From an uncultured Planctomycetaceae bacterium (lineage in GTDB: Bacteria > Planctomycetota > Planctomycetia > Pirellulales > PNKZ01): a DNA stretch of 64,000 bases. The stretch spans positions 19 to 64,018 of the forward strand of contig CAZZBK010000013.1 in the NCBI GenBank assembly GCA_964652155.1, written 5' to 3'. This document shows positions 1 to 64,000 of the stretch, piece by piece. Numbering within the stretch: position 1 is the stretch's first letter; each line of letters begins with the position of its first letter. The notes beneath the pieces were generated by a model that saw only the letters and a list, made by a program, of their open reading frames with translations, had not been told where the DNA came from and ran no database searches. Position numbers and translations under genes: made by a program.

Positions 1-3000
1 CCGCGACCGTGGGTCTTGCCGACATTACCGAGGACCGCGCGGGATCTGCAATCCAGTTCCGAGTGCTCGGCGACGGTCGCGAACTTTGGAAGTCGCATCA
101 GATCCAGAAACCGACGGACGAAGCTACGTTCTCGGTGTCGGTTGCGGGCGTACGCGAATTGCAGTTGGAAGTGGCAACGGTCGCCACGAACTCGAATAAA
201 TTTGCCCACGCTGTCTGGCTCGACCCGCGACTGACGCCGATTGCTGCACCGTCGACCACTCCCGGCGGCTCGTCGGGGGCTAACGTGCCGGGCATCGTCT
301 ATCTCGACGACCTGCCCGAGAAAGACTGGCAAGGATTCATCGAACTGGGAAAGCACGGTGACAAGTGGAAGCAAGACGGGTCGGTCATCAATTGGCAGGG
401 TGCCAAGCCTGCGCATGCGCTGACGACGTATCCGCTCAGCAACGGCTCGGCTACGGTCACGTATGAACTCGGCGGACGGTACTCGGCGTTTCAAGCCGTG
501 GTCGGCATCACGGTGACGCCGCGGACTCCGTTGACGTTCCGGGTTTCCGGCGACGGAAAAATTCTCTGGGAATCACCACCGCAAACCAAAAGGGTCGTAA
601 GCGGCATCGAGGTGAACGTCGACCTCCGCGGTGTTGAAACGCTAAAGCTGGAGGTGCTCTGTCCGGGTGACAACAATTCGGCCCACGCCGTTTGGATCAA
701 CCCGCGGCTGACGCCGACGGCGCAGCCCGAACCTGCCGGCGTCGTCTACCTCGACGATCTGACGGAAATCGAATGGAAAAATCTCGCCAAACAGCCGTTG
801 GGCAAGCACGGTAAGTATCTCTACTTATCCGAAACGACCGAAACGACGATCCTCTTCCGCGGCAAGCCGGTTGAGCACACGCTGTGGATGCATCCTACAA
901 ATCCACCTCGTGCTAATCTGGCGACGGATCCGACTGCGTTTGCCCGGTATAAGCTCGATGGTCAATATGCGACGTTCGCCGCCGAGGCCGGTATTCACGA
1001 GTCGGCGGATAAAGACCCGCAGTCGCCGGTGACGTTTCGCCTGTTGGGCGACGGCCGCGAGCTGTGGAAATCGCAACCGATGCAAAAGCGGGGCGAATCG
1101 GCCGAAGTCGCGGTCGACATTCGCGGGGTGAAGGATCTACGCCTCGAAACGGCTAGCGGCGAAAGAACCGGCGCCTGCCATGCCACCTGGTTCATGCCGC
1201 GGCTGACGCCGGTTGAGAAGACGGCGCTCGCCGCCCCACCACCGGCCGCCGTGTTCCCCTTCGATGCCGCGACGGCGTTGAAGCACCAAGAAGCGTGGGC
1301 CGCGCACCTCGGCGTGCCGGTCGAGTTCACCAACACCCTGGGCATGAAGTTTCGCCTCATTCCGCCGGGCGAGTTCCAGATGGGCCTCGGCCCGGAGTTC
1401 ACCGACGCGGAACTAACGCGGCTGACCGGCGTGACATTCGATGGGAATCTCAGGAATTTGCGCACGGCTCGGCCGGCGCACGGCGTGCGGATCACGCGGC
1501 CGTTCTACATGCAAGTGGACGAGATCACCTCCGGCCGTTATCGCGATGTCGTCGGGCAACTGCGAGCGGAGATGGAGCAGAATCCGAACAAGCTGCTGGG
1601 GCAATACGTGGCCTGGCCCGATGCGATCGCGTTTTGCAACCAACTGAGCGAACGCGAAGGGAAGCGGCCCGCCTACCGGATCGCAGGGGCGGAAATCACG
1701 CCGATCGACGACTCCGATGGTTACCGACTCCCCACCGAGGCCCAGTGGGAATACGCCTGCCGCGCGGGGACGAACACGCTCTGGTACTTCGGCAACGACG
1801 GCAGCGCCGATCGAGAAACGTTCGTCAAGCAATGCGCCGCCCCCAATCCGTTCGGGCTGACCGGCCTCTACGGCGGGTCGAACGAAATGTGCTGGGACGC
1901 CACGGACCTGAAGCCGTACCCGGCCGCGACGCCCAGCGGTCGCAACGATCCCCGGGAAGACGCGGGGGCGGAGCGCATCAAACGCGGCGGCTCGGGCAAC
2001 GACAGCGGTGGAGCGAGTCGCTTCGCGATCAACAGCTTTGCGCGCACCAAGTCGTTCGGCGGGCCGTACAGCCCGGCGGCGTTGCAATACTCGGGCTTCG
2101 GCCGCGTCGTGCTGCCGATCGCCGCGGCACCAGTGAGCGACCCACGAGCGGGAGGCGTGAGCCTCCCGATGAGCCCCTCGACGAGCGGCGCACCCAACGG
2201 TCCAAGTAAACCGGTCAATCCGAGTAATCAGGGGGCCAACGCCCAGCGCTCGTTGCCCAGTGACGTCGTCGACATGCGACCGATGATTGACGTCGTGCGC
2301 GACACCGTCGCCGGTGACTGGACCTTCTCCAAGGAGGGTCTGAACGTACCGTATCAAATCAACGGCGACACGGGGGGCAAAGGAGCTCCACGATTGCAAC
2401 TCCCCTATACGCCGCCCGATGAGTACGACCTGCTGCTCGAGTTCACACCCACCAGTCGCGGCAACGACCTGGGCTGCTTGCTGAGTGCCCAAGGACGCAG
2501 TTTCCAGTTTCGCATCGACCGCAAGTCCGCGGGTGTCAATACCTGGTACGCCGGCTTCGGCTGGATCGACGGCAAACGGGTCGAAGAATTGCCCGCGAGC
2601 ATCAAGCAAGACGAAAAGCCGTTTCTGACAAATGGTCAGCGCTATCAGTTGACGATCGAGGTGCGTCGCGATGGATTGCGGGCCATACTCGACAGCAAGC
2701 CGTTCGTGCAATGGACAGGAGATTGGCAGCGATTGACCGTGGGCGATTCGGCGGAACGGCTCCCCGATCCGAAACGACTCGGCCTGATTGCCTATGGCCG
2801 CGCTGCGACGTTTCACACCATCACCGTCCGCGAAGTGACCGGCCGCGGCACGATGCACGCCGCCGCGGTGAACAGTGTTCCGGCCGCGCCGCGGTGGCCG
2901 CTCGCGCCGTCGAAGCCGGAAGACATCAAGCGACTGCTCGATGCGAAGGTCGAATTGACGGTGCGTGCCCCGGCGTCGTACGGTGGCGCGTCTTTCGACT

Positions 3001-4319
3001 CGAAGCTCAAGCCGGGCGACGCCCTGCCCGCCGGCCCGGTGACGATCGTCGGCGTGTTGGTGATGAGAAGCGAACCCGTGTTGATGGACGATGCGCTAGT
3101 CGGCGTCGTCGCCGGACTGACCGATTTAGAAGACCTGAACTTCTATTACAACGAGACGTACCCCGTCACTCCCGCGGGATTGTCGAAGCTGGCCTCGCTC
3201 GTGAATTTGCGACGGCTCGATCTCCTTTACCTCCATGGAAATACTAAGGGGCTTTCCGATCTGTTGAAGTCGTGGCCGCATTTAGAATATCTCCGTCTTC
3301 CTGGCCGGAGCGCGACGGACGAATGGGCTGCGGCCGCAGCCGCCAGACCGTCGATCGTCGAGTTATCGGCGTATCGCTCGGGTCTCTCCGACGCAGGCTT
3401 GGCCCACTTGGAGAAGATGCCGCAGCTCAAACAACTGCAACTTCTTGACTGTGAGCAGCCCTCGCAAGCTGCGATCGACCGGTTCGCCGCCGCCGTGCCG
3501 GGCTGTCGCATCCAACTAAAACCCAAGGAATTCATCGAGCCGCGCACGCCGCTGGGTATTGCCGCACCGATGCCGGCCGCGGCTCCCGCGCCGCCCCGTT
3601 GGCCGCTGGCGCCGTCGAAGCCGGAAGACATCGTCTGGCTGCAAAGCCTGAAAGCGACGCTCACGCTCCGTGCGCCGAGTGCGTTCGGCGGCGACCCCAC
3701 GGACGTCCAAGTTCTACCCGGCGCCCCCTTGCCGACCGGCCCGGTGACGATCGTCGGCGTCAGCATGCATCGCGACGGCGGGCCGCAATGGACCGACGCC
3801 GAGATGGCGAGGCTGGCGACCCTGACCGATTTGGAGACGTTCTCCACCGACTTCGCCTTACCGGGGGCCGCAGTCACGAAAACCGGCATGGCCGAGTTCG
3901 CGAAGCTGACCGGGCTACGCATACTAGTTCTGGGTCGCTTGGGAACGGCCGACACCGACTATTCCTTTTTAGAACGCTTGCCGCGATTGGAAACGCTCCA
4001 ATTGTCCGTGATTCCGTTCCCCAACTGGGTTGATCAAGTCCGGCGGCTCTCGCTGCGCGAATTGAAAATTTACTCCCTGAGCCTCTCCGGCCTGAATGAG
4101 CTCAAAGGCTGCCCGACGCTGACGACTTTCACCCTCGCCGGCAGCAGCGGCGACTTGGAAGCACGCCGCACGGCAGCCTCCGAGCTAGCCAAAGTGATGC
4201 CCTGGGTCCGCATCAAGCTTGGAACCGGTGGCACCAGCGAGGTCGAAACCATCGAGCCGACCGCCCCGCTGCCGGGCGCCGTCCCCGCTCAGCCCGCATC
4301 CCCCGCTTCCGGCAAGTGA
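1..4319 (+). CDS. 5'-truncated giant secreted multidomain protein: 3 NPCBM-like modules, an FGE/SUMF1-fold domain, a LamG/DUF1080-like module and 2 x (beta module + leucine-rich repeats)
   Basis: The frame of ORF 9..4319 is open to the window edge. The first module lacks its N-terminal half compared with modules 2 and 3. A module ending AHAVW(L/I)(D/N)PRLTP or CHATWFMPRLTP occurs three times. SUMF1 signature GYRLPTEAQWEYACRAGT is present. PRWPLAPSKPEDI...GPVTIVGV occurs twice, each followed by LxxLxL-rich stretches. Confidence 0.8.
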   Translation, partial: ATVGLADITEDRAGSAIQFRVLGDGRELWKSHQIQKPTDEATFSVSVAGVRELQLEVATVATNSNKFAHAVWLDPRLTPIAAPSTTPGGSSGANVPGIVYLDDLPEKDWQGFIELGKHGDKWKQDGSVINWQGAKPAHALTTYPLSNGSATVTYELGGRYSAFQAVVGITVTPRTPLTFRVSGDGKILWESPPQTKRVVSGIEVNVDLRGVETLKLEVLCPGDNNSAHAVWINPRLTPTAQPEPAGVVYLDDLTEIEWKNLAKQPLGKHGKYLYLSETTETTILFRGKPVEHTLWMHPTNPPRANLATDPTAFARYKLDGQYATFAAEAGIHESADKDPQSPVTFRLLGDGRELWKSQPMQKRGESAEVAVDIRGVKDLRLETASGERTGACHATWFMPRLTPVEKTALAAPPPAAVFPFDAATALKHQEAWAAHLGVPVEFTNTLGMKFRLIPPGEFQMGLGPEFTDAELTRLTGVTFDGNLRNLRTARPAHGVRITRPFYMQVDEITSGRYRDVVGQLRAEMEQNPNKLLGQYVAWPDAIAFCNQLSEREGKRPAYRIAGAEITPIDDSDGYRLPTEAQWEYACRAGTNTLWYFGNDGSADRETFVKQCAAPNPFGLTGLYGGSNEMCWDATDLKPYPAATPSGRNDPREDAGAERIKRGGSGNDSGGASRFAINSFARTKSFGGPYSPAALQYSGFGRVVLPIAAAPVSDPRAGGVSLPMSPSTSGAPNGPSKPVNPSNQGANAQRSLPSDVVDMRPMIDVVRDTVAGDWTFSKEGLNVPYQINGDTGGKGAPRLQLPYTPPDEYDLLLEFTPTSRGNDLGCLLSAQGRSFQFRIDRKSAGVNTWYAGFGWIDGKRVEELPASIKQDEKPFLTNGQRYQLTIEVRRDGLRAILDSKPFVQWTGDWQRLTVGDSAERLPDPKRLGLIAYGRAATFHTITVREVTGRGTMHAAAVNSVPAAPRWPLAPSKPEDIKRLLDAKVELTVRAPASYGGASFDSKLKPGDALPAGPVTIVGVLVMRSEPVLMDDALVGVVAGLTDLEDLNFYYNETYPVTPAGLSKLASLVNLRRLDLLYLHGNTKGLSDLLKSWPHLEYLRLPGRSATDEWAAAAAARPSIVELSAYRSGLSDAGLAHLEKMPQLKQLQLLDCEQPSQAAIDRFAAAVPGCRIQLKPKEFIEPRTPLGIAAPMPAAAPAPPRWPLAPSKPEDIVWLQSLKATLTLRAPSAFGGDPTDVQVLPGAPLPTGPVTIVGVSMHRDGGPQWTDAEMARLATLTDLETFSTDFALPGAAVTKTGMAEFAKLTGLRILVLGRLGTADTDYSFLERLPRLETLQLSVIPFPNWVDQVRRLSLRELKIYSLSLSGLNELKGCPTLTTFTLAGSSGDLEARRTAASELAKVMPWVRIKLGTGGTSEVETIEPTAPLPGAVPAQPASPASGK

Positions 4320-4365
4320 AGCTACAACCTTGTCCCCGTCACCGTTCGCACACGGAGTCGATTCC

Positions 4366-4518
4366 ATGAATGGGTACCGTACACAACTTCATCCGCTCCG
4401 ACTCTTAGCAGCTTGCCTGACGCTGGGGTTCCTGGCCGCAACGGCTTCAGCGCGAGCGAATGCCGAAACTCCACCGACGAAGAATCTCGCCAATTCCATC
4501 GGGATGGAGTCCCGTTAG
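4366..4518 (+). CDS. possible 50-aa signal-peptide ORF, or remnant of the start of an FGE-domain gene
   Basis: Internal ATG of ORF 4219..4518 gives MNGYRTQLHPLRLLAACLTLGFLAATASARANA/ETPPTKNLANSIGMESR. NSIGM resembles the usual entry into SUMF1 domains (compare TLGMKFRLIPPGEF in the upstream gene), but the frame stops immediately. Confidence 0.2.
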   Translation: MNGYRTQLHPLRLLAACLTLGFLAATASARANAETPPTKNLANSIGMESR

Positions 4519-4806
4519 CCGCCCTTGCTCGGCCCGGATCAACGCCAGGCACGAGCACCACGATGCAGCTCCCGCCATGTCGGTCGCAGCGTATCGGGCC
4601 GCCTGCCCAACTCCTATTGAGCGCGCTGGCATCCAACATAACACCTGTTGCCAAAGTCACTTGTGAATATTCGCCCGAAATCGATTTTGGTAAATTTCAC
4701 TCGACATCGCCCGGCAGTCGATGTATAAGAGTAGTCTTATATCCCACCGATTTGTACCCTCCCTGCTAGCACCCCCTCCCGCCTCAGCCGCTAGGAGCGC
4801 AGCGTC

Positions 4807-5112
4807 ATGGAACAAAAATACGAAGGTACGCCGCAAGCGGAAATTCGTCTCGAAGGTCGCCGTGTGGTCCGTGGCGATGTGACCAACGATTGGGGCCTGC
4901 GCCTGCAATGGGTCGTCAGCCGCGACGGCAAGGTCGTGGCCACGGCCAATGCCCGCACCGAGTCGAGCTACGAACACACCGAAACCGAAAAGGGCAAGTA
5001 CGAAGTCGTGCTCCAGATGTGGAAGTACGTTGACTACCGCAAGACGCCCGACGGCCAGTTCGTGAACAGCAAGTTTGTCGACGTCTCGAACAAGGTCAGC
5101 TACACGATTTAA
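4807..5112 (+). CDS. small hypothetical protein (101 aa), first gene of the DUF1501 operon
   Basis: ATG is preceded by AGGAG about 8 nt upstream (gctaggagcgcagcgtcATG). Composition looks coding. No signal peptide and no family recognised. Confidence 0.65.
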   Translation: MEQKYEGTPQAEIRLEGRRVVRGDVTNDWGLRLQWVVSRDGKVVATANARTESSYEHTETEKGKYEVVLQMWKYVDYRKTPDGQFVNSKFVDVSNKVSYTI

Positions 5113-5222
5113 GCTTAAGCGTTCTCGGTTTTCTGTTCTCCGTTTTTGGTTGAACGGCGAATCGATCGAATACCGTCATCCCATTCATTTGTCATTCATC
5201 GAGCCACTCGAGGCCCCCTATC

Positions 5223-6608
5223 ATGTTGCACGTCGGAGACGAGCGAGTTCCGTTCTGCGGCGGTCACGGTCTGTCGCGGCGCAGCTTTATTCAGGCGGGC
5301 TCGGCCGGCTTGGTCGGCTTGTCGCTCCCCGCGACCATGAGCCTCGAAGCCGCGGGCGCGATCGACGAGAGCCGCGCCAAGATTCGCAACTGCATCACCA
5401 TTTTCCTCGTCGGCTCGCCTGGCCAAGTCGACACCTGGGACATGAAACCCGACGCCCCTGCCGAGGTGCGCGGCAAGTTCAAGCCGATCAGCACGAACGT
5501 CTCGGGCATTCAGATTTGCGAGCATTTTCCGCTCATGGCGCGGATGATGGACAAGGTCGCGCTGATCCGCTCGCTGCACCACAAGACCGGCGCCACGCAC
5601 GAAAATGGCCAGCGCTGGATGATGACCGGCCACGACTTCAACGCCGATAGCATGAAGCCCTACACCGGCTCGGTCGTCTCGCGCGTCTTTGGCCAGAAAA
5701 GCGAAATGCCTTCGTCGGTCATTCTGCCCGGCCCGATCGGCAACACCGGCGCGGGCAACCTGCACGGCCAGACCGCCGCCTACCTGGGGAGCGCCCACGA
5801 GCCGTTCTTTCTCAACTCAGATCCCGCCAAAAGCGATTTCAAAGTTTCGGACCTTGAAGCCCCGGCCGGGCTCAGCGAGTTCCGCGTCGACGCGCGTAAG
5901 AAACTGCTCTCGCAGATCGATCAGCTCCAGCGCCGCAGCGAGTCGCGCAGCACGCAAATGCACGACAACTCCTATGAACGCGCCTTCAAACTGCTCACGT
6001 CGCCCCGGGCCAAAGAGACCTTCGACCTGGGCAAAGAGCCCGACAGCGTTCGCGATCGTTACGGCCGCAACACCTTCGGTTCGAGTTGCTTGCTGGCCCG
6101 CCGCATGATCGAAGGGGGGGTCCGTTACGTGACGGTCAACCACTTCGACACGGTCTTTAATCAGACCTGCTGGGACATGCATGCCGACGGCGGCGGACTC
6201 AACAATACCTATGCCGACTACGAGAACCACCTCTGCCCACAGTTCGACTGGGCCTTCACCGCGCTCATCAGCGATCTGGAGCAACGGGGCCTGCTCGAGA
6301 GCACGGTCGTCGCGGTGCTCAGCGAGTTCGGCCGCACGCCACGCCTGAACGCCAAGGGGGGCCGCGACCACTACCCGGCCGCCTGGACCAATTTCCTCTG
6401 CGGAGGCAGTATCCGCGGCGGACAAGCGATCGGCTCCACCGACTCCATCGGCTCGCGCCCCGCGAGCAACCCCATCGAGCCGCCGCAAGTGCTGGCCTCG
6501 ATCTATCACGGCATGGGAATCAACCTCGAGACGACGATGATGCCCGGCCCGGGCGAGCGTCCCGTCCGCTTGATCGAAGCCGAACCGATTCGCCAGTTGT
6601 TCTCTTAA
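5223..6608 (+). CDS. DUF1501 domain protein (sulfatase/alkaline-phosphatase superfamily), Tat-exported
   Basis: Twin-arginine N-terminus SRRSFIQAGSAGLVGLS. Typical DUF1501 blocks are present (VDTWDMKP, HHKTGATHENG, GGRDHYP). Confidence 0.9.
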   Translation: MLHVGDERVPFCGGHGLSRRSFIQAGSAGLVGLSLPATMSLEAAGAIDESRAKIRNCITIFLVGSPGQVDTWDMKPDAPAEVRGKFKPISTNVSGIQICEHFPLMARMMDKVALIRSLHHKTGATHENGQRWMMTGHDFNADSMKPYTGSVVSRVFGQKSEMPSSVILPGPIGNTGAGNLHGQTAAYLGSAHEPFFLNSDPAKSDFKVSDLEAPAGLSEFRVDARKKLLSQIDQLQRRSESRSTQMHDNSYERAFKLLTSPRAKETFDLGKEPDSVRDRYGRNTFGSSCLLARRMIEGGVRYVTVNHFDTVFNQTCWDMHADGGGLNNTYADYENHLCPQFDWAFTALISDLEQRGLLESTVVAVLSEFGRTPRLNAKGGRDHYPAAWTNFLCGGSIRGGQAIGSTDSIGSRPASNPIEPPQVLASIYHGMGINLETTMMPGPGERPVRLIEAEPIRQLFS

Positions 6609-6630
6609 GCATTACGGTGAGGCGGAAGCC

Positions 6631-8970
6631 ATGCGACACACAACTTGGGCATGCATTCCGCTCCGCTGTACGACGGTCCTTGCGATCGTTTGCGCCTTGG
6701 CCGTGCAACTGCCGGCCGCCGAGCCCACGATAGCGAACCTCAATCTCCGTGGCCTGCAAAGCGGCGGCACGACCACGCTCGTCATCGACGGCACCGAACT
6801 CGGCGCGGCCGACGCCCAACTGCATCTCCCCTGGCCCTGCGAGCAACAACTCGAAAAAGGGGCCACCGCCACGCGGCTGACCGCAACCCTCAAGCTCCCC
6901 GCCGACGTCGCCAGCGGTTATTACTCGCTGCGGGTCGTCTCTCCCAGCGGGGTCAGCCTGCCGGTGCTCGTCGCGGTCGATCCGCTCCCCCAACGGCCGC
7001 TTGTGGGCAGCAATGTCGACAAGCTCCCCGTGGCCTTGCACGGCACCGTCGCGGGCTCTGCCGTGCTCGAAACGCAACTCACGCTCAAGGCGAACGAGAC
7101 ATTGCACCTTGACGTCGAAGCGGCCCGACTGGGCAGCAAACTCCGCCCGGTCGTGCATGTTTATGATGAGCATCGCCGACAATTGGCTTGGGCCTGGTCG
7201 ACGCCGACCCTCTGGGGTGACGTGCGGTTGAGTGTGAAGGCCCCGAAAGATGGTTCCTACACGATCGCTATTCACGATTTGGAATATGCAGCCGCGGCAC
7301 CGAGTTATTTTCGCCTCAAGCTCGGCAACTTATCGAGCATCGAGCAGGTCTTTCCGCCAGTCGTCTCGGCTGGCCAAACGACACGTGTCGAGTTGCTCAC
7401 GAGCGCGGGCTTGAGAACGGTCGACGTGAAGCCCGACGCCGCGACGCCGTTTGTCTCGTTGGCTTGGCCAGAAGCCGCGCTGTGGAGCGGCTTGCGTCCC
7501 TGGGTGCAGGTGAGTTCCTATCCCGAGCTGATCGCCCGCGGGGCGGATAACGCGCCGCAGGATTTACCCGCGGGCCCCGTGGGCGTGAGCGGTCGTTTGA
7601 CCCGCCCGCAGCAGGAAGACCGTTTTCGCCTACCGGTCGAGCCGCTCAGCAAGCTGCGGCTGGAAGTGTTCGCCGATCGCTATGCCTCGCCGCTCGATGC
7701 GGCCGTGGTGGTGCGTAACGAGAAGGGGGAGCAACTCGCGCGCGGCGAAGATAGTCCCGGCACGCTCGATCCGGTGCTCGAGTACACGGTCCCGGCCGGC
7801 GTGCAAAACGTGATCGTCGGCGTGGTCGACGCGCAAGGCCGCGCCGCGCCGCAGGCCATGTATCGCCTGCTGGTCGAGCCGCAATCGGGCAAGCAGTCGA
7901 TGGTCGACTATCGGCTCTCGACCACCAGCGGACGGCTCACACTCGGCGCGTCAGGCCGCGCCGTGCTCCCCATTCTCTCCGAGCGACGCGGCTACACCGG
8001 CCCCATCGAACTCTCGGCCGATGGCTTGCCGTCGCACCTCAAGCTCAGCCACGTCACGATCCCCGCGCTCGCCGACGGCGCGCTGGTCACCCTCGACCGC
8101 ACCGCCGGCGAAGCGGCCACGCTCGTCACCCGCTGGCGCGGCGCGTCGGCCGTCGGGGCACGCCCCGTGCTGCTCAAAAATCATCCGCTCGAAACCATTC
8201 AGCCGTGGCTCGCCACCGAGGTCTCGCTGCTGCTAACTAAAACCGACAGCGTGCCGTTCCAACTCGATTGGCGCGACCTGTCGGCCGACACGCCGCTCGT
8301 GTTGGGCAGCAAGCTCACGCTGCCGCTGAAAATTTCTCGCAGCGACGAAAATACCCTCGTGCGACTCTCACTCGTCACCAGTCAACTCGTGTCGCTCGTC
8401 AACAATCAGCCCGACCCCATCAAAACCCTGCGCGTCGAAAAGGCCGTCGAGGTCGCCGCGAAAACGGTGGACACCGAGCAACCGCTGCTGGTGCCCGTCG
8501 AGCTCACCAGCCCCGTGTACGATGTGACCGTGCAGGGTGAGTTGCTCACGGCTGACAAAAAGACGGTGCTCGCCACGGCGTTCGCTCCCGTGCGCCGCAT
8601 GCCGGTCGTCAACCCGCTCGGGATCGAGTTGGCCGAGGGACTAACCTACACCGCGACAAGCGACGGCAAGGCGGGGGTCAACGTGAAGGTCACGGGCAAG
8701 ATCGCGCGACGCGCCCCGCTCGCGGGTGACGTGTCGCTGGCGATCACCGGATTGCCCAGCGGCGCGGTGAGCGCCGCGGTCACGGTCAAAGCCGATCAAA
8801 GCGAGTTCGCGGCGAACATTGCCGTGCCCGCGACACTCGCCCCCAGCGAGTACAAAGGGCTGAAATTGCAAGCCTCGATCGTGCCGGACAGCAAGTTGCC
8901 GAATCAACGGATCAAGAGCGAGCGCGAGTTGACGCTGCTCGTCAAACGAACCGAGAACGACAAGAAGTAA
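6631..8970 (+). CDS. secreted hypothetical protein with two PPC-like (pre-peptidase C-terminal) beta modules
   Basis: Signal peptide MRHTTWACIPLRCTTVLAIVCALAVQLPAAEP. Two segments have the pattern GxVxxxxxxDxFxLxxxxxxxLxLEVxAxRxxSxLD. Lies 22 nt after DUF1501 and 1 nt before the PSCyt/PSD1 gene. Confidence 0.7.
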   Translation: MRHTTWACIPLRCTTVLAIVCALAVQLPAAEPTIANLNLRGLQSGGTTTLVIDGTELGAADAQLHLPWPCEQQLEKGATATRLTATLKLPADVASGYYSLRVVSPSGVSLPVLVAVDPLPQRPLVGSNVDKLPVALHGTVAGSAVLETQLTLKANETLHLDVEAARLGSKLRPVVHVYDEHRRQLAWAWSTPTLWGDVRLSVKAPKDGSYTIAIHDLEYAAAAPSYFRLKLGNLSSIEQVFPPVVSAGQTTRVELLTSAGLRTVDVKPDAATPFVSLAWPEAALWSGLRPWVQVSSYPELIARGADNAPQDLPAGPVGVSGRLTRPQQEDRFRLPVEPLSKLRLEVFADRYASPLDAAVVVRNEKGEQLARGEDSPGTLDPVLEYTVPAGVQNVIVGVVDAQGRAAPQAMYRLLVEPQSGKQSMVDYRLSTTSGRLTLGASGRAVLPILSERRGYTGPIELSADGLPSHLKLSHVTIPALADGALVTLDRTAGEAATLVTRWRGASAVGARPVLLKNHPLETIQPWLATEVSLLLTKTDSVPFQLDWRDLSADTPLVLGSKLTLPLKISRSDENTLVRLSLVTSQLVSLVNNQPDPIKTLRVEKAVEVAAKTVDTEQPLLVPVELTSPVYDVTVQGELLTADKKTVLATAFAPVRRMPVVNPLGIELAEGLTYTATSDGKAGVNVKVTGKIARRAPLAGDVSLAITGLPSGAVSAAVTVKADQSEFAANIAVPATLAPSEYKGLKLQASIVPDSKLPNQRIKSERELTLLVKRTENDKK

Positions 8971-8971
8971 G

Positions 8972-11461
8972 GTGAACGCAATGCAGAGCATGAACAAATG
9001 GTGGTGGTTGGCGCTGGCCCTGTTCGTGGCCGGCGTGTGCGGCGGAGCAGTGAGCCATGCCGCCGACGCGCCGCCCGCCGTGTACAAAAGCCTCGGCGTC
9101 TCGCCAAGCGAGTTTGTGCTGCGTCACCCGCGGCAGCCGCAAAGCATTCAGGTGCTGGCGACCACGGCCGACGATTTCTCAGTCGACCTGCGCAGCACCG
9201 CCAAGTTCACCGTCGCCGATGGCAAAATGGTCCGCGTCGACTCGCAAGGCTGGGCCTGGCCGCTGAGCAACGGCCAAACAACCATCACCGCCGCTGTAGC
9301 GGGCAAGACGCTCACCATGAGTGTCCGCGTCGAATTGAGCCCCACCGAGCCGCCGTACAGCTTCCGTCACGAGGTCATGCCCGTGCTGACCAAGGCCGGT
9401 TGCAATATGGGCGCCTGTCACGGTTACTCGTTGGGTAAGAATGGCTTTCGGCTCTCGCTCCGCGGCCAAGATGCCGACGCCGACTACATGTCGATCTCCA
9501 AGGAAGCGTTCGGCCGGCGACTCGATTATCAGCGCCCCCTGGCGAGCATTTTTGTCTCGAAGCCGCGCGGCGACGTGGCCCACGAAGGAGGCGTGCGTTA
9601 TCAGCGCGACAGTCTCTGCGATCAGATTCTACAACGCTGGGTCGAGCAAGGCGCGCCGAGCGATCTGGCCGACACCGCTCAGGTGACCGGCGTGCGAATG
9701 ATCCCCGACAAGCTCGTGCTTCGGCCGGGCATCAAACACCGCGTGCAGTTGTTGGCCGACTACAGCAATGGCACTTCACGCGACGTGACCCGGCTCGGCG
9801 TGTTTGTCGCCAACAACACACAATTCGCCACCGTCGATGACGAGGGATTGGTCGAATCGGGCGATCCGGGCGAAACCGTGATCGTGGGCCGGTTCGAACG
9901 CAAGTTCGCCTCGACCGGCGTGATTGTGCTCAAGAACACGAGCAGCTTCCAACCATCGGTCGTGCCGCAAGATCACCTCGTCGATCGCCACGTCCTCGAA
10001 AAGCTCAATCGGCTTAAGATCGAACCGTCAGCCATCTCGGGCGACGAAGAGTTTCTTCGCCGCGTGTATCTCGACCTGATCGGCGTGCAACCGAAGCCCG
10101 AAGAGATTCGCGCCTTTGCTGCCAACGCCGACGTCAACAAGCGCGCGCAGGTCATCGAGGCGTTGTTCGACCGCAGCGAGTTTGTCGACCACTGGTCACT
10201 CAAATGGGGCGACCTGCTGCAAAACTCGCGCAACTCGGTGAGTTCGCCCAGCGTGTATCTGTTCCGCGAGTTCATTCGCTCGGCGGTGGCCTCGAACATG
10301 CCGCTCGACGAGTTCGCCCGACGGCTGGTGACTGCCCGCGGCGGCGCGGTCGACGATCCGGCCAGCGTGTACTTCGCGATCAGCAAGGACACGAACGACT
10401 CGGTCGAGCGGGTCACTCAGGTGTTTTGCGGCGTGCGCATGCTCTGTGCCCGTTGTCATGCCCACCCGCTCGAAAACTGGACGCAGGCCGACTACTACGG
10501 ACTGGCCAGCTTTTTCAATCAGGTGAGCACCCGGCCCGACACTCGCTTTAACGCCCAACGCACGCCGAACGCGAAATTCGTGCAGCTGAATTTGCAAGCG
10601 AGCCTATCGACCAACCCGCGCACCAATCAACTGCAACCGCCGCGATTTTTAGGCGGGGACGAACCCAAACTCGCCGCGGGCGTCGATCGCCGCGAGGCCT
10701 ATGCCCAGTGGCTCACTCAGGCCGATAATCCGCTCTTTGCCCGCGGGCTGGTCAACCGACTGTGGAGCTATTTCTTCCATCGCGGCATCGTCGAGCCGGT
10801 CGACGACGTGCGGAGCACGAACCCGCCGATCAACCCGGCTTTGCTCGAGGCTCTGACTGCCGACTTCGTGCAGCATAAGTTCGACGCGCGGCATTTGATG
10901 CGGCAGATCGTCACCTCGCGGACCTATCAGCGGACCAGTTTGGAAAACGCCTCGAACGCGCACGACGAGCAGAATTTCTCACACGCCGTGCCGCGACGCA
11001 TCCCCGCCGAGGCCTTGCTCGACTCGCTCGTGCAGGGGACCGGGGTCCCGGAGAACATCGGCGGCGCACCGGCCGGGTTCCGCGCCGCGCAACTGCCCGA
11101 CGCCAACGTCACGAGTCCGTTCCTCAGCCTGTTCGGCAAGCCGCAACGAATGGAAGCCTGCGAATGCGAACGCGACAACGGCTCGAACATGCTCCAGGCC
11201 CTGCACATGATCAACGGCAACAGCATCCTCTCGCGGGTCAGCAACCCCAACGGCCGACCGGCTCAATTGCTCAAACAAAAGCTGAGCGACGAAGAGCGGA
11301 TCAACGAACTGTACCTCTGGACGCTCGCCCGCAGCGCATCGGCCAACGAGCGACGCGTGGGGGTCGAGTTCCTCGCCAGCTACGGCGACAAGCAACTCGA
11401 GGCGCTGCAGGACATGATGTGGGCGCTGCTCAACAGCAAGGACTTCCTGCTGGTGCACTGA
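8972..11461 (+). CDS. PSCyt2 (DUF1549) / PSD1 (DUF1553) domain protein with an N-terminal Ig-like module
   Basis: Signal peptide present. Motifs GCNMGACHG and CARCHAHPLENWTQADYYGLASFF are present, with C-terminus ALLNSKDFLLVH typical of DUF1553. The start could instead be the ATG at 8981 or 8990. Confidence 0.9.
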   Translation: MNAMQSMNKWWWLALALFVAGVCGGAVSHAADAPPAVYKSLGVSPSEFVLRHPRQPQSIQVLATTADDFSVDLRSTAKFTVADGKMVRVDSQGWAWPLSNGQTTITAAVAGKTLTMSVRVELSPTEPPYSFRHEVMPVLTKAGCNMGACHGYSLGKNGFRLSLRGQDADADYMSISKEAFGRRLDYQRPLASIFVSKPRGDVAHEGGVRYQRDSLCDQILQRWVEQGAPSDLADTAQVTGVRMIPDKLVLRPGIKHRVQLLADYSNGTSRDVTRLGVFVANNTQFATVDDEGLVESGDPGETVIVGRFERKFASTGVIVLKNTSSFQPSVVPQDHLVDRHVLEKLNRLKIEPSAISGDEEFLRRVYLDLIGVQPKPEEIRAFAANADVNKRAQVIEALFDRSEFVDHWSLKWGDLLQNSRNSVSSPSVYLFREFIRSAVASNMPLDEFARRLVTARGGAVDDPASVYFAISKDTNDSVERVTQVFCGVRMLCARCHAHPLENWTQADYYGLASFFNQVSTRPDTRFNAQRTPNAKFVQLNLQASLSTNPRTNQLQPPRFLGGDEPKLAAGVDRREAYAQWLTQADNPLFARGLVNRLWSYFFHRGIVEPVDDVRSTNPPINPALLEALTADFVQHKFDARHLMRQIVTSRTYQRTSLENASNAHDEQNFSHAVPRRIPAEALLDSLVQGTGVPENIGGAPAGFRAAQLPDANVTSPFLSLFGKPQRMEACECERDNGSNMLQALHMINGNSILSRVSNPNGRPAQLLKQKLSDEERINELYLWTLARSASANERRVGVEFLASYGDKQLEALQDMMWALLNSKDFLLVH

Positions 11462-11504
11462 GCTGCATTACGAGCGGCCATAAAGACATGGCTCTGTGCA
11501 GTAA

Positions 11505-11577
11505 GCATGCCCACGCAGACGTGGGCATGGCACCCTTATGCAAGGCATCTTCTCAGGCAAGTGTGGGCATGGCGCCC
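11505..11577. repeat. hairpin repeat family C (ATGCCCAC-loop-GTGGGCATGGCACCC) plus a half copy
   Basis: gcATGCCCACgcagacGTGGGCATggcaccc at 11505..11535. A half site gtgggcatggcgccc lies at 11563..11577. Sits between the convergent stops at 11461 and 11601. The same family recurs at 24402..24470. Confidence 0.8.
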
Positions 11578-11600
11578 TTTGTCCATGCGTGAAATGTGCG

Positions 11601-12461
11601 CTAGCGGTCGAACAGCTTCTTGATTGCGTAGACGGTCGCGGCGCGGCCAGCACGGGCAATCGAGGTCGTCAGCGGAATGCGCTTCGGGCAGACCGTCACG
11701 CAGTTCTGGGCATTGCCGCACATCTGCAAGCCCCCCTCGGCCGTGAGCGCTTCGAGCCGCTCCTCGGCTTGCAGCTTGCCCGTCGGGTGCGTGTTGAACA
11801 ACATCGCCTGGCTGATGGCGTGCGGGCCAATGAAGTTTTCGTCGTAGGCGGCTTGCTTGCGGGCGGCGAATTGCGTCTCGCTCTCGTCGTCTCGCTGGAC
11901 CAACTCGACCTTGTTGTACTGCGGACACGCCTCGACGCAGCAACCGCAACTCATGCACTCGGAGAGCGGGTAGGCAATACCCTGCTCGGCCGGCGAGACG
12001 CGCGGCCCGGCACCCATGTCGTAGTAGCCATCGACCGGAATCCAGGCCTTGACCTTCTGCAAGGCGCGGAACAACCGCGAGCGGTCGACCATCAGGTCGC
12101 GGACCACGGGGAACTTGCCCATCGGCCGGAGTTCGATTTCGCTGGGTTGCTCGGCAAGCAAGCGATCGACGAGCGCGGAGCAGGCTTGCCGCACCCGGCC
12201 ATTGACGACCATCGTGCAGGCGCCGCATACCTCTTCGAGGCAGTTACAGTCCCAGGCCACGGGGGCGACAGCTTGCCCCTCGGCCGTTTTGGCCTGTGCG
12301 GCGATGCGCTGCAAGACACTGATCACGTTCATGTCGTTCTCGCGTTCGATGACATGCCGCTCCCAGTAGCTCGCCTCGCCGGGCGCGTCTTGCCGCAGCA
12401 CGCGGACCGTAAAGGTCTTGGCGTGACCGTGCTGAGCGTGGTCGTTGTGTTCGTGGTCCAT
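11601..12461 (-). CDS. sdhB: succinate dehydrogenase / fumarate reductase iron-sulfur subunit
   Basis: Three Fe-S cysteine clusters: CNCLEEVCGAC...C, CMSCGCCVEACP and CGNAQNCVTVCP. Confidence 0.95.
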   Translation of the reverse strand: MDHEHNDHAQHGHAKTFTVRVLRQDAPGEASYWERHVIERENDMNVISVLQRIAAQAKTAEGQAVAPVAWDCNCLEEVCGACTMVVNGRVRQACSALVDRLLAEQPSEIELRPMGKFPVVRDLMVDRSRLFRALQKVKAWIPVDGYYDMGAGPRVSPAEQGIAYPLSECMSCGCCVEACPQYNKVELVQRDDESETQFAARKQAAYDENFIGPHAISQAMLFNTHPTGKLQAEERLEALTAEGGLQMCGNAQNCVTVCPKRIPLTTSIARAGRAATVYAIKKLFDR

Positions 12462-12523
12462 GATGGTTTACCGTTTCCTGATTGAACGCTCGAAACGTAG
12501 AACTAGCGGGGGGCGGCAACGCC

Positions 12524-14527
12524 CTAGCCCGCGGCCTTTGACCCATTACCTTGATGATTCGCGGTAGCCGCCTTGGCGGCGCTGCGCTGCTTCCAGACTT
12601 CCTCGATCACCTCGGCGCCGACCAAGCCATAGAGCCGCGGGCGGGGCGGGATCAGCGAGGTGTCGACATCCTCGTAACTCAACTGGACGTCGCCGCTCGA
12701 GTCGAGTGTCGTGATCGTGCTCTTGAGCCAGCGGGCCGTGCTCTCCTCGAAACGGTCGCACCATTGCTCGGCTTCACGCAGACGCTCGGCCGGTTCGGTG
12801 GCTTTGAGCCCCGGCAGCGAGAAGTTTGGCTTGTAATGAGCACCGCGGCTTTCGTCGCGCGCCAGTGCGCCTTTGAGAATCGCCTCGGCGATCGGCAGCA
12901 TGTCCGTGAGCGCCTTGGTGAACACCACGTTCTGGTTCGTCCAGTGCCCCGAGTCGCTCAACGAGCAGCGTTTGACGCGCTCCTTGAGGTCGGCCATCTT
13001 GCCGACCGCCTCGCTGAGCTGATCGTTCTGTCGCACGACCGTGGCGACGCGGGTCATCATGTTGCCCAACTCTTGATGCAGCAGGTACGGGTTCTCGCCG
13101 CCGCCGCTCCGCTTGAGCAGCTTGTCGTGCGTGCCCTGGTGCTGCTTGCGGGCTTGCTCGAAAAGCGACGCGGGCTGATCGGCCGCCGCGCCGCCGCTCA
13201 CCCCCTTGAGCCAAGTCTGCAAGCTCGGAGCAACAATCAAGCCGCTGAATATGCAACTGAGCAACGAATTCGCTCCCAGGCGATTCGCGCCGTGGTATTG
13301 ATAGTCGCATTCGCCCAGCGCGTAGAGCCCGGGGATGTTGGTGGCCTGGTTCTTCGGATGGCCGATCTGCAAGCCACCCTGGGCACACTTCTCGTAGTCG
13401 ACCCAGAGGCCACCCATCGAGTAATGCACGGCGGGGAAAATTTTCATCGGCGTCTCACGCGGATCAACCCCTTGGAACTTCTCGTAGATTTCCAAGATGC
13501 CGCCGAGTTTGCGGTTGAGCATTTCACGCGGCAGGTGCGTGAGGTCGAGGTACACGGCAAGCCGATCGCTCTCGACGCTCAGCCCCTCGTTCGTGCAAAC
13601 GTTGAAAATCTCACGCGTGGCAATGTCGCGCGGGACGAGATTGCCGTACTTCGGGTAACGCTTTTCGAGGAAGTAATACCGCTCGGTCTCGGGTATTTGT
13701 CGTGGATCGCGGGGGTCCTGTGGCTTGACGGGGACCCAGACGCGGCCCCCTTCGCCGCGGGCGCTCTCGCTCATCAGCCGCAGCTTGTCGGCACCAGGAA
13801 TGGCGGTGGGATGGACTTGGATGAACTCACCGTTACCGTACTTGGCGCCGGCCTGAAAGGCGCGGCTGACCGCGCTGCCCGTGCAAGCCATCGACATCGT
13901 CGAGCGACCGAAGATCAGCCCGCACCCGCCCGTGGCCAGCACGACGGCGTCGGCCGCGAAGGAGCGAATCTCCATCGTGACCATGTCCTGGGCGACGCAG
14001 CCGCGGCAGACGCCTTGCTCGTCGACGATCGGGCCGAGAAAATCCCAGAACTCGTATTTCTTGATGTTTCCTTCGCTCTCCCAGCGGCGCACTTGTTCGT
14101 CGAGGGCATAGAGCAACTGCTGACCGGTGGTTGCGCCGGCGAAGGCGGTCCGCTTGAAGAGCGTGCCGCCGAAACGACGTTGATCGCGGAAGCCCTCGGG
14201 CGTGCGGTTGAAGGGGACTCCGAGGCGATCCATGAGGTCGATGATCTTCGGTCCCCAGTCGCACATTTCCTTGACCGGGGGCTGATGCTGGAGGAAGTCG
14301 CCGCCGTAGACCGTGTCGTCGAAGTGCAGCCCCTCGTGATCGCCTTGTTGGCGCGTGAGGTCGTTGACGCTGTTGATGCCCCCTTGAGCGCAGACGCTGT
14401 GCGAGCGTTTGACCGGCGTGAGGCTCATCAGGTCGACGTCGATGCCCAACTCGGCGAGTTTCATGGCGGCGGCCAGACCGGCAAGTCCACCACCGACGAT
14501 CATCACGCGTTGCTTTGCCATGTTCAT
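12524..14527 (-). CDS. sdhA: succinate dehydrogenase flavoprotein subunit
   Basis: FAD fold VMIVGGGLAGLAAA, SHSVCAQGGIN and C-terminal ESRGAHYKP. The ORF-track start 14554 is a TTG; the ATG at 14527 (MNMAKQRV) is preferred. Confidence 0.93.
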   Translation of the reverse strand: MNMAKQRVMIVGGGLAGLAAAMKLAELGIDVDLMSLTPVKRSHSVCAQGGINSVNDLTRQQGDHEGLHFDDTVYGGDFLQHQPPVKEMCDWGPKIIDLMDRLGVPFNRTPEGFRDQRRFGGTLFKRTAFAGATTGQQLLYALDEQVRRWESEGNIKKYEFWDFLGPIVDEQGVCRGCVAQDMVTMEIRSFAADAVVLATGGCGLIFGRSTMSMACTGSAVSRAFQAGAKYGNGEFIQVHPTAIPGADKLRLMSESARGEGGRVWVPVKPQDPRDPRQIPETERYYFLEKRYPKYGNLVPRDIATREIFNVCTNEGLSVESDRLAVYLDLTHLPREMLNRKLGGILEIYEKFQGVDPRETPMKIFPAVHYSMGGLWVDYEKCAQGGLQIGHPKNQATNIPGLYALGECDYQYHGANRLGANSLLSCIFSGLIVAPSLQTWLKGVSGGAAADQPASLFEQARKQHQGTHDKLLKRSGGGENPYLLHQELGNMMTRVATVVRQNDQLSEAVGKMADLKERVKRCSLSDSGHWTNQNVVFTKALTDMLPIAEAILKGALARDESRGAHYKPNFSLPGLKATEPAERLREAEQWCDRFEESTARWLKSTITTLDSSGDVQLSYEDVDTSLIPPRPRLYGLVGAEVIEEVWKQRSAAKAATANHQGNGSKAAG

Positions 14528-14582
14528 GACTTTCTCGGAAAAATTGCTCGCCAACGGCGCGCGGCTTTGAACGATTCAGAGA

Positions 14583-15398
14583 TTAAGGAGCGGTGACCGT
14601 GGCCGCTTTGCCGTCGGTCTGCTGGGCCTGCTTGGCCTTGTCCACGTTCGCCTTGACGGCTTGCCGCTGATCGATGTGGGCCTGCTCGATGAGCTTGGCC
14701 TCGTCGACGTTCACGCGGCTCATGCCGGTCAGCGCGCCGAGTCCGACGGCGGCCAACGCCAAGCCGAAGATGGCGCACGCCACGGTGGCGCGTCGCTGAG
14801 CGGCGGGCGAGGTCCAGACGCCCCAGGTGATCCCCATCGTCCACAGGCCGTTGGCCAAGTGATACACACACGACAGGACACCGATCGCGTAGACGATTTT
14901 CGTGAGCGTCGAACTCAGCGCGGCCGCGGCGCTCGACGAGGCATGATGCGGATCAAACTGCCAGCCCCCCAGGTTGTCGGTCACGCTCCGCCACCACGAG
15001 GCATGAATCCAGCCGTGCATGTGAAAGACGTGATAGAAAATGAAGAACAGGGCAATCCAAGCCGTCACGCGTTGCAGCGTGTAGCGGAAATTGCCCTTGT
15101 ACGGATAGTTGGCCGTATTCGAGATGCCCGTCCGAATAATCGCCACGCCCACGACAGCATGAAAAATGATGGGCAAAAAGATGCCGCCCCACTCGACCAA
15201 CGGCAACACGGGTCCCAGCGCGTGGATCTGGTCGACCGCGTTCTGAAACACGTCGGGCCCCGACAGCACGCTGGCGTTGGTCACCAAGTGGACGCACATG
15301 TACGCCCCCACGGGCAGCAGGCCGCTGAGCGAGTGTAACCTTAAGATGAGAAACTGGTTACGCTTGAAGAATGACGACGTCGAGGGGCTGGTTTCCAA
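14583..15398 (-). CDS. sdhC: succinate dehydrogenase cytochrome b subunit (b558-type, five predicted TM helices)
   Basis: FFKRNQFLILRLHSLSGLLPVG resembles the Bacillus-type SdhC N-terminus. Lies upstream of sdhA and sdhB. Start chosen as TTG at 15398, preceded by AAGGAAAG; the ORF track extends to 15473. Confidence 0.8.
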   Translation of the reverse strand: METSPSTSSFFKRNQFLILRLHSLSGLLPVGAYMCVHLVTNASVLSGPDVFQNAVDQIHALGPVLPLVEWGGIFLPIIFHAVVGVAIIRTGISNTANYPYKGNFRYTLQRVTAWIALFFIFYHVFHMHGWIHASWWRSVTDNLGGWQFDPHHASSSAAAALSSTLTKIVYAIGVLSCVYHLANGLWTMGITWGVWTSPAAQRRATVACAIFGLALAAVGLGALTGMSRVNVDEAKLIEQAHIDQRQAVKANVDKAKQAQQTDGKAATVTAP

Positions 15399-15773
15399 GG
15401 CGGCTTTCCTTCGCGCGGCGGAACGTGGAGGTCGCAACTCACGGTAGTATAAGGGTCGACCGTCACCTCGCAAGCGGCCTCGGTGCCAGGATTTGTTCCC
15501 TCTCGGCTCAAAGCCCGAAAGGCTGGCAGACGATGCGGGTATTGGCAGCCAGGGTCGCGGGGGCGGACGCCCTAACTCAGCTTTCTAATTTTGGATGGAT
15601 AGACTACAAATCACTTCTGGATAAGGTGTTGCGGAAAGTCGATAACCTCCGGCCAGGATTACTTGCCGCGCGGTACCGAACTTGCAGCTATGATTGAAGC
15701 GCGGAGTTCGTCTGTCCGTTTTTGGCAGTTGCGTGCTGCGTAGGCTGTTCTCACAAGCGTCGAAACGAGTTGT

Positions 15774-16193
15774 GTGGAGCATGTTGTGGTTCTCGTGACC
15801 TCACCCGCCATTTTGATCACCGACGACGATTCGTCACTGCGCGCCACGCTGAGCAGCGTGTTTGAGCCGCGCGGGTTCCGCACCTTGCAAGCGAGCGATG
15901 GGCAAGAGGCGCTCGATATCCTGCACAACCAGGAAGTTCACATCGCGCTCTTCGACATGCACATGCCACGCCTGACGGGGCTCGAAACCCTGCGGCTTGC
16001 CAAGCAGTTCAAAGCCGATTTGCCCTGCATTCTGATGTCGGCCGAGGCCGACGAGCAGATGATCAAGGAGGCCCTCTCCTGGGACGCCTTCGCTGTGCTC
16101 CGCAAGCCGGTCACGCGCAGCCACGTCATGGACCGCGTGCGCGAAGCGCTCATGCGCTGCTACCAATGGTACGACGCCAGCAAGCTCGTGTAG
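15774..16193 (+). CDS. stand-alone response regulator (receiver domain only)
   Basis: ILITDDDSSLR...ALFDMHMPRLTGLE...ILMSA...LRKP carries the canonical DD/D/S/K receiver positions. Several in-frame GTG starts lie at 15774-15795. Confidence 0.85.
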   Translation: MEHVVVLVTSPAILITDDDSSLRATLSSVFEPRGFRTLQASDGQEALDILHNQEVHIALFDMHMPRLTGLETLRLAKQFKADLPCILMSAEADEQMIKEALSWDAFAVLRKPVTRSHVMDRVREALMRCYQWYDASKLV

Positions 16194-16216
16194 CGCGTTG
16201 CGACGTGTTAGAGACG

Positions 16217-16351
16217 AACGAGCGGGGGTCGTCAGGCCCCCGATAGCTTCACCCCGTCATCGACCGTGTCGCCGGCGTTCGCTCCCATTGCGATAGTAAA
16301 CGTTTGGGCAAGGCAAACTTATCGGGAGGCTCACGCCTCCCGCTCGTTGTT
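16217..16351. repeat. REPIN-like doublet, left copy
   Basis: Left REP is AACGAGCGGGGGTCGTCAGGCCCCCGATAGCTT (16217..16249). Right REP, inverted, is AACTTATCGGGAGGCTCACGCCTCCCGCTCGTT (16316..16348). Each has a 7-bp stem and a tetraloop. It overlaps the last 19 nt of the RAYT ORF. Confidence 0.85.
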
Positions 16352-16915
16352 GATGCGCTGTGATGGCAGGTCAGAGATGCGTTCAACGTCGGGCTTGATC
16401 CAGATCTCCATCGGGTGGGCTTGCCGACGAACGTATTCGATCGCCGCTTGCACGGCCAACCTGCCTGGTAAATGCCGCTTCGATCCCGACTCGGTCCACC
16501 AGGTTCCACTCTCGGGCCGAGAAAATCGCCCATTCAACGCTCGGCTGGCATAGCTCTTCATGTCCCCCAGCAAGGCACTCGATGTCCGGCTCGCTACGGC
16601 ACCGATCACCAGATGAACATGATTGGACATGATCGCTGCGGCCAGTAGATCGTCGGCTCGATAGGCGGCCGTTTCTTGAAATTGTGTCAAAGCCACGGAG
16701 GCCTGCTCTGAACTTAACCAAACCGGTGATCCGAGCAGCTTCTTGCATGCATGCTCACGCAGCGCGGGTAAGTCGGCATCGACCGGCATGCCCGGAATGT
16801 TGTGCAGTTCCAATTCACCGGACCCGGTCCGTACCGGGCTGACAAATCCACGTCGATCTCCCGGCAGCCACGTACCGTAGGTCGTCCACGTCAAAAGCCA
16901 GTAGCGGAGCATCAC
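16331..16915 (-). CDS. rayT: REP-associated tyrosine transposase (IS200-like Y1/HUH family)
   Basis: N-terminus YWLLTWTTYGTWLPGDRRGFV, HUH motif SNHVHLVIG and a C-terminal Tyr motif AIEYVRRQ. GTG at 16915 is followed directly by ATG at 16912. Confidence 0.75.
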   Translation of the reverse strand: MMLRYWLLTWTTYGTWLPGDRRGFVSPVRTGSGELELHNIPGMPVDADLPALREHACKKLLGSPVWLSSEQASVALTQFQETAAYRADDLLAAAIMSNHVHLVIGAVASRTSSALLGDMKSYASRALNGRFSRPESGTWWTESGSKRHLPGRLAVQAAIEYVRRQAHPMEIWIKPDVERISDLPSQRINNEREA

Positions 16916-16967
16916 GAGAGTTTGCCCTCAGCATGAAACGACCGATCAAGTATTAAAACACGGCAAG

Positions 16968-17097
16968 GAGCGGGGGTCGTCAGGCCCCCGATAGCTTCGC
17001 CCCGTCATCGACCGTGTCGCCGGCGTTCGCTCCCATTGCGATAGTAAACGTTTGGGTAAGGCAAACTTATCGGGAGGCTCACGCCTCCCGCTCGTTG
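16968..17097. repeat. REPIN-like doublet, right copy
   Basis: 128/130 identical to 16220..16349 and in the same orientation. Confidence 0.9.
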
Positions 17098-17141
17098 AAA
17101 GGATCCTCGTAGAGATGTCCTCGATCGAACCAGCGGCTAAC

Positions 17142-19181
17142 TCACTCGTTGCTGACCTTGTCCAACGCGCGGACCAACGGGCGATAGCGCTGGTGATCCA
17201 ACTCGGCGATCAACCCTTGGTCGCTCGTGTCGCGCGACGCCTCGCTCAGGGCATTGCCAGCGTTGTACAGAGCCTCGACCGCCTTTTCGAGTTGCTCGAT
17301 GTGCGTCTCGGCTTGCTTCGCATCACGAGCCTCGCCGGCCGCGGCCAGGGCCACGAGCGCGCCCAGGTAATGCAACGAGAACTCACCCCGCTTGGCGTGA
17401 TACCAGAACAACGGCCGGGCCTCGCCCGGAGCGTTGCCGTGTGCCCGCAGCACCTCGTTATATGATTTTGTGAACAACCCCAGCGCGTTCTTGAGCACGT
17501 CGGCCTGCTTGGCGGGGTGCTGATACACGAGGTCCGTCGTCAGCGGCTTGACGGCTGAGTAATGCTCGGAGAGCGCGTGATTGGCCTCTTCGAGCCGTTG
17601 CAGGGCGAGCAACATTCGCTCGGCCACGTCGCGTCGACCGGCAATGGGGGTGTAGAGTTGCAGCACGACGTCATCGACCGACAGCTTGCTGAACGCCGCG
17701 CGTCCCAGCGCATACAGGGGGACGGTGGCTTCGCCGATGAGCGCGGTCGGTTGCAGCACCATCCCGCGCCAGCCGTGGCGCTTGGCCAAGTCAATGTCGT
17801 GCAGCACGGCAGCTTGGTCGGCCAGGGGCAATGGACCGAGCCCCGAGAGGGCCGCGTGCAACTCGCCGACGATCGGCGCGGCATTCTTCTGCAACATGGC
17901 GAGCGTTTCATGGGGCGGTTCTTCGTGCAACACTTCGACATCGAGCGAGAACACGACCGAACGGGGCAACCCCTTCGCCAGGTCGGCCTCGCGCACGAAC
18001 GAACCGTCGACAAACAACGGTGTCGCGTGCTGCTTGAGGTCGTTGGGCAACAGCGTGTGCAGCCCTTCGTAGTCGAGATGATCGCCGAACCAGGCTGACG
18101 CCTCGGGGTACGACTGATGCAAAGCCTGCCATTGGGCATGGGTCGCCTCGCGGACCGGTGACGCATCGCCCACGTGGGGCGTGCCAGGCAACCAAGTCAA
18201 CACGGGACCAGCGGCGGCGGGGGGCTCGACGGTCGGCGCGCCCAATGTTTTACGCATCTGCTCGATGGCGTCGGGGAGCTTGCCACGCAACTCGCGAGGA
18301 AAGGCCGTCGGAGCGACACGCAGCGCGCCGCCGATACCCAACTGCGCGCAACGGCGCATGAGCCGATGGACCAGCGACTGCGCGGCGCTCAACTGCTCGG
18401 CCGGGGTCGAGCGGCCCGCGAACTCGGCGGCGGTGAACAGCTTGTTCTCGCCGAAGGCGCGTCGCCCTGGCGTGTCGGGAGTCACGTCGAACGTTTGGCC
18501 CAGTTCAAACAAGCGGCTGCCCTGCACGCGTTGACCTTGCACTGTGTACTCGACGAACGGCTGCTCGGTTCCCAACTCGAACACGATGAGGTTGATTTTA
18601 TTTTTGACCAACTGCCCGATCAGCGACTCGAGGTCGGCCGCGCTCCAGGCGAAGGTCGACGAGAGCGCCGAGCCAAACATTCGCCAGCCGCGCACGCTCA
18701 GTTCGGTGTCTAATACCAGATCGAGGCCGTCGAGCTTGAACGTCGCGCCGGCCGTGGGGAGCATGTCGCCGTGGGGTAGCGAGCGGATGCCGAAATGGTG
18801 CCCGAGTTCGTACACGGCCCAGAGCGTGGCCAGGTCGCTGCCGCCGCCAACGATCACGGTCGGCACCTTGCTGCCAGCGAGTGTGCGGACAACGTGCCCT
18901 TGCTCGCCGAGTTTGGGCCAGCGATCGCCAATGGCTTGAGCCAGCGCGGCGTTGGTCTCGGGCCGACCGAGCAAGACCACGTGCGCCGCGTCGGCAACGG
19001 GGGTGGCGCTCACGCGCACCTCGGCCTCGAACAGCTTGGTAAGTTGCGTCGATAATTCACTCGCCGCGTAGCTCAAGAGCGGCGAGGGGTTGTCTCCCGT
19101 CACCACCGTAACCTGCGGTCCGGCATAAACCCACGACGCCGCGCACAGACATGCGCAGGCCACAAACATCCGGCAGAACAT
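17142..19181 (-). CDS. secreted hypothetical protein (680 aa), possibly glycoside-hydrolase-like
   Basis: The internal ATG at 19181 gives signal peptide MFCRMFVACACLCAASWVYAG. The longer ORF start (19517) would overlap the upstream gene. N-terminal VVLLGRPETN...VIVGGGSDLATLWAVYEL resembles the N-domain of GH20/GH67/GH115-type enzymes; this is a weak impression. Confidence 0.6.
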   Translation of the reverse strand: MFCRMFVACACLCAASWVYAGPQVTVVTGDNPSPLLSYAASELSTQLTKLFEAEVRVSATPVADAAHVVLLGRPETNAALAQAIGDRWPKLGEQGHVVRTLAGSKVPTVIVGGGSDLATLWAVYELGHHFGIRSLPHGDMLPTAGATFKLDGLDLVLDTELSVRGWRMFGSALSSTFAWSAADLESLIGQLVKNKINLIVFELGTEQPFVEYTVQGQRVQGSRLFELGQTFDVTPDTPGRRAFGENKLFTAAEFAGRSTPAEQLSAAQSLVHRLMRRCAQLGIGGALRVAPTAFPRELRGKLPDAIEQMRKTLGAPTVEPPAAAGPVLTWLPGTPHVGDASPVREATHAQWQALHQSYPEASAWFGDHLDYEGLHTLLPNDLKQHATPLFVDGSFVREADLAKGLPRSVVFSLDVEVLHEEPPHETLAMLQKNAAPIVGELHAALSGLGPLPLADQAAVLHDIDLAKRHGWRGMVLQPTALIGEATVPLYALGRAAFSKLSVDDVVLQLYTPIAGRRDVAERMLLALQRLEEANHALSEHYSAVKPLTTDLVYQHPAKQADVLKNALGLFTKSYNEVLRAHGNAPGEARPLFWYHAKRGEFSLHYLGALVALAAAGEARDAKQAETHIEQLEKAVEALYNAGNALSEASRDTSDQGLIAELDHQRYRPLVRALDKVSNE

Positions 19182-19195
19182 ACGCCACTCCGTGT

Positions 19196-20101
19196 TTATT
19201 TTTCTTGCCAACGTTGCCAGTTCAAACCAGGACGATCGACCCGAAACGACACGAGCCGCTGCTGGGTCACTTCGGTCACGTAGACCGTCCGACCATCGGG
19301 ACCACCAAAGCACAAATTGCTCGGGCTTTTGCCAAGCACATCGACCTCGTGCAGGATCTCTCCTTGGGGCGACAGCTTGACGACCGTCCCTTTGCCGTAA
19401 CGGGTAATATACAAGTTGCCGTCGACATCGCAGCGCATGCCATCGAAGCCGTGATCGGGAAATTGTTTGACGAGCTTTCGCTCGCCGAGCCCTTGTGCTT
19501 GAATCGGAAACGCCCACACGCCGCGCTGCACGCTCTCGTTGGTGTACAGTGTCTTGCCGTCGGGGCTGACCTCGATGCCGTTGGTGGTCCCCTGGCCGTC
19601 AGCCAGCAGGGTCACGGTCCCACGCGTGTCAATGCGCCAGATTTGACCCGTGTTTTTGCCCCAGTTCGGGTCGCTGGCGTAGAGCGTGCCGTCGGGGGCG
19701 ATCGCCAAGTCGTTCGGCTGACTCATCTTCGACTCGTGCGCGAAGACGCTCACGGCTTTGGTGCGTGGATCCACTCGCAGCACGTTGTGGTTCACATAGT
19801 CGGCGACGTAAAAATGGCCGCCACGGTCGAAGACGATGCCGTTGCCCACGCTCTTGTTGGCGAACTCGACAAAGATTTCCGCTTTGCCTTCGGGGGTCAC
19901 TTTGCCAACGGTTCCTTGCTTGGCAAAGTTGACCACAAAGACGTTGCCGAGCGCATCGCAGTTGGGGCCTTCAATGCCCGGCGTGAATGAGCCCTTTTCG
20001 GTAAAGGGGGAGGCGACCCACGGCTTGTCGTCGGCCCCCTCGCTCGGCGCCGTCAAGCAGCACAACATCGTAAGACCCCACATCATCCGCTGGTTTAACA
20101 T
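19196..20101 (-). CDS. SMP-30/gluconolactonase/LRE-like beta-propeller protein, secreted
   Basis: Signal peptide MLNQRMMWGLTMLCCLTAPSEG. Repeated propeller blades carry PNDLAIAPDG, TNGIEVSPDGKTLY and GFDGMRCDVDGNLY motifs. Confidence 0.85.
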   Translation of the reverse strand: MLNQRMMWGLTMLCCLTAPSEGADDKPWVASPFTEKGSFTPGIEGPNCDALGNVFVVNFAKQGTVGKVTPEGKAEIFVEFANKSVGNGIVFDRGGHFYVADYVNHNVLRVDPRTKAVSVFAHESKMSQPNDLAIAPDGTLYASDPNWGKNTGQIWRIDTRGTVTLLADGQGTTNGIEVSPDGKTLYTNESVQRGVWAFPIQAQGLGERKLVKQFPDHGFDGMRCDVDGNLYITRYGKGTVVKLSPQGEILHEVDVLGKSPSNLCFGGPDGRTVYVTEVTQQRLVSFRVDRPGLNWQRWQEK

Positions 20102-20116
20102 CGGTGCGTTTCCTGT

Positions 20117-21691
20117 TCAGATTTTTTGTAGACCGGGGCGACCCGACTCGATGGCGAACTTGACGGGCGTTTGCAGCGGCGCCCCAGGCCGGGTCACGTA
20201 GTCGAGCGTGTGATAGTACGAGCGCCACGCACGCGGCGTGACTTCGCATGAGACAAACCCGCGTTGCGAGCTGTGGTACTTCACAAAGGGGTTCTCGCTC
20301 AGGACGGGCGAGGGTTTTTCTCCCGGCGGAGTACCGTTGCCGCCCGAACTGATCGAGGTGCCGACGAATTCGCTGGCCACGACCGGGTCTTGCGGGTCGG
20401 CGCTGTTCACCTGCAAGTTATTGGCCCAATGGGTGTGAATATCGCCGGTGAGCACGACCGGGTTGAGCTTGGGTCGCGCGGCAAAGTACTTGAGCATGCG
20501 CTGCCGGTTGGCCTCGTAGCCGGGCCACTGGTCCATGCTGTAGGCAACTCCTTCGCCCATGAGTCGATCGGCGCGGGCCATCATCACCTGCTGCGCGAGG
20601 ACGTTCCATTGGGCCGGCGTGGCGTCGAGCGTCTCGGTGAGCCATTTCTCTTGAGCCGCGCCGAGCAGCGACGCCTGCGGCGAATAGGTCTCGTCGCAAG
20701 GAGGCTTGTTGTTGTCGCCACAGGGCTGATCGCTGCGATACTGCCGCGTGTCGAGCACCGCGAAGCGGGCGAGCCGACCGAAGTCGACGTGGCGATACAA
20801 TTGCATGTGCGGGCCGCGTGGAAGCTGCGCTCTGCGGAGCGGCATGTGCTCATAATACGCCTGATAGGCGCGGGCGCGACGCTCGAGGAACAGACCGGGC
20901 TCGACCCCTTTTTCCTCACTCATGTCGCCGGCGCAGTTGTTATCGAACTCGTGATCGTCCCAAGTGACGAGCCACGGGCACGCGGCGTGCGCGGCTTGCA
21001 GATGCACGTCGGTTTTGTACTGGGCATGTCGCGCGCGGTAGCCGTCGAGCGTTTCGCATTCGAGGCCGACGTGCTTGCGGACTAGATTGTCCTTGGCGGC
21101 TCCTTCGTAGATGTAATCGCCCAGGTGCACGACCAGATCGAAGTCCAAGCGCTGCATGTGCGCGTAGGCGGTGAAGAGCCCTTGCTCGTAGTGCTGACAC
21201 GAAGCGAAGGCGAAGCGGAGCCGGTCCGGGAGGATGTCGGCGGTGGGCATCGTGCGCGCCCGACCCACGCTGCTTGTCTCTCCCACGGCCTGGAACTGAT
21301 AAAAATACCACCGCTGCGGTTCGAGTCCGGCCACCTCGACATGCACCGAGTGGGCCAGTTCGGGCGTGGCGACGGCCGTGCCCGAGGCGACGACTTGCGA
21401 CATCGTTTCATCGCGCGCCACGAGCCAACGGACCTCGATGTTCTCGCGCGGCATGCCGCCACCATCGAGCGGCTCGGGAGCCAATCGCGTCCAGATCACA
21501 AAGCCGTCGGCGGTCGGATCGCCCGAGGCGACCCCCAACTGAAAGGGATGCGCCTTGAGCGCGACATTTTTGCGGACCGTGGCGGAGAGCGGCGGCGCGA
21601 GCAACGGCCAGGCGACGAGCGCCGCGGAGCCGACGAGAAAATCGCGTCGACCCCAAGAACTGCCGACGTGTTGCTGATGACGGTAGGGCAT
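20117..21691 (-). CDS. phoD: PhoD-family alkaline phosphatase/phosphodiesterase, Tat-exported
   Basis: Start at the internal ATG (MPYRHQQHVGSSWGRRDFLVGSAALVAWP, a Tat motif). HLGDYIYE and WDDHEFDNN metallophosphatase motifs are present. Confidence 0.9.
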   Translation of the reverse strand: MPYRHQQHVGSSWGRRDFLVGSAALVAWPLLAPPLSATVRKNVALKAHPFQLGVASGDPTADGFVIWTRLAPEPLDGGGMPRENIEVRWLVARDETMSQVVASGTAVATPELAHSVHVEVAGLEPQRWYFYQFQAVGETSSVGRARTMPTADILPDRLRFAFASCQHYEQGLFTAYAHMQRLDFDLVVHLGDYIYEGAAKDNLVRKHVGLECETLDGYRARHAQYKTDVHLQAAHAACPWLVTWDDHEFDNNCAGDMSEEKGVEPGLFLERRARAYQAYYEHMPLRRAQLPRGPHMQLYRHVDFGRLARFAVLDTRQYRSDQPCGDNNKPPCDETYSPQASLLGAAQEKWLTETLDATPAQWNVLAQQVMMARADRLMGEGVAYSMDQWPGYEANRQRMLKYFAARPKLNPVVLTGDIHTHWANNLQVNSADPQDPVVASEFVGTSISSGGNGTPPGEKPSPVLSENPFVKYHSSQRGFVSCEVTPRAWRSYYHTLDYVTRPGAPLQTPVKFAIESGRPGLQKI

Positions 21692-21750
21692 GTGGAGCGA
21701 CCTCGGATGTGCGGAGGGTGGAGCGTGATGCCAGGCGAGTGACGGGGCGA

Positions 21751-21799
21751 ACCACCCTCTCATGGCCTGTCGGCCACCCTCTCCCGACGGGAGAGGGGA
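21751..21799. repeat. hairpin repeat family E (CCCTCTCCC-loop-GGGAGAGGG with GGCCACC flank)
   Basis: ggccaCCCTCTCCCgacgGGAGAGGGGag lies between the phoD start and the sulfatase stop. Related copies are at 47659, 47788, 57769 and 57952. Confidence 0.75.
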
Positions 21800-21800
21800 G

Positions 21801-23240
21801 CTAGTTTGAGGCTGGCTTGGCTTTCTTTTTGGCCGCTTTCTTGGCGCTGTTCGCGTCGGGCTGTTTGTCGCCTGGGGCGATATTCTCGGTCGGCAGGTAT
21901 TTGGCCAACTCGGCTTTGACGGCCGCGTACTGCGTGTCGAGCGCGAGATTCTTCCATTCCAGCGGGTCGACCACTTCGTCGTACAACTCTTCGTCGCCAT
22001 TAGCGTAGTGGATGTATCGCCACTTTTCACTCCGCACCGCATGATTTTGGTAGCCGTGGGTCGTCAGGGCGGGGCGATCCCAGGCCGCGGCAGGGTCGGC
22101 GAGCAACGCCTTGATCGATACCCCTTGCACGTGCGATGGCGTCGCCAAGCCGCACAACTCGCACAACGTCGGGTAGATGCTCATGAAGTCCACGGTCCGT
22201 GCGCACGTCGAGTTCGGTTGGGTCACGCCCGGCGCGACGAAAAACAACGGCGCGCGGGTCGCTTCCTCCCAGAGGGCAAACTTGCGCCAGTGCTGCTTCT
22301 CGCCCAGGTGCCAACCGTGGTCCCCCCAGAACACAATGATCGTGTTGTCTTTGTTCGGGCATTGATCGAAACCTTTCATCAACTTGCCGATCATGGCGTC
22401 GCAGTAAGCCCCGGCGGCCAGATAACCGCGGACCGCCTCTTTCCAGCGGCCACTCTTGAGCATCGCGGCGTGGTCACCCTGTGGGTTGGCCATCTTCTGG
22501 CCGGCGCTCGGCACGTCGTCGAGGTCATGCTCGTTGACGACAGGCAGCTGAATCGATTCGAGGGGGAAGAGGTCGTAGTACTTGCGTGGTACGTTCCAGG
22601 CCATGTGCGGCTTGTGCAATCCGCAGGCCAGAAAGAAAGGCCGATCGTGCTTTTTGTTCAACTGTTCGAGGCAGTACTCGACGGTGTGAAAGTCGTGCGT
22701 GTCTTCGTCCTGGCCGTCGGCCGGCGCGAAGCGGATACCAGCGACTCCGTCGTTCTCGCCCTTGCCGGGGGGAAGTTCTTTGCCGGTGTTTTTGTCGTAC
22801 TCGTCCCACGTACCCCACTGGTCACCATCGCCGTGATAGATCTTGCCCGCAGCGAGTGTCCGATAGCCGTGGTCATGCATCCACGAGTTGAGTGCCACGA
22901 CATCGGCGCAACGGGTCGCGCGGCGGTTCACATCGTTGCCGTAGACGCCACTCGACGAGCTGCGCAAGCCGGTCATGAGCGCGGTGCGCGAGGGATTGCA
23001 GACCGGCGAGGCGCAGTAGGCGCGGGAGAAGTTGACGCCCCGGGCCGCGAGGGCATCGATCTGCGGTGTCTTGGCCTGCGGATGCCCGCCGAGGCAGCCG
23101 ATCCAGTCGTTCAAATCGTCGACGGCGATGAACAGCACATTAGGTTTCTCGGCCGCCTTGGTCGAGCCGGTAACGAACAGCGCCACGGCGGGCGTGATGA
23201 GAACCGTGAGTATCTTGAGCGCGAAACGGGCCAATGCCAT
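21801..23240 (-). CDS. sulfatase (formylglycine-dependent), secreted
   Basis: Signal peptide present. NVLFIAVDDLNDW and the sulfatase signature CNPSRTALMTG are present. Lys/Ala-rich C-terminal tail SAKKAAKKKAKPASN. Confidence 0.92.
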   Translation of the reverse strand: MALARFALKILTVLITPAVALFVTGSTKAAEKPNVLFIAVDDLNDWIGCLGGHPQAKTPQIDALAARGVNFSRAYCASPVCNPSRTALMTGLRSSSSGVYGNDVNRRATRCADVVALNSWMHDHGYRTLAAGKIYHGDGDQWGTWDEYDKNTGKELPPGKGENDGVAGIRFAPADGQDEDTHDFHTVEYCLEQLNKKHDRPFFLACGLHKPHMAWNVPRKYYDLFPLESIQLPVVNEHDLDDVPSAGQKMANPQGDHAAMLKSGRWKEAVRGYLAAGAYCDAMIGKLMKGFDQCPNKDNTIIVFWGDHGWHLGEKQHWRKFALWEEATRAPLFFVAPGVTQPNSTCARTVDFMSIYPTLCELCGLATPSHVQGVSIKALLADPAAAWDRPALTTHGYQNHAVRSEKWRYIHYANGDEELYDEVVDPLEWKNLALDTQYAAVKAELAKYLPTENIAPGDKQPDANSAKKAAKKKAKPASN

Positions 23241-23463
23241 GACGGAGTTCCTGAAACGAAGGCGTGTGAAGCGTGGGGTGCGACGACAACCGCGGGCAAG
23301 GTCTGACGCGAATCGTCGCTATTTTATGGGATGAGTGGCCGCTCGTCGCCAGAATTTTTGCCGCTTCCGCCCAAAAGCGGCTGCGGTGGACAGAACCGCG
23401 GCGAGTCGATAGCGTGCTCACGGGCGGAACTCTTTTGTCGGTCCTTGGTCGAGCGGTGTACTG

Positions 23464-24372
23464 GTGAGTCGTGCGCGACAATATTTGACGTATCTCGTGG
23501 TGCGCGTGGCGGTCTGCCTGTTGCAGATGTTGCGCGGCGAGACCTTTGAGGCGCTCGCGCCCCGGTTCGCGTACCTATGCGACGAACTGCTGCGATTGCG
23601 CCGCGACGTGGTCGACGAGAGCCTGGCGATCGCCCTGGGCGAGAGCGACGAGCCGACGCGCCGTAAGGTGGCGCGACGCATGTGGGAACACCTCTTCTTG
23701 CTGATCGGCGAAGTGGCCCTGCTCGATCGCAAGGTGCATCCGACCAACTGGCGGCGGTACCTGAATCTCTGCAACGGCCAGCAAACGCTGGGCTACTTTA
23801 TGAGCGGCCGGCCGATGGTGATCGTGTCCGGGCATTTTGGCAACTTCGAGTTGGGCAACTACGCGCTCGGCTTGCTGGGGGTGCCCACGCTGGCCGTGGC
23901 CCGCGAGTTGGACAACGAGTTTCTCGACGCGTGGCTGCGTCGCTTTCGCGGCCGCACCGGGCAGCGGATGGTCGACAAGATCGGCGGCTACGATGAGATC
24001 GTCGCCACACTGGAGCGCGGCGGGGCCGTCACGCTGCTGGGAGATCAATACGCGGGGAGCCGCGGCTGCTGGGTCGACTTTTTTGGTCGCAGCGCGTCGA
24101 CCCACAAAGCCGTGGCGCTGTTCGCGCTGCAATACGACGCCCCGTTGATCGTGGCCTACGCGCGGCGCACTCGCGGACTGCTGCACTACGACGTGGGGAT
24201 CCACAGCCTCGTCGACCCCCGCGATCAAACAGCGGCAACCTCGGGCGTGAAGCCGCTCACGCAGTGGTTCACGAGTCAGTTGGAGGCGATTGTCCGCGTA
24301 GCTCCCGAGCAGTACTGGTGGGTGCATCGTCGCTGGAAGGACCATCGCAACGGAGCGCACACAGCCCGGTAG
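23464..24372 (+). CDS. lysophospholipid / lipid A biosynthesis acyltransferase (LpxL/HtrB family)
   Basis: HX4(D/E) box SGHFGNFE, with overall layout and the C-terminal EQYWWVHRRWK typical of PF03279 proteins. GTG start. Confidence 0.8.
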   Translation: MSRARQYLTYLVVRVAVCLLQMLRGETFEALAPRFAYLCDELLRLRRDVVDESLAIALGESDEPTRRKVARRMWEHLFLLIGEVALLDRKVHPTNWRRYLNLCNGQQTLGYFMSGRPMVIVSGHFGNFELGNYALGLLGVPTLAVARELDNEFLDAWLRRFRGRTGQRMVDKIGGYDEIVATLERGGAVTLLGDQYAGSRGCWVDFFGRSASTHKAVALFALQYDAPLIVAYARRTRGLLHYDVGIHSLVDPRDQTAATSGVKPLTQWFTSQLEAIVRVAPEQYWWVHRRWKDHRNGAHTAR

Positions 24373-24401
24373 AGTTTTTCACATGATGGCAGCTTGTATT
24401 T

Positions 24402-24470
24402 GGGTGCCATGGCCACATGAAGGGTGGCCATGTGCGCGCATGCCCACGTCGAACCGTGGGCATGGCACCC
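24402..24470. repeat. two tandem family C hairpins
   Basis: GGGTGCCATGGCCACatgaaggGTGGCCATG, then CATGCCCACGtcgaacCGTGGGCATGgcaccc. The outer ends GGGTGCCATGG and CCATGGCACCC are also complementary. Lies between the convergent stops at 24372 and 24548. Confidence 0.8.
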
Positions 24471-24512
24471 GCTAGAGCTACTCCGCTACTCCGCTACCCC
24501 TCCGCTTCATTT

Positions 24513-24541
24513 CGCGCTCCGCTGCGCGTCGCGGCTAACGA
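24513..24541. repeat. half copy of palindrome family D
   Basis: CGCGCTCCGCTGCGCGTCGCGGCTAACGA matches the right arm of the 43618..43706 palindrome with one 1-nt deletion. Confidence 0.75.
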
Positions 24542-24547
24542 ACTTGC

Positions 24548-25666
24548 TTAGCTGCCCGAGTACGGATTCGCGGCGGGGGCGGGAGCCATGACGCTCGGAG
24601 CGACTTGCGAGGTGCCATAGGGGGTCGCGCCCTGCGGGATGCCGTTGCTGAATTGCATCGGCGCGCCCATCGGGCCTGAGTAGGGCGCGGTGGTCGAGCC
24701 CACCGACGGGGCCGTGCCATGATGGTAAGCCGGCATCGCCGAGTTGTACGCGACGGGTTGCACGCCGCCGGTTTGAGTTGTGGCGGGCGGACTCTGCGGC
24801 ACGGCGGCTTGCGGCCCGTTCCAGCTCAAGGTGCCGGCCGGAGGCTGCGGATTCACGGGGACTTTGTTCTCGGTCACCGGCAGTTGATTCCAACCGGCTT
24901 GCATCGGCTGGGCCGGAGGGAGCGTCGCCGCCACCTGTTGCGGCGGCAGCAACGGATTGCTCGGTGCCACGGGCTGCCGTGGCTGATAATTGCCCGTCAG
25001 GTACAGCAGACCGTTGGCGGCTGCGCGCAGATTCGGATCATGCGACAGCGATTGATTGAAGTGAAACTTAGCCTCGTCGATGCGGGCGATTTGCGTGAGC
25101 ACATAGCCCAGGCTGCAATGGGCCTGCGCTTCGCTGTTCACTCGCAGAAAGCATTGCAGGGCTTCGTCACTGCGTCCTTGCTGACCGAGCACGAGGCCAA
25201 GGTTGTTGTTGGCCGTGGGGTGCTTGGGCTCGATGGCCAGCGCCTCGCGATACATTTTTTCAGCTTCCGGGAGCCGGTTCTCGATGAACAGCCGGTAGCC
25301 CATGTCGCTGAGCAGTTGCGGCGACTTGGGGCCGATCTCGTAGGCTTGGAAAAAGTGCTCGTCGGCCTCGGCGTACTTGCCGTTCTTGGCCGCCATGACC
25401 CCCAGGCGATGATGGGCAAGTTGGTGCTTGGGGTTCTTCTTGATGAGCTCTTCGTAGATATGCTTGGCGTCGGTGTCTTGGCCACGCTGCTCGGCGAGCT
25501 GCGCCAGCGAGATCGTTTGCTTCTCTTTTCGCGCCAGGTTTTCTGCCGTGGGCAGCTCGGGCAACGTGCTCGTGAGCGCACAGCCCGAGAGGGCGACGAG
25601 CAACACGCTGAAAAAATGTCCACCGTGCAAAACCGTCGGGCTGCCGCATCGAGTGACGAGAGACAT
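24548..25666 (-). CDS. TPR-repeat lipoprotein (TadD-like) with a P/Q/A-rich C-terminal tail
   Basis: Lipobox VALSGC. TPR repeats run from about residue 60 to 230. The last roughly 150 aa are low complexity (QPRQPVAPSNPLLPPQQVAATLPPAQP...APAPAANPYSGS). Confidence 0.8.
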   Translation of the reverse strand: MSLVTRCGSPTVLHGGHFFSVLLVALSGCALTSTLPELPTAENLARKEKQTISLAQLAEQRGQDTDAKHIYEELIKKNPKHQLAHHRLGVMAAKNGKYAEADEHFFQAYEIGPKSPQLLSDMGYRLFIENRLPEAEKMYREALAIEPKHPTANNNLGLVLGQQGRSDEALQCFLRVNSEAQAHCSLGYVLTQIARIDEAKFHFNQSLSHDPNLRAAANGLLYLTGNYQPRQPVAPSNPLLPPQQVAATLPPAQPMQAGWNQLPVTENKVPVNPQPPAGTLSWNGPQAAVPQSPPATTQTGGVQPVAYNSAMPAYHHGTAPSVGSTTAPYSGPMGAPMQFSNGIPQGATPYGTSQVAPSVMAPAPAANPYSGS

Positions 25667-25847
25667 GACGCAACCTCGCTAAAAATGTCAACGACAAACG
25701 CCACGCCGCGGAGGGTTCGCTGCTGTTCAGGCGACGGAGAGGGGGAGAGCCTCGTTTATCTTGGCGGCACTCGAAAAATTGGGACCGTCCCCAGCCATTT
25801 TGTTCGATGCTCTGATTTGAATTGGGACACGTGTTGCGAGTGGCGGT

Positions 25848-26459
25848 CTAGAACATGCCTCCACCCCCCGCGCCCCCCATGCCGCCGCCGCCAAAGCCAC
25901 CGAGTCCGCCACCAAAGCCGCCAAAGCCCACTCCCGCGCCGCGGAACATGTTGTAGTAGGCCCGTTCTGATTCGTACTCGTGGAATCCGCGGGTGATGGC
26001 CGTCGAGATGACGACGCGCTGCTGGGCGTCGGGCACGCCCATCATGCTGAGCGCTTGCACGACAATCTCGCGGCGTCGGGCGTCGAGTTCGGCGTTGGAG
26101 TGGATTGGGTAATGGAACTCGCTCGTGTCGCGGACGCTCGAGTTGCTGCGCTCGATGATGACCGCGAAGTTCTGACCGGCATTGATGCGAGCCGCGACCT
26201 GCTTGAGATGGTCCTCGCCGTAGGTGTTGAGCCGGGTGGTGTTTTGCAGCCACTCGTGCTGGTAGACGACAAACTTGCTGGGCTCGGCGTTGTCTTCCTG
26301 GGTTTGCCAGAGCGGGTCGGTGAGCGTGCCTTGGGGCGGATACCCGCTGGGGGCGTTGAAGTAGCCCCCTCCCCAGCGCAGCGAGCAGCCGCTCACGACG
26401 TTCAGGCCCAGCGCCAAGGCGGCCAAGGCGGTGCGCCATTCTCGCAGGGGTCGTCGCAT
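25848..26459 (-). CDS. lipoprotein with a glycine-rich C-terminal tail (possible pilus/secretin accessory protein)
   Basis: The ATG at 26459 gives MRRPLREWRTALAALALGLNVVSGC (lipobox). C-terminus is GAGVGFGGFGGGLGGFGGGGMGGAGGGGMF. Sits between the secretin and TPR genes on the same strand. Confidence 0.7.
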   Translation of the reverse strand: MRRPLREWRTALAALALGLNVVSGCSLRWGGGYFNAPSGYPPQGTLTDPLWQTQEDNAEPSKFVVYQHEWLQNTTRLNTYGEDHLKQVAARINAGQNFAVIIERSNSSVRDTSEFHYPIHSNAELDARRREIVVQALSMMGVPDAQQRVVISTAITRGFHEYESERAYYNMFRGAGVGFGGFGGGLGGFGGGGMGGAGGGGMF

Positions 26460-26529
26460 GATTCGATTTCCTTGACTCACGTCATCCGCTCCAGGACCCG
26501 GTCACAGGCCGCTGGTTGAATAGAGGCTG

Positions 26530-28821
26530 TTAGTTCGAGAAGCCGCTGGCTCCACCCGTGTAATAGCGTTCCGTGCGACCGTAGCCGTTCGCCCCTCGCG
26601 CGTCGCGCACCGCACGGTTGCGGGCGTCGTAGGTGTCCCAGCGGTACTCGGGGTAGACGGTGCTGCGATGCTGCAAGTTCGGGTTACCGGTGTACGCGCC
26701 GCGAATGAAGAACCGCGCGTCGTCTGGCTCGGTCACTTCCATGCCCGGCAGAATTTGCGGAACCTGATCGGCTTCCATCGGATGGATCAACTCGGGGCTC
26801 ACCAGGATGATCACTTCGGTCTCGTCGCGGGTCGTCTTGCGATGCGAGAACAGGGCACCCACGAACGGGATGTCGCCAAGCCACGGGACCCGCGCGCTCT
26901 CACCCACCTGCTGGTCCTGAATCAAACCGGCGATCGCCAACCACTGGCCTTCACGCAAGTCGACGTTGGTCGAGGCGCTGCGGGTCTGTAGGCCGGGGAT
27001 GCCGTTCACGCCGCTGGTCGAGTCGAGCCGGCTCACGGTGGGCGTGACTTGCAGGCGGATGTGGTCCTTGTCGATCATCGTCGGCGTGAAGAAGATCTGG
27101 GTGCCAAAGCCCTGGAAGCCCGTGGTCGCAGCGGCCGCTCCACCCACGCCGACCACCGTCGGGACGGGGAATTGACCACCGGCAATAAAGCTGGCCGGGT
27201 AGCCATTGAGGGTTACGAGGTTCGGCTCAGCCAGGACCTTCGACATGCGGTTGCTGCTCACCGCGCTCATGGTCAACTGCACCTGCTGCGAGGTAAGGAT
27301 GGCCGAGGCCGCGCCGGTGGCGTTGAGCACCGAGCTGAACGTGAAATCGCCGGCCTGGGCGGCAAAGTTGGCCCCCATCTCGCGGAGCGCGGTACGGGTC
27401 AGTTCGGCGACACGCACCTTGAGCATGATCTGCTGTTCGCCTGGCACGTCGAGCATGCTGATGACTTGCGTGGCGGGCATGTCACTGGCCGATCGGCCTC
27501 GAGCGAGTCCGTTGGTACCATAGGCGACGCCGTTGTAACCGCCGTTGCCGAAGCCGCCGTAGCCGGCCCAGCTCACAGGTCCCGCGCCGGGTATGCCGCC
27601 CCCCCAGCCCGTCATGCCCGGGCCGAGCGTGTTGCCAAACTGGTCGGTCATCTGGCCACGCAACACCTGCATGATCTGCGAGGCTTCGCGGGCATCACGG
27701 GCCTGGCCTCGCACGATGAGCTTATCGAGTACCGCGATCAACTGAATGTGGCTGTTGGGAAACATCTCGTTGAGCCGCCGCTGCAGCTTGCCGTACTCGA
27801 CCCCCGGGATGTTCTCGGCGTCTTCGGTCGGCAGCACCTTGATGAGATAGCGAATGAACGGTTGTTGGCCCTTGTCGTTCTGGCCCGGGAACCACAACGT
27901 GAGAGTCGTCTCGCCCACGGCACGGCCAACGAGTTCAAACTCATCGGGTCGATACTGAATGATTTCGACCACCGACGGGTCAGTGATCGCCACGCGGGCC
28001 ACATTCGACTTGAGTCGGATGAGCTCCCCTTTTCCGCTTCGCAAGTTCATGCGCACTTCAGGGCCGATAATGTCGGCCACGTAGGCGTCGACCTTGTGTT
28101 GAATGGGAACTGGCGCGTCTTCCTTGAGCGGGATCTTGTCTCCCAGCGAGGCCGGTGCGACTGGCGCGGGACCGCCGGTCGTCGGAAGCTGGAATTGTCC
28201 GCCAGGACCGTTCGGCGCGCCCCCTTGGAAACCTGGCTGCGACGCGCCACCGTTGGGAGCGCCTCCCTGATTCGCGGGCAACGGACCGTTGTAGCCACCC
28301 GAGGGCGCAAACTGTCCGTACGACTGCGGGCCATAGACCGGCTGCGGAAACGCGGCCTGCTGCACGTAGCCCGGCGGATAACTGCCTTGCGTGTAGCCAC
28401 CTTGCGCTGGGAATGCATACTGCGGCGGATAACCCGCTTGCTGCGGGTAGCCGTTGGGCTGCCGATATCCGCTCGCCGGTGGGTACCCAGGCGGCTGATA
28501 GCCTAACTGCTGAGCATAGGCAGCGGGATAGGCGGCGGGCGTGTTGCCGTAGTTGTTCGGCAAAGTGCCCGGTGCATGGTAGGCCGTCGGCTGGATCGAA
28601 CCGGTGTTCCACGCGGCTTGAGGCGCAGTCGCCACGGGGGGCTGTGGCCCAAAGTTCGGGTTAGGCCCGCCCGCAAGGTTCGGGACCTGAGCTGACAGCG
28701 GTAGCGTGTCGGCGACGAGGCTCATGGCAGCCACGGCACAAACTCGTCGCAGTCGCGCCCACGTTGGGCGTCGCAAGCTAACTGTGCTTTGAGTGGCTTG
28801 GATCATGGTTGTTTTCGGCAT
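26530..28821 (-). CDS. cpaC: CpaC/RcpA-type secretin with a long Y/G/P/Q-rich N-terminal region
   Basis: Pilus_CpaC_N-like segment LRSGKGELIRLKSNVARVAITDPSVVEIIQYRPDEFELVGRAVGETTLTLWF. Secretin core IMLKVRVAELTR...LAEPNLVTLNGYPASFIAGGQFPVP...IILVSPELI. Start taken at ATG 28821 (28806 is an alternative). Confidence 0.85.
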   Translation of the reverse strand: MPKTTMIQATQSTVSLRRPTWARLRRVCAVAAMSLVADTLPLSAQVPNLAGGPNPNFGPQPPVATAPQAAWNTGSIQPTAYHAPGTLPNNYGNTPAAYPAAYAQQLGYQPPGYPPASGYRQPNGYPQQAGYPPQYAFPAQGGYTQGSYPPGYVQQAAFPQPVYGPQSYGQFAPSGGYNGPLPANQGGAPNGGASQPGFQGGAPNGPGGQFQLPTTGGPAPVAPASLGDKIPLKEDAPVPIQHKVDAYVADIIGPEVRMNLRSGKGELIRLKSNVARVAITDPSVVEIIQYRPDEFELVGRAVGETTLTLWFPGQNDKGQQPFIRYLIKVLPTEDAENIPGVEYGKLQRRLNEMFPNSHIQLIAVLDKLIVRGQARDAREASQIMQVLRGQMTDQFGNTLGPGMTGWGGGIPGAGPVSWAGYGGFGNGGYNGVAYGTNGLARGRSASDMPATQVISMLDVPGEQQIMLKVRVAELTRTALREMGANFAAQAGDFTFSSVLNATGAASAILTSQQVQLTMSAVSSNRMSKVLAEPNLVTLNGYPASFIAGGQFPVPTVVGVGGAAAATTGFQGFGTQIFFTPTMIDKDHIRLQVTPTVSRLDSTSGVNGIPGLQTRSASTNVDLREGQWLAIAGLIQDQQVGESARVPWLGDIPFVGALFSHRKTTRDETEVIILVSPELIHPMEADQVPQILPGMEVTEPDDARFFIRGAYTGNPNLQHRSTVYPEYRWDTYDARNRAVRDARGANGYGRTERYYTGGASGFSN

Positions 28822-29198
28822 CTCATACACGTTGGGCGAACACTCGTCGATCGCCCCTGGGTCAAGGTGCTCTCGACGTTCTCTCCCCGGCAATGGGGCC
28901 CAACCCGCCGTCACGCTCGCTGCTAGCAAGGACTCGATCCTCAAGGATCGAAGCCCTCTAGGCAGGAACTCTCCGGCGGGTACTCCAATCTTCGGTTAAG
29001 AGTCGAGGGTGAGTTGAATAACAGTCGCATAGGATATGCAGATTATTCACAATACTCTGCTAGTACCACTTGTAGTAGCAACGTTGCATCGAGCGGTGGT
29101 GATGAGACCCGAGCGAACCAAGAGGATGCACGGCGCTGCCCGGTACGCTATCCTGATCGCTTCCCAGTACACCGCTTTTAGATCGGGAGCTTGCGTCC

Positions 29199-30518
29199 AT
29201 GACCCGCTTTGGCTTGATGAATTGGCTGGGCCTCGTGGCCGGTCTGATCGCTAGCACGGCCCGGGCCGACGACTGGCCGCAGTGGCAAGGTCCCACGCGC
29301 GATAGCGTCTGGCGCGAGACACGCATCACCGACTCACTCGAGGGCAAACTCGATATCCGCTGGCGGGCCAAAGTCTCCGGCGGCTACTCGGGCCCCGCCG
29401 TGGCCGCTGGACGTGTCTATATAACTGACTACGTCCGCACCGCGGGCGAACCCAAGAACGATCCCGGCGGCCGACCCCAACTCCAGGGAGAGGAGCGCGT
29501 GCTGTGCCTCGACGCTACGAGCGGCCAGCTACTCTGGAAGCACGCCTACCCACGCCCCTACGAGATCAGCTACCCGGCCGGTCCACGTGCCACCCCCGCC
29601 GTCGACGGCGATCGAGTTTACACCCTCGGTGCCGAAGGGAACCTGCTCTGCTTGCAAGCCGCGACGGGCCAAGTCGTCTGGCACGTCGATCTCAAAGCGC
29701 GCTACCAAGCCCCCACGCCCATCTGGGGCTTCTGTAGTCATCCGCTCATCGATGGCGACAAGCTGTTCGTGCTCGCCGGTGGCGCGGGGAGCGTGGTCGT
29801 CGCGCTCGACAAACGGACGGGCCAGGAATTGTGGCGCGCCCTCAGCGCCCCCGACGCCGGTTACTGTCCCCCCACACTCATCCACACCGCACAAGGCAAA
29901 CAGCTCGTCGTCTGGCACCCGCTCGCCGTCAACGGTCTGCGAAGCGACACGGGCGAGGTCCTGTGGAGCGTCAAGCTCGAACCCAACTACGGCATGTCGA
30001 TCAACCCGCCCTGTCAGATCGGCGAGCACTTGTTTGTCGCCGGCATCGTCAACCAAGGGGTGCTGCTCAAGCTCGCCCAGGACCAGCCCACGGTGAGCGA
30101 GGTGTGGCGTGTCTCGTCCAAGCTGGGTTTCGCACCCGTCCATAGCCCGGTCGTCCCGCTAAACAACACGCTCTACGGTGTCGATCGGATGGGGGAACTC
30201 GCGGCAATCGAAATACCCTCGGGCAAGAAATTGTGGGAGACCTATCAGGCGACCACGGGCGAGCGGCGCGCCAACTCCGGCACCGCGTTCATCGTCCGCA
30301 ACGATGAGCGGTTCTTCATTTTTAACGAACGGGGCGATTTGATCATCGCCCGGCTCTCGCCCAAGGGTTACGAGGAACTCTCGCGCGCTCATCTGCTCGA
30401 ACCGACCCACGAGGCCTTCGGTCGCAATGTCGTCTGGAGCCATCCGGCCTATGCGAATCGCTGCGTGTTCGCGCGGAACGATCAGGAGTTGATCTGTGTC
30501 GGCCTGGAGAGCAAATAG
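29199..30518 (+). CDS. PQQ-like beta-propeller repeat protein (BamB-like fold), secreted
   Basis: Signal peptide followed by DDWPQWQGPTRDSVW. Repeated G.l.CLDa.tG..lW propeller motifs. Confidence 0.85.
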   Translation: MTRFGLMNWLGLVAGLIASTARADDWPQWQGPTRDSVWRETRITDSLEGKLDIRWRAKVSGGYSGPAVAAGRVYITDYVRTAGEPKNDPGGRPQLQGEERVLCLDATSGQLLWKHAYPRPYEISYPAGPRATPAVDGDRVYTLGAEGNLLCLQAATGQVVWHVDLKARYQAPTPIWGFCSHPLIDGDKLFVLAGGAGSVVVALDKRTGQELWRALSAPDAGYCPPTLIHTAQGKQLVVWHPLAVNGLRSDTGEVLWSVKLEPNYGMSINPPCQIGEHLFVAGIVNQGVLLKLAQDQPTVSEVWRVSSKLGFAPVHSPVVPLNNTLYGVDRMGELAAIEIPSGKKLWETYQATTGERRANSGTAFIVRNDERFFIFNERGDLIIARLSPKGYEELSRAHLLEPTHEAFGRNVVWSHPAYANRCVFARNDQELICVGLESK

Positions 30519-30556
30519 CGACATGGACTAATTGCACCCACCCAATAAGTTGATCC

Positions 30557-30610
30557 CCCAAGCCGGCGATTCGGTCGCCGAAAGACCGGCGGCAACGCCG
30601 CTGGCTTGGG
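30557..30610. repeat. long hairpin repeat family B, copy 1
   Basis: CCCAAGCCGGCGattcgGTCGCCGaaagacCGGCGGCaacgcCGCTGGCTTGGG, 39 nt after the stop at 30518. Confidence 0.85.
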
Positions 30611-30664
30611 CAAAGCATCGTACTCATTTTGCAGGGCTACTGAGCACTGAAATTAGGACCCCTC

Positions 30665-31723
30665 ATGACGATCGATTATCCGACAGTCGAGACCCGCCGC
30701 CACTTTGCCAGCGACAACTACGCGGGCATCTGCAGCGAAGCGTGGGCCGCGCTCGAAGCGGCCAACCGTGGCCATGTGCCCGCCTACGGCGACGATCCCT
30801 GGACACAACGTGCCAGCGATCTGCTCCGCGAGCTGTTCGAGATCGACTGCGAAGTGTTCTTCTGCTTCAACGGCACGGCGGCCAACGCGATGGCTATTGC
30901 CCATCTGTGCCAATCGTACCACAGCGTGATTTGCCATCAGCTTGCGCATGTCGAGACCGACGAGTGTGGCGGGCCTGAGTTTTTCTCGAACGGCACCAAG
31001 CTGCTGGTGGTCGACGGCGCGGAGGGGAAAATCCTGCCGCAGAGCGTGCATGAAATGGTCACGCGCCGCTGCGACATTCATTATCCCAAGCCGCGTGTAT
31101 TGTCGCTCACGCAGGCCACCGAGATGGGCACCGTCTACAGCGTGGCCGAACTCGACGCGCTCGGCGAGATGGCCCGGCGGCATCATTTACGCATCCACAT
31201 GGACGGTGCCCGGTTCGCCAATGCCATCGCCACGCTCGCGGTGAAGCCGAAGGAAATCACCTGGAAGCTCGGCGTCGACGTGCTCTGTTTCGGCGGCACA
31301 AAAAACGGCCTGCCGGTGGGCGAGGCCGTCATCTTCTTCAATCGCGAGTTGGCCAAGGAGTTCGATTACCGTTGCAAGCAGGCCGGGCAACTCGCCTCGA
31401 AAATGCGATTTATCTCGGCCCCCTGGGTCGGCATGCTGCAGAGCAACGCCTGGGTCGAACGCGCCCGCTACGCCAACGATCGCGCCCAGCAATTGGCCGC
31501 CGCCCTGGCCTCGATCCCCCAGCTGCGGCTGCTCGCCACGCCGCAGGCCAACAGCGTGTTCGTCGAAATGCCCATCGCTTGGGCCAAAGCCCTCCGCGAG
31601 CAAGGTTGGCGATTTTACACGTTTATCGCCGCCGGCGGCGCGCGGCTCATGTGCTCCTGGGACACCCGCGACGACGACATCACCGCGCTCTGCACCGCGC
31701 TCCGCAAGTTGGCCGCCGACTGA
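30665..31723 (+). CDS. ltaE: low-specificity L-threonine aldolase (beta-eliminating lyase family)
   Basis: FASDNYAGICSE, GTAANAMAI, AHVETDECGGPEFF and GGTKNG (PLP lysine). Confidence 0.88.
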   Translation: MTIDYPTVETRRHFASDNYAGICSEAWAALEAANRGHVPAYGDDPWTQRASDLLRELFEIDCEVFFCFNGTAANAMAIAHLCQSYHSVICHQLAHVETDECGGPEFFSNGTKLLVVDGAEGKILPQSVHEMVTRRCDIHYPKPRVLSLTQATEMGTVYSVAELDALGEMARRHHLRIHMDGARFANAIATLAVKPKEITWKLGVDVLCFGGTKNGLPVGEAVIFFNRELAKEFDYRCKQAGQLASKMRFISAPWVGMLQSNAWVERARYANDRAQQLAAALASIPQLRLLATPQANSVFVEMPIAWAKALREQGWRFYTFIAAGGARLMCSWDTRDDDITALCTALRKLAAD

Positions 31724-31871
31724 TCCACAACCGCTCGTCATTATGGCAGACCGCGCAGTCAACGAACCCGGGTCAACACCGGCAGACCCCGCCTCATTGC
31801 CCGCTAGTCAGCTTCCCTTGCGATCGAGAAGTGGATAGTCTGAGAGTCAACCACCGCCAGGGAGATTGACC

Positions 31872-33143
31872 ATGACGAACCGCGCGCCGCATCTGGTCAC
31901 GTCACTTCCGGGGCCCCTGGCCGCGGCCTGGGTCGCGCGCGACGAGCGCGTCGTCTCCCCATCCTACACCCGCGACTACCCGCTGGTCGCCGCTCGCGGC
32001 GAAGGCTGCGTCATCGAAGACGTCGACGGCAATCGCTTCCTCGACTTCACGGCCGGCATCGCCGTCACCGCCACGGGACACTGCCATCCCGAAGTCGTGC
32101 AAGCCATCAGCGATCAGGCCAGCCAACTGATCCACATGTCGGGGACCGATTTCTACTACGCGCCCGAAATCGAACTGGCCGAGCGACTCGTGCAGATCAC
32201 CCCCGGCGACCTGCCCAAGCGTGTGTTCTTCACAAACAGCGGCACCGAAACGATCGAGGCGGCGTTGAAATTGGCCCGCTGGTCAACGGGCCGATCGCGG
32301 ATCATCTCGTTCCTCGGCGCGTTTCATGGCCGGACGATCGCAGCGCTGTCGGTCGGCGGCTCGCGGGCCATTCATCGCCGCGGCTTTGGGCCCCTGCTCG
32401 CCGGGACTCACCACTTGCCCTACGATTGCTCGCGCGCTCAACTCGACGAGCTGCTGACGAGTATCGCCCCAGCCGACGAAGTGGCCGCGATCGTCGTCGA
32501 GGCGATTCAAGGCGAGGGGGGCTATCGCGTCCCCTCCGAGGGATTCTTGCCCATGCTCCGCGACGTGTGCGATCAGCATGGCATTCGCCTGGTGCTCGAC
32601 GAGATTCAGTCGGGCATGGGGCGCACCGGGCGATGGTTCGCCGTCGAGCACTCGCTCGTCGTGCCCGACATGATCTGCATCGCCAAGGGGATCGCCAGCG
32701 GCTTGCCGCTCGGAGCCTTGGTGGCCAAGGCCGAGATCATGACCTGGCCGCCGGGCAGCCACGCCTCGACCTTTGGCGGCAATCCGGTCGCCTGCCGCGC
32801 CGCGCTCGCCACGATCGACTTGATCGAGCGCGAGTATCTTGGCAACGCCGTCGCGCGGGGCGAGCAGCTCGACGCACGCTTGAGAGCCTTGGCCGGCCCG
32901 CTCGCGCACCTCATTAGCCCGCCGCGCGGACGGGGCCTGATGCAAGCCGTCGACATTCTGACCGCGGGGCAGCCCGACGTCACGCGCCGCAACACGGTCG
33001 TGCAGGCCGCCTTCCTACGCGGGTTGCTGCTGATCGGCTGCGGCAAGGGGGCCGTCCGCTTCTGCCCAGCACTGTGTGTGTCGGCCGAGCAAATCGACAC
33101 CGCCGTGCAACTCTTCGGCCAAGCCTGTCGCGACGCCGAATAA
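31872..33143 (+). CDS. class III aminotransferase (4-aminobutyrate/acetylornithine aminotransferase-like)
   Basis: DVDGNRFLDFTAGIAVTATGHCHPEVV, DEIQSGMGRTG and CIAKGIASGLP (PLP lysine). ATG at 31872; the ORF-track start at 31866 is TTG. Confidence 0.88.
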   Translation: MTNRAPHLVTSLPGPLAAAWVARDERVVSPSYTRDYPLVAARGEGCVIEDVDGNRFLDFTAGIAVTATGHCHPEVVQAISDQASQLIHMSGTDFYYAPEIELAERLVQITPGDLPKRVFFTNSGTETIEAALKLARWSTGRSRIISFLGAFHGRTIAALSVGGSRAIHRRGFGPLLAGTHHLPYDCSRAQLDELLTSIAPADEVAAIVVEAIQGEGGYRVPSEGFLPMLRDVCDQHGIRLVLDEIQSGMGRTGRWFAVEHSLVVPDMICIAKGIASGLPLGALVAKAEIMTWPPGSHASTFGGNPVACRAALATIDLIEREYLGNAVARGEQLDARLRALAGPLAHLISPPRGRGLMQAVDILTAGQPDVTRRNTVVQAAFLRGLLLIGCGKGAVRFCPALCVSAEQIDTAVQLFGQACRDAE

Positions 33144-33150
33144 AAGCGAC

Positions 33151-34329
33151 TCACCAGTCGCCGACCGCGCCGTCGCTGTAAAAGCTCCGCTGCAACACCT
33201 CCTGCTGAAACGGATGCTTGCGGACCTCGGCCTCGTTGATCTCGATGCCCAGCCCCGGCTTGCTGCTCGGCCGCACGATCCGGCCCTGTGGCTCGACCGT
33301 GAACCCTTCCTGCACGACGTCGCTGCGCCACGGCACGTCGCTGTGGACCGCCTCGCAAATGATATAGCTGGGGGTGGCAAAGCCAAACTCGATGCTCGCC
33401 GCCGTGCTGACCGGACCCTGCGGATTGTGCGGCGCGAGCGACACGCGATACGCCTCGGCCAAGGCCGCAATGCGCCGCGCGCTCGTCAACCCGCCGCAAT
33501 GCGTGATGTCGGGCTGCAACACACTGCACGCCTTGAGCGCGAGCAAATCGCGATACTCGTTCAGCCCGCTGAGCCGCTCGCCCGTCGCGATCGGCGTGAC
33601 AACCGCGCGTTGAATCTCGGCCATCTCAGCGGCCGACTCGGGCCAACAAGGTTCCTCGAACCAGTAGAGACCATACGGCTCGAGCGCCTTGGCAAACAAG
33701 GTGCCCATCCGTGGCGAGGGGCGCGCGTGGCAGTCGACCATGATGTCGATGCCGTCGCCAACCGCCTCGCGCATCGCGGCCACGCATTGCTCGGCGTAGC
33801 GGACGGGCCGTAAGCCTTCAAGCGGCATCGTCTCGGGGACCGCCATGCTCTTGAAGGCCGTGAACCCCTCGGCGACCGCCGCGCGGGCGAGGTCGCCAAA
33901 GCGCTTCGCGTCGGCAACGTTGGTCTCGTAAAAGTCTTCCATCTTGCCGCCCCCCAGGTGACAGTACGTGCGAATAAAGTCGCGCACCCGCCCGCCGAGC
34001 AACTCATGACACGGCACGCCGTGGACCTTGCCAAGGATGTCCCAGAGCGCGATGTCGATGCCGCTCATTGCCGTCGCGCGGACGATGCCGTTGCCGTGCC
34101 AGAAGTGTTGCCGATACATCATCTGCCACAGGTGCTCGATCCGCCGCGGGTCTTCACCCACGAGCAACTGCGAGAGGTCTTCCATCGCGCCGACCACGCT
34201 GCGGGTATGCCATTCGAGGGTCGCCTCGCCCCAGCCGTAGAGGCCAGCCTGATCGGTGAGCACTTTGACGAAGATCCAGTTGCGCATCCGCGCGTGGCAG
34301 ACGTGCGTTTCGATGCGGGTGATTTTCAT
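33151..34329 (-). CDS. enolase-superfamily dehydratase (mandelate racemase/muconate lactonizing family, D-galactonate/D-mannonate dehydratase-like)
   Basis: [41 protein letters not shown] and the metal-ligand region DCHARP...FEEP. Start at the internal ATG 34329. Confidence 0.88.
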
Positions 34330-34370
34330 GGGCGAGGGGCGTGGGATGTGGTGTGAGGGGCGAGAGGGGA
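34330..34370. repeat. G-rich tract (GGG/GGGG runs), family G
   Basis: gggcgaggggcgtgggatgtggtgtgaggggcgagagggga directly abuts the dehydratase start codon. Related to 56868..56905, and inverted relative to 34479..34523. Confidence 0.7.
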
Positions 34371-34478
34371 CCAAGACAACATCTCAACGATATTATCGAA
34401 TTCGAGAGCTTGCGTCACGGCTCAAAAGGGTCAAACGATTCTGCTCATCCATCGGGAGTAACGCCTTCATCCAAGTGT

Positions 34479-34523
34479 CCTTCCTCACCCCACTCCCCTC
34501 GCCCCACACCCCTTTCCTCCCCT
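34479..34523. repeat. C-rich tract, inverted partner of 34330..34370
   Basis: ccttcctcaccccactcccctcgccccacacccctttcctcccc contains CCCCTCGCCCC, the complement of GGGGCGAGGGG in the G-rich copy. Confidence 0.7.
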
Positions 34524-34787
34524 TGTTTCGCGCCGCGCGGCCAGTTAGGATAGTGCAGTGATGGGATTTGCGGCCGCTTGCAGCCTGACTGCTAAAGAGC
34601 CAACGCTTCGCCTGAGTTTGTCCCCACCCGGGGGCGCGTGCTGGTGGAAGCCGTTCTCACAGGACCTGGCATGCGAGCCGCGGACGCCACGATTGTGTGC
34701 GTGACGCGGCTCGTGTCGTTTAGGTCGACCGAATCCCGCAGATGGTCGATCGGTTCTCCTTCGCGGATTTTGCCCAGGGATTTGGTG

Positions 34788-35999
34788 ATGAACGACCCCT
34801 TGAGTTCGTTGTTGAACGATGACGCTTTCGACCACCTGTCCACGCTCAGCGTGCATGCCGGCGAGGCCCGCCAGAAGCCGGGCGACGCCGTCACCGACGC
34901 GGTCTTCTGCTCGTCGACCTACACCTTCCCCAACACGCAGAGCGTCATCGACTTCATCGAACAAAAGCTGCCGCGCGAAGAGTACGGCCGCTACGGCAAC
35001 CCCATCGAGAAAGTCGCCGAGCGCAAGCTCGCGGCCCTGGAAGGGGGCGAGTCGGCGCTACTCTACTCGTCGGGCATGGCCGCCATCGTCGGCCTCTTGA
35101 TGGCCAAGCTCAACGCCGGCGACGAGGTCATCTTCTTTGACGAGTGTTATCACCGCAGCCGCGAGTTCTGCACCAAGCACATGTCACGCTTCGGCGTCGT
35201 CACGCGGCAGGTCAAAGCCTGCGACTACGACGCAATGCAGCGAGCCATCACGCCCCAAACCAAGCTGCTCATCAGCGAGTCGCCGACGAACCCGCACATG
35301 AGCGTCGTCGATCTGGAAAAATTCGTTGCACTGGGTCGCCAGCACGGCGTCGAGACGCTGATCGATGCCACGCTGGCCACGCCGTACAACATTCGCCCGT
35401 TGGCGGCCGGTGTCGATTACGTCTTGCACTCGGCGACCAAGTACCTGGCTGGGCACAACGACCTGCTCGCCGGTGTCATCATCGGCGCGACCGACAAGCT
35501 CGAATCGGTCCGCAAACTCCGCGGCATCATGGGAGCCATCAACAGCCCACACGCCATTTACCTGTTGCTCCGCGGGCTCAAAACGTTCGAGCTGCGCATG
35601 CAGCGGCACAACGAAAACGGCCTGGCCGTGGCCCGGTTTCTCGAACAACACCCGAAGGTCGAGAAGGTCTGGTATCCGGGGGTCGAGAGTCACGCGTACT
35701 ACGAGGTGGCCCGGCGGACGATGCGTGGCTTTGGCGGCTTGATTACCTTCGCCGTGAAAAATGCCGACTGGAAGCAGACGGCCGCGGTGGTCGATGCCTG
35801 CCGCGTGCCGCGCATTGCACCGAGCCTCGGTGGTGTCGAATCGCTCATCGAGCAGCCGCTCGTGATGAGCTATTTCGAGATGCCTGCTGAGGATCGACAG
35901 CGGTTCGGCATCAGCGATAACATGATCCGGCTCGCTTGTGGAATCGAGAATACACAGGACCTGATCGACGACTTGGCCCAGGCACTCGACAAGATTTAA
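34788..35999 (+). CDS. Cys/Met-metabolism PLP enzyme (cystathionine gamma-synthase / O-acylhomoserine thiol-lyase-like)
   Basis: YGRYGNP, SGMAAI and SATKYLAGHNDLLAG (PLP lysine). Start at ATG 34788 (MNDPLSS); the 50 codons upstream look non-coding. Confidence 0.88.
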   Translation: MNDPLSSLLNDDAFDHLSTLSVHAGEARQKPGDAVTDAVFCSSTYTFPNTQSVIDFIEQKLPREEYGRYGNPIEKVAERKLAALEGGESALLYSSGMAAIVGLLMAKLNAGDEVIFFDECYHRSREFCTKHMSRFGVVTRQVKACDYDAMQRAITPQTKLLISESPTNPHMSVVDLEKFVALGRQHGVETLIDATLATPYNIRPLAAGVDYVLHSATKYLAGHNDLLAGVIIGATDKLESVRKLRGIMGAINSPHAIYLLLRGLKTFELRMQRHNENGLAVARFLEQHPKVEKVWYPGVESHAYYEVARRTMRGFGGLITFAVKNADWKQTAAVVDACRVPRIAPSLGGVESLIEQPLVMSYFEMPAEDRQRFGISDNMIRLACGIENTQDLIDDLAQALDKI

Positions 36000-36101
36000 C
36001 GACACCCCTTGTAGGGCACGTGCAACGCGCCGTGACGGTTTCGTATCGACCCATGATAACGGCACGATGCGCGTGCCCGACGAATCTCAGCGAGCCTCAT
36101 T

Positions 36102-37253
36102 ATGCACTTTCGCACCCGCGCCATTCATGCTGGCCAGTCACGCGACCCCGCCACGGGCGCCGTGGTGCCGCCGATCCATCTGGCGACGACTTTCGTGCAG
36201 CCCGGGGCCGGTGTCTGGGGCGAGTTCGATTACTCGCGCAGCGGCAACCCCACGCGCAAGCAATTCGAGACCGTGCTCGCCTCGCTCGAAGGGGGTTGCG
36301 GCGCGCTGGCCTTTGCGTCCGGAATGGCCGCCACGCACTGCGTGACGATGCTGCTCGAAAGCGGCGACCATCTCGTCGCGGGGAGCGATATCTACGGCGG
36401 CACCTATCGCCTGCTGCACAAAATCTGCAACCGCTCCGGGATCAACGTCACGCTCGTCGATGCCACGAACGTCGACAAGCTGCGGCAAGCACTCACGCCG
36501 AAAACGAAATTGGTCTGGCTCGAAAGCCCCGGCAATCCGCTCTTGTCGATCACCGACCTCGCCGAGTGCGCCAAGATTGCCCATCAGCACGGAGCGCTGG
36601 TCGGCGTCGACAACACGTTCTCGACCCCCGTGTTGACCCGGCCGCTCGAGTTGGGCGTCGATATCGTCATGCACTCGGCCACGAAATACATCGGCGGGCA
36701 CAGTGACGTGCTCGGCGGGGCGCTCGTGGCCCGCGACAGTGAGCTGTTCAAGCGACTGTACTTTGTGCAGAACGCGACCGGCGCGGTGATGGCCCCGCTC
36801 GAATCGTATCTCTGCGCCCGAGGGTTGAAGACGCTCGAATTGCGTGTCCGCGAGCACAATCGCATTGCTGAGCGGGTGGCCCACTGGTTGGCCAATGATC
36901 GCCGCGTGAATCGGGTGTTGTATCCGGGCTTGTCCTCGCACCCGGGCCACGACATCGCGCGACGACAAATGCACGGCGGCTTTGGTGCGATTCTGAGCTT
37001 TGAAGTCCGCGGTGACTTTGCGGCCACGAAGAAGGTCTGCGAGTCGACCGAGCTCTTCGCATTGGCTGTGAGCCTGGGGGCGGTCGAGTCGTTGATCGAG
37101 CAGCCCGCCAGCATGTCGCACGCCAGTTACGACAAAGCTGATCGACTGGCCCACGGCATCACCGATGGCCTGATCCGCTTGAGCATCGGGCTTGAGCATG
37201 AAGACGATCTGTGTGCCGATCTCGATCGCGCCATGACTGCCGCGGGGTTGTAA
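36102..37253 (+). CDS. Cys/Met-metabolism PLP enzyme (cystathionine beta-lyase/gamma-lyase-like)
   Basis: MHFRTRAIHAGQ..DP.TGAVVPPIHLATTF, YSRSGNPT and SATKYIGGHSDVLGG. Confidence 0.9.
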   Translation: MHFRTRAIHAGQSRDPATGAVVPPIHLATTFVQPGAGVWGEFDYSRSGNPTRKQFETVLASLEGGCGALAFASGMAATHCVTMLLESGDHLVAGSDIYGGTYRLLHKICNRSGINVTLVDATNVDKLRQALTPKTKLVWLESPGNPLLSITDLAECAKIAHQHGALVGVDNTFSTPVLTRPLELGVDIVMHSATKYIGGHSDVLGGALVARDSELFKRLYFVQNATGAVMAPLESYLCARGLKTLELRVREHNRIAERVAHWLANDRRVNRVLYPGLSSHPGHDIARRQMHGGFGAILSFEVRGDFAATKKVCESTELFALAVSLGAVESLIEQPASMSHASYDKADRLAHGITDGLIRLSIGLEHEDDLCADLDRAMTAAGL

Positions 37254-37255
37254 GC

Positions 37256-37996
37256 ATGCCCTGGAGTCAAACGACGATTGCCGGACACACGGCCGACCGG
37301 TTCGAGCCGAGCCGGCCGCATGAGCATGGCTTCACGGTCATTTACCTGCATGGCGTACACTTGGCGCGACTCGACGAGAACGCGGTGTATAGCGAGCTAT
37401 TCGAGCGACACGGCCTGCGGGTGATCGCCCCGCACACGCAACGGAGCTGGTGGACGGACAAAATCTGCCCAGAGTTCGACCCAACACTGACCGCCGAGCG
37501 ACATCTGCTCGACAACGTCGTGCCGTGGATCGAGCAAACCTGGAGCGCGAAGCCGCCACAGATCGCCTTGCTCGGCACGAGCATGGGGGGCCAGGGAGGG
37601 TTGCGGTTCGCGTTCAAGTATCCGAACCGATTTCCGGTCGTCGCGGCACTTGCCCCGGCGATCGATTATCAGCTCCGCTATGACGACCCCGACGACGTCA
37701 CGGTGCGGCAGATGTACGACGACGCCGAACACGTGCGACAGGACACGGCCACGTTGCATGTGCATCCGTTGAACTGGCCGCGCCACACGTTCTTCTGTAG
37801 CGACCCGGCCGACGAGCGCTGGCATGACAGCGCGCAGAAATTGCGCATGAAGCTCAATGCCCTGGGGATCATGCACGAGTGCGACCTGGAAACATCGGCC
37901 GGCGGACACTCGTGGACGTACTACAATCACCAAGCGCCGCAGGCGATCAACTTCATCGTCGACCGCCTGGAGCGTGAACGGTTGCGCGTGGTGTAA
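37256..37996 (+). CDS. alpha/beta-hydrolase esterase (esterase D / putative esterase family)
   Basis: ATG lies 2 nt after the preceding stop. VIYLHG and the nucleophile elbow GTSMGG are present. Confidence 0.75.
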   Translation: MPWSQTTIAGHTADRFEPSRPHEHGFTVIYLHGVHLARLDENAVYSELFERHGLRVIAPHTQRSWWTDKICPEFDPTLTAERHLLDNVVPWIEQTWSAKPPQIALLGTSMGGQGGLRFAFKYPNRFPVVAALAPAIDYQLRYDDPDDVTVRQMYDDAEHVRQDTATLHVHPLNWPRHTFFCSDPADERWHDSAQKLRMKLNALGIMHECDLETSAGGHSWTYYNHQAPQAINFIVDRLERERLRVV

Positions 37997-38018
37997 GTAC
38001 ACCCGCAACATGAATTTA

Positions 38019-38072
38019 CCCAAGCCGGCGACTCTGTCGCCGAAAGACCGGCGGCAGAGCCGCCGGCTTGGG
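38019..38072. repeat. long hairpin repeat family B, copy 2
   Basis: CCCAAGCCGGCGACTCTGTCGCCGaaagacCGGCGGCAGAGCCGCCGGCTTGGG is a near-continuous 24-bp stem. It lies between the convergent stops at 37996 and 38087. Confidence 0.9.
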
Positions 38073-38086
38073 ACTCGATTCAATTA

Positions 38087-39412
38087 CTACGGCAGCTCTT
38101 TGATCCACAGGCTGCGGAACTCGACTTTCGAGCCGTGACCCAAGAAGCCGATGTGTCCTTTGTCGTTCTTCAGGCCAGGATGTGACTTCTTGTCGATCGT
38201 CTCGGGATCGCTGGCCTTGGCAATGTCAACGTCGTTCACCGTGACACCGTTGAGGATCACCGTCACTTGATTCCCTTTGACGATGATCTCTTCGTGGTTC
38301 CAGTGACCGGCGGGTCGCAAAAAGCCGCGAGTAACGGCCGAGACGCCGTAGATCGATCCGTGATACTGATACGGGGCGAGCTTGTTCCAGTAGCCGGGCG
38401 CGTAATCATCGAGCACTTGGCATTCCATGCCCACGTAGGCCGCGTCCCCCATGGTCGGCGCACGCAGGCCGATACCGTTGTTCGCGCCGCTTGGCAGACG
38501 GAAGTCGAACGCGAAGTGGAAGTCCTTGTACTGCTTCTCAGTGTACAAGTTGCCGCCGCCACCCTTGCCGCCGGGCACGCAGACGATCGATTCGTTCTCG
38601 ACCGCGTAGCCCTGTTGATTGCCAATCCAGCCGGTCAGGTCCTTGCCATTGAACAGGCTGGTGAACCCTTCGCCAGGGGCCTTCACGGCCGGTGCCGGCT
38701 CGCTGGTCAGTTCCTTGACGTAAATGTTCTTGAAGTACAGGGTGTTGCCGTGGTTTTGCAGCTCGATCGTCCCGGCTGAGTAAATCGGCTTGGTGCGGTC
38801 CCAGTAGTTTTCGAGCGTGACGTTGTCGGTGACCAGTTCGCCGTTGAGCCACACCGAGACCTTGTCGCCAACCATCCGCACCTTGAACGTGTTCCACTCG
38901 CCGATCGGCTTGTCGGCCGTCTTGAGTGGGTTGGCCGGGTTCTTCTGGTTGTTGAACAGGCCACCCGAGCCAATGTTGCGTAGCGCGGGGTCCCAAATCT
39001 GGATCTGCGGCGAGCCACGCACGTAGATGCCGCTATCCCCCTTGGCTTCGATCTTCCAGTCGACGAAGAATTCCACGTCGCCGTACTCTTTGGCGGTGCA
39101 CAGACTTTGCCCCTTGCCGTCGAAGACGATCACGCCGTCGACCACCTTCCAATGCTCGTTCATTGAGGCGTCACCGGCTTTCTGAGCCGCCGCCATTTGC
39201 GGACCGGTCGACGAGAGCCGCTCGGGCATCGACATCGGGACCGACTTGCTCGCGTCCTTCGGATGGGGCTTCATCGGCAACCCCTTCCAGCCGGTCAGGT
39301 CTTTGCCATTGAACAGGGCCGTAAAGCCCTCGGGAGGCGTGTTGTCGGCCGCGCTGAGCCACGCAGGAACCACGAACAACAGGGCGAATGTGAGGAGGCG
39401 GGCGATTTTCAT
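38087..39412 (-). CDS. tandem DUF1080 (3-keto-disaccharide hydrolase-like) protein, secreted
   Basis: The internal ATG at 39412 gives signal peptide MKIARLLTFALLFVVPAWLSA. There are two copies of GF(T/S)(A/S)LFNGKDLTGW...W.V.DG.I...IELQNHG/GFLGHGS..EFR...IKEL. Confidence 0.88.
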   Translation of the reverse strand: MKIARLLTFALLFVVPAWLSAADNTPPEGFTALFNGKDLTGWKGLPMKPHPKDASKSVPMSMPERLSSTGPQMAAAQKAGDASMNEHWKVVDGVIVFDGKGQSLCTAKEYGDVEFFVDWKIEAKGDSGIYVRGSPQIQIWDPALRNIGSGGLFNNQKNPANPLKTADKPIGEWNTFKVRMVGDKVSVWLNGELVTDNVTLENYWDRTKPIYSAGTIELQNHGNTLYFKNIYVKELTSEPAPAVKAPGEGFTSLFNGKDLTGWIGNQQGYAVENESIVCVPGGKGGGGNLYTEKQYKDFHFAFDFRLPSGANNGIGLRAPTMGDAAYVGMECQVLDDYAPGYWNKLAPYQYHGSIYGVSAVTRGFLRPAGHWNHEEIIVKGNQVTVILNGVTVNDVDIAKASDPETIDKKSHPGLKNDKGHIGFLGHGSKVEFRSLWIKELP

Positions 39413-39683
39413 GGGTGGGACTTTCAAAGGGTGGGAGGAACGTGTTCGGTTTTCAGTTTTCAGATCGCGGGAAGGGTTACTTGGTCGGAGATACAAAGGA
39501 GATGCAAACTTGGCGGCGCTCGACGCCCTGCTGATCGCGGCCGTCAAAGCCAGCCGCGTCACGCTCGAGGCGACGCCAACCAAACGATCCATGAGCCAAG
39601 TTCCTCGACCAAGGGTGGGTATCTCTGAGTAAAACAGTACGCCGAGCGAGCCTCGCGCTCAAGACTCACGGGCTCGAAGCCGG

Positions 39684-40577
39684 CTAAAAACATTTCCGAT
39701 CCTCGCTGCGTGGGTCGCTCACCAACTCGCCGCTGTGCAAAATGCCGGCGATGGCCCGGTCGCGCCACGGAAGCGGTGCGTCGAAAAACTCCAAATTCCC
39801 ATCCACGTCGCTGATCAAGGCCCCCGTTTGATGCACGGGCAGCTTGCCGGTCACCCGGCCGTCGGGCCGCACAAAGAACGCGCCCCACAGCGAGTACTTG
39901 GCCGTGCTGTTCGTGGCGCTGATCCACAGGTGGTTGCACGCCGCGTGGCACATGAGCGTCGCCGGCACAATATCCTTCCAGATGTTCTGGTAATGGAACG
40001 TGCGATAGTCCTTGCGGGCATTGTGGAACGAGTGGAACACCAGCTCGACCCCCTGTCGCTTCAGCTCGCGATACAACTCGGGAAAGCGATAGTCGTAGCA
40101 GATCAACGCCCCGCACTTGTAACCGTCGATCTCGAAGATCGTGGCGTGGTTGCCGGGCGTGTAGTAGCCGTGATCCATCGTCGGCTCGGGCAGGCAGACC
40201 CCGGTGCAGAACCGTTTGTCGTAGCGCTCGACGACCTGCCCCCGATCGTTGAAGATGTACAGCGAGTTGTGCGGCTTGTGGCCCGCTGACAGCCGATGGG
40301 TCGAGCCGAGCACGACCCATAAGTTGAGTTCGTCGGCCGTCTGGATAATCGAGGCGGTGGCGTCGCGGAGTCGCTCCCAATCGAGGTCGTCGAGCGACTG
40401 CAACTCGCTGCCGCCGTAGCCGCTCAGCGCGGTTTCCGGAAAATGAGCCACCCGGGCTCCCTGATCGGCCGCCTGCTGCAACAGCGCGACGATCTGTTGA
40501 CGGTTGGCCTCGATATCGGCTTCGACCGGAAACTGACAGCCGGCAACTCGCAAAACAGGTCGGGGCATGGCAGGCAC
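39684..40577 (-). CDS. carbon-nitrogen hydrolase family protein (nitrilase/amidase-like)
   Basis: LRVAGCQFPV...VAHFPETALSGY (catalytic Glu region), KRFCTGV and GALICYDYRFPE (catalytic Cys). Confidence 0.88.
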   Translation of the reverse strand: MPAMPRPVLRVAGCQFPVEADIEANRQQIVALLQQAADQGARVAHFPETALSGYGGSELQSLDDLDWERLRDATASIIQTADELNLWVVLGSTHRLSAGHKPHNSLYIFNDRGQVVERYDKRFCTGVCLPEPTMDHGYYTPGNHATIFEIDGYKCGALICYDYRFPELYRELKRQGVELVFHSFHNARKDYRTFHYQNIWKDIVPATLMCHAACNHLWISATNSTAKYSLWGAFFVRPDGRVTGKLPVHQTGALISDVDGNLEFFDAPLPWRDRAIAGILHSGELVSDPRSEDRKCF

Positions 40578-40774
40578 AGGCGGTTAACGGGGTGACAAAA
40601 GGGTTGTTGTAAAGTCCGCTCAGCATACCCGAGCGCGGACCGGGCCTCAAATCGGCCCCCGGCTGCCGCAGGTCACCGTGCCGCCGTGGCTCGCCGCGCC
40701 ACGGCATTTGGAGCGCGTTCGAGGCTGGACTACAATGGGACTCGACGAGTACGCCCTGCACCATCGCCTGGAAT

Positions 40775-42256
40775 TTGCTCAAGGATTGCCCCGACGTGGA
40801 CCCGTTATTGCAACACTCATCGCTGCTCACGCGGCGCCACTTCTTTGGTCGCAGCGCGCTGGGCGTGGGCAAGGCCGCGCTCGCGTCGCTGCTGGCGCGT
40901 GACGGCCTGGCAGACAGCCCCTCGAAGCGGCTCGGCGGCCTCGTGGGGCTCCCTCATTTTGCCCCCAAGGCCAAACGGGTCATCTACCTGTTTCAGAACG
41001 GCGCTCCCACACACGTCGACATTCTCGACTACAAGCCCCTGCTGCGCAAATGGCATGGCAAAGAGATACCGGCCGAGATCCAGCAAGGCCAACGGCTGAG
41101 CACCATGACGCAGGGGCAAACCGCCAAGCCGGTGCTCGCCGAGATCACCAAGTTTACTCAGCACGGCAAGTGCGGTCGCTGGCTGAGCGACTTTACGCCG
41201 CACACGGCCGAGATTGCCGACGAGTTGTGTTTCATCCACTCGATGCATACCGAGGCGGTGAACCATGCCCCGGCCATCACGTTTTTCCTGACCGGCTCGG
41301 AGATGGCCGGCCGGCCGAGCATGGGTGCCTGGATGACCTACGGCTTGGGGACCGAAACCGAGGAGCTGCCCTCCTTTGTCGTCATGACCTCGCGCGACAA
41401 AGAGGCCAGTTGTGGGCAGATATTCTACGACTTCTATTGGGGGAGCGGCTTCCTGCCCTCGAAGTTTCAGGGCGTGAAGTTTCGCGGCAGTGGCGACCCC
41501 GTGCTGTATTTGTCGAACCCGGAAGGCATCTCGGCCGAGGTGCGGCGCGGAATGCTCGACGACCTCGCGCGGCTCAACGAACTGAAGCTGCGTGACTTCG
41601 GCGATCCAGAAATCGCCACCCGCATTAGCCAGTACGAGCTGGCGTATCGCATGCAGACCAGCGTGCCCGAACTGGCCGACTTCTCGACCGAGCCCAAGCA
41701 CATTCGCGACATGTACGGCCCGGATATCGAGCGGCCCGGCAGTTTTGCCTACAACTGCCTGATGGCGCGGCGGCTCGCTGAGCGCGGCGTGAGCTTCATT
41801 CAGCTCATGCACGCCGGTTGGGACCAGCATCGCAATCTGAACACGCAACTCAAGACACAGTGCCTCGACACCGATCAGCCCTCGGCCGCCCTGGTCAAAG
41901 ACCTGCAACAGCGCGGCATGCTCGACGACACACTCGTGATCTGGGGGGGCGAGTTCGGCCGGACACCGTTCTTACAGGGAAAAATCGAGGAGACGCAGTC
42001 CTGGGGGCGCGACCATCATCCGTACTGCTTCTCGCTGTGGATGGCCGGCGGCGGCATCAAGCCAGGCTTTGCCTACGGACAGAGCGACGATTTTGGGCAT
42101 AACGTGGCCGTCGATGGCGTCCATATCCACGACTTCCAAGCGACCGTGATGCACCTGCTGGGCATCGATCACGAACGGCTCACGTTCCGCTTTCAAGGCC
42201 GGCAGTTCCGCCTAACCGACATTTTTGGCAAGGTCGTGAAACCGGTGCTGGCTTAA
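40775..42256 (+). CDS. DUF1501 domain protein, Tat-exported (no adjacent PSD1 partner)
   Basis: LTRRHFFGRSALGVGKAALASLLA is a Tat signal. Paralogous to 5223..6608 (GRDHHP block). The start codon is uncertain (TTG at 40775, GTG at 40796). Confidence 0.88.
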   Translation: MLKDCPDVDPLLQHSSLLTRRHFFGRSALGVGKAALASLLARDGLADSPSKRLGGLVGLPHFAPKAKRVIYLFQNGAPTHVDILDYKPLLRKWHGKEIPAEIQQGQRLSTMTQGQTAKPVLAEITKFTQHGKCGRWLSDFTPHTAEIADELCFIHSMHTEAVNHAPAITFFLTGSEMAGRPSMGAWMTYGLGTETEELPSFVVMTSRDKEASCGQIFYDFYWGSGFLPSKFQGVKFRGSGDPVLYLSNPEGISAEVRRGMLDDLARLNELKLRDFGDPEIATRISQYELAYRMQTSVPELADFSTEPKHIRDMYGPDIERPGSFAYNCLMARRLAERGVSFIQLMHAGWDQHRNLNTQLKTQCLDTDQPSAALVKDLQQRGMLDDTLVIWGGEFGRTPFLQGKIEETQSWGRDHHPYCFSLWMAGGGIKPGFAYGQSDDFGHNVAVDGVHIHDFQATVMHLLGIDHERLTFRFQGRQFRLTDIFGKVVKPVLA

Positions 42257-42332
42257 CGGAAGCCCGCGATGGGATGGACCCGGTTCGCAAGGGCTTTGTG
42301 GATGATGGAGCCGCAGAGAGGCGGAAGTTGTC

Positions 42333-42526
42333 GCCACAAAAATCTCAAAGCGACACAAAAAGAGAAGCACTGAATTGAAGCGATTTTGTGCGAATCGATC
42401 ACGACCCGATCCGCAACCTTGGATTACATCGGCTGCACCTCAAAGAATCCGCCTTGCTCGGTCGTCGCCGCATTCATCCATCGGGCACTTCAGCTCTTCT
42501 TTGCGTCGCTTTGCGTTCTTTGTGGC
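42333..42526. repeat. MITE-like element with roughly 34-bp imperfect terminal inverted repeats
   Basis: GCCACAAAAATCTCAAAGCGACACAAAAAGAGAAGC (42333..42368) pairs with the reverse complement of GCTCTTCTTTGCGTCGCTTTGCGTTCTTTGTGGC (42493..42526). Confidence 0.65.
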
Positions 42527-42695
42527 CATGTTTTGATGGGCAAGACATACGGAGGCCGCAGTGCCCGTCGTTCACGGGTCGTGCTGCCGAACGGATGACC
42601 TGTTGATCGATCGCCGGGTATTGCTGACGCAAAACACCAGCCACCCAACTCCTTTAGCGCGGCCTGTGAATGCAGCCGCAGAGCGTGAAAATAAC

Positions 42696-42816
42696 CTACC
42701 CGGTCGAAGCCTGTGAGATGGCATCCGTGCCGTAGTGATTCAAGCCCTTGACTCGTTTCCCAGACCGGGTGACAGAAGAGGGCGGGAAAACAGCTCACAG
42801 ACTCCGAACCGGGTAG
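42696..42816. other. 121-nt element with paired ends and internal hairpins (structured RNA or small palindromic element)
   Basis: CTACCCGGT (42696..42704) pairs with ACCGGGTAG (42808..42816). CTGTGAG (42711..42717) pairs with CTCACAG (42794..42800). Internal hairpins are GGCAtccgTGCC and GTTTCCC...GGGAAAAC. Confidence 0.3.
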
Positions 42817-42874
42817 TCACTCAAATCGCCGCCGCACATGACCTGTCGCGATGCGACACGTCCAGTGTGCACGG

Positions 42875-43357
42875 TCAGCGAGACAATTGATCGAACAGTT
42901 GGGGAAAGCGGCTCACGTTCCGCTCGACGAACCGCAGCCAGCGGGACGGTCGCCAGATTTCGATGCACACCGCCGCGCCCACGACCACCACAGGGCCGCC
43001 AGGCTCGACTTGCAGAAACTCGCGAAAGCCCTCGGGAATTAACAGCCGACCGCGCGGGGCGAGCCCCACCGAGCGCTGTCGCGTCGAGAGCAACCGTCCG
43101 AGACGTTGAATCTCGGCGGCTTGGGTGTCGAGTCGACCCGAACGCAGCTTGGCCTCGATCACCTCGACCCCCGCCGTAAAGCGAGACTGCCAAGTCGACG
43201 AGTTCCACAAGCTGACGCATCCGGGCCGTTCCTTGATGAGCATGCAATCGGTTAGCGACTCGCCCAGGCCGGTCAACAATTCGGCCGGCAGGCTGAGCCG
43301 GAAACGATCATCCAGCGCACGGTGAAATTCACCCAGCAAGAACGGTGACTCGGACAT
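42875..43357 (-). CDS. mraZ: transcriptional regulator MraZ
   Basis: Two SpoVT/AbrB-like halves: FLLGEFHRALDDRFRLSLPAEL and VGLAPRGRLLIPEGFREFL. Start at ATG 43357 (MSESPF). Confidence 0.8.
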   Translation of the reverse strand: MSESPFLLGEFHRALDDRFRLSLPAELLTGLGESLTDCMLIKERPGCVSLWNSSTWQSRFTAGVEVIEAKLRSGRLDTQAAEIQRLGRLLSTRQRSVGLAPRGRLLIPEGFREFLQVEPGGPVVVVGAAVCIEIWRPSRWLRFVERNVSRFPQLFDQLSR

Positions 43358-43466
43358 CGCAAAGCTGTTCCGCCTTACGGGGAACAACGGCCGAAGGTGT
43401 CGACACGTGCTCCCGTGTCTTACCGAGGACTCCGTTCATACCGGACGGAAAGCGGCCCGCCTCGTG

Positions 43467-43526
43467 ATTTGGGTTGAATTCCCACAGGATATTCAACTTC
43501 AGTCACATTTGGGGCTTATTTCCCAC
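43467..43526. promoter_or_regulatory. two operator-like TGGG-N7/8-CCCA palindromes 40 bp apart, upstream of mraZ
   Basis: ATTTGGGTTGAATTCCCAC (43467..43485) and ATTTGGGGCTTATTTCCCAC (43507..43526). On the mraZ strand these read GTGGGAATT and GTGGGAAAT. Confidence 0.35.
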
Positions 43527-43617
43527 CGATAGGCAGAGTTTATCAAGCTCGGGTGCGATTGCAAGCGATTTTTGGTTGGTCACTCCGTAGCCCTACAAAA
43601 AATTCGCTAGGTGTTCA

Positions 43618-43706
43618 TTAGCCGCGACGCGCCAGCGGAGCGCGTAACGATGGCGAATCTCTCGACTGCGCAACGGTTACGCGCTCCGCTGGCGCGTCGC
43701 GGCTAA
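43618..43706. repeat. perfect 31-bp-arm palindrome (family D)
   Basis: TTAGCCGCGACGCGCCAGCGGAGCGCGTAAC (43618..43648), a 27-nt loop, then GTTACGCGCTCCGCTGGCGCGTCGCGGCTAA (43676..43706). Lies 28 nt downstream of the uvrC stop. Confidence 0.95.
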
Positions 43707-43734
43707 CGAGAAGTACGTGAGATGCTGAATCATG

Positions 43735-45123
43735 TCACGTCGACGGCTCGTCGCCGAGCGCCGAGCGGCGACGCAAGATGTGATGGTAATGCTGCGCGAA
43801 GCGATGCGCCTCGTCGCGCACGTACTGCAACAGCCGCAGCGCGAACGAGTGCCGACTCAATCGCAAGGGCTCGCTTTGCTCGGGCAGAAAGATCTCCTCG
43901 TCGCGCTTGGCGAGCGAGATGACCGTTGGCGGCGTGATGTGCAGCGCGGCGAACGCGGCCAATCCGGACGAGAGCTGCCCCTTGCCGCCATCAATCAACA
44001 GGATGTCGGGGAACGCTTCGTTGTTGTGATCGAGCGATTGAAAGCGCCGCGCGACGACCTCATGAATGCTGGCGAAGTCGTTGACCCCTTGCACCTCGCG
44101 AATTTTGTAACGCTTGTAACCCGGCTTAAAGGGCAAGCCATCGATGAACTGCACGAGGCTGGCGACCGTTTCGCCGCCGCCGAGGTGCGCGATGTCGACC
44201 CCCTCGATGACGCGCGGCATTTTCTCAAGCTTGAGCACCTTGCGCAGGCCGGCCAGACCTTTTTTCGGATCCTGATAAAACACCTCGGGCTGCGCGTGCT
44301 TGTCGAGTTCGCCTCGTTGGTCAAGGTTTTCGAGCATTTTAATCTCATCGCGCAGCCGGGCGGCGCGTTCGAATTGTTTATCGGCCGCGGCGGCTTTCAT
44401 GTCCTCGCGCATCTCGTCGAGCAACTGTTTTTTGTGCCCTTCGAGGAACATGCGCAGCCGATGAATATCGCGGCGGTAATCTTCTTTGCTAATCCGCAGA
44501 TTGCACGGCGCGGTGCACTGCTCGATGCTGGCGAGCAAGCAGGGTCGGAACCAGCGCCATTTGGCGTCCCCCTCCTCGATATCGAGACTACAGGTGCGGA
44601 ACTTGAAGATCCGCTGCAACACTTGCAGCGCGCCGCCGAGCGAGCCCGAGTTGGTGAACGGACCGTACAGTTTCGTGCCTCGCTCTTGAGGCTGCCGGGT
44701 GATTTCGACGCGCGGAAAATCTTCGCGCGTCGTGATCTCTAGATATGGAAAGGTTTTGCTGTCTTTGAGATCCTTGTTGTGCTTGGGCTGAATGTCCTTG
44801 ATGAGCCGGGCTTCCATCAGCAGGGCATCGACCTCGCTGTCGGCGTCGAGGTAATCGATATCGCTGATCTCGCGGACCAACTCGGCCGTGCGTCGGTCTT
44901 CGGCGGCCGCCTTGAGAAAATAGCTCCCCGCGCGACTGCGGAGGTTGACCGCCTTGCCGACATAGATGACCAGCCCGGTCGCGTCCTTCATCAGATACAC
45001 GCCCGGCGATTGAGGGAACTCGCGCACCTTGGCGGCGGCCTGACGGTAGCCTGGCGCGCGGTCGGCGAGCGGCGCAGGGTCGTTGGGGGGCGGAGTTTCA
45101 TCGCTCGGCGGGTCATTGGTCAT
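43735..45123 (-). CDS. uvrC: excinuclease ABC subunit C, short form without the C-terminal (HhH)2 domain
   Basis: GIY-YIG motif PGVYLMKDATGLVIYVGKAVNLRSR, UVR motif QFERAARLRDEIKMLE and RNase-H-like endonuclease region ending DEAHRFAQHYHH. The ORF stops about 20 aa later. Confidence 0.85.
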   Translation of the reverse strand: MTNDPPSDETPPPNDPAPLADRAPGYRQAAAKVREFPQSPGVYLMKDATGLVIYVGKAVNLRSRAGSYFLKAAAEDRRTAELVREISDIDYLDADSEVDALLMEARLIKDIQPKHNKDLKDSKTFPYLEITTREDFPRVEITRQPQERGTKLYGPFTNSGSLGGALQVLQRIFKFRTCSLDIEEGDAKWRWFRPCLLASIEQCTAPCNLRISKEDYRRDIHRLRMFLEGHKKQLLDEMREDMKAAAADKQFERAARLRDEIKMLENLDQRGELDKHAQPEVFYQDPKKGLAGLRKVLKLEKMPRVIEGVDIAHLGGGETVASLVQFIDGLPFKPGYKRYKIREVQGVNDFASIHEVVARRFQSLDHNNEAFPDILLIDGGKGQLSSGLAAFAALHITPPTVISLAKRDEEIFLPEQSEPLRLSRHSFALRLLQYVRDEAHRFAQHYHHILRRRSALGDEPST

Positions 45124-45269
45124 GTGGACATTTTACGCCCAAGGTGGCGTCGCTGGCCAGTTCTCCTCCGAGCATGTGTGGCGATCGTCCCGTTCGCTCG
45201 ATAAGATAGGGCACCTACGATCATCACCCACACAACCTTTTGTCGTCATCGCACAGGAGCTCGCGTCCC

Positions 45270-46109
45270 ATGTCGCTTACTCGCCGTTCGTTCGTCCAAC
45301 TGGCTTCGGCCGCCTCGACTGCTTTGCTGTTGAACCGCGCTCAGAGCGCCTTCGCATGGGCCGACGCGGGCTATGCCGTCGGCATCCAAATGTACTCGTT
45401 GCGCGGTTACAAGGACGTCGACGTCGCCATTCAGCACGCCTACGACATCGGCTTCCGGCACCTGGAGTTCTACAGCGGCCAGTTCCCGCTCAACTCGACC
45501 CCCGATCAGATCAAGGCGTTCGTCAAGAAGATCGCCGACAAGGGGATGAAGATCACGGCGCACGGTGTCAACCGCTTCACGAAAGACCACGACGCCAATC
45601 GCAAGATTTTCGAGTTTGCCAAGCAGGCGGGCATTCGCAACCTGTCGGCCGACCCCGATCCGGACAGCTTCGAGAGCCTCGACAAGCTGGTGGCCGAGTA
45701 TGACGTGCGGATTGCGATTCACAATCACGGCCCCAAGCATCGTTACAACAAAGTGACCGACGTGCTCAACGCGGTGCGCGATCATCACCCGCTGATCGGC
45801 GCGTGTGCCGATCTGGGACACTTCATCCGCTCGGGCGAGCCGCCGGTGGAAGTGGTGCGGTCGCTGGGCAAGCGGCTGTTCGGCATTCACTTGAAAGACT
45901 TTGCCGAGCAGGCAGACAAGACCAAGGGGGTGATTCTGGGCAAGGGGCACCTGAACGTCGAGCAGGTGTTCGTGGCCCTGAAGCAAGTCAACTTCCCGAC
46001 CGACGGCGCGATCTCGCTCGAATACGAAGAGAACCCCGCCGATCCATTGGCCGACATTCGTGAGTGCTTTGCGGTGGCACAAGCCGCGGCGAAGAAGGCT
46101 TGGGGCTAA
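45270..46109 (+). CDS. sugar phosphate isomerase/epimerase (xylose-isomerase-like TIM barrel), Tat signal
   Basis: AGGAG lies upstream of ATG 45270. MSLTRRSFVQLASAASTALLL is a Tat signal. IAIHNHG and HLKDF motifs are present. Confidence 0.85.
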   Translation: MSLTRRSFVQLASAASTALLLNRAQSAFAWADAGYAVGIQMYSLRGYKDVDVAIQHAYDIGFRHLEFYSGQFPLNSTPDQIKAFVKKIADKGMKITAHGVNRFTKDHDANRKIFEFAKQAGIRNLSADPDPDSFESLDKLVAEYDVRIAIHNHGPKHRYNKVTDVLNAVRDHHPLIGACADLGHFIRSGEPPVEVVRSLGKRLFGIHLKDFAEQADKTKGVILGKGHLNVEQVFVALKQVNFPTDGAISLEYEENPADPLADIRECFAVAQAAAKKAWG

Positions 46110-46119
46110 TGTCATCTGC

Positions 46120-46171
46120 CCCAAGCCGATGGCTTTGCCGTCGGTCGATCGGCGACGAGTCGCCGGCTTGG
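46120..46171. repeat. long hairpin repeat family B, copy 3 (diverged)
   Basis: CCCAAGCCGatGGCtttgCCGTCGgtcgatCGGCGACGagtcGCCGGCTTGG lies between the convergent stops at 46109 and 46182. Confidence 0.75.
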
Positions 46172-46181
46172 TGAGAGGACG

Positions 46182-46373
46182 TTACGAGCCGCCGTCGAAA
46201 CCGTGGTTCTGCAGTTGCGTGTCGACATTACCCCACATGCCTCCCGAGCGACCACCGACGGCGCTAACCGCCACGATGATCGACATCAGGATCATGGCCA
46301 GCATGACCGCGTATTCGACGGCCGTGGTACCTTCGTCGTTTTGCCACAGTCGCAGGCAGAATGGTCGAAGCAT
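46182..46373 (-). CDS. flp: Flp/Fap family type IVb prepilin
   Basis: NDEG/TTAVEYAVMLAMILMSIIVAV fits the G/XXXXEY prepilin-peptidase site followed by a hydrophobic helix. 63 aa. Confidence 0.85.
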   Translation of the reverse strand: MLRPFCLRLWQNDEGTTAVEYAVMLAMILMSIIVAVSAVGGRSGGMWGNVDTQLQNHGFDGGS

Positions 46374-46511
46374 GGTGGAGACCGTGCGTAAAGGAAAGAC
46401 TCAAGCCGTTTCGGAAACGATATAAAACTCTAGTACGCAGAGCGGGGCGCGGCAAACAAGCATCTTGGGTGGTAATAGCAGTAGCGATTATTCCTACGAA
46501 AAGGATTTCTC

Positions 46512-47636
46512 ATGCGTGATTCACGGATCGAAAAGCTCGCCGACGTCTTGGTGAATTACTCGACCCGAGTGAAAAAGGGGGACGTGGTCCGGTTGACCGG
46601 CGCGCTCGTCGGGCGGCCGCTGATCGTGGCTCTGTATCGCGCCGTGCTGCGGGCTGGCGGACAACCCATCGTCGTCATGGGCCCCGAGGAATGCCACGAG
46701 ATCAAGCTCACCGAAGGGAGCGAGGAGCAATTGCGATTCGAGGACCCCTTGCAGCAATACATCATCGAGACCGTCGACGTCACGATCAGCTACTGGGGCG
46801 ACGAGAACACCAAGGCGCTGTCGCGCGTCGATCCCAAGAAGCAAGCGCTCGTGAGCCAGGCCCGCAAAAAATACATGGCGACGTTCATGAAGCGGTTCGG
46901 CGAAGGAAAGCTCCGCTGGGTCGGCACGCAGTTCCCCACCAACGCCGCCGCGCAAGACGCCGAGATGTCGCTCGCGGCCTACGAGAACTTTGTGTTCTCG
47001 GCGGGGCTGCTCGATCAGAGTGACCCCGCCCGGGCGTGGCAGGAAATCAGCGTCCGGCAACAGCGGATGGTCGATTTCCTCAACACGAAACGGGAGCTGC
47101 GGTTCGTCACTCCGCAAGGGACCGACATCCGCTTCGGGATCGAGGGGCGCAAGTGGATCAACTGCGACGGGCACGAAAACTTCCCGGACGGCGAGGTCTT
47201 CACCGGACCGATCGAGACCGCGACCCAGGGGGTGGTGAACTACAGTTTCCCGGCCGTGCATGGTGGCCGTGAGGTGCATGGCATCCGGCTCGAGTTCAAA
47301 GACGGCAAGGTCGTCAACGCCTCGGCCAGCAAGGGGGAAGATTTTTTGTTCGCCATGCTCGATCAGGACGCCGGTGCCCGCACGCTGGGCGAAGTGGCCA
47401 TGGGCACCAACTACGCGATTCAACAGTACTCGAAGAACACGCTGTTCGACGAGAAGATCGGCGGCACGTTCCACGCCGCGCTCGGGGCCGCGTATCCCGA
47501 GAGCGGCGGCAAGAACGAGTCGGGCCTGCACTGGGACATGGTCTGCGACCTGCGCCAGGGGGGCCAGATTTACGTCGACGGACAGTTGATCAGCGAGAAC
47601 GGCCGCTTCGTGTTCGACGACTGGCCCAAGCCGTAG
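46512..47636 (+). CDS. aminopeptidase, peptidase family M29 (AmpS/PepS-like)
   Basis: MRDSRIEKLADVLVNYSTRVKKGDVV and a C-terminal metal-ligand region NFPDGEVFT...GGTFHAALG..Y...G...S.LHWDMV. Confidence 0.85.
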   Translation: MRDSRIEKLADVLVNYSTRVKKGDVVRLTGALVGRPLIVALYRAVLRAGGQPIVVMGPEECHEIKLTEGSEEQLRFEDPLQQYIIETVDVTISYWGDENTKALSRVDPKKQALVSQARKKYMATFMKRFGEGKLRWVGTQFPTNAAAQDAEMSLAAYENFVFSAGLLDQSDPARAWQEISVRQQRMVDFLNTKRELRFVTPQGTDIRFGIEGRKWINCDGHENFPDGEVFTGPIETATQGVVNYSFPAVHGGREVHGIRLEFKDGKVVNASASKGEDFLFAMLDQDAGARTLGEVAMGTNYAIQQYSKNTLFDEKIGGTFHAALGAAYPESGGKNESGLHWDMVCDLRQGGQIYVDGQLISENGRFVFDDWPKP

Positions 47637-47658
47637 GCGGTTCATCCGTTGCGTACGA

Positions 47659-47700
47659 CCTTCTCCCTCCGGGAGAAGGTGGCCGGAGGCCGGATGAGGG
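47659..47700. repeat. hairpin repeat family E
   Basis: CCTTCTCCCtccgGGAGAAGGtGGCCggaGGCCggatgaggg. Confidence 0.8.
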
Positions 47701-47787
47701 CAGGTTGCCCTGTCACGAACTCATTCAACTTGCTTCCTGGTGCGCACCGAGAGAACCCGACGCCTACCAAGGCCACGCCGCAAATGC

Positions 47788-47808
47788 CCCTCTCCCGGAA
47801 GGAGAGGG
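47788..47808. terminator. candidate bidirectional intrinsic terminator
   Basis: CCCTCTCCcggaaGGAGAGGG is followed by TTTTACTTAT on the + strand. On the - strand it starts 7 nt after the sulfatase stop (47815). Confidence 0.45.
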
Positions 47809-47814
47809 TTTTAC

Positions 47815-49182
47815 TTATGCCTTGGCCTTAGCCTTCGCTTTCCCCTTGGCCTTGCCCTTGGGGGTAAACGGCGCGTCAACCGCGATCGGCGCAGCCTGCT
47901 CTTTATTCCAAGCGTCATACAAGGCTTGCAATTGCTTGACCTTCTCCGGTTCGGCCGAGGCCAGGTCTTTCGACTCGCTCAGGTCCTGCGCCAAGTTATA
48001 CAACTCGGGCTGACCGCTGCCGCCGCGGGCCACCACCAGCTTCCAGTCTTCATGGCGCACGGCCCATTGGTTGCCGAACCGCCAATACAAGGTCGCATGC
48101 GGTCGCGCGGTGGCTGGCTTCGTGAGATGCGGCAGCAAGTCGACGCCGTCCAGCTTCCAACTTGCTTCGACGTGTCCGCCGGCCGCCGTGACCACCGTGG
48201 GCAACACGTCCAAATTCAGCACCGGAGCCGCGAAGGTTTGGCCCCCGGGCAGCTTGCCGGTCCACTGCATGATAAAAGGGACGCGCGGGCCCCCTTCATA
48301 CGTCGTCGCTTTGAACCCACGCAGGGCGCCGTTCTGCGAGGTGGTGCTCAGCGTCGGGCCACCATTGTCGGCGATGTAGAACACGATCGTGTTGTCGAGC
48401 TGCCCCATCGCGCGGACCTTGGCGAGCACTTGCCCCACCGCGTCGTCCATGCTCGAGAGCATCGCGGCAAAGATGCGACGGTTCTCGTCGGTGATGTCCT
48501 TGAACCGGTCCAGGTACTTTTGCGGAGCCTGTAGCGGCGCGTGCTGGGCATTGAACGGCAAGTACAAGAACCACGGCTTGTCACCACGTTTGCCCAGCCA
48601 GTCGACCGCCCGCTCGGCATACTTGTCGGTCGTGTAAAAGTCCTGGTCCTTCACTTCCTGAACGTCGTTCGACACGCGCGAGTCCATGAAGTTGGTCGGA
48701 TGATAAAACGGCGTGTTGGCCAGCGTGCCGTAAAACTCATCGAACCCGCGCTTCAAGGGTCGATACGGGGGCTGGTCCCCCAGGTGCCATTTGCCGATGC
48801 CGATCGTGTCGTAGCCGAGCGTCTTGAGCCGATTGGCCAGCGTGGTCTCTTGGAGCGATAGCCCGCTGTGCCGCGCGGCGGCGTTGAACTCGTGTCCAAA
48901 TCGGGTCGGATAGCGGCCGGTCATGAGCCCGGCCCGCGAGGGACTGCAATACGTCGCGGCGACGTAGCCTTGCGTAAAACGCACCCCCGCCGCGGCGATC
49001 GAATCGATGTTGGGTGTCGGGATCTGCTTGTTGCCCTGGCAGCCCAACTCACCCCAGCCCAGGTCATCGGCATAAAAGATGATCACATTCGGCTTGGCGG
49101 CCTGAACGTGTGAAACACCTCCCAAGATGACAAAAGCCAGAGCCAGACCGACACACCCCACGAGCCTGCGATGCGAACGCAT
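47815..49182 (-). CDS. arylsulfatase (formylglycine-dependent), secreted
   Basis: Signal peptide present. PNVIIFYADDLGWGE and the signature CSPSRAGLMTGRYPTRFG are present. C-terminal tail is KGKAKGKAKAKAKA. Confidence 0.93.
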   Translation of the reverse strand: MRSHRRLVGCVGLALAFVILGGVSHVQAAKPNVIIFYADDLGWGELGCQGNKQIPTPNIDSIAAAGVRFTQGYVAATYCSPSRAGLMTGRYPTRFGHEFNAAARHSGLSLQETTLANRLKTLGYDTIGIGKWHLGDQPPYRPLKRGFDEFYGTLANTPFYHPTNFMDSRVSNDVQEVKDQDFYTTDKYAERAVDWLGKRGDKPWFLYLPFNAQHAPLQAPQKYLDRFKDITDENRRIFAAMLSSMDDAVGQVLAKVRAMGQLDNTIVFYIADNGGPTLSTTSQNGALRGFKATTYEGGPRVPFIMQWTGKLPGGQTFAAPVLNLDVLPTVVTAAGGHVEASWKLDGVDLLPHLTKPATARPHATLYWRFGNQWAVRHEDWKLVVARGGSGQPELYNLAQDLSESKDLASAEPEKVKQLQALYDAWNKEQAAPIAVDAPFTPKGKAKGKAKAKAKA

Positions 49183-49290
49183 AGAGAGTCGCCTTGTTCA
49201 CGAGTGCACGTTATGAGAAGAGATCCGACCCCGATGAAGACGTTCGACGTGTGGAAATTATTTTCTCGCGGTCGAGAAACCAAGCAGAAC

Positions 49291-49385
49291 GGCCGGAAAT
49301 GAACGCGAATGAACGAAAATCTTTCACGAGCAGAGCTGCTGCGCGAGGCGTTTATCTTCGCGTTGATTTCCGTTCATTTCCGGCC
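49291..49385. repeat. MITE-like palindromic element (family F relative)
   Basis: GGCCGGAAATGAACG (49291..49305) and CGTTCATTTCCGGCC (49371..49385) are perfect 15-bp inverted arms. Internal GAATGAACG/CGTTGATTTC sub-repeats are present. Confidence 0.8.
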
Positions 49386-49452
49386 ATTACGCCCCCGCCA
49401 CTCCTCCACTCCCCGGCCCTTCCGCTCCTCAGCCACACGTCCGCGCGGCCGC

Positions 49453-49480
49453 TTTGCTCGCCTCCGCGCCGCCTCTATAA
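49453..49480 (+). promoter_or_regulatory. possible sigma70-type promoter of recQ
   Basis: Perfect TATAAT at 49475..49480, with TTTGCT/TTGCTC 15-16 nt upstream. It overlaps the ATG at 49480, which argues for the ATG at 49528 as the recQ start. Confidence 0.3.
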
Positions 49481-49527
49481 TGCAGCGACCTCGATCAGAC
49501 CGCGAAACCTTGCTGCCCCAACCGCTT

Positions 49528-52161
49528 ATGTCGTCCACCACGCATCTCGAGCCCGAATCGCTGCTGTCGCGTTTCCGGCTCGAGGGCTTTCGACCCGGTC
49601 AGCTCGATGTAATCGCGACCGTGCTCAGCGGCGAAGACTGTCTGTGCGTGATGCCCACCGGCGGGGGCAAAAGCCTGTGCTATCAATTGCCCGCGTTGGC
49701 TCTGGGGGGGACCACGCTCGTCGTCTCGCCGCTGATTGCCCTAATGAAAGATCAGGTCGACCAGCTCGAGTCGCTGGGCATTCGCGCCACGCTGATCAAC
49801 AGCACCCTCTCCCCCGCCGAGCAATACGCCCGGCTCGATGCCATGCGCGATGGGGCGTATGAGCTGGTCTATGTCGTCCCCGAACGGTTCCGCTCCAATC
49901 GGTTCCTCGAGGCCCTGAAGAGCGTCGATCTGAAACGGCTCGCCATCGACGAGGCGCATTGCATCAGCGAATGGGGACACGACTTCCGGCACGATTACGC
50001 CCGGCTCGGCCAATTCCGCCAAAAGATCGGCAACCCGCCGACGATCGCCCTCACCGCGACCGCCACAGCCGACGTCCGCGCCGACATCATCGCACAATTG
50101 CAGTTGAAAGAGCCGCGCGTCTACATCACGGGTTTCTCGCGTCCCAACCTGCATTACGCCGTCACGAACCCTGGCTCCGATCGACGCAAAGACGACGAAC
50201 TGGTCGAGTTCCTCGCCGCGACCCCCGGCTCGGGCATCGTTTACGCCTCGACCCGCAAACGCTGCGAGGAGGTGGGAGACATGATCAACGCCCGCGCCAA
50301 GCGGAAGGCCTGCGTGTATCACGCCGGCATGACGAACGAGGACCGGCACAAAGCCCAAGACGAGTTCATGCTGGGCAAGAGTGAAATCGTCGTCGCCACC
50401 ACCGCCTTCGGCATGGGCATCGACAAGCGCGACGTCCGCTTCGTCGTGCACTACAACTTGCCCGGCACGATCGAAGGCTACTATCAGGAAGCGGGCCGCG
50501 CCGGTCGCGATGGCCAACCGTCTCACTGCCTGATGCTGTTCAGCCAGGGGGATCGCCGCATCCAGGAGTTCTTCATCGAGAGCTCGTACCCGGCCCGCGA
50601 GGTGGTCGAGCGCGTCTGCGATTTTCTCCGCTCCCAGCCGGTCGATCCCATCGAGATGACCCAACAAGAGCTGAAAGAGGAACTGGGTCTGCAAATGAGC
50701 GCCGAGGGGGTCGGCACCTGCGAGCAACTGCTTGAGAAGGCCGGTGTCGTTGAACGACTCGAACCGCGCGAGAACATGGCGATCGTGCGGCTCAATAGTG
50801 ATCTACCCGCGCTCGTCGATCTGCTCCCCAAGGCCGCCAAGACCCAGCGCCGCGTGCTGCAAGCCTTGGAGCGGATCGTCGGCCCGCGCCGCTTCGAGAC
50901 CGTCTACTTCAACCATCGCGACCTGCTCGCCGAACTGGAACTGGAAGCCACGCAGTGGAACCGCGCCATGCGCGAGGTGCTCGCCCTCAAGGTGGTCGAC
51001 TACGTGCCCCCCTTCCGCGGCCGGGCCATTCATGTGCTCGACCGCGACACCCCCTTCGACCAACTCGACATCGATTGGCAAAAGCTCGATCAACGCAAAC
51101 AGGCCGAGTACGACAAGCTGCAACGGGTCATCGATTTTGCCCAGGGCAACCGCTGCCGCGAGCAATACATTCTCGAATACTTTGGCCAAAGCGGCGAGCT
51201 TGTGCCGTGTGGTCGTTGCGACAATTGCCACAAGCGCAGCGGCCGCAGTCGCGTGACCGCCACAGCGACCGTCACCGACACCGCTCCGCAACAACTCGAC
51301 GCCGCGGTCCGCATGGCGCTCAGTGGAGTTGCCCGCAGTCGCGCGCGGTTCGGCAAGGTGCTCGTCGCGCAGATGCTGTGCGGCTCGAAGTCGGCCAAGC
51401 TGGTGAAGTTCGGCCTGCAACGGCTCAGCACCTACGGACTGTTCGAGCATTTTAAGCAGGACGATGTGGTCGAGTTGCTCAACGCCCTGATCGCGATCGG
51501 CTACTTGGAACAGGTCGACATGCAATCGGATCGACCCAAGCTGCAACTGACCGACGCCGGGACGGACGTGATGACCGGCCGCGCGGCGATCGTGCCGTTG
51601 CGTCTCGACGCCGAGCTGATCCACCGCTTCCGCAAGTTGCGCATGCCCGAGCAGCCACACGACCCGCCGCCGAAACCGGCCCCCGCGCCCGTGGTTGCCC
51701 CGCGTGAGGTCACGCCCCCTGCACCCTCTCCCTTAGCCCCCGTCGATAGCGACGCTTCGTCGCATACGCCGGGGGTGATCGCGAGCGAGCCGACTCCACT
51801 CGCCTCGCCTCAATCCACCCCCACTCCAGTCTCCGATCTCCAGTCTCCAGTCGTCCAGCCGACGCACTACTGGACCTGGCGGCTGCTCTCCGCCGACTTC
51901 ACCGTCGAGCAGTGCATGGCCATCCGCGGCATGGAACGCGAGGTGATCCTCGATCACGCCCTGCGGGCGATCGACAACCAGTGGCCGGTCGAGGCGCGAT
52001 GGTTCCTCTCCGCGCGGCAGATCGAGCAGCTCGAATCGCTCATCGGCCCCGGCGAGCCGCAACGCATTCGGCCCTTGCTGGCGCAGTTGCCCAGCGATCT
52101 GCGTTACGAAGACGTTCAGCTCTTTCTCAAATGCCGCCGCTCGCAAGCCGCGGCGAACTGA
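49528..52161 (+). CDS. recQ: ATP-dependent DNA helicase RecQ with a Pro-rich linker and an extra C-terminal domain
   Basis: FRPGQLDVI, MPTGGGKSLCYQLPAL, DEAHCISEWGHDFR, the Zn-binding CRCDNC region and an HRDC-like segment. About 170 additional aa follow. 49480 is an alternative start. Confidence 0.9.
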   Translation: MSSTTHLEPESLLSRFRLEGFRPGQLDVIATVLSGEDCLCVMPTGGGKSLCYQLPALALGGTTLVVSPLIALMKDQVDQLESLGIRATLINSTLSPAEQYARLDAMRDGAYELVYVVPERFRSNRFLEALKSVDLKRLAIDEAHCISEWGHDFRHDYARLGQFRQKIGNPPTIALTATATADVRADIIAQLQLKEPRVYITGFSRPNLHYAVTNPGSDRRKDDELVEFLAATPGSGIVYASTRKRCEEVGDMINARAKRKACVYHAGMTNEDRHKAQDEFMLGKSEIVVATTAFGMGIDKRDVRFVVHYNLPGTIEGYYQEAGRAGRDGQPSHCLMLFSQGDRRIQEFFIESSYPAREVVERVCDFLRSQPVDPIEMTQQELKEELGLQMSAEGVGTCEQLLEKAGVVERLEPRENMAIVRLNSDLPALVDLLPKAAKTQRRVLQALERIVGPRRFETVYFNHRDLLAELELEATQWNRAMREVLALKVVDYVPPFRGRAIHVLDRDTPFDQLDIDWQKLDQRKQAEYDKLQRVIDFAQGNRCREQYILEYFGQSGELVPCGRCDNCHKRSGRSRVTATATVTDTAPQQLDAAVRMALSGVARSRARFGKVLVAQMLCGSKSAKLVKFGLQRLSTYGLFEHFKQDDVVELLNALIAIGYLEQVDMQSDRPKLQLTDAGTDVMTGRAAIVPLRLDAELIHRFRKLRMPEQPHDPPPKPAPAPVVAPREVTPPAPSPLAPVDSDASSHTPGVIASEPTPLASPQSTPTPVSDLQSPVVQPTHYWTWRLLSADFTVEQCMAIRGMEREVILDHALRAIDNQWPVEARWFLSARQIEQLESLIGPGEPQRIRPLLAQLPSDLRYEDVQLFLKCRRSQAAAN

Positions 52162-52291
52162 TGCCAGTAATTCATGGTGCTTGGCGCTGTTCGATAGACA
52201 CCGGCCGCGCGACGTGAAATAATCAAGCGTCCAGCGATTCGCTCGGCGCACTCGACCGTGCCGAGTCCCCCTTTGAGGAGTTGCCGCCATC

Positions 52292-53584
52292 ATGGCCCAA
52301 CATTCACGCCGCTCGTTTTTGCAGCAGTCTGCCTTGGGAGGCACGCTGCTCGGCCTGGCTCCGAGCACCTATCGCTCGGTCTTTGCGGCCGAACCGCCCA
52401 GCGAGCGGGTCCGCGTCGGCCTGATCGGCGTCGGCAATCAGGGCGGGCCCAAGAACAACATGAAGTATTTTCTCAAAAACATTGTCGCCCTGTGCGATCT
52501 CGACAAGAACTACCTCGCTGAAGCCGCCGACTTTTTGTCCAAACAGGCGAACCTGACCGCGACGATGACCGACGATTATCGCCGACTGCTGGACGCCAGG
52601 GACATCGACGCCGTGGTTGTGACCGTGCCCGACCAGTGGCACGCGCGGATGACGATCGACGCTTGCCAAGCCGGCAAAGACGTGTACTGCGAGAAGCCCT
52701 TGACGCTTGTGATTGGCGAAGGGAAGCCGATGATCGACGCGGCTCGCAAACATGGCCGGGTCGTGCAGACCGGCACGATGCAACGCAGTGGCGCGGAGTT
52801 CAAGCTGGCCGTCGAGCTCGTGCAACAAGGGATCGTCGGTAAAGTCAGCGCCGTGAATGTCACGCTCCCTGGCCCCAATTGGATCGCCCGGGCGGGCATG
52901 CCGGTGCCTGACAGCGCTCCGCCCGAAGGCTTTGACTTCAACCGCTGGTTGGGCCCCGCTCCGCTGCGCTCCTACAACAAGAACCGGGTCCATTACCTGT
53001 TCCGTTTCTACTGGGACTACAGCGGCGGTCAGCAAACCAATTTTGGCGCCCACCATCTCGATATCGCTCAATGGGGCTTGGGCATGGACGCGAGCGGACC
53101 CATCAGCGTCGAGGGGTCGGCCGTCTACCATCCCGACGGCTGGTACGAAACGCCCGACACGACCGAGATCAAGTACACGTACGCCAGTGGCGTGGTGATG
53201 ACGTGCCGCCAGAAGCTCAACACGAAGAACCCCGACCAGGGGACCGAATTCATCGGCAACAAGGGGAGCCTGTTCGTCTATCGCGGCGGCATCGTCGCCA
53301 ACCCGCCGGAGTTACTCAAGGACATCGAGTTGCCGAAGATTGTCAGTTCACAAGCGAACACGGCGCACGTGAACAACTTCTTCGATTGCGTGAAGTCGCG
53401 TCAGACTCCCGCGGCCGACGTCAGCATTGGTCACCGCTCGGCGACCGTTTGTCATCTCGGCAACATCGCCGTGCGCACGCAAAAGAAAATCCACTGGGAC
53501 CCGACGAGCGAAACGATCGTCGGCGACACCGAGGCGGCGAAGTGGCTGACCAAGGAATACCGCAAGCCTTGGACGCTGACGTAA
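52292..53584 (+). CDS. Gfo/Idh/MocA family oxidoreductase, Tat signal
   Basis: MAQHSRRSFLQQSALGGTLLGLAP. Rossmann motif VGLIGVGNQG and EKPL motif CEKPLT. Confidence 0.88.
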   Translation: MAQHSRRSFLQQSALGGTLLGLAPSTYRSVFAAEPPSERVRVGLIGVGNQGGPKNNMKYFLKNIVALCDLDKNYLAEAADFLSKQANLTATMTDDYRRLLDARDIDAVVVTVPDQWHARMTIDACQAGKDVYCEKPLTLVIGEGKPMIDAARKHGRVVQTGTMQRSGAEFKLAVELVQQGIVGKVSAVNVTLPGPNWIARAGMPVPDSAPPEGFDFNRWLGPAPLRSYNKNRVHYLFRFYWDYSGGQQTNFGAHHLDIAQWGLGMDASGPISVEGSAVYHPDGWYETPDTTEIKYTYASGVVMTCRQKLNTKNPDQGTEFIGNKGSLFVYRGGIVANPPELLKDIELPKIVSSQANTAHVNNFFDCVKSRQTPAADVSIGHRSATVCHLGNIAVRTQKKIHWDPTSETIVGDTEAAKWLTKEYRKPWTLT

Positions 53585-53612
53585 GTTCGTCCTGCGTTCA
53601 GTCGGATATTAC

Positions 53613-53740
53613 ACAACGAGCGGGAGACGTCAGTCTCCCGATGACGTTGAGAATATGATCGCGCTGTTTGGTCAAAGTCAGGATCGTTTACTCGTTGACG
53701 AACCCAGCTTATCGGGAGACTGGCGTCTCCCGCTCGTTGT
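53613..53740. repeat. REPIN-like doublet, third (diverged) copy
   Basis: ACAACGAGCGGGAGACGTCAGTCTCCCGAT (53613..53642) pairs with the inverted ATCGGGAGACTGGCGTCTCCCGCTCGTTGT (53711..53740). Same REP consensus as at 16217..17097, with a different stem pair. Confidence 0.85.
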
Positions 53741-53780
53741 AAAACATTGCGCTTCAATCGTTGAGAAATTCGCCAACCGA

Positions 53781-55334
53781 TTACAACGTCGGGCCGATCG
53801 CCCAGGGGGCGTACTCGTCTTCGCCGTAGCCGAGCTGCTCGCTCTTGGTTTTTTTGCCGCTGGCCACGTCGAGCACCATCTCAAAAATCTCGCGGCCGAC
53901 GTGCTCGACACTCGTCCCTTCCAAAATCACGCCGGCGTTGATGTCCATGTCGGACTCCATTCGCTGGTACATCGGCGTGTTCGTGGCGATCTTGATCGAG
54001 GGGCTCGGCTTACAACCAAAACAACTGCCGCGACCGGTCGTGAAGGCCACGACATTGCAGCCGCCGGCAACCAAGCCGGTCACGCTCGCGGGATCAAAGC
54101 CCGGCGTGTCCATCACGCACATCCCCTTGGCCGTGATCGGCTCGGCGTAGAGATACACGGCGTTCATGGCCGTCGAGCCGGCCTTGGCCGTGGCGCCGAG
54201 CGATTTCTCGTAAATGGTCGTCAGACCCCCTTCCTTATTGCCGGGCGAGGGATTGTTGTCGAGCTGCACACCAAAGAAGCCGGCATAACGCTCCCACCAG
54301 CGGATTCGCTCGACGAGTTTCTCCCCCACCGCGCGGCTGCGAGCCCGGCGCGTGAGCAGGTGCTCAGCCCCCAGAATCTCGGGGGTCTCGGCGAGCACGG
54401 TCGTGCCACCGGCGGCGACGAGCAGATCGCTGGCCACGCCCAAGGCCGGGTTGGCCGTGATGCCCGAGTTCCCATCGCTGCCGCCGCAATTCAAGCCAAG
54501 AATAATCTCGTTGGCCGGGATCGACTCGCGCCGCACGTCGTTGACCAGCGGCAACAAGCCGGAGAGTTCGCGCAAGCCCCACTCGATCGTCTTCTGCGTG
54601 CCGCCGAGGTCTTGCAACGTGGCAATCGGCACTTGCCGCTGAGCTTGGTTCCCCAGGCCGCTAATCTGCACGAGCCCTTCATGATCGACGAGATACGGAA
54701 TCGAGCCGGTCTCGCAACCCAGGCCGATGATGATATAGCCCCCGATGTTGGCATGTTTGGCAAAGCCGGCGATCGTGCGGGCGAGTTGCTGATGGTCCTC
54801 GCCGCCAAACTGCATGGCGCAGCCCCCCTTGTGCGTCAGCGGCAGAATGCCATCGACGTTGGGATACTTTTTCAGCAGCGTCTCGTCGAACCGCTGCGCG
54901 ATCAGCTTGCTCACATGGGCCGAGCAGTTCACGCTCGAGATGATCGCGATATAATTGCGCGTGGCCGCCTTGCCGCTAGCGCGACGGTAGCCCTGAAAGG
55001 TGCGCCCCACGATGGGTTCGGGATCGCGCGGCGTTTCGGTGGCGTACTCGTAATCTTGCCGCAGGGGTCCCGCTTCGAGGTTATGCGAGTGGATCCAGTC
55101 GCCCGGCTCGATGGCACTCTTGGCATAGCCGATGAGTTGACCGTAGCGCGTGACGCGCTCCCCCTTGGCATGCGGCCGCAGGGCGATCTTGTGCCCCAGC
55201 TTGACCGCACCGGTCAACTTGACCGTGTACGGTCCGGCGGTGATCGTCTCGCCCGCGGGCAGATTACACGTGGCAATACAGACGGTGTCGTCGTTATGGA
55301 GATGCACAACACGAACGGCGGAAGAAATCAACAT
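53781..55334 (-). CDS. UxaA-family dehydratase (altronate/galactarate dehydratase-like) with N-terminal SAF domain
   Basis: SAF segment VKLGHKIALRPHAKGERVTRYGQLIGYAKSAIEPGDWIHSHN. UxaA core GCETG...GGSDG...VAFTTGRGS. Start at ATG 55334. Confidence 0.88.
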   Translation of the reverse strand: MLISSAVRVVHLHNDDTVCIATCNLPAGETITAGPYTVKLTGAVKLGHKIALRPHAKGERVTRYGQLIGYAKSAIEPGDWIHSHNLEAGPLRQDYEYATETPRDPEPIVGRTFQGYRRASGKAATRNYIAIISSVNCSAHVSKLIAQRFDETLLKKYPNVDGILPLTHKGGCAMQFGGEDHQQLARTIAGFAKHANIGGYIIIGLGCETGSIPYLVDHEGLVQISGLGNQAQRQVPIATLQDLGGTQKTIEWGLRELSGLLPLVNDVRRESIPANEIILGLNCGGSDGNSGITANPALGVASDLLVAAGGTTVLAETPEILGAEHLLTRRARSRAVGEKLVERIRWWERYAGFFGVQLDNNPSPGNKEGGLTTIYEKSLGATAKAGSTAMNAVYLYAEPITAKGMCVMDTPGFDPASVTGLVAGGCNVVAFTTGRGSCFGCKPSPSIKIATNTPMYQRMESDMDINAGVILEGTSVEHVGREIFEMVLDVASGKKTKSEQLGYGEDEYAPWAIGPTL

Positions 55335-55371
55335 GCTGATGCGTAGGGAATAGGTGATGAAGAAGGAAATG

Positions 55372-55502
55372 GAACCACGGATGAACACAGATCAACACGG
55401 ATCTAAGAGATGAAAGTAGGAAAAGATCGCAATTGCATTTGCGTTCCACTCCTTGACTAGCCTCTAGCCCCTCTCCTCCCGATCTGTGTTCATCCGTGGT
55501 TC
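55372..55502. repeat. MITE-like element with perfect 22-bp terminal inverted repeats (family F)
   Basis: GAACCACGGATGAACACAGATC (55372..55393) and GATCTGTGTTCATCCGTGGTTC (55481..55502). Confidence 0.9.
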
Positions 55503-55573
55503 TTTTCGTGACTTGAGTTGCTCTCGCTAATTTTATCGCGTTGTGGCGGAGTGTACCACCCGGGCTCAATGGT

Positions 55574-56848
55574 TCAATCTTTGAGATTGAACAGCCGCTT
55601 GAAGGCGTCGATCAGGCCGTGCGGGACCCCTTCACGCGACTCGTCCCGCAAGGCCTCAAGCGGCGGATGCAAGAACTTATTGATGAGCCGATCGAATGAT
55701 TGCCGCACCTCGTCGCGCGTGCGATCGTCGAGTTGCGGCAGCTTATTGAACAGCCGCTTCAGTTCCTCGTCCTTCCACTGCTGCCACCCCTGTCGCACGC
55801 GGCGAATGATGGGACCCGTGGTGCGATGGTTCAAATCGGCCATGAAGCGTGCCGTCTCGTCCTCGATAATGACCATCGCGCGGGGAAATTCCTGATCGCG
55901 CTGTTGCCGGTTCCGCTCGCAGGCCGCGCTCAGGTCGTCGAGCGAGTACAGGTACACGTTCAGACACTCGCCAATGCGCGCATCGAAGTCGCGCGGCACG
56001 GCCAGGTCGAGCACGAACAGATCACGCTGAAACCGCCGCGGCTCGATCTGCTTATACAGCTCAAGACTCACGATCGGATCTTCGGCTCCGGTCGTGGAAA
56101 TCACCAGATCGGCCTCGGCGAGCAGTCGGGGCAACTCGCTCCACTCGGCGGCGCGGCCGTTCATCTTCTCGGCCAACGCGCGCGCGCGTTCAAAGCTGCG
56201 GTTGATGACCGTGATGTCGCGGGCCCCCTCGTCGAGCAAATACGTGAGCGTCTCCTCCCCCATCTCGCCGGCACCGATCACAACGATCCGCTTGTCGTCG
56301 AACCGCTCGAAGATATTCTTGGCGAAGTCGCTGACCGCGATGCTGGGGATACTCACGCGCCGCTCGTTGATCGCCGTTTCAGTGGCGACCCGCTTGGCCA
56401 CTTTAAGCGCCGCCTGGAACATCTGATGCGTGAGTGGCCCGGTGCTGTTATGAGTTTGGGCCAACTCGTAGGCCTGCTTCACCTGCGCGACGATCTGCGG
56501 CTCGCCAACCACCATGCTGTCGAGGCTGGCCGCGACGGTAAACAGATGCCGCACGACATCCTCGCCGCTCCGCTCGAAGAGGTCGTTAAAGATGTCGACC
56601 GTGCGCAAGCCATGAAAGTCGGCGAAGAACTCGGCCACGTCGCGATGCGAGGGGACCTGCGACTGATCGTCGGCCGCCGTGTAGAGTTCGACCCGATTGC
56701 AGGTCGAAAGCAGCACGACCTCGGAGCCCGGGAATCGCGCGCGCAGATCGTCGAGCGCCTGCTCGGCTTGCGGCGGACTAAACGCGAGCTTGGCCCGCAA
56801 GTTGACCCCGCTCAGATGATGCGAACAACCGACGACTTGGACCTTCAT
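55574..56848 (-). CDS. hemA: glutamyl-tRNA reductase
   Basis: MKVQVVGCSHH, LSTCNRVELY (catalytic Cys) and NADPH motif VVIGAGEMGE. Confidence 0.95.
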   Translation of the reverse strand: MKVQVVGCSHHLSGVNLRAKLAFSPPQAEQALDDLRARFPGSEVVLLSTCNRVELYTAADDQSQVPSHRDVAEFFADFHGLRTVDIFNDLFERSGEDVVRHLFTVAASLDSMVVGEPQIVAQVKQAYELAQTHNSTGPLTHQMFQAALKVAKRVATETAINERRVSIPSIAVSDFAKNIFERFDDKRIVVIGAGEMGEETLTYLLDEGARDITVINRSFERARALAEKMNGRAAEWSELPRLLAEADLVISTTGAEDPIVSLELYKQIEPRRFQRDLFVLDLAVPRDFDARIGECLNVYLYSLDDLSAACERNRQQRDQEFPRAMVIIEDETARFMADLNHRTTGPIIRRVRQGWQQWKDEELKRLFNKLPQLDDRTRDEVRQSFDRLINKFLHPPLEALRDESREGVPHGLIDAFKRLFNLKD

Positions 56849-57744
56849 GAGTTCGCCTCCGTGCCAGAGGCGAAAGGGGCGAGGGGTGAGGGGTGAGGGG
56901 TGAGGTCCGATTTTCTCCCGGCGTGTTCACTGGGCAGCCAGAAACGCACGACGATCGACAAGGCGAGAAACACGAAGCTCACCAAAGTCAGATAGGCCAC
57001 CTTGCGTCCCTGGCGAGCGGGCCGATAGAGGATCGAAAAGCCGGCCGCCACGATGAGCCAACCGGCGAACAGGCTGCTGCTCCAGACGATCGGATCGTTC
57101 CAGGGAATGTTGGCCAACGAGCGGCTCCGATTGATCGAGTTGAGCACGATGCCCGAGAACAGCCCAATGGCGAACATCACAACCGAGCTAAGCAGCGCGC
57201 GTTGATTGAGTCGTTCGAGCCATTCGAGGCTGGGGAGGCGCAGGCCGATGGTCGCAATCCGTTTGTGTTTCATTCGCCAGGCTTGCACCAGGCACATCAG
57301 CCCGCCGACGAAGCCGACCATGACGGTCACATAGCCCAACAGCAGCGAGAAGCCGTGGATGCGTCCCCAGATGGTGATCGCCTCGGCCGTGGCAAAGGGG
57401 GTGGTGTCTCCCCAAAATCGCCCCACGGCGATCAGCACGAGCACGATCGGCAACACGAACACGCCGAAGGCGGTGCGTGGATGCGCGTACGTAAGATACA
57501 AATACAACGCGACCAGCACCCAGGCGGCGACCAAGTACCAATCGAATTCGCTCGACAACGGCGTGGCGGCCGCCGTGGCGGCGCGATGGGCCAGAAACAA
57601 GCTGTGCGCAAACAAGCCAGCCCCGGCAAAGCCGAGCATCACCACGCCGCGCACCCGGCTGCTGAACCAGAGCCGCGAGAGCTCGAGCGCGAGCGCGACG
57701 GTGTAACTCGCCGCGAAACAGGTGATGCTAATGCCTTGGAACAT
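56845..57744 (-). CDS. cytochrome c assembly family membrane protein (CcsA/HemX-like)
   Basis: About 8 hydrophobic helices. Its stop overlaps the hemA start (ATGA), as in hemA-hemX arrangements. The C-terminal LTPHPSPLAP is encoded by the G-rich repeat. Confidence 0.75.
   Translation of the reverse strand: MFQGISITCFAASYTVALALELSRLWFSSRVRGVVMLGFAGAGLFAHSLFLAHRAATAAATPLSSEFDWYLVAAWVLVALYLYLTYAHPRTAFGVFVLPIVLVLIAVGRFWGDTTPFATAEAITIWGRIHGFSLLLGYVTVMVGFVGGLMCLVQAWRMKHKRIATIGLRLPSLEWLERLNQRALLSSVVMFAIGLFSGIVLNSINRSRSLANIPWNDPIVWSSSLFAGWLIVAAGFSILYRPARQGRKVAYLTLVSFVFLALSIVVRFWLPSEHAGRKSDLTPHPSPLAPFASGTEANS
56876..56900 (+). other. canonical G-quadruplex motif G4-N3-G4-N3-G4-N3-G4
   Basis: GGGGcgaGGGGtgaGGGGtgaGGGG on the + strand. 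It lies inside the 3' end of the ccsA-like CDS (non-coding strand), 28-52 nt from the hemA start codon. Confidence 0.7.
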
Positions 57745-57768
57745 AGGAAAATATTGAATGATGTATAA

Positions 57769-57817
57769 CCCTTCTCCCTTTGGGAGAAGGTGGCGACATC
57801 GTTGCCGGATGAGGGGA
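57769..57817. repeat. hairpin repeat family E
   Basis: CCCTTCTCCCtttgGGAGAAGGtggcgacatcgttgccggatgaggggag. Confidence 0.8.
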
Positions 57818-57951
57818 GTTGGGAGTATCGGTCGTGCGTGCTATATGTTGTCTCGATGCTGAGGGGGTTTGCTCTGCGGCGTGCCAGTTGAGAAGGATTC
57901 GTTCATCTCGCTTCCAAAAACACGTCCACTTACTTTAGGTCGCGCCGCCAG

Positions 57952-57997
57952 CTCCCCTCACCCGGCCTTCGGCCACCCTCTCCCAAGGGGAGAGGGG
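57952..57997. repeat. hairpin repeat family E, inverted relative to 57769..57817
   Basis: ctcccctcacccGGCCttcGGCCaCCCTCTCCCaagGGGAGAGGGG ends 9 nt before the stop of the sigma54 activator gene. Confidence 0.8.
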
Positions 57998-58005
57998 ATT
58001 GGGAA

Positions 58006-59070
58006 TTACCCTTCCTCCTTCTCGCTCTCGTCGAGGCCGTAATCCTTGAGCTTCTTGTGCAGCGTGTTGCGATTGATCCCCAGCTTGGCGGCCGCCTTGA
58101 TCTGCACATTGTCGCAACTGCTCATCACTTGGGCGATCAACTCACGCTCGACACGATCGACAATCTTGGCGTGCAGACTATCCTCGTTCGGGCTGGCGCT
58201 CGTGAGGCCAAACTGCACCAACTCGGCGGTGAGCGATTCCAGGTCGGCCTTGCTAAAGCGGGGCGAGCGGCGCGACTTGCGCCCCAGTACCGCGTCGGGA
58301 AGCAGATCGAGCGTAAACTCATCGCTGGGGGACATGACCACCGCGCGCTCGACGTAGTTCTGCAACTCGCGCACGTTGCCAGGCCAGTCGTACCTCTGTA
58401 AGGCTTCGATCACCTGCGGTTCGACATGCACGACATACCGATCGTTCCGTTCGTTGTAATACTCCAAGAAGTAGCTGACCAGCGCGGGGATATCCTCGCG
58501 CCGCTCGCGCAGCGGGGGGAGATGGATGGCCACCACGTTGAGCCGATAGAACAAGTCCTCGCGAAACCGCTCCGCCTCGACCTCGTCAAGCAAATCGCGA
58601 TTGCTGGCGGCAATCACGCGCGTGTCGACCCGCACGGTGTGCGTATCGCCGACGCGCTCGAACTCGCGCTCTTGCAAGACGCGCAGCAGCTTGACTTGCA
58701 GCTTGGGGGTGGTCGAGTTGATCTCGTCGAGGAAGATCGAGCCGGTGTGGGCAGCCTCAAAACGGCCGGTCCGATTGTCGACCGCGCCGGTGAACGCGCC
58801 GCGCACGTGGCCAAACAGTTCGCTCTCGAGCAGGCTCTCGCTCAATGCGCCGCAGTTCACACGCACGAACGGGCCACTCTGCCGCGGGCTGAGCTGGTGA
58901 ACCGCCTTGGCAATCAATTCCTTGCCAGTGCCGGTCTCGCCCAGCAACAACACGCTGGCATTGCTCCGCGCGACCTGCCGGGTCAAGGCGTACACGTGTT
59001 GCATGGCCGGACCGCTGCCAATCAAACCGGAGATCGGCGGCCCCGACGGAGACGAATGTTGCTCTTTCAT
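58006..59070 (-). CDS. sigma54-dependent transcriptional activator (AAA+ plus Fis-type HTH), no receiver/sensor domain
   Basis: Walker [18 protein letters not shown] loop, ESELFGH and a C-terminal [19 protein letters not shown]. Start at ATG 59070 (MKEQHSS), only about 20 aa before the AAA+ core. Confidence 0.88.
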
Positions 59071-59122
59071 ATCCTTAAACGCGCTGCGCTGCGCCGGGCG
59101 ACCTGTGTCGCGCTGGCGAGCG

Positions 59123-61351
59123 CTAACGCGGCGGCTCCTCCTGAACAGGGGTTGCAACGCTCGCCGGCTCCGCCTGCTTGCCAGTGCGCTCCAGGGTATC
59201 GAGTATCGACGCGAGCACCTGCTGCACGTCACGCGGTTGGCGTTCGCTGTCGTTGTAGCGGTCGTATTGCCGCAGCATCTCGCTCCGGGTCAACATGATG
59301 CCCGATTGCTTGACGCTCGCCGCAAAGGCGTCAGCCGCGCCGCGCCGCAACTCAATCGGCTGCGTGAGCGAGCTGGCAATCTCGACCAGTTGCCGCTGAG
59401 CGGGCGCTGAGCCCAACTCGGCGAGCAGCGCGAACGCGGCCGGAGCCAGCTCGCTGACCCGCGTGGCGTCGATGAGCGACGACTCAAGTTGCCGCGAGCC
59501 ATAACGGCTGCGCGCCTCGCGATCGAGCGACACCCACCACTCGAGCACCCACTTGGCCTGCTGCACTCGCAATGGCGGCGGCACGATGTGCCTGCCATGC
59601 TCGTTGAACAACGTGCGAAAGAACGTCGCATCGGCCGTCAAGCTGCTGGAGGGTTCATAGACCTCGGCCAACTCGATCCGCCGCGCCAAGGCCGTCGCCA
59701 ACTCGCGTTGCGCGGCGTCGGCCACAATCGCCAGCGGAATGTGGGCCGTTCGATTGTCTCGCCGCAGCGCGTTCAAGAACAGCCCCGAGCTTGGCGCCGC
59801 CACCAGCATGTCGACCACCAACAACTCGTAATCGGCCGACTTGGCGAGCATTTGCATCGCGGTCCGCGCGTCGGGCGCAATTTGCACGTCAACTCCAAGT
59901 TGCATCAGCACGCCCACGCGATTCTGGGCCGTCACCGGACGCGGATCCACGACCAACGCCCGCGGCACTCCTTGCGTGGAGATCAGCGAGCGAACCGTCT
60001 CGACCACAAAGCTGTCGCCAGGGAAAGCGTCGCGCGGTTGCCAAACAGCCAGGGTTTGCAAGGCGGCGAAGCGAATGCGCCGGTTGCGATGACGCACGGC
60101 CTGCATGACGAGTGACGTGTTGGCGTCGAGCCGGTGCAACGACTCGGCCGACCCCACCTCGCCCAGCAGCCGCAAGGCGACCACGGCCAGGTCGGCGCGG
60201 TCGTCGGCGAGCGCCGATTGCAACAACTCGTTCAGTCCCAGCTCGCCCGCCTCGCGCAGCGACGCGATCGTTGCCGCTTCGCTCTCGGGCCAAGGTTGAT
60301 CGATGCCAAATTGAGTCGCGGCGGCTTGGATCCGCGTCGACCAATAAAACTTGCGAATCTCGGCGCTCTCGCTCATGATTTGCCGCGCTTGATCGGCGAA
60401 CCGCGACGCCTGTTGCAGCGCGGCGATGCGCGTGGGGAGCAGGTCGACGACCAGCTGCGCGTTGTCGGCGTCCCAGCGCAAAATGGCCGAGCGCCCCTCG
60501 GCGTCGCTGTCGAGCTTGCGTTGTCCGCTGACGAATTCTCGCGCGGCCAGATACAGTTTGCCGGCGGCCTGACCGCTCGTGAGCTGTTCGAGTTGCGGCA
60601 CCGCGCGGCGCGTGGCGGCGCGGACCTCGGCCGAGGCCTGGGGCGAAAACGCCGGCGCGAGCGCGTACAGCACAGTGTCCGGATGATCGAGCCGCGCGAG
60701 CGTCTCGACGGCCCGCACCTTGATCGAGTCGCCGGCCGTGGCCGCGAGCGACGACAGCGGCTCGAACGATTCGCTCCCCAACACCACGAGCGCCTCTTGG
60801 ACGCCGCGGTGGTAGTCGGTCTTGCTGTCGTCGGCGAGCGCGGCGACGAGCGCCGACACGGCGACGGCGTGTCCCAACTGCAACTCGCGGATCGCCGTGG
60901 CGCGAACCGCTTTCGCTGGGTTGGCCAACTGCTCGATATGAGCGGCGATCCGCTCAGGGTCGCGGACTCGACGCTCGAACGCGCCGATGGCCGCCTCGGA
61001 CAGCGGCTTGCCCCACGGAGAGAGCACGTCGTTGCGCGAAATCTTCAAAAAGAACGCCGAACCCAACTCGCGATACAAGGCCACGAGCTTATCCTCGTCC
61101 AACTGCATGTCGAGCAGCTTCTTGAGCGACGCCGCGGCGTACGGTGCCTCGTTCAGATCGATGAACGTGTTCACCAACCGGGCCAGGCCCGAGACGGTCT
61201 GCGGCGGTCGTTCGAGCAACACACGCACGACCGGATCGCGCGCCGGTGGCAAAACTGGCAACGGAATGTCGGCCGGCTCTTGAGCCCAACCAACACTTAC
61301 CACGCACGACCAAACGATCGCGGCCCAGACGGCATTCATCACGCGTGACAT
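59123..61351 (-). CDS. HEAT-repeat protein with an embedded CheY-like pseudo-receiver domain and an N-terminal signal peptide
   Basis: [26 protein letters not shown]. Helical repeat regions with [11 protein letters not shown]-type HEAT motifs. Receiver-like segment RALVVDPRP...YELLVVDM...IPLAIVAD. Confidence 0.7.
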
Positions 61352-61522
61352 ACTGAGGTTCTCAAATAGCGGCCTCGGCTGCCATCGACCACTCCAGTCG
61401 AGACAACCGTTCTACGGTGATGCGTGATCCTCATGAATGCACGGTCTTAAACTTCAAATGATTGTAGCTACAGGACGACCAGCGGGAGTTCGGAAATAAC
61501 GGCCTCGCGTTGCTCGACCTGT

Positions 61523-62908
61523 TCAACTGCTGACCAATAAAAACGCTTTCCAACGGGCAATTTGCTGGTCGACCTCGGCGGGCGCGGTCGAACCATAACT
61601 CACGAACCGCTCGACCGCGTTACGCACGCCGAGCACCTGATACACGCTCTCGTCGATCGACTCATGTGCCGAGCGAAAGTCGGAGAGCGACAGCTCGTTG
61701 AGCCGACAGCCCCGGTCGAGCGCCGTCCGCACAAGCTTGCCCACCATTTCATGGGCCGAGCGCTGCGGGATGCCACGCTGAATGAACCACTCCATCAGCG
61801 TGGTCGCGTCGAGGTGCCCGGCTTCGAGCCGCTCGGCAATCGCGGCGCGGTTGAGCTCGGCCTGGGCAACCAGCGGCGCGGCAAGCTCCAGGCAGATGCG
61901 GACCGTGTCGAAGCTGTCGAACACCGGCTCCTTGTCTTCCTGTAAGTCGCGGTTGTAGGCCAGCGGCAAACCTTTAATCAGCACGAGCAGCCGGGTCAGA
62001 TTACCGACGACGCGCGCGGTTTTACCCCGGGTCAACTCAAGCACGTCCGGGTTGACCTTCTGCGGCATGATCGACGAGCCGGTGCAAAAAGCCTGCGGCA
62101 ACTTGAGAAAGTTGAACTCGGTGGTCGACCACAGGATCCATTCCTCGGCCCAGGTGCTCAGGTGTTCGGCAATCAGCGTCAGCACGAAGGCAAACTCGAC
62201 GACGAAGTCCCGATCGCTCGACACATCGATGCTGTTGGCCGCCACGCTCTCGAAACCCAAGTCGCTGGCGACGGCGTGTCGATCGATCGGCAAGCTGGTG
62301 CCGGCCAAGGCCGCTGCTCCGAGACTGAGCACATTCACGCGGCGGCGACAGTCGGCCAGCCGGCTCCGGTCGCGCGCGAACTTTTCGCAGTACGCCAGCC
62401 AATAGTGCGGCGCGAGCACCGGCTGCGCCCGCTGCATGTGCGTATAGCCGGGCAAAATGACCTCGCGGTCCCGATCGCAACGGCCAACAAACGAGCGTTG
62501 CAACTCGAGCAACCGGGCGTCGATAAGATCGATCGCCTCGCGAACCCAAAGCCGCAAATCGGTCGAGACCTGATCGTTGCGGCTCCGCGCGGTGTGCAGT
62601 TTGCGACCGGTGTCGCCGATCCGCTCGATCAGCGCCCGCTCGATGTGCATGTGGATGTCTTCGAGCTCGATGCGAAAGGGGAAGCGGTCCTGCTCAATTT
62701 CTTGGCGGATGGCGAGCAACCCCTGCTCGATCTGTTGGCACTCGTCGGTCGAAATGAGTCCGACCTGGGCGAGCATGTGGGCATGGGCGATCGAGCCGCG
62801 AATATCTTGCTCGTAAAGGCGGCGATCGAAGCTAATGCTTTCGCTGAACTGCTCGACCCGTTTGTCGGTGGCCTGGCTGAACACACCTTCCCACGCTTTG
62901 GCGGCCAC
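61523..62908 (-). CDS. argH: argininosuccinate lyase
   Basis: KAWEGVFSQ...[11 protein letters not shown], signature [12 protein letters not shown]. Start provisionally at GTG 62908 (LLLVAAKAW). The ORF-track ATG at 63106 adds 66 non-homologous residues. Confidence 0.9.
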
Positions 62909-63246
62909 GAGCAACAACCCTTCGAACGGAGAGCGGACGAATTGAAACAACCTATTTACTGTAAACAGCTTAGTGCGCGTCGTCAAAGCCCTGTCGTGGT
63001 CGTTACGACCGATACGACCGCCCCCCAGCCCTAAGCTGGTGACCACGCTTGCGTTACGTGCCAAACAACCGTTGAACCACCTCAAAATCGGCGATTGGCC
63101 CAGCATTTAGCCCCGAGAGCACTCAACGGTTGCCTGGATCACAGGCAAGGAGCGGTGGAGACAGGGCACCTAGCAACGATGTTCTCGCCCGAAAGATATG
63201 AAAACAGCTACACAAGCATGATTGTGCATGGGTTCATTACCGTAGT

Positions 63247-64000
63247 CTAGGTGATCGATTGAGCGAAGTACTGCTCCGCGCCGATGGGGTGAAATTTGGC
63301 CCCGGGGAGGACGGCTGATGCACGCGCCTGCATGGAATCTTGGTTACACTTTGCACGTTCGATTTCGTTGGGAGCGGCGTCTTTACCTGGTAGTGGTCGT
63401 GAAATGACGTTCACGAGTGGCGGTTTCTTGTTTTTTCCGATTCGGCCGTGGTAGGCCCTCAGCAACATCGCTCGGATCGAGTAATCTTCTTCCGGAAAAG
63501 AATAGCCGACGAAGACCCATTCATCGGCCTGCTGCAAGGCTTCCAACGAGTGCCGCCAAATCTCCAGCAGATTGCTGTCGCGCAAGTCTCGCACCAACGA
63601 GGGTGACACGAGCAACGGGCGCAGCGGGAAATGGTCGCAGTGACAGGTGGTATCTGAGCTTTCATCCCACATGGGTAGATCGGCAATATTCATCTCTGTA
63701 TTAATGTAGATCTGCGCACACAGGTCACACCGAACCCAATTGAACGAGCCATGCAATTTATACCAGCGGTATTTTGCCTGCTGACTCGCGGGGCGATCAA
63801 ATATTTCCAACTCTTTATAGACGCAACGCCAAGAGAATCCAAAGTCGAAGCGACGAGCGACTTCATGAGGCTCATATTCATCAAACAGTTCCTGCTCAAG
63901 CCAAGTATCATAATTGGTCGTAATCCACGTCAGGTTACGACGCGCTGATTGTCGTTTCACAAATCGCTTGAGCAACCGCAAGTACTTGTCTTGAGCAGGT
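63247..64000 (-). CDS. SIR2_2-type (sirtuin-like) NADase/deacylase-fold protein, 5' end beyond the window
   Basis: WITTNYDTWLE, YKLHGSFNW, Zn-ribbon-like CDLC...CHC and WVFVGYSFPEEDYSIRAMLL. The frame is open upstream of the TTG at 63981 to the window edge. By eye, AT content is visibly higher than in the neighbours. Confidence 0.75.
   Translation of the reverse strand, partial: PAQDKYLRLLKRFVKRQSARRNLTWITTNYDTWLEQELFDEYEPHEVARRFDFGFSWRCVYKELEIFDRPASQQAKYRWYKLHGSFNWVRCDLCAQIYINTEMNIADLPMWDESSDTTCHCDHFPLRPLLVSPSLVRDLRDSNLLEIWRHSLEALQQADEWVFVGYSFPEEDYSIRAMLLRAYHGRIGKNKKPPLVNVISRPLPGKDAAPNEIERAKCNQDSMQARASAVLPGAKFHPIGAEQYFAQSIT

What the first reader, a model, noticed from the sequence alone, without database searches (positions are those of the whole stretch)
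16217..17097. RAYT-type HUH transposase bracketed by two near-identical 130-bp REPIN-like hairpin doublets
Seen directly: 16220..16349 and 16968..17097 are direct repeats with only 2 mismatches in 130 nt. Each repeat consists of two inverted roughly 33-nt REPs (consensus AACGAGCGGGAGNCGNNAGNCTCCCGATAAG), and each REP folds into a 7-bp stem with a tetraloop. The enclosed ORF has an HUH motif (SNHVHLV) and a C-terminal Tyr motif (EYVRRQ). Established: RAYTs flanked by their cognate REP/REPIN sequences are known mainly from Proteobacteria. Inference: this is a REPIN-RAYT pair in what looks like a planctomycetal genome. The near-identity of the flanks suggests recent duplication or gene conversion. 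The left repeat also supplies the last 6 codons and the stop of the transposase.
Basis: partly seen in the sequence, partly recalled or inferred. Interest (0 to 1): 0.7.

Follow-up and report, generated by a model that had tools for sequence, protein, structure and literature searches.

The report
Planctomycete REP-associated class 3 Y1 transposase
A small single-strand-DNA transposase gene sits between two nearly identical copies of a paired-hairpin repeat that is also scattered elsewhere in this planctomycete genome; it is a real example of a rare "class 3" REP-transposase system first outlined in 2018, not a new kind of element.

Summary
Positions 16217-16349 and 16965-17097 are 133-nt direct repeats with 3 mismatches. 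Each is an inverted doublet of about 29-nt hairpins (REPs). Between them, on the minus strand at 16331-16912, lies a 193-aa ORF with intact HUH (H98, H100) and Tyr (Y160, Q164) motifs. Its last five codons and its stop lie in the downstream REP.

The protein passes Pfam Y1_Tnp, and its AlphaFold model matches only Y1 transposases. It is not a canonical RAYT: it fails the NCBIfam RAYT cut-off (28.8 against 80 bits), its REPs lack a GTAG foot, and it resembles IS200/IS605 TnpA more than E. coli TnpAREP. It fits "class 3 TnpAY1" of Quentin et al. 2018, a group found mainly in Planctomycetes whose genes are flanked by atypical hairpins.

In 58 metagenomic homolog loci, 38 have the same hairpin type on both sides: an invariant 5' GAGC foot, a covarying 8-bp stem and a GTNA or TTCA loop. 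Twenty-three of 61 loci, a set that includes the window's own contig, also have direct repeats of at least 60 nt. The same REP core occurs on many contigs of other Planctomycetota genomes, almost always without the gene.

Verdict: real, and a new member of a known but little-studied kind. The mechanism is inferred by analogy. The REP copy number in this particular genome could not be measured.

The parts
16331..16912 (-). Class 3 Y1 (HUH) transposase gene, 193 aa from the ATG at 16912, with the stop TGA at 16333-16331. HUH = H98/H100, catalytic Tyr = Y160, Q164, WWT 138-140, N-terminal motif LLTWTTYGTWLPGDRRGFV.
   Evidence: ORF list. The exact protein is on record on ENA contig ERZ3430528 NODE_234. 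Pfam Y1_Tnp scores 25.7 bits against a cut-off of 23. The key residues are invariant or nearly so in a 24-sequence alignment. AF2 model pLDDT is 85.6. The top 30 Foldseek PDB hits are all Y1 transposases.
16217..16349 (.). REP doublet downstream of the gene (3' side). REP arms are 16217-16245 (+ strand form, stem GGGGGTC/GGCCCCC, loop GTCA) and 16320-16348 (- strand form, stem GGGAGGC/GCCTCCC, loop GTGA), with a 74-nt spacer at 16246-16319. The arm at 16320-16348 encodes the last 5 codons and the stop of the transposase.
16965..17097 (.). REP doublet upstream of the gene (5' side), a direct copy of 16217-16349 (130 of 133 nt identical, spacer included). REP arms are 16965-16993 and 17068-17096.
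16913..16964 (-). 52-nt leader between the inner REP of the upstream doublet and the ATG. Any promoter or 5' UTR for the gene would presumably lie here.
   Evidence: Sequence. The sigma-70 scan finds nothing, which says little for a planctomycete. In homolog loci the nearest upstream REP usually starts about 30-130 nt before the gene.
53615..53738 (.). Third REP doublet, with arms 53615-53643 (+) and 53710-53738 (-), the same foot and flanks, stem GGGAGAC/GTCTCCC, and an unrelated 66-nt spacer. It lies between two convergent genes: a GFO/IDH/MocA oxidoreductase (stop at 53584) and an altronate dehydratase (stop at 53781).
   Evidence: It folds as a long hairpin at -40.6 kcal/mol, z = -9.25.
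2143..2256 (.). Fourth REP doublet, decayed. The REP at 2143-2171 is intact; its inverted partner at about 2225-2256 is degenerate. It lies in frame inside the 1436-aa ORF 9..4319, in the linker after the FGE-sulfatase domain.

Best explanation
This is a REPtron-like locus. A single gene for a class 3 Y1 (HUH) single-strand-DNA transposase is embedded among its own cognate REP hairpins, here as one inverted REP doublet on each side.

Each REP has four parts: an invariant unpaired 5' foot (N)NCGAGC ending in GAGC, whose last C starts the stem; an 8-bp G+C-rich stem whose sequence is free to change as long as it pairs; a 4-nt loop (GTNA in this lineage); and a short 3' tail (GAT).

Inferred mechanism, by analogy with IS608/ISDra2 TnpA and E. 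coli TnpAREP. When DNA is transiently single-stranded, for example on the lagging-strand template, the protein binds the folded REP hairpin. It reads the foot and loop in a sequence-specific way and the stem as a shape. It coordinates a metal with H98/H100. It cuts next to the foot through Y160, forming a 5'-phosphotyrosine link, and it can rejoin ends. This activity would spread REPs and REP doublets around the chromosome, giving the copies at 53615, at 2143 and in other genomes.

The gene itself stays as a low-copy resident flanked by REPs. The two flanking doublets are duplicates of each other, spacer included, and are kept alike by gene conversion or by repeated re-creation.

Shown: the anatomy, the family assignment, the conserved gene-REP association, the covariation in the stem, and the dispersal of REPs without the gene. 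Inferred: ssDNA binding, the cleavage position, and the transposase being what mobilises the REPs.
For: Protein:
- It passes the Pfam Y1_Tnp gathering score, and all 24 aligned relatives match that model.
- H98, H100 and Q164 are invariant, and Y160 is present in 23 of 24 relatives.
- The AF2 model (pLDDT 85.6) has only Y1 transposases as its top 30 PDB matches: ISDra2, IS608, Sulfolobus IS200 and 4ER8.

Class 3 assignment:
- NHVH, W-T, extended N-terminal conservation, a length of about 180-190 aa and a planctomycetal host all match Table 1 and the text of PMC6006769.
- That paper's class 3 REP for P. limnophilus (CACGAGCCGGAAGCGTGAGCGACGGGT) has the same foot and loop as CACGAGCGGGAGGCGTGAGCCTCCCGATG at window 2143.
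- Homolog L199 (36% identity, E = 1e-29) is flanked by the exact Solibacter/Legionella class 3 REP type, GAGCCGCGACCGTCAGGGAGCGG.

Gene-REP association in homolog loci:
- Of 58 unique metagenomic homolog loci with both flanks available, 38 have GAGC-foot hairpins on both sides, 11 on one side and 9 on neither.
- Without any foot requirement, 111 of 133 perfect 7-bp/4-nt-loop hairpins within 450 nt of the genes carry GAGC as the 5' tetranucleotide. Hairpin density is 3.9 per kb near the genes and 0.56 per kb further away.
- GAGC sites with at least 7 of 8 pairs number 204 of 983 near the genes and 32 of 2552 further away.

Structure under selection:
- 56 distinct stems were found.
- On 150 sites chosen by foot, loop and position only, 86.8% of cells pair against 59.8% in shuffles. 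Cells changed on both sides number 290 against 90 (0 of 500 shuffles reach this). The covariation score is 0.641, against 0.176 for shuffles and 0.12-0.18 for slid controls.

Dispersal:
- The strict REP core hits many contigs of Planctomycetota genomes.
- Only 2 of the 118 stretches hold the gene.
- 41 of 44 two-REP clusters are in the '+-' arrangement with feet outward, as in all four window doublets.

Flanks and gene overlap:
- Direct-repeat flanks of at least 60 nt occur in 23 of 61 loci, counting the window's own contig L001.
- At least 14 of 24 relatives have C-terminal tails encoded by a REP, such as GEREA*, ERGASAP and SGGRQPPE.
Against: - No activity was tested. The cleavage site and the strand used are unknown.
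- The REP copy number in this organism is known only for one 64-kb contig (4 loci).
- The spacers of the three doublet types in the window are unrelated. There is therefore no direct evidence here that the whole doublet, rather than the single REP, is the unit that is copied.
- The Tyr motif is YVRRQ, with Q at +4. The published class 3 motif is YV[VI][AENY]EQ, with Q at +5. The difference aligns as a one-residue indel.
- The closest relative, P0002 (72% identity), sits in a different gene neighbourhood next to GroES/GroEL. This would also fit a gene that still moves.
Confidence: 0.75

Rival explanations
1. The locus is an autonomous IS200/IS605-like mobile element. The gene plus one REP doublet (a 748-nt unit) excises as a single-strand circle between the equivalent hairpins of the two direct repeats and re-inserts at REP doublets elsewhere. 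The REPs scattered through the genome would be its targets or its MITE-like derivatives.
For: - Sequence and fold are closer to IS200/IS605 TnpA than to TnpAREP. A profile search of the PDB gives 2f4f at 5e-6 and does not find 4ER8. Target-normalised TM-scores are about 0.65-0.67 for IS200-type structures and 0.47 for 4ER8.
- The Y...Q motif resembles class 1.
- Hairpins in the same orientation lie on both sides of the gene, like a left and right end. The two flanks are duplicates including the spacer, as expected after a circle integrates into a doublet.
- The 72%-identical relative is in a different neighbourhood.
Against: - There is one gene copy in 64 kb, and only 2 of 118 REP-anchored stretches hold the gene.
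- The contig assembles straight through the locus in two assemblies.
- The NCBIfam transpos_IS200 score is 22.9 against a cut-off of 55.
- No tnpB is present.
- The two ends are identical doublets, not distinct left and right ends.
- No second copy and no empty site could be found.
Confidence: 0.15
2. The hairpins are mainly host elements, such as transcription terminators or mRNA 3'-end stabilisers at the ends of convergent genes. Their association with the Y1 gene would be a by-product, with the protein no longer mobilising anything.
For: - The doublets at 16217 and 53615 lie between convergently transcribed genes.
- One REP at 16323-16342 scores as terminator-like.
- P0094 has Asn in place of the catalytic Tyr, so some family members may be inactive.
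Against: - The terminator-like count does not exceed shuffles (3 against 1.6 +/- 1.3), and the hairpins lack T-tails.
- An invariant unpaired GAGC foot, the feet-outward doublet bias (41 of 44), an in-frame copy inside a coding gene and tight linkage to the gene across 36-58% identical homologs are not expected of plain terminators.
- The catalytic residues are conserved in 23 of 24 relatives.
Confidence: 0.08
3. The repeat pair is an assembly artefact or a chance similarity.
For: The source is a metagenome-assembled contig. A Logan contig of the same region stops inside the REP.
Against: - Two independent assemblies agree across the locus (5 differences in 20.6 kb).
- The same architecture recurs in unrelated samples.
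- The chance expectation is 0.00 matches.
Confidence: 0.01

Closest known systems
Class 3 TnpAY1 and its REP-like hairpins (Quentin et al. 2018, BMC Genomics 19:475, PMC6006769)
   Same: - NHVH HUH motif, W-T motif, a Y..Q type Tyr motif, and extended N-terminal conservation.
- About 180-190 aa, in a planctomycetal host.
- The gene is flanked by non-GTAG hairpins whose 5' foot ends in ..GA followed by GC, with a GTNA tetraloop.
- The hairpins are multi-copy elsewhere in genomes.
- A homolog (L199) carries the exact published REP type.
   Different: - In this clade Q is 4, not 5, residues after the Tyr.
- The stems are perfectly paired 8-bp helices, not the 'weak/atypical' bulged structures listed in their Table S1.
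- Here the flanks are whole doublets in direct repeat.
Canonical RAYT/TnpAREP with REP, BIME or REPIN repeats (E. coli YafM, PDB 4ER8; Pseudomonas REPIN-RAYT systems; class 2 of Quentin et al., groups 1-5 of Bertels et al.)
   Same: - A single Y1 HUH gene flanked by the same short palindromes that are dispersed through the genome.
- Inverted doublets with feet outward, located at the 3' ends of convergent genes.
- Occasional in-frame intragenic copies.
   Different: - It fails the NCBIfam RAYT cut-off.
- The foot is GAGC, not GT[AG]G.
- It has WT where RAYTs have WQ or WE, and YV..Q where they have YI..NP.
- 4ER8 is only the 28th structural match.
- The spacers of the doublets are not conserved between loci.
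IS200/IS605 TnpA (IS608, ISDra2, Sulfolobus IS200)
   Same: These are the best sequence and structure matches. They share the HUH plus Y...Q catalytic layout and recognise hairpins with a guide tetranucleotide 5' of the foot.
   Different: - It scores below the NCBIfam IS200 cut-off.
- It has an extra conserved N-terminal segment of about 60 residues.
- Both flanks are identical doublets.
- The hairpins vastly outnumber the gene.
- There is no tnpB.

Membership tests
Y1 HUH transposase superfamily (Pfam PF01797) | Scores at or above the Pfam gathering threshold | tested here: met
   25.7 bits against a cut-off of 23. All 24 aligned relatives match.
Y1 HUH transposase superfamily (Pfam PF01797) | HUH metal-binding motif and a single catalytic Tyr followed by Gln on the C-terminal helix | tested here: met
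   H98 and H100 are invariant, Y160 is present in 23 of 24, and Q164 is invariant.
Y1 HUH transposase superfamily (Pfam PF01797) | Y1 transposase fold | tested here: met
   AF2 pLDDT is 85.6. Foldseek ranks 1-30 are all IS200/IS605 TnpA or TnpAREP, with E-values of 3e-5 to 8e-4.
Class 3 TnpAY1 (Quentin et al. 2018) | NHVH HUH motif and W[TA] motif | tested here: met
   SNHVHLV and GTWWTESG are present. The definition is from Table 1 of PMC6006769.
Class 3 TnpAY1 (Quentin et al. 2018) | Tyr motif YV[VI][AENY]EQ (Y----Q) | tested here: inconclusive
   The window protein has YVRRQ, with Q at +4. Relatives L194 (YVRAHQ) and L199 (YTLHRQ) have Q at +5. The difference aligns as a 1-residue indel.
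Class 3 TnpAY1 (Quentin et al. 2018) | Extended conserved N-terminal region (profile of about 155 aa) | tested here: met
   Invariant L7 T8 T10 Y12 G13 W15 L16 P17 G18 D19 R21 G22 F23 V24. The motif is shared with L199.
Class 3 TnpAY1 (Quentin et al. 2018) | Gene flanked by non-GTAG hairpins with a 5' foot 'CnGA', multi-copy in the genome | tested here: met
   The foot here is (A/C)ACGA+GC, the same as the paper's P. limnophilus entries ACGAGCC/CACGAGCC. GAGC is invariant across homolog loci. There are 4 loci in this window and many in related genomes.
Class 3 TnpAY1 (Quentin et al. 2018) | Groups with the paper's 24 reference proteins in clustering or phylogeny | not testable with these tools
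   The reference sequences (for example ADG69454.1) could not be fetched. The only bridge is indirect, through L199 and its published-type REPs.
Canonical RAYT / TnpAREP (class 2; NCBIfam NF047646) | Scores at or above the NCBIfam equivalog cut-off | tested here: not met
   28.8 bits against 80. No hit at or above either NCBIfam cut-off is shown for the window protein or the other 23 relatives; the best relative E-value is 1.3e-11.
Canonical RAYT / TnpAREP (class 2; NCBIfam NF047646) | Cognate REPs carry a 5' GT[AG]G foot | tested here: not met
   The foot is GAGC in 111 of 133 gene-proximal perfect hairpins. None of the 8 window REPs has GTAG.
Canonical RAYT / TnpAREP (class 2; NCBIfam NF047646) | Gene flanked by the REPs that are dispersed in the genome | tested here: met
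Canonical RAYT / TnpAREP (class 2; NCBIfam NF047646) | Single copy per genome, vertically inherited | not testable with these tools
   Only one contig of this MAG is held. There is one copy in 64 kb. The 72% relative is in a different neighbourhood.
IS200/IS605 insertion sequence (class 1) | Scores at or above the NCBIfam transpos_IS200 cut-off | tested here: not met
   22.9 bits against 55.
IS200/IS605 insertion sequence (class 1) | Distinct left and right ends; several near-identical full copies per genome | tested here: not met
   The two flanks are the same 133-nt doublet. There is one gene in the window, and 2 of 118 REP stretches hold a gene.
REPIN (REP doublet as the replicating unit, Bertels & Rainey) | Two REPs in inverted orientation, a strongly preferred arrangement | tested here: met
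   All 4 window doublets are '+-'. So are 41 of 44 two-REP clusters in related genomes, with spacers of 14-97 nt.
REPIN (REP doublet as the replicating unit, Bertels & Rainey) | The whole doublet, spacer included, is conserved among dispersed copies | tested here: not met
   The spacers of the 16217/16965, 53615 and 2143 doublets are unrelated. Only the two gene-flanking copies share a spacer. Too few copies are held for a firm conclusion.

The most novel reading that the evidence does not exclude
In this planctomycetal clade the transposase gene has not been domesticated. The 748-nt unit made of the gene plus one REP doublet would still be mobile. It would leave as a single-strand circle by cleavage at the equivalent hairpins of the two direct repeats and re-enter at any resident REP doublet. 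That would regenerate the 'doublet-gene-doublet' direct-repeat signature seen in 23 of 61 loci (counting the window's own contig) and would explain the differing neighbourhoods of close relatives. It would be a living intermediate between IS200-type insertion sequences and REP/RAYT systems, one that uses its own non-autonomous offspring as landing pads.
Probability: 0.15. Interest if true: 0.6.

Novelty: new member of a known kind. Interest (0 to 1): 0.35.

Why it matters
Class 3 Y1 transposases were defined from only 24 sequences, called rare, and left as 'requires experiments'. No biochemical data exist for them.

This locus and its relatives give a cleaner picture of the class:
- The REP is well defined: an invariant GAGC foot, a freely covarying 8-bp stem and a GTNA or TTCA loop.
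- The gene-REP architecture is conserved, and the gene's stop is often inside a REP.
- The family is common in planctomycetal metagenomes (1423 clusters at 90% identity at E <= 0.001; 1417 clusters at 50% identity at E <= 1e-10).

That makes a direct test feasible: protein plus about 30-nt oligonucleotides, to see how a lineage between IS200 and RAYTs recognises its hairpin. For genome annotation, it warns that short C-terminal tails and in-frame linker segments in Planctomycetota proteins can be REP insertions.

Tried and rejected
1. Exact look-up of the 194-aa GTG-start protein found nothing. The 193-aa ATG form was on record.
2. The genome-wide REP count for this organism could not be obtained. 
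3. Two empty-site comparisons failed. A homolog search with the linker region of ORF 9..4319 that holds the in-frame doublet gave no hit at E <= 1e-10. Orthologs of the GH67N-like neighbour were either identical or at most 45% identical.
4. The Logan contig that ends exactly inside the REP looked like evidence of genome-wide repetition. It is fully explained by the local duplicate at k = 31, so it was not used.
5. DNA for the closest relative, P0002, was not retrievable. Only its gene list was returned.
6. Rfam had no match up to E = 1 in 15500-17800. The terminator and promoter scans were not above shuffles.
7. The five differences between the window and ENA contig L001 do not cluster in the repeats, so they are no sign of ongoing conversion.
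8. Supplement text searches of PMC6006769 for species names returned nothing. The class 3 rows were found by reading parts 7-8 of Table S1.
Full report
**1. The observation**

The region is as described. The repeat finder reports 16217-16349 and 16965-17097 as a 133-nt direct repeat at 98% identity, 748 nt apart. Each copy contains a 29-nt inverted repeat with 74 nt between the arms. The three mismatches are at 16219, 16251 and 16309.

A degenerate REP pattern finds 7 sites in the 64-kb window against 0.00 expected from shuffles: 2143, 16217/16320, 16965/17068 and 53615/53710. A decayed eighth copy faces the one at 2143.

Folded as single-stranded DNA, each REP is an 8-bp stem with a tetraloop, at -8.3 to -10.8 kcal/mol. 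The 53615 doublet can also form one long hairpin at -40.6 kcal/mol, z = -9.25.

The enclosed minus-strand ORF (16331-16912 from the ATG, 193 aa) carries SNHVHLV and EYVRRQ. It ends AAC GAG CGG GAG GCG TGA, so its last five codons and its stop are REP sequence, and the stop comes from the GTGA loop.

The exact protein is on record on ENA metagenome contig ERZ3430528 NODE_234. There it lies between a response-regulator gene and a GH67N-like gene.

**2. The protein**

It passes the Pfam Y1_Tnp threshold (25.7 against 23 bits). It fails both NCBIfam equivalogs: REP_Tyr_transpos at 28.8 against 80, and transpos_IS200 at 22.9 against 55. All 23 aligned relatives also hit only these two NCBIfam families, and no hit at or above either cut-off is shown for them.

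A search of 5.8 billion proteins gives 1423 relatives. The named ones are from Planctomycetota (Pirellulales, Gemmataceae). Apart from the identical protein (P0001) and a 72% relative (P0002), the listed relatives are about 52-63% identical. The JGI label 'RayT' on many of them appears to be automatic annotation, not a family test.

In a 24-sequence alignment, H98, H100, Q164, WWT138-140 and a long N-terminal motif (LT.T.YG.WLPGD.RGFV) are invariant. Y160 is present in 23 of 24.

A profile of that alignment hits Sulfolobus IS200 (5e-6), ISDra2 and IS608 in the PDB. It does not hit E. coli TnpAREP.

The AlphaFold model (pLDDT 85.6) has Y1 transposases as all of its top 30 structural matches. 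IS200/IS605 proteins come first (target TM about 0.65-0.67), and 4ER8 is at rank 28 (0.47).

An exhaustive profile search counts 3121 50%-identity clusters at E <= 1e-3, 1417 at E <= 1e-10 and 196 at E <= 1e-30.

**3. Prior art**

Quentin et al. 2018 (PMC6006769) split Y1 transposases into three classes: class 1 (IS200), class 2 (RAYT/TnpAREP) and a small class 3 that was 'previously unknown'.

Class 3 has these features:
- An NHVH HUH motif, a W[TA] motif and the Tyr motif YV[VI][AENY]EQ.
- A length of about 178 aa, with extended N-terminal conservation.
[quoted passage not shown] - About 600 hairpin copies in Solibacter usitatus.

Their Table S1 lists CACGAGCCGGAAGCGTGAGCGACGGGT for Planctomyces limnophilus and (C)CGAGCCGCGACCGTNAGGGAGCGG for Legionella and Solibacter. 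The window REP CACGAGCGGGAGGCGTGAGCCTCCCGATG has the same foot and loop.

One metagenomic relative, L199, is 36% identical to the window protein over the full length (E = 1e-29). It is flanked by four copies of the exact Solibacter-type REP.

The one discrepancy is that this clade has Q four residues after the Tyr, not five. The alignment shows this as a single-residue indel. Relatives L194 and L199 have the +5 form.

I therefore file the gene under class 3, not under canonical RAYTs. I found no later paper on class 3, or on REPIN/RAYT systems in Planctomycetota, in the held library.

**4. The gene-REP association is general**

A metagenome scan returned 80 loci encoding relatives at 36-64% identity (best segment).

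Using 'GAGC + 7-bp stem (at most 1 mismatch) + 4-nt loop' as the definition, 58 unique loci had at least 150 nt on both sides. Of these, 38 have such hairpins within 450 nt on both sides, 11 on one side and 9 on neither.

Without imposing any foot, 111 of 133 perfect 7-bp/4-nt-loop hairpins near the genes carry GAGC immediately 5' of the stem. Hairpin density is 3.9 per kb near the genes and 0.56 per kb beyond 600 nt.

The pairing count at all GAGC sites is bimodal near the genes. There, 204 of 983 sites have at least 7 of 8 pairs, against 32 of 2552 far away. Fifty-six different stems occur. The main loops are GTCA, TTCA, GTGA, GTAA and GTTA.

I took 150 sites selected by foot, loop and position only, with no pairing requirement. 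On these, 86.8% of cells pair (59.8% in shuffles), 290 cells have changes on both sides (90 in shuffles, reached by 0 of 500), and the covariation score is 0.641 (0.176 shuffled; 0.12-0.18 when the partner is slid).

So the foot and loop are read as sequence and the stem as a shape. This is the pattern known for IS608 and TnpAREP hairpin recognition (established knowledge, not tested here).

**5. The flanking architecture**

Direct repeats of at least 60 nt bracket the gene in 23 of 61 loci, at 70-98% identity. The 61 include the window's own contig L001 and the genome loci L048 and L102. L048 has 169 nt at 86%, and L102 has 129 nt at 91%.

A second common layout is a single REP on each side, pointing outward.

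The spacers of the gene-flanking doublets match only their partner copy, not other doublets. The flanks are therefore local duplicates kept alike within each lineage. The window is the high-identity extreme of this, not a special recent event.

At least 14 of 24 relatives have annotated C-termini that are translated REP: GEREA*, ERGASAP, SGGRQPPE, QGADAPRSP.

**6. Dispersal**

The strict core GAGCGGGNGNCNNNNGNCNCCCGAT was scanned against one genome per species.

Most paired-stem hits are in Planctomycetaceae, Pirellulaceae and Gemmataceae genomes. The minimum counts are:
- 14 stretches each in JBBDYF01 and CAYLLN01
- 8 in JAHWKJ01
- 6 in JAKEHX01
- 6 in the complete Planctomicrobium SH661 chromosome

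Only two of the 118 stretches (L048, L102) encode the transposase.

Two-REP clusters are '+-' with feet outward in 41 of 44 cases, with spacers of 14-97 nt. All four window doublets have this arrangement.

In the window, the doublets sit in three kinds of place:
- Between convergent genes (53615: oxidoreductase and altronate dehydratase).
- At the transposase locus, between the response-regulator gene and the GH67N-like gene.
- In frame within a real 1436-aa multidomain gene, in the linker after its FGE-sulfatase domain.

**7. What could not be settled**

- The REP and gene copy numbers in this organism.
- Whether the doublet or the single REP is the unit that is copied. The spacers differ between loci.
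- Whether the gene itself still moves. The 72% relative is in another neighbourhood, and no ortholog of the neighbouring genes was close enough for an empty-site test.
- Any biochemistry.

**8. Verdict**

It is a REP-associated Y1 transposase locus of the class 3 type already outlined in 2018, and a member of a large planctomycetal clade of that class.

The added value here is a sharper definition of the class 3 REP, quantified evidence for the gene-REP association and for stem covariation, and the recurrent direct-repeat and stop-in-REP architecture.

Interest is moderate to low for novelty. The locus is useful as a clean substrate for the first biochemical test of class 3.

Noticed in passing
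window 2143-2256 (inside ORF 9..4319, + strand): A decayed REP doublet is translated in frame as a linker of about 38 residues (PRAGGVSLPMSPSTSGAPNGPSKPVNPSNQGANAQRSLP). It follows the FGE-sulfatase domain of a 1436-aa NPCBM/FGE-sulfatase/LRR protein, so this is an intragenic REP insertion that kept the reading frame.
   Followed up: partly
proteins P0011, P0062, P0094, P0053, P0111, P0009, P0018: The C-terminal tails of many relatives are translated REPs. P0011 reads through three tandem REPs (NQGADAPRSPDTT x3). Gene callers therefore extend these ORFs into the repeat array.
   Followed up: partly
protein P0094 (on a 4.78-Mb contig): This relative has Asn in place of the catalytic Tyr (AVENVRRQ) while the rest of the protein is conserved. 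It may be an inactivated copy or one put to another use.
   Followed up: no
L167 and L168, about 2550-3900: The homolog sits inside a long tandem array: at least 9 REPs upstream and 5 downstream, alternating two stem types with a period of about 93 nt. A 341-nt direct repeat spans the gene.
   Followed up: no
L037 5377-5886 and L080 3344-4541: L037 has two 99-nt REP doublets, 99% identical and 411 nt apart, with no transposase between them. L080 has a 623-nt tandem duplication with a REP doublet at each junction. REP doublets may therefore mediate or mark local duplications in general.
   Followed up: no
window 51730-51776, against L051 3593-3639: A 47-nt stretch is 96% identical to a different Planctomycetaceae MAG. 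It contains the small palindrome GCGACGCTTCGTCGC. It is not a tRNA and its nature is unknown.
   Followed up: no
proteins P0178 (1311 aa), P0199 (1477 aa), P0206 (814 aa), P0196 and P0201 (about 610 aa): In these cases the full class 3 Y1 domain is embedded in the middle of much longer predicted proteins. They may be fusions or read-through ORF calls.
   Followed up: no
L200 5470-5493 (Logan contig SRR7369907_49634): An independent assembly of the same organism stops exactly 27 nt into the REP at window position about 17070. This is expected when a k = 31 assembly graph meets the local 133-nt duplicate.
   Followed up: yes
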